Assembly (NCBI GenBank): GCA_013331805.1
Contig: DUFS01000021.1
Location: forward strand, 681 to 18,179
Source of the DNA: Candidatus Micrarchaeota archaeon
GTDB lineage: Archaea; Micrarchaeota; Micrarchaeia; Anstonellales; Anstonellaceae
Length of the DNA stretch: 17,499 bases
Direction: 5' to 3'
The notes beneath the pieces were generated by a model. That model had not been told where the DNA came from. It did no database searches and saw nothing but the letters and a program-made list of their open reading frames with translations. The position numbers and the translations under genes are program-made. The stretch's first letter is position 1. Each line of letters opens with the position of its first letter. Below, piece by piece: positions 1 through 17,499 of the stretch.

Positions 1-1
1 G

Positions 2-2665
2 CCAGACTACGTAGTGTCAATTGCAGCGCCCGCAAGCGCAACAGTGGGCGTGCCCTTCCCTTTCAGGATAACCACTAGGAACAGCGGGACTGCCGGGACG
101 TCCATAAATTCCGTTACCCGTGCCACCATGGTCGGAAACCTTGTGAGGGATTATGCCGTGCCAGGGCTCGGAGTGGGACTGACCAGCCAGAACGATGACT
201 TTTTCGAGTGTTTCTCAGCAGGCATATACACCATGTATGCACAAGCCGACTACAGCGCGATCAATCCCAACGGCACGATAAGCGAGCTCAACGAAACCAA
301 CAACGGGGATTCGAAAGAAATCTTGTGCATCAATCCACAGCCCCTGCCTGATTACATGCCTCAAGCCTCGCCGCCTTCTTACGCTTATGTGGGGGTTCCC
401 TTTACCGTGCAGGTTAACACTACAAATATTGGCGCAGGCGGTGCGAACGCATCTTCAAGGACCTGGGTGGGCTTTGGCTCTTCCCTGCAATACATCAGCG
501 TATCTCCGCTTGCTTCGGGCTCCAAGCAAACGAATACAGCCACCTTCACCTGCATGTCTGAAGGATTAACGCAGTTTGCCGTGAGGGTGGATGCAGATGG
601 CGCAGTCAACGAATCCAACGAGAACAACAACCTCTTTACACAAGATGTGCAATGTCTCCCTCCAGGCAATCCACCAAATTATATTGCAATAATCAGCAAT
701 GCGCCCTCCTCCGTCATGGTGGGCATATCCTTCAATGTCAATATAACCACAATCAACAACGGAGGTTCTGACGCAGAATCTGACTCTACAACGCAGGTGA
801 ATTTCAGCGGATCCTCCCAAAACATAGGGGTGCGCGCCCTGGAAGTCAGCCAGGTCTACACCCGCACAGTTTCCCTATCTTGTACAGGCGCGGGAATCAG
901 GCCAATAACCGCGCAGGCGGACGCATTTAACACCATAAACGAATCCGACGAGGGCGACAACATTGCGAGCGTGGACGTGAATTGCGAGTCCTCTGCGCCC
1001 TCCTACTGCGAGCTTGCATTCATAAACCATTCCTCCAATCTGCTGCAGGGCGATTCAGCCAAAGTGAGGGCAAGCTGCTTCAACTCCGGAGGGACCCAGG
1101 TGGACTGCAGCCAGCTTTCCTGGTCGCACAACGCGAATGCCGTGAATGTCACTCCTGCAAGCACGCCGATCGGCTTTGCCCCAGAGGTCGTACTGTCAGC
1201 TTCGCCTACTGCCCCAGTTCCCCAGACCGGAAGGACGCTCACTGCAGCCGGATCAGGCTATTCATGCTTTGTCCAGTTCAGCGTGGACACGGATCCGAAC
1301 CCAGTGAGATGCTCTCTTGAAATAGCGGACCACTCCAACACGTTTGTGCCCGGAGATTCTGCTATCGTTCGGGCAAGCTGTTTCAACACCGGTGGCAGCC
1401 AGGTTTCCTGCCCCTCATTTTCCTGGTTCCAAAACGCCATCAATTCAACAATTTATCCCTCCAACACCAGCCCTTCGACAAATCCAGAAACCAATTTGTC
1501 TGTGTTAGCCAACGCCAAGCCCCAGACTAACAGGATGGCAATGGCTTCCTCGAGCGGCTTAGGCTTCAGCTGCATTGCCAACTTCAGCATCTCCGCAAGC
1601 CCGTACGAGGACCTCGTCATTTCCTGCGGTCTGAGGAACCACGGCCTTATCTTCTACCCAGGCGAGTCGGCAATAGTGGAGGCAAATTGCAGCATTGGAA
1701 AAAAGGACGATGAATACTGCCCCACGCTCAACTGGAGCGTGGCCAACCTTACGATGGCGAGCCTAAACCCGGTCCAGACCCCTCCAGGCGAATCTCCCCG
1801 GATGAGCCTGTTTTCCATTTCAAGCGCAGCGCCCACGCCGCAGAACGGAAGGGTTGAGGTGTCCTGTGCCAACCCTGCCGAATGCAGCGCCAGCTGCTCG
1901 ATCGGGCTTATAGGGGTATATCCACCACCCGACCTGATGCTTTGCAGCCTGGTGAACCACTCCACAGGAAACCTCTTCACCCCGAACGACTGGTCGTACG
2001 TTCAGGCAAGCTGCTTTAGGCAAAACGAAGGGGAGGCGTTTGTGCTGGAAGGCAGCCCTAAAGCTCCTGGCGGTCCTTCCAGGACGCCGACAGCCTGCCC
2101 TGACATCAACTGGTTCACCAACATCAGCCAAGGTTACTTGGAGCCGTCCTTTACGCCCTCGCAGTTCACCCCGCTCACCAACTTCTCAACAAGGGACGCG
2201 CCCTACCCCCAGCGCGGAGTAATAGATGCTGTTAGCGCCAACCAGCTGGTTCGCAACCTCCGCTGCGCGGTTCCGCTTATTTCCTCTGTAGGGCAGATAG
2301 GGCCGGATTATGTGGTCACACAGGTAAAGCCCGAAAGCCTCCTTAACAAAATAGGGGAATATTTCAAGGTGGAGGTGCGGGTGAAGAACATCGGCAACCA
2401 GAACACTTCCAACACTTCAGCCACTGCGCTCCTTGGCAACTGTTCCGCGCCATTCGCAATAAGGAGAATACCCGGCCTCAAAGCCGGCGAGGAATACATT
2501 GATTTTGGCTTCACCTGCCTATGCTCCACCCCCAACCGCAACACATTCGGCGCTGAGGCTGATTTCTACGACGACGTACTGGAATCCAACGAAGGCAACA
2601 ACGAGGCTTACGGTGTTTACTGGTGCGGATTTTCCGCCACACCTGTCTGCAGCGATTTCGTGTGA
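2..2665 (+). CDS. Large secreted/surface protein, 5'-truncated: 3 CARDB-like Ig domains, 4 Cys-rich repeats, 1 C-terminal CARDB-like domain
   Basis: The frame is open to the window edge (PDYVVSIAAP). CARDB-type signatures recur: PDY/PNY starts and ISELNETNN, VDADGAVNESNENNN, ADAFNTINESDEGDN, ADFYDDVLESNEGNN. The protein is Ser/Thr/Asn-rich with many N-x-S/T sequons. Confidence 0.8.
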   Translation, partial: PDYVVSIAAPASATVGVPFPFRITTRNSGTAGTSINSVTRATMVGNLVRDYAVPGLGVGLTSQNDDFFECFSAGIYTMYAQADYSAINPNGTISELNETNNGDSKEILCINPQPLPDYMPQASPPSYAYVGVPFTVQVNTTNIGAGGANASSRTWVGFGSSLQYISVSPLASGSKQTNTATFTCMSEGLTQFAVRVDADGAVNESNENNNLFTQDVQCLPPGNPPNYIAIISNAPSSVMVGISFNVNITTINNGGSDAESDSTTQVNFSGSSQNIGVRALEVSQVYTRTVSLSCTGAGIRPITAQADAFNTINESDEGDNIASVDVNCESSAPSYCELAFINHSSNLLQGDSAKVRASCFNSGGTQVDCSQLSWSHNANAVNVTPASTPIGFAPEVVLSASPTAPVPQTGRTLTAAGSGYSCFVQFSVDTDPNPVRCSLEIADHSNTFVPGDSAIVRASCFNTGGSQVSCPSFSWFQNAINSTIYPSNTSPSTNPETNLSVLANAKPQTNRMAMASSSGLGFSCIANFSISASPYEDLVISCGLRNHGLIFYPGESAIVEANCSIGKKDDEYCPTLNWSVANLTMASLNPVQTPPGESPRMSLFSISSAAPTPQNGRVEVSCANPAECSASCSIGLIGVYPPPDLMLCSLVNHSTGNLFTPNDWSYVQASCFRQNEGEAFVLEGSPKAPGGPSRTPTACPDINWFTNISQGYLEPSFTPSQFTPLTNFSTRDAPYPQRGVIDAVSANQLVRNLRCAVPLISSVGQIGPDYVVTQVKPESLLNKIGEYFKVEVRVKNIGNQNTSNTSATALLGNCSAPFAIRRIPGLKAGEEYIDFGFTCLCSTPNRNTFGAEADFYDDVLESNEGNNEAYGVYWCGFSATPVCSDFV

Positions 2666-2708
2666 AGCGCCGAATTCTACATGCAAAGCCTTACAAATAC
2701 CACCATTA

Positions 2709-2717
2709 TTATAAATA
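2709..2717 (+). promoter_or_regulatory. TATA box for the ORF starting at 2739
   Basis: TTATAAATA lies 22-30 bp upstream of ATG 2739 in an AT-rich intergenic gap. Confidence 0.6.
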
Positions 2718-2738
2718 ACGTCTGAAATATCATCCCGT

Positions 2739-3380
2739 ATGCAGCCCTTGCTCAACCTGCCGTTCATGAAAAAGCCGGCAGGCGGAAAATCAGAGCAGCC
2801 AGCCCATTCTTCGGTTTCGCCCGCCTCGCCAACCGATGACGAGGTCAGGCTCAAGCTCTACAAGCTCATAATCGAACGCTACCGCGACAAGATAGAGGAA
2901 TACGAAACCAAGTCGGTGTCTGAGCTGAAGTCCCTCATCCAGCCGCACGATCAGAAAATAACCTCGCTTCGGGACTCGATAACCGCCGAGTTCCATCCCT
3001 ACGTTTACGAAGAGCATTTCCTGGAGGCTGCAAAAAGCGCATTTGCGCACATCTCCTCCTTCAGGACTATTCCCGCCCCGGTCTCCTTTTGGCTTTCCTT
3101 TCCGGAAATGCAGGAGATAATGGCAGGGGACGAAATAGACAAGTCGATCGTGCTTTGCTCGCTCCTCCGTTCCTTGGGCTCGGAAAGCGCCAAGGTTTTC
3201 GTCACAGACACGCGCAACTCATATGTCCTGTTCCAGTTCTCCTCCAAAAGCTATGTGGCTGACCACTCGCAGCGCGAACTTCTGGAATTCGATTCGGGGC
3301 AAAATGCGATGCAGTGCCTCAAGGGCAGGATTCTCTACTCGATAAACGACAGGGAGTACGAGGACTTCCAGGAGGGCTGA
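2739..3380 (+). CDS. Transglutaminase-like fold protein, probably catalytically inactive
   Basis: FWLSFPEMQEIMAGDEIDKSIVLCSLLRSLG resembles the TGase-like pattern W..P.E......GDCxDxAILLxSLLRAxG, with Glu at the Cys position. Confidence 0.55.
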   Translation: MQPLLNLPFMKKPAGGKSEQPAHSSVSPASPTDDEVRLKLYKLIIERYRDKIEEYETKSVSELKSLIQPHDQKITSLRDSITAEFHPYVYEEHFLEAAKSAFAHISSFRTIPAPVSFWLSFPEMQEIMAGDEIDKSIVLCSLLRSLGSESAKVFVTDTRNSYVLFQFSSKSYVADHSQRELLEFDSGQNAMQCLKGRILYSINDREYEDFQEG

Positions 3381-3453
3381 CGCTGGGAAAAAGCATTAAA
3401 AGCACATGCCCTCCAAGAACAAACCTTTGTTTAATGCTAATTTGGTGGTTTTC

Positions 3454-3621
3454 ATGTCAACCCTGTCGAGATTCGAAATCGCAAGGATAATCGGCGCACG
3501 CGCGCTGCAGCTCTCATACGGGGCCCCTCCGCTGCTCGAGGTGAATGTTGGAGAGTCAGCTGTCCAGGTGGCCAAAAGGGAGCTTGACACCGGTGTCATC
3601 CCTCTCGTCGTGATGCGGTAA
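3454..3621 (+). CDS. rpoK: DNA-directed RNA polymerase subunit K (Rpo6)
   Basis: LSRFEIARIIGARALQLSYGAPPL and AKREL..GVIPL are the Rpo6/RPB6 signature. ATG 3454 follows a TTTAAT box at about 3430. Confidence 0.95.
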   Translation: MSTLSRFEIARIIGARALQLSYGAPPLLEVNVGESAVQVAKRELDTGVIPLVVMR

Positions 3622-3699
3622 AGATAAGGCGGGCTTGCGTGCCTGCGGACACGAATTCTTTTCTCGTCGCTGCCCGAAAAGACGGCCAGATGCAAGTCC

Positions 3700-4353
3700 T
3701 CACTCTTTCTCTTGCTCAAAATCAAGAAGCTTCTTCTGCTTTTCCACGCGAAGGGTCGACCATTTTGTCCTCAAATAGGGCTCGAGCGCGGGATAGGCTT
3801 TCCGGTTGTGCACGAATTTCTGCGTCATGGGATCGGACGTGTAGCCCGAGTTGAAGTCCAGCCCGGTCTCCTTTTTAATCCGCTCAATCTCACGGTCGCG
3901 GGTGACTTTCGCAATTATCGAAGCCGCCCCCACAATCACATAGGTGTCGTCAGCCTTGTTTTCGCAGACGAGCTTTACCCTGCCTTTCATATACTTCTCT
4001 ATCCTTTTTCCGAATTTCGCAGGAACGTTGTCAGGCGAGTCCACGTATGCGGTCGCATTGTGCAGTCCCAGCTGGTCGATTGCAAGCGCGACTTTCATTG
4101 CCTCTATCTCATTGAGGTTGTGCCGCTCCATCAGGCTGTTTATCTCCTCTGCGGTTATTTTCACAGTGGTGTACTTGCAGAGCCTGCCCACCTTGCCATA
4201 CAGCCCTTCCCGCTGGCGGGCGGTCAGCTTTTTGGAATCCTTCACTCCAAGTTCCTTCAGCTTGTACTCGTCGAGGGGATTGATTGCAGCCGCGCAGATC
4301 ACCATTGGTCCGATAATGCAGCCCCTGCCGGCCTCGTCAATCCCGATAATCAC
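3700..4353 (-). CDS. rnhB: Ribonuclease HII
   Basis: Motifs GIDEAGRG..IGPMV, GVKDSKKL, KADD, AASIIAKVTRD and SGYTSDP are present, with a C-terminal PIP-box-like QKKLLDF. The GTG start at 4353 follows an SD-like GGAGTGG. Confidence 0.95.
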   Translation of the reverse strand: MIIGIDEAGRGCIIGPMVICAAAINPLDEYKLKELGVKDSKKLTARQREGLYGKVGRLCKYTTVKITAEEINSLMERHNLNEIEAMKVALAIDQLGLHNATAYVDSPDNVPAKFGKRIEKYMKGRVKLVCENKADDTYVIVGAASIIAKVTRDREIERIKKETGLDFNSGYTSDPMTQKFVHNRKAYPALEPYLRTKWSTLRVEKQKKLLDFEQEKE

Positions 4354-4372
4354 TGAAAATCCACTCCAGTTT

Positions 4373-4600
4373 TTATTCCACTTCGATGTCCTTGACCACC
4401 ACTGCATCCGACTGCTTCCCGTCGTGTATTTCGATGCTGGCCCCTGGGAACTTGTCATGTAGGTAGGAGACTATTTCCATCTTGGAAACGCTGATCCCCT
4501 TTCCCACAACCAGCCTTATGATCAGCACCCTGCTTCCCGATGCGGCGCCCTTGATGGTGGCTTCGATTTCCTCCACCAGTGCCGAGCTTCCGTCTCCCAT
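4373..4600 (-). CDS. HypA/HybF-like small protein lacking the zinc-finger domain and the MHE nickel site
   Basis: N-terminal helix, RVLIIRLVVG strand, GASIEI and terminal VKDIEVE match the HypA nickel-domain pattern. The protein has no Cys. A TATA-like ATTTAAATAA lies at 4630-4621. Confidence 0.6.
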   Translation of the reverse strand: MGDGSSALVEEIEATIKGAASGSRVLIIRLVVGKGISVSKMEIVSYLHDKFPGASIEIHDGKQSDAVVVKDIEVE

Positions 4601-4646
4601 GTAGGTTTTCCGAGCGAGAATTATTTAAATTCGCTGAAAGCCCGGG

Positions 4647-5882
4647 CTAAAACTCGGTTATCCTGCGCTGCAGCAGCACCTTGCTCCTCTTCACGTACTC
4701 CTTTATCGGAACAGATAGTTTTTCCGAAAGATGCGCAAGCGCCTTTTCCCCTGACTCGAATTTCTCAGGTGGCTTGAGGAACGCATGCCGCACGTTTTCC
4801 CGAACCTCCCATACTCCCACCGGAACATCGTAGCCGGTGCCTATTTCGCGGAAGACTATTGCCCGCGCCTGCCTCCTCATCCTGTAAAGCGCCTCGCAGA
4901 CAGCAAAGCGCGCGGCATAGTAGCCACCTCCCTGGCTTTCGGCATATTCCGTCCTGCCAATGAAAAGCTCGTGTTCCTCGGAAATATTTATCCTGCCGTC
5001 GTATTTCCAATCTGCCCAGGAGGATGTGGAATAGGAAAGCGCTGCGCGGTCCTGCATTTTTTTCTTCCGCTCCTCAAGCTCGCGGGTCAGAGCGGTTTCG
5101 AACTGCTCGTATTCCCAGCTGCCGGGAAGAAGCAATATTTCAAAATGGTTGTCAAGGTAGGTGTTCGAAAAAACAAGCGGCAGCTCAAGCTCCCTGCAGT
5201 CGCGGATTGATTCCATGTATTGCTTTGACGCTATGTCGTCAGTTGCGGTTATTGCCCATTTTGTCGGCACCAGCTTCCGGTTTTCGTGCCTTCCAAGTAT
5301 TCCCGAGGTCAAAAGCTTGGAAAGGTAGTGCACGTCAAAGCCTTCGAGCAATAGCTCGGAAAGCGCCTCCTGCGCCAGAACCCCGTCCTCATGAAGCTCG
5401 TCCACCTTTTTCGGTATCACAGGATTGTCCGCAACCTTGAATTTCTCGATGGGTGCCGATGCGCCCACCGGATGGGCAATGTCGTCCAATTCCAGTGAGA
5501 AAACCGGCGTCTTGGTGAACCGTGATTCCGAATCAACAGGCTTTATGCTCATCACAGCCTGCTGCGCCTCGTCAAGCAGCCTGCTCACCTCTTTTACGCC
5601 CGATCGCTTCATGCCGCGCACCATGGAAGCGCGAGTCTCGATGATCTTCTCCATGCTCATGCCGTACATTTCCGATGGGTCGTCAGCCACCATTTGCTCG
5701 GACACGAGCGGCCCCCAGTAAACCTTGGGGTAGAAATTGTGCCCGACGAAAAGGAAAGGCGGCGATGGCCCGAACATCTCCCGCTTGAGACCGGGCTGCA
5801 GCCTTGCCTTGATTTCCAGGGCGGCGTTGTGCGGGCACCACACCCTTCCCTGTTTCCTGCAGTTGTCGCACAGCTTGTTCAT
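4647..5882 (-). CDS. Nre-family archaeal DNA repair protein (PCNA-interacting)
   Basis: N-terminal CxxC, FGPSPP.LFVG...YPKV..GPL, RKLVPTKWAITATDD, GGYYAARFAV.EAL, PVGVWEVRENVR and a C-terminal PIP box QRRITEF. Confidence 0.9.
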   Translation of the reverse strand: MNKLCDNCRKQGRVWCPHNAALEIKARLQPGLKREMFGPSPPFLFVGHNFYPKVYWGPLVSEQMVADDPSEMYGMSMEKIIETRASMVRGMKRSGVKEVSRLLDEAQQAVMSIKPVDSESRFTKTPVFSLELDDIAHPVGASAPIEKFKVADNPVIPKKVDELHEDGVLAQEALSELLLEGFDVHYLSKLLTSGILGRHENRKLVPTKWAITATDDIASKQYMESIRDCRELELPLVFSNTYLDNHFEILLLPGSWEYEQFETALTRELEERKKKMQDRAALSYSTSSWADWKYDGRINISEEHELFIGRTEYAESQGGGYYAARFAVCEALYRMRRQARAIVFREIGTGYDVPVGVWEVRENVRHAFLKPPEKFESGEKALAHLSEKLSVPIKEYVKRSKVLLQRRITEF

Positions 5883-5904
5883 CGGCAATTTTTGCGACTT
5901 GAGC

Positions 5905-5913
5905 AATTAAAAA
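5905..5913. promoter_or_regulatory. Shared AT box between divergent nre and dph5 (probable bidirectional TATA)
   Basis: AATTAAAAA is centred in a 54-bp gap, about 23-32 bp from both ATG 5882 (-) and ATG 5937 (+). Confidence 0.5.
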
Positions 5914-5936
5914 CAGTTGCTGACCTATCTGCCGGT

Positions 5937-6701
5937 ATGGAAAATGGCAAGCTGTATCTTGTCGGGCTGGGCATATCCGACGAAAAGGGGACTTCGCTTC
6001 AGGGCTTGCAAAAGCTGAAAGAATGCTGGAAAATATACGCAGAAAGCTACACCAACCTCCTGCCAGAAGGGACTCTTGCCCGGCTGGAAAAGCTCGTCGG
6101 AAAGCCAATCGAGATTTTGTCACGGGAGCAGGTGGAAGGGGAAAAGGAAATTCTGCAATCTGCCTCCTCCGCCCCCACCGCGCTTGTGGTTTCAGGGGAT
6201 CCCATGATAGCAACCACTCACATTTCGCTTGTCCTTGCCGCAAAAAAGAAGGGAATTCAAACGGAAATAATCCACGCATCCTCAATTCTTTCAGCTGCAA
6301 TCGGGGAATCCGGCTTGCAGGCATACAAGTTCGGAAAAACCACCACCCTTGCATACTGGCGCGAGAACTACAAGCCCATGGCTGCCTATGACACGATCGC
6401 TGAAAATCTCTCGCGCGGCCTGCACACCCTTCTCCTTCTCGACATAGATGAAAAGCTCGGCCCCATGCCGCCATCTGAAGCCGCGCGAATCCTTTTGGAA
6501 ATGGAAAAGCAGGGGAAAAAGGGGATGCTCACGCTTGAAACTAAAGTGGTTCTTCTGCAAGGGGTTTCGTATGGTGGCGAACAAAGGAAGGTATTTGCGC
6601 CGCTACTTGCATTTTCACAAATGTCCGCAATGCGTCCGTGCGTTTTAATACTTCCAGGTGCTCTGCACTTTTTGGAGGAGGAGTTCCTTCAGTCGCTTTA
6701 G
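5937..6701 (+). CDS. dph5: Diphthine synthase (diphthamide biosynthesis methyltransferase)
   Basis: Motifs LYLVGLGI, YAESYT, LVVSGDPMIATTH, SGLQAYKFGKTTT, GLHTLLLLDI and LILPGALHFLEEEFL. Confidence 0.95.
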   Translation: MENGKLYLVGLGISDEKGTSLQGLQKLKECWKIYAESYTNLLPEGTLARLEKLVGKPIEILSREQVEGEKEILQSASSAPTALVVSGDPMIATTHISLVLAAKKKGIQTEIIHASSILSAAIGESGLQAYKFGKTTTLAYWRENYKPMAAYDTIAENLSRGLHTLLLLDIDEKLGPMPPSEAARILLEMEKQGKKGMLTLETKVVLLQGVSYGGEQRKVFAPLLAFSQMSAMRPCVLILPGALHFLEEEFLQSL

Positions 6702-8214
6702 TTTCTGGGTAGTACCTGCCCTTCCTTATCCTTTCCGCCCAGCCTTTTCTGCCGCCTTCCATGGCATCAGGGAACTTTTTCTTCAGGTAAAAGTCATAAA
6801 GCTCGACTGCCTTGCTAGTGTTCTTATCAATGCTGTTTTTGGTGCCCTTGAAAGAAAAGAAAACGACCCTGCGCATCCAGGGATTGGCAAGCGTCTGCGA
6901 CTGCTCAATCTCCGCATTCTGCCCGATGAGTTTTTCCACAATCTTTCTTGCCCTGTTCACATCCTTGCTCTTCCTTCCGTCAAGATGCGGTATCTCTATG
7001 AGAAAGTGCCCACGCCCCTCATGGTAAGCTATCATGACAGGAGATCCCTGGTTGGGGCATTCTTTAAGAAGCTTCCAGGAAAACTCCCGTTTTCCTACCA
7101 TCACCAGCCCTTTCTCAAATACCTTAAGGTCATTCTCGGCTATCCCGCGTAGCTGCAGTGCGCATCCTGGGTCTTTGGATAGCAGCTCAATCTGCCTTAA
7201 CAACAATTCGGTTGTAAACCACGAAATCTTGGGGTCGTAAAACGCCATCATGCTCATTTTCAGGACAATTTTCTCCATGATGCTCTTTTTTTGCTCCTTG
7301 TCGACAATTGTATTGATCTCCCACCCGTTGTTTATCAGGTCCCGGGTCTTGGTCCTCTGCGTTTGCAGTCTCGTCACCACTCTCCTGCTCAAATAGCGTT
7401 CGAAATCCACAGCCCAATGGTGGCCGTATTTCTTAGCCTTGTCCCTGGTCACCATGAACACATTCGTGGAAATCTCATCAGAATAAAGCATCTTCAATAC
7501 CCGATACTGTTCCACCGAAGTCCTGATCTCAGCCAGTTTGATCCCGCCGCTCTTTGTCTGCTGGGGAAGCACGAAGCGCACTCCTGGAAGGTCCCTCGCG
7601 TCCTCCTTTAAATCATGCAATAGGTCGCCAACCACGTTGTCATATTTGTTCCAGCCGTAAATCGGCCCCATAAAAGCTGCAATAAGCCCTGACCTCAACA
7701 GATGCGACCTCATCAAATGCCGCCTTGAGGTTTTCGGATCCACGCTTTTTCTGGGCTCCCTCCCATAACAAAGCTTAATGTGGCAGAAGGCAAGCTCCAC
7801 CTTCAGCATTCCCTCAAGTTCCCTATACCCCACGCGCTCTTTTGGATGCAGGGTGACAAACGCCAGAATCTCACGTGTCTGCTCAAGCTTACTCACAATC
7901 TGCAGGAAAAGTTCCCTTGTATTCCTCCTTGAAAGACTGATACCAGTCTTTTCTTCAAAATTTTTTTTGCTGTAGCCAAGTTCCTTGCGGGTCCTATTCT
8001 CAAGCTTCGGGCAGTCGAAAATATTCAGCCTTTTAATCACTCGCCGCTGCCATGCTTCATCCGCTGTTGGGGTCAACTTGTCCAACTCGAAAAAATACCT
8101 TCTTGACTCCAACAATCCCGCACGGCCAGCGCGTGTGACTTTCTTCGTGCTTTCGCTCACAGCGATGGCTTCCCCACTTCCATTCTTCTTCACTAATTGC
8201 CGCAGATGGAACAC
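6541..8214 (-). CDS. HD-domain protein of the RelA/SpoT/Mesh1 hydrolase type with uncharacterised N- and C-terminal extensions
   Basis: The motif order RKS...H...LLHDLKED...YSDEIS.NV..VTR...KTRDLINN parallels RKSG...H...LLHDVVED...FG.EVA.LV..VTK...KLADRLHN. No synthetase motifs are visible. GTG start. The last 161 bp overlap dph5 on the opposite strand. Confidence 0.7.
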   Translation of the reverse strand: MFHLRQLVKKNGSGEAIAVSESTKKVTRAGRAGLLESRRYFFELDKLTPTADEAWQRRVIKRLNIFDCPKLENRTRKELGYSKKNFEEKTGISLSRRNTRELFLQIVSKLEQTREILAFVTLHPKERVGYRELEGMLKVELAFCHIKLCYGREPRKSVDPKTSRRHLMRSHLLRSGLIAAFMGPIYGWNKYDNVVGDLLHDLKEDARDLPGVRFVLPQQTKSGGIKLAEIRTSVEQYRVLKMLYSDEISTNVFMVTRDKAKKYGHHWAVDFERYLSRRVVTRLQTQRTKTRDLINNGWEINTIVDKEQKKSIMEKIVLKMSMMAFYDPKISWFTTELLLRQIELLSKDPGCALQLRGIAENDLKVFEKGLVMVGKREFSWKLLKECPNQGSPVMIAYHEGRGHFLIEIPHLDGRKSKDVNRARKIVEKLIGQNAEIEQSQTLANPWMRRVVFFSFKGTKNSIDKNTSKAVELYDFYLKKKFPDAMEGGRKGWAERIRKGRYYPETKATEGTPPPKSAEHLEVLKRTDALRTFVKMQVAAQIPSFVRHHTKPLAEEPL

Positions 8215-8325
8215 CCTAATGGTATTGGTATTACACAGTAAGACTGTTTCTTACACATCTAGTCGCTTCCCCTTAATAAGCGTTTCTACTTCGCCGGTGG
8301 TCAAAACTTGCAAAAGCAGGGGGGC

Positions 8326-9327
8326 TCAGGGCATGCCAGCGCCCTTAATGGCAAGTGATATCGCGTGGCAATGAAAGCCTGTGGATTCTGAAATGGAAGC
8401 TGAAACCTTGCCTGAGTTTTCCTTGGTGCAAAGCGCAAGAACGGCTCCCCCCTCGCCTCCTCCTCCTGTGAGCTTTGCTCCGAATGCGCCTGCAGAAAGC
8501 GCTACTGACACTGCCCTTTCGATTCCTGCGCTTGACATCTTCCTGTTTTTCAACAGGGCATGGTTTTCACCCATAAGCGCCCCCAGCTCCTCTGCAGTTG
8601 CCTTGCCCATTGATTTTTCGATTTTTTTCCATAAGGGATCGAATTCCTGGCATATTTCCTTGCGTGCCTCCTCGCTTGCCTCATTGGGGCCCCCGATTAT
8701 GCCGAATTGCGAGGCAAATATTTCCAGCATTGCGGATGTGCCCTGTTTTTTCCCCTTGAAAGTGTCGATAAGGAGCAGGGTGGAGCCGGAAGGCAGCGAA
8801 AAATCTGCTGGCTTGGAATTGAATGCAGGGGGCGAGAAGGAACGCCTGAATACTAGCGGGCAGCCGAAGCTCACAGTCTTGGCGTCAATCCCAGAAGCCC
8901 TGCCGCCGTGGGCAATGAGGTCTCCCGCCTGAGCGGCACTGAAAATTTCCTCCGCTGACGGTTTCTTTCCTGCGAGCTTGAAAAGTCCTGCGGCAAAGGC
9001 AGCGCAAAGCGAGGCGCTTAATCCCGCGCCCTTCAGGTTCCAGGATGGCTTGAAGGAAACTGTGCAAGTTGGAATTCTCCCTTTTGGAAAAATTGCATTG
9101 GCAACCGGGTGGTATATGCCAAGCTCGCGCTGGCCTTCAAACCTGCCGTCTTCGGATATTGCCGCGTCTCCTAAGGCTGAATGCATGGAAATTCCACTGC
9201 CCTCAAAATCAGCAAACTCTACGATGTTCCGAGGCTCGATGGCAATCGAAAGCGCAGGCGAGCCGTAAACCACATAGTGCTCGCCAAATAGGATCGCCTT
9301 GCAGGGCGCGGAGGCTGTGAAGCGCAT
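8326..9327 (-). CDS. mvk: Mevalonate kinase (GHMP kinase)
   Basis: Motifs APCKAILFGEHYVVYGSPAL, GAGLSAS (ATP-loop variant), HGGRASGID, LMGENHALL and GAKLTGGGGEGG. Confidence 0.85.
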   Translation of the reverse strand: MRFTASAPCKAILFGEHYVVYGSPALSIAIEPRNIVEFADFEGSGISMHSALGDAAISEDGRFEGQRELGIYHPVANAIFPKGRIPTCTVSFKPSWNLKGAGLSASLCAAFAAGLFKLAGKKPSAEEIFSAAQAGDLIAHGGRASGIDAKTVSFGCPLVFRRSFSPPAFNSKPADFSLPSGSTLLLIDTFKGKKQGTSAMLEIFASQFGIIGGPNEASEEARKEICQEFDPLWKKIEKSMGKATAEELGALMGENHALLKNRKMSSAGIERAVSVALSAGAFGAKLTGGGGEGGAVLALCTKENSGKVSASISESTGFHCHAISLAIKGAGMP

Positions 9328-9348
9328 GCTTGAAACTTGTGGCGCAGC

Positions 9349-9357
9349 TTATTTAAT
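9349..9357. promoter_or_regulatory. Shared AT box between divergent mvk and the small membrane ORF
   Basis: TTATTTAAT is centred in a 52-bp gap, about 22-31 bp from ATG 9327 (-) and ATG 9380 (+). Confidence 0.5.
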
Positions 9358-9379
9358 GAATTCTTTGCAAAGGACGGCT

Positions 9380-9544
9380 ATGGACGATGTGACTCTCCTG
9401 GTGGCGTTTTCCTGCCTGGCGCTTGCAGCCCTGGTTTACCTCATGTGGCGCTCTGCCACTGGCGCAAGCTGGCAGGAGCTCACGCACAGGGAGAAAAAGC
9501 GCTGGCGGCTGGAAGAGGAAAAGTTGAAGGAAAAGGGAAATTGA
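9380..9544 (+). CDS. Small single-pass membrane protein (54 aa)
   Basis: MDDVTLLVAFSCLALAALVYLMW is a hydrophobic helix followed by a charged tail. The ORF fills the gap and has a TATA at the expected distance. Confidence 0.65.
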   Translation: MDDVTLLVAFSCLALAALVYLMWRSATGASWQELTHREKKRWRLEEEKLKEKGN

Positions 9545-9568
9545 AGGGGGCCTTCTTGGGGCGTTCAA

Positions 9569-10330
9569 ATGAAAAAAAGGGAAACAAAACCAGTTACAAA
9601 GGAGAAGGCAGCGCCAGTGCACACGCTGCTTAAGTGGTGGGGCGGGCTGGAGTCGCTGTACCACCGTCTTCCCAAACTGCCCTTTATTGACAAGGACACT
9701 TCCGCTATACTGATTATTTCCCTCCTTCTCTACGCTCTCTTTGTTGCAGCGGCGTATTTTTCCGGCCCGCAGGAGGAGCTGCATGCAATCATAATGGAAG
9801 GCCATCTTGCAAAGAATTCCCAGCTTGCCCTTCTTCCTGGCGAAAATTACGTTTACGAAATATCGGCTGGGGGCAGCCAGGCGCGCCTGAGCTACGAAGT
9901 GCGCTCCTCTTCGGAATGCCCTGGCACATTGGTGGTCGAATCAAGCGAAGAGGGCTTGCAGAATTCCGCTTGCATAAACCGGCAGGGAAACCTCGAAGGC
10001 GACCCATTCCAGCTCAACTCCAGCCTGGGAAACAAGTCCTTGCTCCTTTTTTCCCCCTGGATGCTTGCAGTCTCGGAAGATTTCAGCTGGCAGGTACAGA
10101 ACACCATTTCAACAGGCTCGGCAAATATCGACATGCCTTTGAATTTCAGGTCCTTTGGTGCAAAAGAGGTCGCAGGAAGAAGAGCATATGAAATCTCAGT
10201 GCGTTCGGATTTCACTCCGCAGTTGAAATATCTTGTCGACTCTGAAAAAAGGATCCTTATTCTCGCAGAATTCACAAACGCATCGGCAAGGCTGGTTCAG
10301 GCCCCATTTCCATTGAACTGGACAAAATAA
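9569..10330 (+). CDS. Hypothetical membrane-anchored protein with a probable extracellular beta-rich domain
   Basis: 253-aa ORF with one TM segment (AILIISLLLYALFVAAAYF), a Cys pair and several N-x-S/T sequons. Confidence 0.7.
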   Translation: MKKRETKPVTKEKAAPVHTLLKWWGGLESLYHRLPKLPFIDKDTSAILIISLLLYALFVAAAYFSGPQEELHAIIMEGHLAKNSQLALLPGENYVYEISAGGSQARLSYEVRSSSECPGTLVVESSEEGLQNSACINRQGNLEGDPFQLNSSLGNKSLLLFSPWMLAVSEDFSWQVQNTISTGSANIDMPLNFRSFGAKEVAGRRAYEISVRSDFTPQLKYLVDSEKRILILAEFTNASARLVQAPFPLNWTK

Positions 10331-10337
10331 GGCGGGG

Positions 10338-11942
10338 CTACTTTTTCCTATCCAGGCAGGCTTTCACGAAATCGACAAACAGGGGCGCTGGCCTCTCAAG
10401 CCGGGATTTAAGCTCGGGATGGGCTTGCGTGCCCACGCCCCAGCCTTCTGGCCACTCAATTACCTCCACAATGTTTCCGTCCGGCGAGGTTCCTGAAATA
10501 ACCAGCCCGGATTCGGAAAGCTTGCCAACAAAATCGTTGTTAACCTCGTATCGGTGGCGGTGCCGCTCAGAAATGTTTTCAGTGCCATATGCAGCGTGAG
10601 CTCTTGTGCCCTTTTTCAGCCTGCATTCCCAGGCACCCAGGCGCTGGTTTGCCCCCTTGTCCTTCACCCCTCGCTGCTCGGGCAGGAAATCGATGACAGG
10701 GAAAGGCGTGTTAGGGTCTATTTCGGTGGTGTGCGCTTTTTCCATCCCTGCGCAGTTCCTTGCCCATTCTATGACCGCCATCTGCAATCCGTAACACAAG
10801 CCCAGGAAAGGCATCTTGTTTTCGCGCGCGTATTTTATGCACGCCATTTTCCCCCCGGTTCCCCTGCTTCCGTAGCCCCCGGGCACGATTATCCCTTCGC
10901 AGCCCTGCAGAAGCTCCTTTGCAGAGGCTTTTCCGTCGTCTATTTCAGATGTTTCCACCCACTTGATATTCACTTTCGCGGAATTGCTTGCGCCAGCGTG
11001 CACCAGGGCCTCCTTTATGCTCACGTAAGCGTCCTTGACAGCCGTGTATTTTCCCGTTATCGCCACCGTGATTTCCTTTTTCGGGTTCCTGATTTTCTCA
11101 ACGAGGGATTTCCACTGCTTCATGTCCTCCTCCTTTTCGGCTATCTCGAGCTCGGAGAGGAGGAGTTCTGTCATCTTCTGCTTTTCCAGCACCATGGGAA
11201 GCTCGTAAATGGTGTCAATCATGGGATCGTCGAAAACGTTTGCCGCAGGCACGTTGCAGAACATAGAAATCTTCTCCCTTGCCTCCCTTGTCAGGGGCTC
11301 GTCCTGCCTGCAGACAATTATTTTCGGCTGTATGCCCATGGATTGTATGAGCTTGTTCGCGTGCTGCGTGGGCTTGGTCTTAAGCTCGCCTTCGGAAAGC
11401 GAGGGCACGAAGGTGAGCTGTATGAAAAGAACCTTCTCCTCGTTTGCGAACTGCCTCATTGCCTCCAGGAAGTAGCCGTTCTCCAGGTCGCCAACCGTTC
11501 CCCCTACCTCGATTATCACCACATCCGAGTCCTGCTCCTCGCCGACCTTTTTCACCCAGCTTTTTATCTCGTCGGTCAGGTGTGGCACTATCTGGACGTC
11601 CCTGCCCAAAAAGCCGCCCTTCCTTTCCTTTTCAATAATGTTCCTGAAGAGCTTGCCTCCTGTTATGCTGTTCCTGCCAACCAGGTCGATGTTCAGGAAA
11701 CGCTCGTAGGTTCCGAAGTCCATGTCGCACTCTGTGCCGTCGTCCAGCACAAACACCTCGCCGTGCCTGAAGGGGTTCATAGTGCCGCAGTCCACGTTCA
11801 GGTAGCCGTCGAACTTTATCGGGGATATTTTCAGGCCCTTGGACTGGAGGAGCTTTGCAATGGAGGCGGTCAGTATCCCCTTTCCCAGGCCCGACATCAG
11901 CGAGCCTAAGACGACAATGTATTTCCTTGATTTAAGCCGCAT
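10338..11942 (-). CDS. pyrG: CTP synthase
   Basis: Motifs SGLGKG, YLNVDCGTMNPFRHGEVFV, EVGGTVGD, KTKPTQH, glutaminase GLCYG, ERHRHRYEVN and QAHPE. ATG 11942 lies downstream of a TATA box. Confidence 0.97.
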   Translation of the reverse strand: MRLKSRKYIVVLGSLMSGLGKGILTASIAKLLQSKGLKISPIKFDGYLNVDCGTMNPFRHGEVFVLDDGTECDMDFGTYERFLNIDLVGRNSITGGKLFRNIIEKERKGGFLGRDVQIVPHLTDEIKSWVKKVGEEQDSDVVIIEVGGTVGDLENGYFLEAMRQFANEEKVLFIQLTFVPSLSEGELKTKPTQHANKLIQSMGIQPKIIVCRQDEPLTREAREKISMFCNVPAANVFDDPMIDTIYELPMVLEKQKMTELLLSELEIAEKEEDMKQWKSLVEKIRNPKKEITVAITGKYTAVKDAYVSIKEALVHAGASNSAKVNIKWVETSEIDDGKASAKELLQGCEGIIVPGGYGSRGTGGKMACIKYARENKMPFLGLCYGLQMAVIEWARNCAGMEKAHTTEIDPNTPFPVIDFLPEQRGVKDKGANQRLGAWECRLKKGTRAHAAYGTENISERHRHRYEVNNDFVGKLSESGLVISGTSPDGNIVEVIEWPEGWGVGTQAHPELKSRLERPAPLFVDFVKACLDRKK

Positions 11943-11967
11943 ACGGGAACACACTACCGCAGTCATC

Positions 11968-11976
11968 TTTTTATAT
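11968..11976 (-). promoter_or_regulatory. TATA box for pyrG
   Basis: Minus-strand ATATAAAAA lies 26-34 bp upstream of ATG 11942. Confidence 0.6.
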
Positions 11977-11979
11977 CTG

Positions 11980-12247
11980 CTTGCAACTCGATTTCTCTCG
12001 TTGCAAGTCTGAAAAAATCGCAGATTTTTTCACCTGATTTTTCACCCCGAAGGTGGTTTCCACGGCATAAAATCGGGGTGCGTTCTTTTTGCGAAATTGG
12101 CGTTCGCATGCGGAATTGCATAACAAGGCGCGCCAAACCGCTGGTTTCTTATAGCCTTGTGCGCACACCACTTAAGAGAAAACAGCTTGGCTAATTTTAA
12201 GTTGTGCACAGCCCTCGCTTGCGCTTTGGGCTGTAAGGAAAACAGCT
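11980..12247. other. Hairpin-rich intergenic region upstream of the DEAD-box helicase
   Basis: It contains several perfect inverted repeats, e.g. TGAAAAAATC-GCA-GATTTTTTCA at 12010-12032 and CACCCCGA/TCGGGGTG at 12043-12080, plus a duplicated GAAAACAGCT. Confidence 0.5.
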
Positions 12248-12274
12248 GAAGCGGTTGCCAAGGGGTGTGAGAAA

Positions 12275-13648
12275 GTGGAATTTGGGAAACTGGGCGTAAG
12301 CCCTGCCATAATGAAGGCAATAACAGAGATGGGCTTCAAGGAGCCAACTCCTATTCAGGAGCAGGGAATACCTCTGCTTTTGCAGGGGGAAGACATCATA
12401 GGCCAGGCGCAGACAGGGACCGGCAAAACAGCCGCGTTCGGAATCTGCATACTGGAGCGCATTATTTCCAAGCCTGCGCAGGCGCGCAAGGTCAGGGCGC
12501 TGGTGCTTGCCCCAACGCGCGAGCTTGCTGTGCAGATAACAGGCGAAATACAGAAAATCGGAAAGTACGTTGATGCGCGGGTGCTTGCTGTTTATGGCGG
12601 CCAGGACATTGAAAAGCAGCTTGGCCCATTGCATTCCGGCGTGGACGTGGTGGTTGGCACCCCTGGCCGGCTGCTGGACCACATAGAGCGGGGCACCCTC
12701 AGGCTCGATCATGTCGAAGTGGTCGTGCTGGACGAGGCTGACAGGATGCTGGACATGGGCTTTATCGAGGACATAGAGAAAATACTGCAAAAAACGCCAA
12801 CTTCCAGGCAGACTCTCCTATTTTCCGCAACCATGCCGCACGAAATAAACCAGCTTGGGAAAAGATACCTCAAGTCCCCGCAGGAAATCCGCGTTTCCGA
12901 GGACTCGCTTTCAGTGAAGAACATCAAGCAATACTATGTCGAAGTTTCCAAGTTCGATAGATTAAACGCGCTTCTCATAATGCTTTCGCAGAAAAAGCCG
13001 CACCTTGCGCTCATTTTCGTGAGGACCAAGCGCGGGGCTGACAGATTGAACGAAATACTGCTTGACCGCGGCTTCCACTCGCTTGCGCTGCACGGGGACA
13101 TGTCCCAGAACAAGCGCGACCGGTCCATGGAGGCATTCAGGAAAAAGCACATCAACATACTGGTTGCTACTGACCTTGCCTCCCGCGGGCTGGATGTGAC
13201 CGACATTTCGCACGTCATCAACTTTGACACAACCGACGACCCCTACACCTATGTGCACAGGATAGGCAGGACGGGCAGGATGGGGAAGAACGGGGAGGCG
13301 ATATCCTTCGTGTTCTTTGACCAGTCCAGCCTGGTGGGCATACTGGAAAAGGTGTCTGACAGCAAGATCGAGCAGATAAAGATGGAAATCAAGCCCGAGC
13401 TTCTTCCCAAAAGGGTCCGTTTCACTCCGCATGCCGATGAGGGGAGGGGCAGGGGGGGGCGCTTTGGCTCCGAAGGCCATGGAAGACCAGGCTCTTCCCG
13501 CGGCTCATTTTCAAGGGGCGGCTCACGCGAGGGCGGAAGAGGCGGCCCAAGGGGAGGCTCGCGCGGGGGAAGGAGGGATTCCAACCGCCGCGAAGCAAGC
13601 AAGGACATCCATTCCCGCGGGCACCAGTACTTCGGCAGGCGAGGTTGA
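12275..13648 (+). CDS. DEAD-box RNA helicase with RGG-rich C-terminal tail
   Basis: Q motif GFKEPTPIQ, then GTGKT, PTRELA, TPGR, DEAD, SAT, HGD, RGLD and YVHRIGRTGR. GTG start after an SD-like GGGGTGTG. Confidence 0.95.
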   Translation: MEFGKLGVSPAIMKAITEMGFKEPTPIQEQGIPLLLQGEDIIGQAQTGTGKTAAFGICILERIISKPAQARKVRALVLAPTRELAVQITGEIQKIGKYVDARVLAVYGGQDIEKQLGPLHSGVDVVVGTPGRLLDHIERGTLRLDHVEVVVLDEADRMLDMGFIEDIEKILQKTPTSRQTLLFSATMPHEINQLGKRYLKSPQEIRVSEDSLSVKNIKQYYVEVSKFDRLNALLIMLSQKKPHLALIFVRTKRGADRLNEILLDRGFHSLALHGDMSQNKRDRSMEAFRKKHINILVATDLASRGLDVTDISHVINFDTTDDPYTYVHRIGRTGRMGKNGEAISFVFFDQSSLVGILEKVSDSKIEQIKMEIKPELLPKRVRFTPHADEGRGRGGRFGSEGHGRPGSSRGSFSRGGSREGGRGGPRGGSRGGRRDSNRREASKDIHSRGHQYFGRRG

Positions 13649-13696
13649 GCGCTGGTTTTTTAATTTCCGCAGCCGTTTTACTTTCGTGGTGGATTA

Positions 13697-13993
13697 GTGG
13701 GATTCGTGAACGAGTTCATGACTTTCCTGAACAAAAACAAAGTGGTCGGGCTCGCGGTCGCATTCATAATGGGCGGCGCGGCATCCAAGCTGGTCAGCGC
13801 TCTTGTGGCTGACATAATAATGCCCGTAATAGGCGTTCTCATTCCAGGTGGCGACTGGAGGGCCATTCCGCTGCAGGTGGGGCCGGTGAAATTCCTGATC
13901 GGCGACTTTGCAGGCGCGCTGATTGACTTTGTGATAATCGCGCTCGTCATCTTCCTGATCGTCAAGTATATGGTCAAGGAAGACGCAAAGTGA
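13697..13993 (+). CDS. mscL: Large-conductance mechanosensitive channel MscL-family protein
   Basis: EF..FL....VVGLAVAFIMGGA..KLVSALVADIIMP.IG and G.F.GALIDFVIIALVIFLIVK match TM1 and TM2 of MscL. Confidence 0.9.
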   Translation: MGFVNEFMTFLNKNKVVGLAVAFIMGGAASKLVSALVADIIMPVIGVLIPGGDWRAIPLQVGPVKFLIGDFAGALIDFVIIALVIFLIVKYMVKEDAK

Positions 13994-14041
13994 GCCGCAC
14001 AATATAATCAGTGATTTAAACCCTGCCGCAAACAATTTGCC

Positions 14042-15157
14042 ATGCGCTTTGTTGCGGCAGCGGTCCTTCTTTTTCTTTCCATTTGCTTAGCAGCGCCAAT
14101 GCTCCGCGCCGAGGAAAACCAAACCGAGCTTCCGCCTTCCGTTCCAACAGACGAAAGTCCTATTGTAGCCCGGGCGCTTTACTCAAACGGCTCGCCAATG
14201 CAGGGGGCGTTCCTGGTTCTTCTCGCGCGCTCCAATTCCTCCGACACAGTCTACCGGCTGATTACCGACCAGGGGGGGAGGTTCATACTGGCTTTGGGAA
14301 AGGGCGCCTATGAGCTTGATGCGTTGTATGACAGGGAGGAAACAGCGGGAATGGATTATGCGGCAACCGCCATTATTCCTTCTGGCTCAAACGCAAATGC
14401 CACGCTGATATTCTACCCGGCTGGCAGCTTGTCGGGCAGGGTGCTTTACAAGGGGGCGCCTGCGGCAGGCGCAAGGGTGCGGGTAGCCTGCCCATCCAAT
14501 TCTTTCGATTATTCCAGGATAAACGGAGGGGTGGAGGTCAAGTCAGGTGAGGCAGGGGACTTTCTCTTCCGTGCCCTTCCCACAGGCGCATGCACTGTTT
14601 CGGCTTCCACCAATTCGCACGCAGGATCGGCAGATTCCGCGATAACACATGGCAAAACTGCATCGCTGCAATTGGAATTGGAAGACAAGGCAGATGAGCC
14701 GGATATGCTTTCACTTGCCGCGATAGTGATCGTCCTTTTGGTGGCGGTCATTGTGCTTCTCCTTTTCTTATTAAAGCGCTTTTTCGGAAAAGACGCCTAT
14801 CCGCAAATGGAGGGCTATATTCCGGAAAAAACAGTGCCTGAAAGCCGCCCTGTTCCAAAACCAACTGCCGCAGCCCAGAAGGATATTGTCGAGGAAAAGG
14901 AAGAAAGCATATTCGCCCTTTCCAATCCAAGGGCAAAAGCCGTCCTTTCCACCCTTCCTGACCGCGAAAAGGAAATCCTGAAATTCCTCTTCAAGAGCAA
15001 CGGCAGGTCCAAGCGATCCACCATACAGCACAAGCTCCTTATTCCAAAGACCAGCCTGCTGCGAAACCTGCGCTCGCTTGAGCGGAAAAGGATAGTGAAG
15101 CTCACTCCATTTGGCAGGAACCTGGTCGCGGAAGTTGACGAAACCCTGTTCCGCTGA
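14042..15157 (+). CDS. Membrane-anchored transcription regulator: signal peptide, two carboxypeptidase-regulatory-like beta-sandwiches, TM helix, C-terminal winged HTH
   Basis: N-terminal signal peptide. TDQGGRF...GAYEL and GSLSGRV...GARV...GDFLFRALPTG..TVSAS repeats. TM LAAIVIVLLVAVIVLLLFLL. wHTH LPDREKEILKFL...IPKTSLLRNLRSLERKRIV.L...GRN (COG2512-like). Confidence 0.8.
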   Translation: MRFVAAAVLLFLSICLAAPMLRAEENQTELPPSVPTDESPIVARALYSNGSPMQGAFLVLLARSNSSDTVYRLITDQGGRFILALGKGAYELDALYDREETAGMDYAATAIIPSGSNANATLIFYPAGSLSGRVLYKGAPAAGARVRVACPSNSFDYSRINGGVEVKSGEAGDFLFRALPTGACTVSASTNSHAGSADSAITHGKTASLQLELEDKADEPDMLSLAAIVIVLLVAVIVLLLFLLKRFFGKDAYPQMEGYIPEKTVPESRPVPKPTAAAQKDIVEEKEESIFALSNPRAKAVLSTLPDREKEILKFLFKSNGRSKRSTIQHKLLIPKTSLLRNLRSLERKRIVKLTPFGRNLVAEVDETLFR

Positions 15158-15170
15158 CTTTTACGCCGTG

Positions 15171-15318
15171 AAATCTTTTTGAAAAAGCCATCGGGCCGCG
15201 AAAGCTTTATATATGGACTCCGGTTGCGTTCCGCAAACTCTTTTTAAGCAAAGTTCAGCGCAGCAATGACCAGCACGGGCGCGATGCCCATGCGGATGAA
15301 TTTCAAAAAGATTTGAAA
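15171..15318. repeat. 14-bp perfect inverted repeat and palindromic operator-like sites
   Basis: AAATCTTTTTGAAA (15171-15184) is the exact reverse complement of TTTCAAAAAGATTT (15301-15314). 15301-15318 is also the palindrome TTTCAAA-N4-TTTGAAA. Confidence 0.7.
15197..15214 (+). promoter_or_regulatory. BRE-TATA promoter for the downstream surface-protein operon
   Basis: Purine-rich CGCGAAAG is followed closely by TTTATATAT (15206-15214). Confidence 0.65.
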
Positions 15319-15330
15319 GGGGTGTGTGGA

Positions 15331-16956
15331 ATGGAAAACAATGCAGCAAAAGTGATGTTCGTTATGCTTGCGCTTTTCGCGCAAGTGTTCGCAGCAAGCT
15401 CGGACGCGCTCAATCAGGCAACCGTCAACCCGAAGGTGGAGGTGACGGCCTACGCAGAGCCTTCCGAAGTGGCTCTTTACAGCCCGTTTTTGGTCACAGG
15501 CAAGATAGCATATTTAGCTGACGGCGCATACATTGACTCTGTTTCCAACCAGCTGAAGCTCAAGGTGGTGACCACCTTCGCAACCGGTAATTATCTCAAG
15601 GCAGCAGGAAACAAGATTTCCCTTGCTGCGGACGACGAAGGAATAATCGAAAAGGTCGTAAATATTGTAAGCGGCAGGGTGCAGACAAAAAAGGTCGCGG
15701 ACGAGGATGCCGCAGTTGGCCAGGGCTCTGACTCTGAGAAGGAAAAGCGGGCTTCAAGCGTTGTTTCGGTTGTGCCTTCTGGCGCCCAGGCGAAAAAAGC
15801 GCAGGAGCGAATCGAGTACATCACGCTTGGGCCTGGCGAATCTACAACTGTGTCAGCTTATTTCACGGCAGACAAGCCCGGCACCCAGTTTGCCACTGTC
15901 AGCGTTTACAAAGTTTCCGGTGTTTGCCCATCCAACTGGGCGCCTTGTTATGAAGACGAAACGCTGCTTCGCCAGTCCACTGTCAAGGTCAAGGTAAACA
16001 ACCAGCCTTCAGATGACAGCGCCCCTCCCCTTCCTCCGGAGGAGTCAGGCAGTGCAGCCAGAACGATTAAGGTAAAATCTGGCTGGAACATGGTGTCTGT
16101 CCCAGTGAATGCGAAGATTTCAATGTCCGACCTTTCGAACCAATGCGGCACCTCTCCTTATGCCTGGCGCTTGTCGCAGTCAGGATATGTGAAGGAGGAC
16201 ACGCTTGCGCCAGGAATCGGCTACTGGGTGAAAGGCACCAGGGAGTGCTCCTTTGCAGTTGCGGGCAGCCTTATTGAGCCAGGCGAAATCGCGCTCTTTT
16301 CAGGCTGGAACCTGGTGGGTGCCTTTGGAAAGGAAGTGTCAATTGCAGATTACGCTGGAAGCTGCAGCATAACAGGCGGCCCGTGGTATTACGGCAGCAA
16401 CTCTGCGGCAGATAGTGCAAACCCCTATGTTTACTCTTCCTCGCTTGAGCCCGGCAAGGCCTATTGGATCAAAGTGCCCTCTTCGTGCAAACTCGGTAAG
16501 GGCGAGCAGCCCCCGCCTCCGCCTTCAGGAAACCAGGCCCCGGTGATAACTGGCGTTTCCGGTCCAAGCAGCCTCAAGGTGGGTGAACAGGGAACCTGGT
16601 CGGTATCTGCGTATGACCCAGAAGGGAAGCAGCTATCATACTATGTCACATGGGGCGATGAATCTTCAGGATCTGGCGCAGGCCAGCTCATAGCGGCTAG
16701 CCAGACTGCAACCCTGACACACATATACTATACCGCAGGCAATTTTCGCCCAACCTTCAAGGTGGCGGACAGCCAGGGGGCAAGCGCGACCGCAACCGTG
16801 AGCGTGAATGTGGCAGGGAATTTCACGGTTTGCCCCTCGCCTGTGATCCCGACCTGCGCAAGCGGTTTTGACGCTTACAAATACAAAGACAACGCAGGCT
16901 GCGACCGATACGGATGCGCCAGGGTGCTTCAGCAGCAAGAGTCAGCTGCGCAGTAA
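15331..16956 (+). CDS. Secreted modular surface protein (two GWN..GYW repeats, PKD domain, Cys-rich tail)
   Basis: Signal peptide. GWNMVSVP...GIGYWVK and GWNLVGAF...GKAYWIK repeats. PKD-like NQAPVI...AYDPEG..LSY.VTWGD...THIY.TAGNF...KVADSQG. Pro-rich linkers. SD-like GGGGTGTG before ATG 15331. Confidence 0.8.
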   Translation: MENNAAKVMFVMLALFAQVFAASSDALNQATVNPKVEVTAYAEPSEVALYSPFLVTGKIAYLADGAYIDSVSNQLKLKVVTTFATGNYLKAAGNKISLAADDEGIIEKVVNIVSGRVQTKKVADEDAAVGQGSDSEKEKRASSVVSVVPSGAQAKKAQERIEYITLGPGESTTVSAYFTADKPGTQFATVSVYKVSGVCPSNWAPCYEDETLLRQSTVKVKVNNQPSDDSAPPLPPEESGSAARTIKVKSGWNMVSVPVNAKISMSDLSNQCGTSPYAWRLSQSGYVKEDTLAPGIGYWVKGTRECSFAVAGSLIEPGEIALFSGWNLVGAFGKEVSIADYAGSCSITGGPWYYGSNSAADSANPYVYSSSLEPGKAYWIKVPSSCKLGKGEQPPPPPSGNQAPVITGVSGPSSLKVGEQGTWSVSAYDPEGKQLSYYVTWGDESSGSGAGQLIAASQTATLTHIYYTAGNFRPTFKVADSQGASATATVSVNVAGNFTVCPSPVIPTCASGFDAYKYKDNAGCDRYGCARVLQQQESAAQ

Positions 16957-16966
16957 GGGTGTGCCG

Positions 16967-17206
16967 ATGAACCGATTGTTCGCATTCCTTGCTGCTGCAG
17001 CCCTGATGCTCTCATTCGGCTGCACGCAGGAAACACCTCCAAGCCAGCCTCCGGATGGAGAGGAGATGCCCCCCGGACCGCCTGACAACTCCACAATCGG
17101 CACTGCGGACAGCGAGCTATCTCCCACGCCTCCTGAAAACCCGGAGCAGCCGCAGCTTCCGCCAAGCTCAAACAGAGGCGAACCCCCGCCGCCCCAGCCA
17201 GTCTGA
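16967..17206 (+). CDS. Small proline-rich lipoprotein-like protein (79 aa)
   Basis: MNRLFAFLAAAALMLSFGC is a lipobox-like signal followed by a Pro/Glu/Ser low-complexity region. It starts 10 bp after the previous stop, with a GGGTGTG SD. Confidence 0.75.
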   Translation: MNRLFAFLAAAALMLSFGCTQETPPSQPPDGEEMPPGPPDNSTIGTADSELSPTPPENPEQPQLPPSSNRGEPPPPQPV

Positions 17207-17220
17207 GAGGAGATGAGCGC

Positions 17221-17310
17221 ATGCAGATCCCAGAAAAAGCATTCGATGCCCTGGAAATACTCATTGTGGCAATTTCAAGCTGCAGCCCTACTTCGGACAA
17301 GAAAGAATGA
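17221..17310 (+). CDS. Possible 29-aa microprotein (MQIPEKAFDALEILIVAISSCSPTSDKKE)
   Basis: GAGGAG lies 8 nt upstream of ATG 17221, 14 bp after the previous stop. The ORF is too short to be certain. Confidence 0.25.
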   Translation: MQIPEKAFDALEILIVAISSCSPTSDKKE

Positions 17311-17486
17311 GTGCTCCGACCGGGACGACAAACCGCTGGACGGTTTGGCGGCTTTTTCGCAGGGCGAAAATAGGGAGGGGCATGAAATGCTCCGACCGGG
17401 ATGGAGCAATGCGCAGCATTGCGACAGATTTGGAGCGCAGCTCCAAACGGGCGGACACGAACGAATGTGAGTGCTCCGACCGGGAT
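17294..17486. repeat. Tandem copies of the tRNA 3' end separated by structured ~70-nt units
   Basis: TGCTCCGACCGGGA starts at 17312, 17388 and 17472 (the tRNA itself). 17294-17325 and 17452-17485 align with 2 mismatches and one 2-nt gap. Confidence 0.85.
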
Positions 17487-17499
17487 TCGAACCCGGGTT
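17472..17499 (-). tRNA. 3' end of a tRNA gene (T-arm and acceptor strand), probably tRNA-Glu; truncated by the window edge
   Basis: The minus strand reads CCGGG-TTCGAAT-CCCGG-TCGGAGC-A, a canonical T-arm followed by the acceptor strand and discriminator. The CGGAGCA end resembles archaeal tRNA-Glu. The anticodon is outside the window and CCA is not encoded. Confidence 0.85.

Follow-up and report, generated by a model that had tools for sequence, protein, structure and literature searches.

A tandem array of miniature hairpin-bearing units downstream of a tRNA-Glu gene in a Micrarchaeota archaeon

The 17,499-nt stretch of DNA from Candidatus Micrarchaeota archaeon analyzed here (the window; contig DUFS01000021.1) ends in two putative gene-less miniature elements that sit between direct copies of nt 60-73 of tRNA-Glu. 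The locus is probably a tandem att array of miniature integrase-less elements that is maintained as DNA structure, a reading held with modest confidence. It builds on the established anatomy of the array, the family of its units, the covariation within that family, and the same type of repeat at integrase islands. Integration at tRNA 3′ ends is textbook knowledge, and a conserved, covarying two-hairpin mini-element at such ends is not. No description of such a unit family was found in the literature searched, and the units apparently form a widespread, undescribed family of miniature insertions at the tRNA entry sites of mobile elements.

The repeat TGCTCCGACCGGGA is read directly at 17312-17325, 17388-17401, and 17472-17485, with periods of 76 and 84. 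These are the only exact copies in the whole 1.19-Mb genome (83 contigs, 1,189,147 bases). With ≤3 mismatches, the window holds five matches against 1.68 expected, of which only the three copies are exact. Copy a (17472-17485, minus strand) corresponds to nt 60-73 of tRNA-Glu(UUC) and belongs to the 3′ part of that gene (17472-17499, minus strand), which is truncated by the contig end. The fragment contains the T-arm CCGGG TTCGAAT CCCGG, the acceptor 3′ strand, and the discriminator A. Its assignment draws on the sequence, on a Logan contig that continues the gene past 17499, and on the complete tRNA-Glu ortholog of the related genome G008 (L010), whose last 30 nt are 100% identical and which shows the anticodon loop CUUUC and an intron in the Rfam tRNA alignment. 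Because of the truncation, no tRNA is called at 17472-17499 by ARAGORN or by Rfam at gathering score. The window has no match in Rfam 15 at gathering score, and E values up to 5 yield tRNA-arm fragments at 17471-17499 only.

As tRNA-Glu lies on the minus strand, both units are located 3′ of it, with unit B proximal and unit A distal to the tRNA and each ~60-70 nt long; all array features are assigned to the minus strand. Unit B starts with a semi-conserved, T/C-rich spacer (17458-17471, CTCACATTCGTTCG in tRNA sense), which is resembled by spacers after copy a in related loci (CTCACTCCGTTCG, CACTTCGTTC, TCTCACTTCGTTCG, and others). The following segment, termed seg (17448-17457, TGTCCGCCCG in tRNA sense, directly read as CGGGCGGACA), repeats tRNA nt 63-73 imperfectly in inverted orientation and, when the unit is folded as DNA, forms pairs with copy b. 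Next come hairpin 1 (17429-17447, TTTGGAGC-TGC-GCTCCAAA in tRNA sense and TTTGGAGC-GCA-GCTCCAAA on the forward strand), the linker TCTGTC (17423-17428), which is almost invariant across the family in alignment A1, and hairpin 2 (17406-17422, GCAATGC-TGC-GCATTGC in tRNA sense and GCAATGC-GCA-GCATTGC on the forward strand). Both hairpins are supported by sequence, by folding, and by helices 1 and 2 of the family model R1. The unit ends in the junction TCCA (17402-17405), kept as TCCA, TTCA, or TCAA across the unit-B family, and copy b of tRNA nt 60-73 (17388-17401).

Unit A has a short spacer TTTCA, a degenerate seg TGCCCCTCCC, and TA (together 17371-17387). The seg is 7/10 complementary to the tRNA end and is directly read at 17373-17382 as GGGAGGGGCA; no tRNA end in the assembled contigs matches GGGAGGGGCA as its source. 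The unit A core (17326-17370) consists of TTTTCGC-CCT-GCGAAAA, the linker AGCCGC, CAAACCG-TCCAG-CGGTTTG, and the junction TCG. On the forward strand, its hairpins read CAAACCG-CTGGA-CGGTTTG (17329-17347) and TTTTCGC-AGG-GCGAAAA (17354-17370). Copy c of tRNA nt 60-73 (17312-17325), identified by sequence and genome search, forms the distal end of the array. Beyond it lies a T-rich stretch (17290-17311, CTCATTCTTTCTTG... in tRNA sense), which is taken for the displaced native trailer from its likeness to CTAATTCTGTCTATTTTT, the trailer of the unit-free G008 ortholog. No terminal inverted repeats are seen on inspection of units A and B, and the 17.5-kb window contains no integrase. A preliminary description had already placed the three repeats, their periods, and the hairpins at these positions and had taken the repeat for a tRNA 3′ end; direct reading and the match to tRNA-Glu(UUC) bear out each of these points.

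When folded as DNA, units A and B (73 nt each) form two hairpins and a closing stem whichever strand is used; z-scores range from -3.5 to -5.1, with 0-1/200 shuffles as stable. The closing stem of unit A needs a G.T pair on the plus strand and is weak in the tRNA sense, where the centroid structure lacks it.

The type-B family is represented by the model R1, which finds matches in 22/23 genomes of the genus and in 38/121 genomes and 16/41 genera of the order. The 76 matches fall into 67 loci, and for 62 of them the 11-mer of the 3′ boundary is repeated upstream with ≤1 mismatch, mostly 33-42 nt ahead of the core. This boundary is typically identical to the final 13-15 nt of the local tRNA, with exact repeat lengths from 11 to 28 nt across loci. 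Read by eye, the repeat begins at T-loop nt 59/60 in most loci, but some tRNAs have its start at nt 62-64. Every one of the 62 units that show such a tRNA-end duplication is located downstream of the tRNA and in its orientation. The same unit plan with the tRNA's own end duplicated is found at other tRNAs, namely at tRNA-Gln of this genome and initially in six relatives. An orthologous pair of copies occupies a non-tRNA site, 5′ of a gene for a small membrane protein and on the strand opposite to it, and perfect tandem doublets of entire units are present in G034, G024, and G043. With ~90 related units inspected in total, the units do recur at other tRNAs and in relatives, where the preliminary description, limited to two visible units, had proposed to look for them. 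Scanned for the exact pattern, 185,579 species genomes give 74 matches, 14 of them in Micrarchaeota/Micrarchaeia records; the remaining 60, judged by number alone, fit the ~74 estimated by chance. In IMG/VR viral contigs, the unit-B pattern occurs at three loci, none with hairpins, which are chance matches.

The stems of this family covary. Helix 1 of R1 is 100% paired in 33 distinct sequences with 6/8 pairs changed on both sides, and helix 2 is 93.9% paired with 6/7 pairs changed on both sides. In both helices combined, 12/15 pairs are changed on both sides, and 97.4% of cells are paired. Two-sided changes are seen in 85 cells versus one-sided changes in 7, which is matched by 0/500 shuffles. 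The 461 stem cells comprise 442 Watson-Crick pairs, 7 G.T, 3 A.C, and 9 others. The near-exclusive Watson-Crick covariation points to DNA-level or templated pairing, which is favored because G.T pairs are nearly absent. The earlier suggestion that structure is selected, for which a covariance model had been proposed as a check, is upheld by these compensatory changes. The accompanying claim that the units are unrelated in sequence holds between A and B, but each of them has a sequence family of its own with conserved linkers and outer stems. The seg shows a family mean complementarity of 5.6 to its own tRNA end versus 3.8 to those of other loci. Where the copies differ, the seg is closer to the proximal copy in 11 units and to the distal copy in 2, with a tie in 39; this proximal preference is not decisive, since decay of the distal copy predicts the same bias.

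The type-A core is found at three different tRNAs of this genome, the others at C56:20705-20739 and C60:8244-8276. Because alignment A3 was out of register, the type-A search used an exact pattern instead of a covariance model; it gives 0/22 in the other genus genomes, and diverged type-A relatives would escape it. The number of units changes between relatives, as the preliminary description had proposed to check: the tRNA-Glu gene is followed by two units here, by a single one at its ortholog in G014, and by none in G008. In sequencing run X3, one Logan contig joins the outer flank directly to the 17388 copy and another spans unit A. The former, a single contig, suggests that a haplotype without unit A exists. 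In G097, a unit inserted just 5′ of the distal Glu copy has a left copy and a seg that match another tRNA end; this junction could alternatively represent homologous exchange between two units with identical hairpin 2.

The link to integration is provided by contig C60 of this genome: a 3′ end of tRNA-Asp type opens the contig, and behind it an ORF at 90-1271 encodes a tyrosine integrase of 393 aa. The 13-nt tRNA-Asp end CCCGGTCGGGGCG recurs in the same direction at positions 12, 8184, 8276, 12600, and 14781. Between these repeats lie, in this order, an 8.2-kb integrase island, one unit of type A, a 4.3-kb island, and a 2.2-kb island, whose genes are orphans or encode CcdA-like and Schlafen-type proteins. 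Integrase-less multi-kb islands are bracketed in the same manner on C37 and C60. As the tRNA-Asp repeats bracket both the integrase island and the type-A unit, they behave as att cores, in agreement with the earlier view of the tRNA end as an att site. Integrase matches are present in 12/23 genus genomes, with a maximum of 17 in one genome; of 20 fetched regions upstream of integrases, 11 show by eye a tRNA 3′ end ≤230 nt ahead of the ORF. At tRNA-Glu itself, no element with an integrase was detected, and units are present without a detectable integrase in the incomplete MAGs G020 (9 units), G008 (7), and G011 (7). The C60 island has an inverted tRNA-end copy 17 nt in from its left end, and one 4.3-kb island has a type-A-like hairpin at its right end. 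C60 island 1 at its right end and the G005:C8 island at both ends are unlike the units and do not support a derivation of units by internal deletion. In one relative an element has entered at the distal copy, and in G021 and G022 elements follow the distal copy; protection of the tRNA by decoy sites, an earlier proposal, is a side effect at most.

In the proposed mechanism, the tRNA 3′ stretch would serve as the recombination core for tyrosine-integrase elements in this Micrarchaeota lineage. On entry, the tRNA gene would be kept whole while the old 3′ end is displaced downstream. The units follow one shared plan of spacer, ~10-nt inverted tRNA-end copy, hairpin 1, conserved linker, hairpin 2, and short junction, the last of which resembles the T-loop end. 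They may be inserted singly by site-specific recombination in trans or be carried with larger elements. Their hairpins would act as DNA structure and not as RNA structure, and the units would be passively co-transcribed within the tRNA 3′ trailer. TTTT is found ≤45 nt past the core end in 37/52 units and between copy a and the core in 7/52; as the T-run follows the last copy and not the tRNA, the units are probably within the primary transcript. Mobilization by an integrase, the order in which the units were inserted, and a single-stranded intermediate, if there is one, are putative. Several points speak against this mechanism. Site-specific recombination needs an element that already bears the right tRNA end; homologous cores occur at a wide range of tRNAs, with flanks and a seg that fit the respective tRNA; and an ~85-bp double-stranded circle is a poor recombination substrate, which counts against integrase mobilization.

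Among known systems, the tandem att array can be compared with CIMEs, which are att-flanked, integrase-less cis-mobilizable elements with a three-step accretion model, as set out in part of PMC5704250. The likeness extends to direct repeats of the tRNA 3′ part that bound each unit, an intact tRNA, stacking, and integrase-less beside integrase-bearing members, as in C60. CIMEs are decayed bacterial islands of kb size, whereas the units are gene-less archaeal sequence families of 60-70 nt with conserved linkers, covarying hairpins, and an inverted att-core copy in each. A search for signs that the units descend from larger elements turned up no clear case. Of the three options in the preliminary description, that of mini-cassettes comes closest through the att-site support at tRNA-Asp: its tRNA att site gains support, its single-stranded-DNA or attC/REP mechanism would be putative, and no hallmark of integrons, REPs, or Y1 transposases is seen. 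Of the partner enzymes that had been proposed alongside it, tyrosine integrase has matches in 12/23 genomes, and Y1 transposase, present in 6/23, does not track the units.

It is possible, if rather unlikely, that the units are self-contained archaeal mini-cassettes that move as folded single strands, in which the stem of copy and seg mimics the target tRNA-gene duplex. Such a stem would resemble folded attC or CTX-phage attP, except that it is re-matched for each tRNA. The units share with integron attC arrays their small size, a structure kept more than sequence, a mismatch-containing stem in which a core site pairs with its inverted copy, and a tyrosine recombinase as candidate enzyme. Unlike integrons, they have no platform of integrase, attI, and promoter, no R/L-box consensus, and no cassette genes. 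Unlike in attC, the unit "core" is whichever tRNA end adjoins, and there is no common core consensus.

An unlikely explanation is that the units are functional RNAs, Y-shaped tRNA-tail mimics of ~75-85 nt that are co-transcribed with the tRNA and freed by tRNase Z and RNase P. Their closing stem would mimic the acceptor/T-stem helix, and they would play a role in tRNA metabolism or regulation. The position and orientation of all 62 units downstream of their tRNA, the T-run after the last copy and not before the core, the conserved unpaired motifs TCTGTC and TCCA, and an RNA-fold z of -3.4 for the whole array agree with this. The stems do not: only 7 G.U pairs versus 12 other mismatches in 461 cells are unusual in a selected RNA helix, and the closing stem of unit A is poor in the tRNA sense. 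The copies at the non-tRNA site on the opposite strand, a unit number that differs between species and perhaps within a sample, and the lack of an Rfam family match also argue against an RNA role, which moreover does not require a stem that copies the adjacent tRNA. The tRNA-mimic option of the preliminary description is disfavored by the scarcity of G.U pairs and by the copies at the non-tRNA site.

To a similar degree doubtful is a transposon origin through staggered cuts ~14-15 bp apart beside the T-loop segment, with a casposase/Cas1-like geometry. In that case, the tRNA-end copies on either side would stem from duplication of the target site, which accounts for the presence of each tRNA's own end on both flanks. 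The duplication does begin at T-loop nt 59/60 regardless of the tRNA in most loci by eye, over 13-15 nt or more. According to PMC5137440, the A. boonei casposase duplicates 15 bp beside the tRNA-Pro segment for the T-psi-C loop, and insertions in tandem are anticipated. The likeness to casposons comprises the tRNA 3′ target, a 14-15-bp repeat beside the T-psi-C-loop segment, and tandem arrays; unlike casposons as depicted there, the units have no casposase and no terminal inverted repeats, and the duplicated 15 bp follow the tRNA segment in A. boonei, whereas the repeat here consists of the final 14 nt of the tRNA itself. The varying length of the repeats (11 to 28 nt) and their start at nt 62-64 at some tRNAs also count against a transposon, as do the integrase island bracketed by the same repeats and the G097 unit with flanks unlike each other, and the seg is left unexplained. 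Candidate enzymes give no support, since none of them tracks the units among the 23 genus genomes: Cas1 is found in 2 (in both adjoining repeat arrays or cas-like gene rows), Y1_Tnp in 6, reverse transcriptase in 3, serine recombinase in 1, and GIY-YIG in 23, mostly as UvrC-like ORFs of ~540-640 aa.

REP, PATE, and MITE sequences and IS200/IS605 ends are likewise small, non-coding, hairpin-rich, and multi-copy, and a short stretch at a hairpin foot is complementary to the flank. These elements insert without long duplications and have no tie to tRNA ends. The hallmarks of IS200/IS605-derived PATEs or MITEs, a Y1 transposase partner and duplication-free insertion beside a 4-5-nt target, are not found here, with Y1_Tnp restricted to 6/23 genomes and units flanked by 13-15-nt repeats.

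It is less probable still that the units are immobile scars, that is, decayed remnants of larger elements or local fold-back/slippage duplications at a fragile tRNA 3′ end, spread from tRNA to tRNA by gene conversion. The perfect whole-unit doublets in G034, G024, and G043 look like products of slippage or unequal exchange, an inverted beside a direct copy is what template switching produces, and integrase-less islands are bracketed likewise on C37 and C60. A 55-nt core with a conserved linker and covarying stems across 16/41 genera is not expected of random scars, and both type-A and type-B cores recur at unrelated tRNAs.

Three further candidates were rejected. A primer-binding-site origin of the seg, as a copy from a mature tRNA primer, is contradicted by the lack of TGG (complementary to CCA) before the seg and of CCA after the copies, as seen by eye in the window, at Gln, at Asp, and at three other loci. 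A degenerate tRNA pseudogene does not fit with seg pairing that reaches the T-stem strand or with the same two hairpins at unrelated tRNAs. The third candidate is a BHB intron or alternative 3′ exon; part of PMC3239211 describes BHB introns in the T-loop (59/60) of Micrarchaeum/ARMAN-2 tRNAs, which occur in the same lineage and at the same nt 59/60 boundary. It was rejected because the junction lacks the required complementarity: inspected by eye, TCCA cannot pair with T-loop nt 54-57 to form a BHB helix. The units are also located outside a complete tRNA gene, unlike BHB introns, and the T-loop intron of G014 (L012) has no core in common with them. In some relatives, a T-loop intron occurs together with a unit downstream. 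At E. coli tyrT, tRNA-linked repeats are found at a single locus with units of 178 bp. The downstream repeats of tyrT each contain the tRNA 3′ end in the same way, whereas the units form a genome- and order-wide family at many tRNAs.

That the array is an assembly artefact, as its place in the final 190 nt of a contig that breaks within a tRNA gene at the window end might suggest, is extremely improbable: Logan contigs from four DNA runs of four studies independently carry parts of it, three overlapping ones from run X1 span 17123 to the window end, and dozens of relatives show the same architecture mid-contig, so that the array is no product of this single assembly and the artefact considered in the preliminary description is ruled against.

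The findings describe a covarying two-hairpin mini-element that spans an order of ultrasmall DPANN archaea, stacks into arrays, and duplicates each tRNA's own tail in direct and inverted form. The units account for breaks of MAGs at tRNA genes and for long structured tRNA trailers in these organisms. If they move as single-strand cassettes, a tyrosine recombinase would exchange strands at the copy/seg stem, a stem re-matched for each tRNA would amount to a "programmable" att site, and tRNA tails would be growing arrays and landing pads for larger islands. If they are mobilized by integrases, the units would be the smallest known hitch-hikers of site-specific recombination and a simple substrate to study the specificity of archaeal integrases.

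The genome under study is an archaeal MAG of 1.19 Mb in 83 contigs (52.9% G+C), and the window encodes archaeal Nre, RNase HII, and CARDB/PKD surface proteins. The sequence TGCTCCGACCGGGA is found exactly at 17312, 17388, and 17472 and, by exact search of all 83 contigs (1.19 Mb), nowhere else in the genome. With up to three mismatches allowed, the window yields five matches against 1.68 expected, of which only the three array copies are exact. On re-reading the sequence, all coordinates of the preliminary description, which had placed three repeats and two two-hairpin units at 17312..17499, are correct. The copy at 17472 is the end (nt 60-73) of a minus-strand tRNA with the T-arm CCGGG-TTCGAAT-CCCGG, the acceptor strand TCGGAGC, and the discriminator A. 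The right edge of the window coincides with the contig end, which truncates the tRNA and thereby explains why neither ARAGORN nor Rfam calls it. The full-length ortholog in the relative G008 matches it without a difference over the last 30 nt, carries an intron, and shows the anticodon loop CUUUC when aligned to the Rfam tRNA model, which identifies the tRNA as tRNA-Glu(UUC).

Read 5′ to 3′ in tRNA sense, the tRNA is followed by unit B, which is composed of a spacer (CTCACATTCGTTCG), a segment that forms an imperfect inverted copy of the tRNA end (TGTCCGCCCG), a first hairpin (TTTGGAGC-TGC-GCTCCAAA), the linker TCTGTC, a second hairpin (GCAATGC-TGC-GCATTGC), and the junction TCCA, and which ends at the copy of nt 60-73 at 17388. 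Unit A then continues with the spacer TTTCA, the inverted segment TGCCCCTCCC and TA, the hairpin TTTTCGC-CCT-GCGAAAA, the linker AGCCGC, the hairpin CAAACCG-TCCAG-CGGTTTG, and the junction TCG before the copy at 17312. Beyond this last copy lies a T-rich trailer like that of the unit-free G008 ortholog. Folded as DNA, each 73-nt unit takes on two hairpins and a closing stem (z-scores of -3.5 to -5.1); the closing stem of unit A is good on the plus strand only, with one G.T pair.

The units are a family and not a one-off curiosity. A BLAST search with the last 300 nt of the window returns sequences resembling the units from relatives and from other places in the same genome. Downstream of tRNA-Gln in the same genome lies a unit that follows the plan of unit B (hairpin-TCTGTC-hairpin-T(T/C)CA); it is flanked by the last 15 nt of tRNA-Gln, with which its inverted segment, GCCCCTcGCG, pairs. 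Eight loci served to build a covariance model of the type-B core. Within the genus, this model matches 22 of 23 genomes (E <= 0.01), and at E <= 1e-4 it matches 38/121 genomes and 16/41 genera of the order. The similar units sought at other tRNAs and in relatives are indeed found. Among 76 inspected matches in 67 loci, the 11-mer at the 3′ boundary (one mismatch at most) is repeated upstream in 62, at a distance of mostly 33-42 nt from the core. Among these 62, the upstream copy comes after a crude T-loop pattern in 41, and several of the remaining 21, read by eye, are second array units or lie downstream of T-loop introns. The tRNAs concerned include Glu, Gln, Asp, Cys, His, and many more, and the repeat starts at T-loop nt 59/60 at most loci read by eye. 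In tRNA-His and a second tRNA, it starts at nt 62-64. The inverted segment scores higher for complementarity to its own tRNA end (mean 5.6) than to those of other loci (3.8); the score reaches at least the 90th percentile of controls in 20/29 loci, and the segment is weak or absent in a few. Beyond the genus, about 8 of 12 fetched loci read as the type-B plan behind a tRNA 3′ end, among them perfect tandem doublets in G034 and G024. No upstream tRNA end is present in the stretch read at the G043 doublet or in G077, G113, G115, and G065. Scanning 185,579 species genomes for the exact pattern gives 74 matches, 14 of them in Micrarchaeota/Micrarchaeia records and 60 scattered among bacteria. Judged by count alone, these 60 compare with the roughly 74 expected by chance. 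One type-B unit occupies a non-tRNA site that is orthologous in two relatives (G006:C6:75815 and G020:C3:6649; loci L017 and L037), where hairpin 1 makes use of the Shine-Dalgarno-like region of a gene on the opposite strand that encodes a small Cys-rich membrane protein.

The covariation proposed as a check is present in the hairpins. In 33 distinct type-B sequences, 97.4% of the cells are paired, and both partners vary in 12 of 15 pairs, with 85 double-sided against 7 single-sided changes, counted from an alignment that was fitted to the covariance model and is hence tilted toward structure. Comparable pairing is reached in 0/500 shuffles, and no slid register comes close. The 461 cells comprise 442 Watson-Crick, 7 G.T, 3 A.C, and 9 other mismatched pairs; wobble pairs are no commoner than other mismatches, and no strand is favored. 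This pattern is as expected of DNA hairpins or templated palindromes and is unusual for a selected RNA helix.

Unit A represents a second type that is distinct from type B. By exact pattern, its core has three copies, all in the genome under study and at three different tRNA ends (the window and contigs C56 and C60), and is found in 0/22 other genomes of the genus. The C56 tRNA carries a type-A unit here and a type-B unit in G005. The number of units, for which a comparison between strains had been suggested, varies among the tRNA-Glu orthologs: G008 is unit-free, G014 has a single unit, and the genome under study has two. Among the Logan contigs of DNA run X3, one reads through unit A, and another joins the 15 nt that normally precede the copy at 17312 directly to the copy at 17388; this single contig would be a form without unit A. 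The hairpin loop at 17336-17340 in unit A differs in X3 and in a further run, X4. In G097, a unit whose left copy and inverted segment fit another tRNA end lies just 5′ of the distal Glu copy. The arrangement fits an element of the order copy, spacer, inverted segment, hairpins that enters 5′ of nt 60; it would equally be given by exchange between two units with an identical hairpin 2.

Tyrosine recombinases, named beforehand as possible partners, are encoded in part of the genus. Tyrosine-integrase genes are present in 12/23 genomes (17 matches at most in one genome), and of 20 fetched regions upstream of integrase genes, 11 have, as read by eye, a tRNA 3′ end no more than 230 nt ahead of the ORF. 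Contig C60 of the genome under study starts with a tRNA-Asp-type 3′ end that is immediately followed by a 393-aa integrase. The 13-mer CCCGGTCGGGGCG recurs there in one orientation at 12, 8184, 8276, 12600, and 14781, so the tRNA-Asp 3′ end is present in five direct copies (C60:1-14793), which delimit an 8.2-kb island after the tRNA end with the integrase, a CcdA-like gene, and orphans, a type-A unit (8184 to 8276), and two integrase-less islands of 4.3 kb and, distally, 2.2 kb. A Schlafen AlbA_2/HATPase_c_4 gene is found in one C60 island and the CcdA-like gene in another. On contig C37, a stretch of 6.2 kb with a single giant M6-peptidase gene is enclosed between a tRNA and a type-B unit. 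The order in G005:C8 is tRNA, integrase, two units, and in G021 and G022 an integrase-associated type of island begins after the distal copy of a unit. These repeat-bracketed islands show the last 13-15 nt of the tRNA behaving, in this lineage, as an att core. Three findings fit poorly with the mechanism favored below: an integrase-bearing element was not found at tRNA-Glu, some unit-carrying MAGs are without a detectable integrase, and island ends are mostly unlike unit ends.

We somewhat favor the reading that the repeats mark out a tandem att array. Its two smallest members would be non-autonomous elements that entered the tRNA 3′ end through site-specific recombination. Beyond the established anatomy, family, covariation, and core common to integrase islands, this mechanism would involve integrases that act on the units in trans. 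The hairpins would work at the DNA level, possibly with one strand folded so that inverted segment and copy mimic the target duplex. The units may be carried passively in the tRNA 3′ trailer, since TTTT follows the unit in 37/52 cases and lies between tRNA and core in 7/52. The chief misfit is that homologous cores occur at many tRNAs with flanks and segment matched to each. A staggered-cut duplication would account for the flanks but not for the segment, and an element-borne copy accounts for the segment but requires prior matching to the tRNA.

That the units are processed RNAs mimicking the tRNA tail is improbable: the paucity of G.U pairs, the copies at a non-tRNA site, and the variable unit number speak against it, while unit orientation and terminator position agree with it. 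A casposase-like duplication is likewise doubtful, as Cas1 occurs in just 2/23 genomes, both times in CRISPR-like contexts, and the units are without TIRs, although such geometry is reported for A. boonei (PMC5137440). Scars or slippage products are quite unlikely in view of the conservation across genera. An artefact is scarcely conceivable, because Logan contigs of four DNA runs from four studies carry parts of the array, which is therefore not peculiar to one assembly.

Other repeats accompany the units. A second hairpin-pair family, with about 15 copies in the genome outside the window (C7:~708, C55:5053, C55:8468, C21:47560-47644, C57:1103, C4:2605, C69:10408, and others), has the form (A)TGAAAAAnn-loop-nnTTTTTCA-G(A/C)-AGTGGAnn-loop-nnTCCACT-A(C/A)A, with ATGAAAAA(G) of a gene immediately after it. 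Several copies measure 51 nt, have ATGAAAAAG on each side, and keep the frame open. Their plan (copy, inverted copy, hairpin, copy) is like that of the tRNA units, but at gene starts. A third family, CAG-CATnnnn-loop-nnnnATG-TCTGA-TGCATTTTnn-loop-nnAAAATGCA-CATC, is found at C8:2817, C60:28556, C68:1908, C46:8724, C59:12129, C81:3876, and C11:18781 and at locus L016 in G003. Three of its copies lie at ATTC|CACT within the second-family hairpin and one within a type-B spacer, and these are therefore nested insertions. The genome holds 756 perfect hairpins (stem >= 7, loop 3-7) against 366 in a mononucleotide shuffle, with the loops CGCA/TGCG and GCA/TGC over-represented. AAGAAAATCTTAAGGGCTTAC or its complement stands at the ends of several contigs (C14, C43, C61, C73, C80, and others), which means that the assembly is broken by a further repeat as well. 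At C79:540-1151 there is a reverse-transcriptase ORF (about 400 aa), and RVT_1 is present in just 3/23 genomes of the genus.

The units were compared with integron attC sites, CTX-phage single-strand integration, IS608 guide sequences, T-loop integrase sublocations, and the E. coli tyrT repeats. A search of openly accessible papers found no published description of such units. T-loop introns at 59/60 are described for ARMAN-2 tRNAs (PMC3239211) and are plentiful in relatives of the genome under study; the units differ in that they lie outside complete tRNAs and are without BHB complementarity. Many tRNAs of the genus have long, hairpin-rich T-loop introns that end in ...GAAA just before nt 59/60, the same boundary as that of the array repeat (L012 in G014, L019 in G005, L065, L066, L079, L082, L104, and L112). 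The nearest known thing to the array is tandem accretion with integrase-less CIMEs, as described in PMC5704250; nothing smaller than the units was found between the att cores of this lineage.
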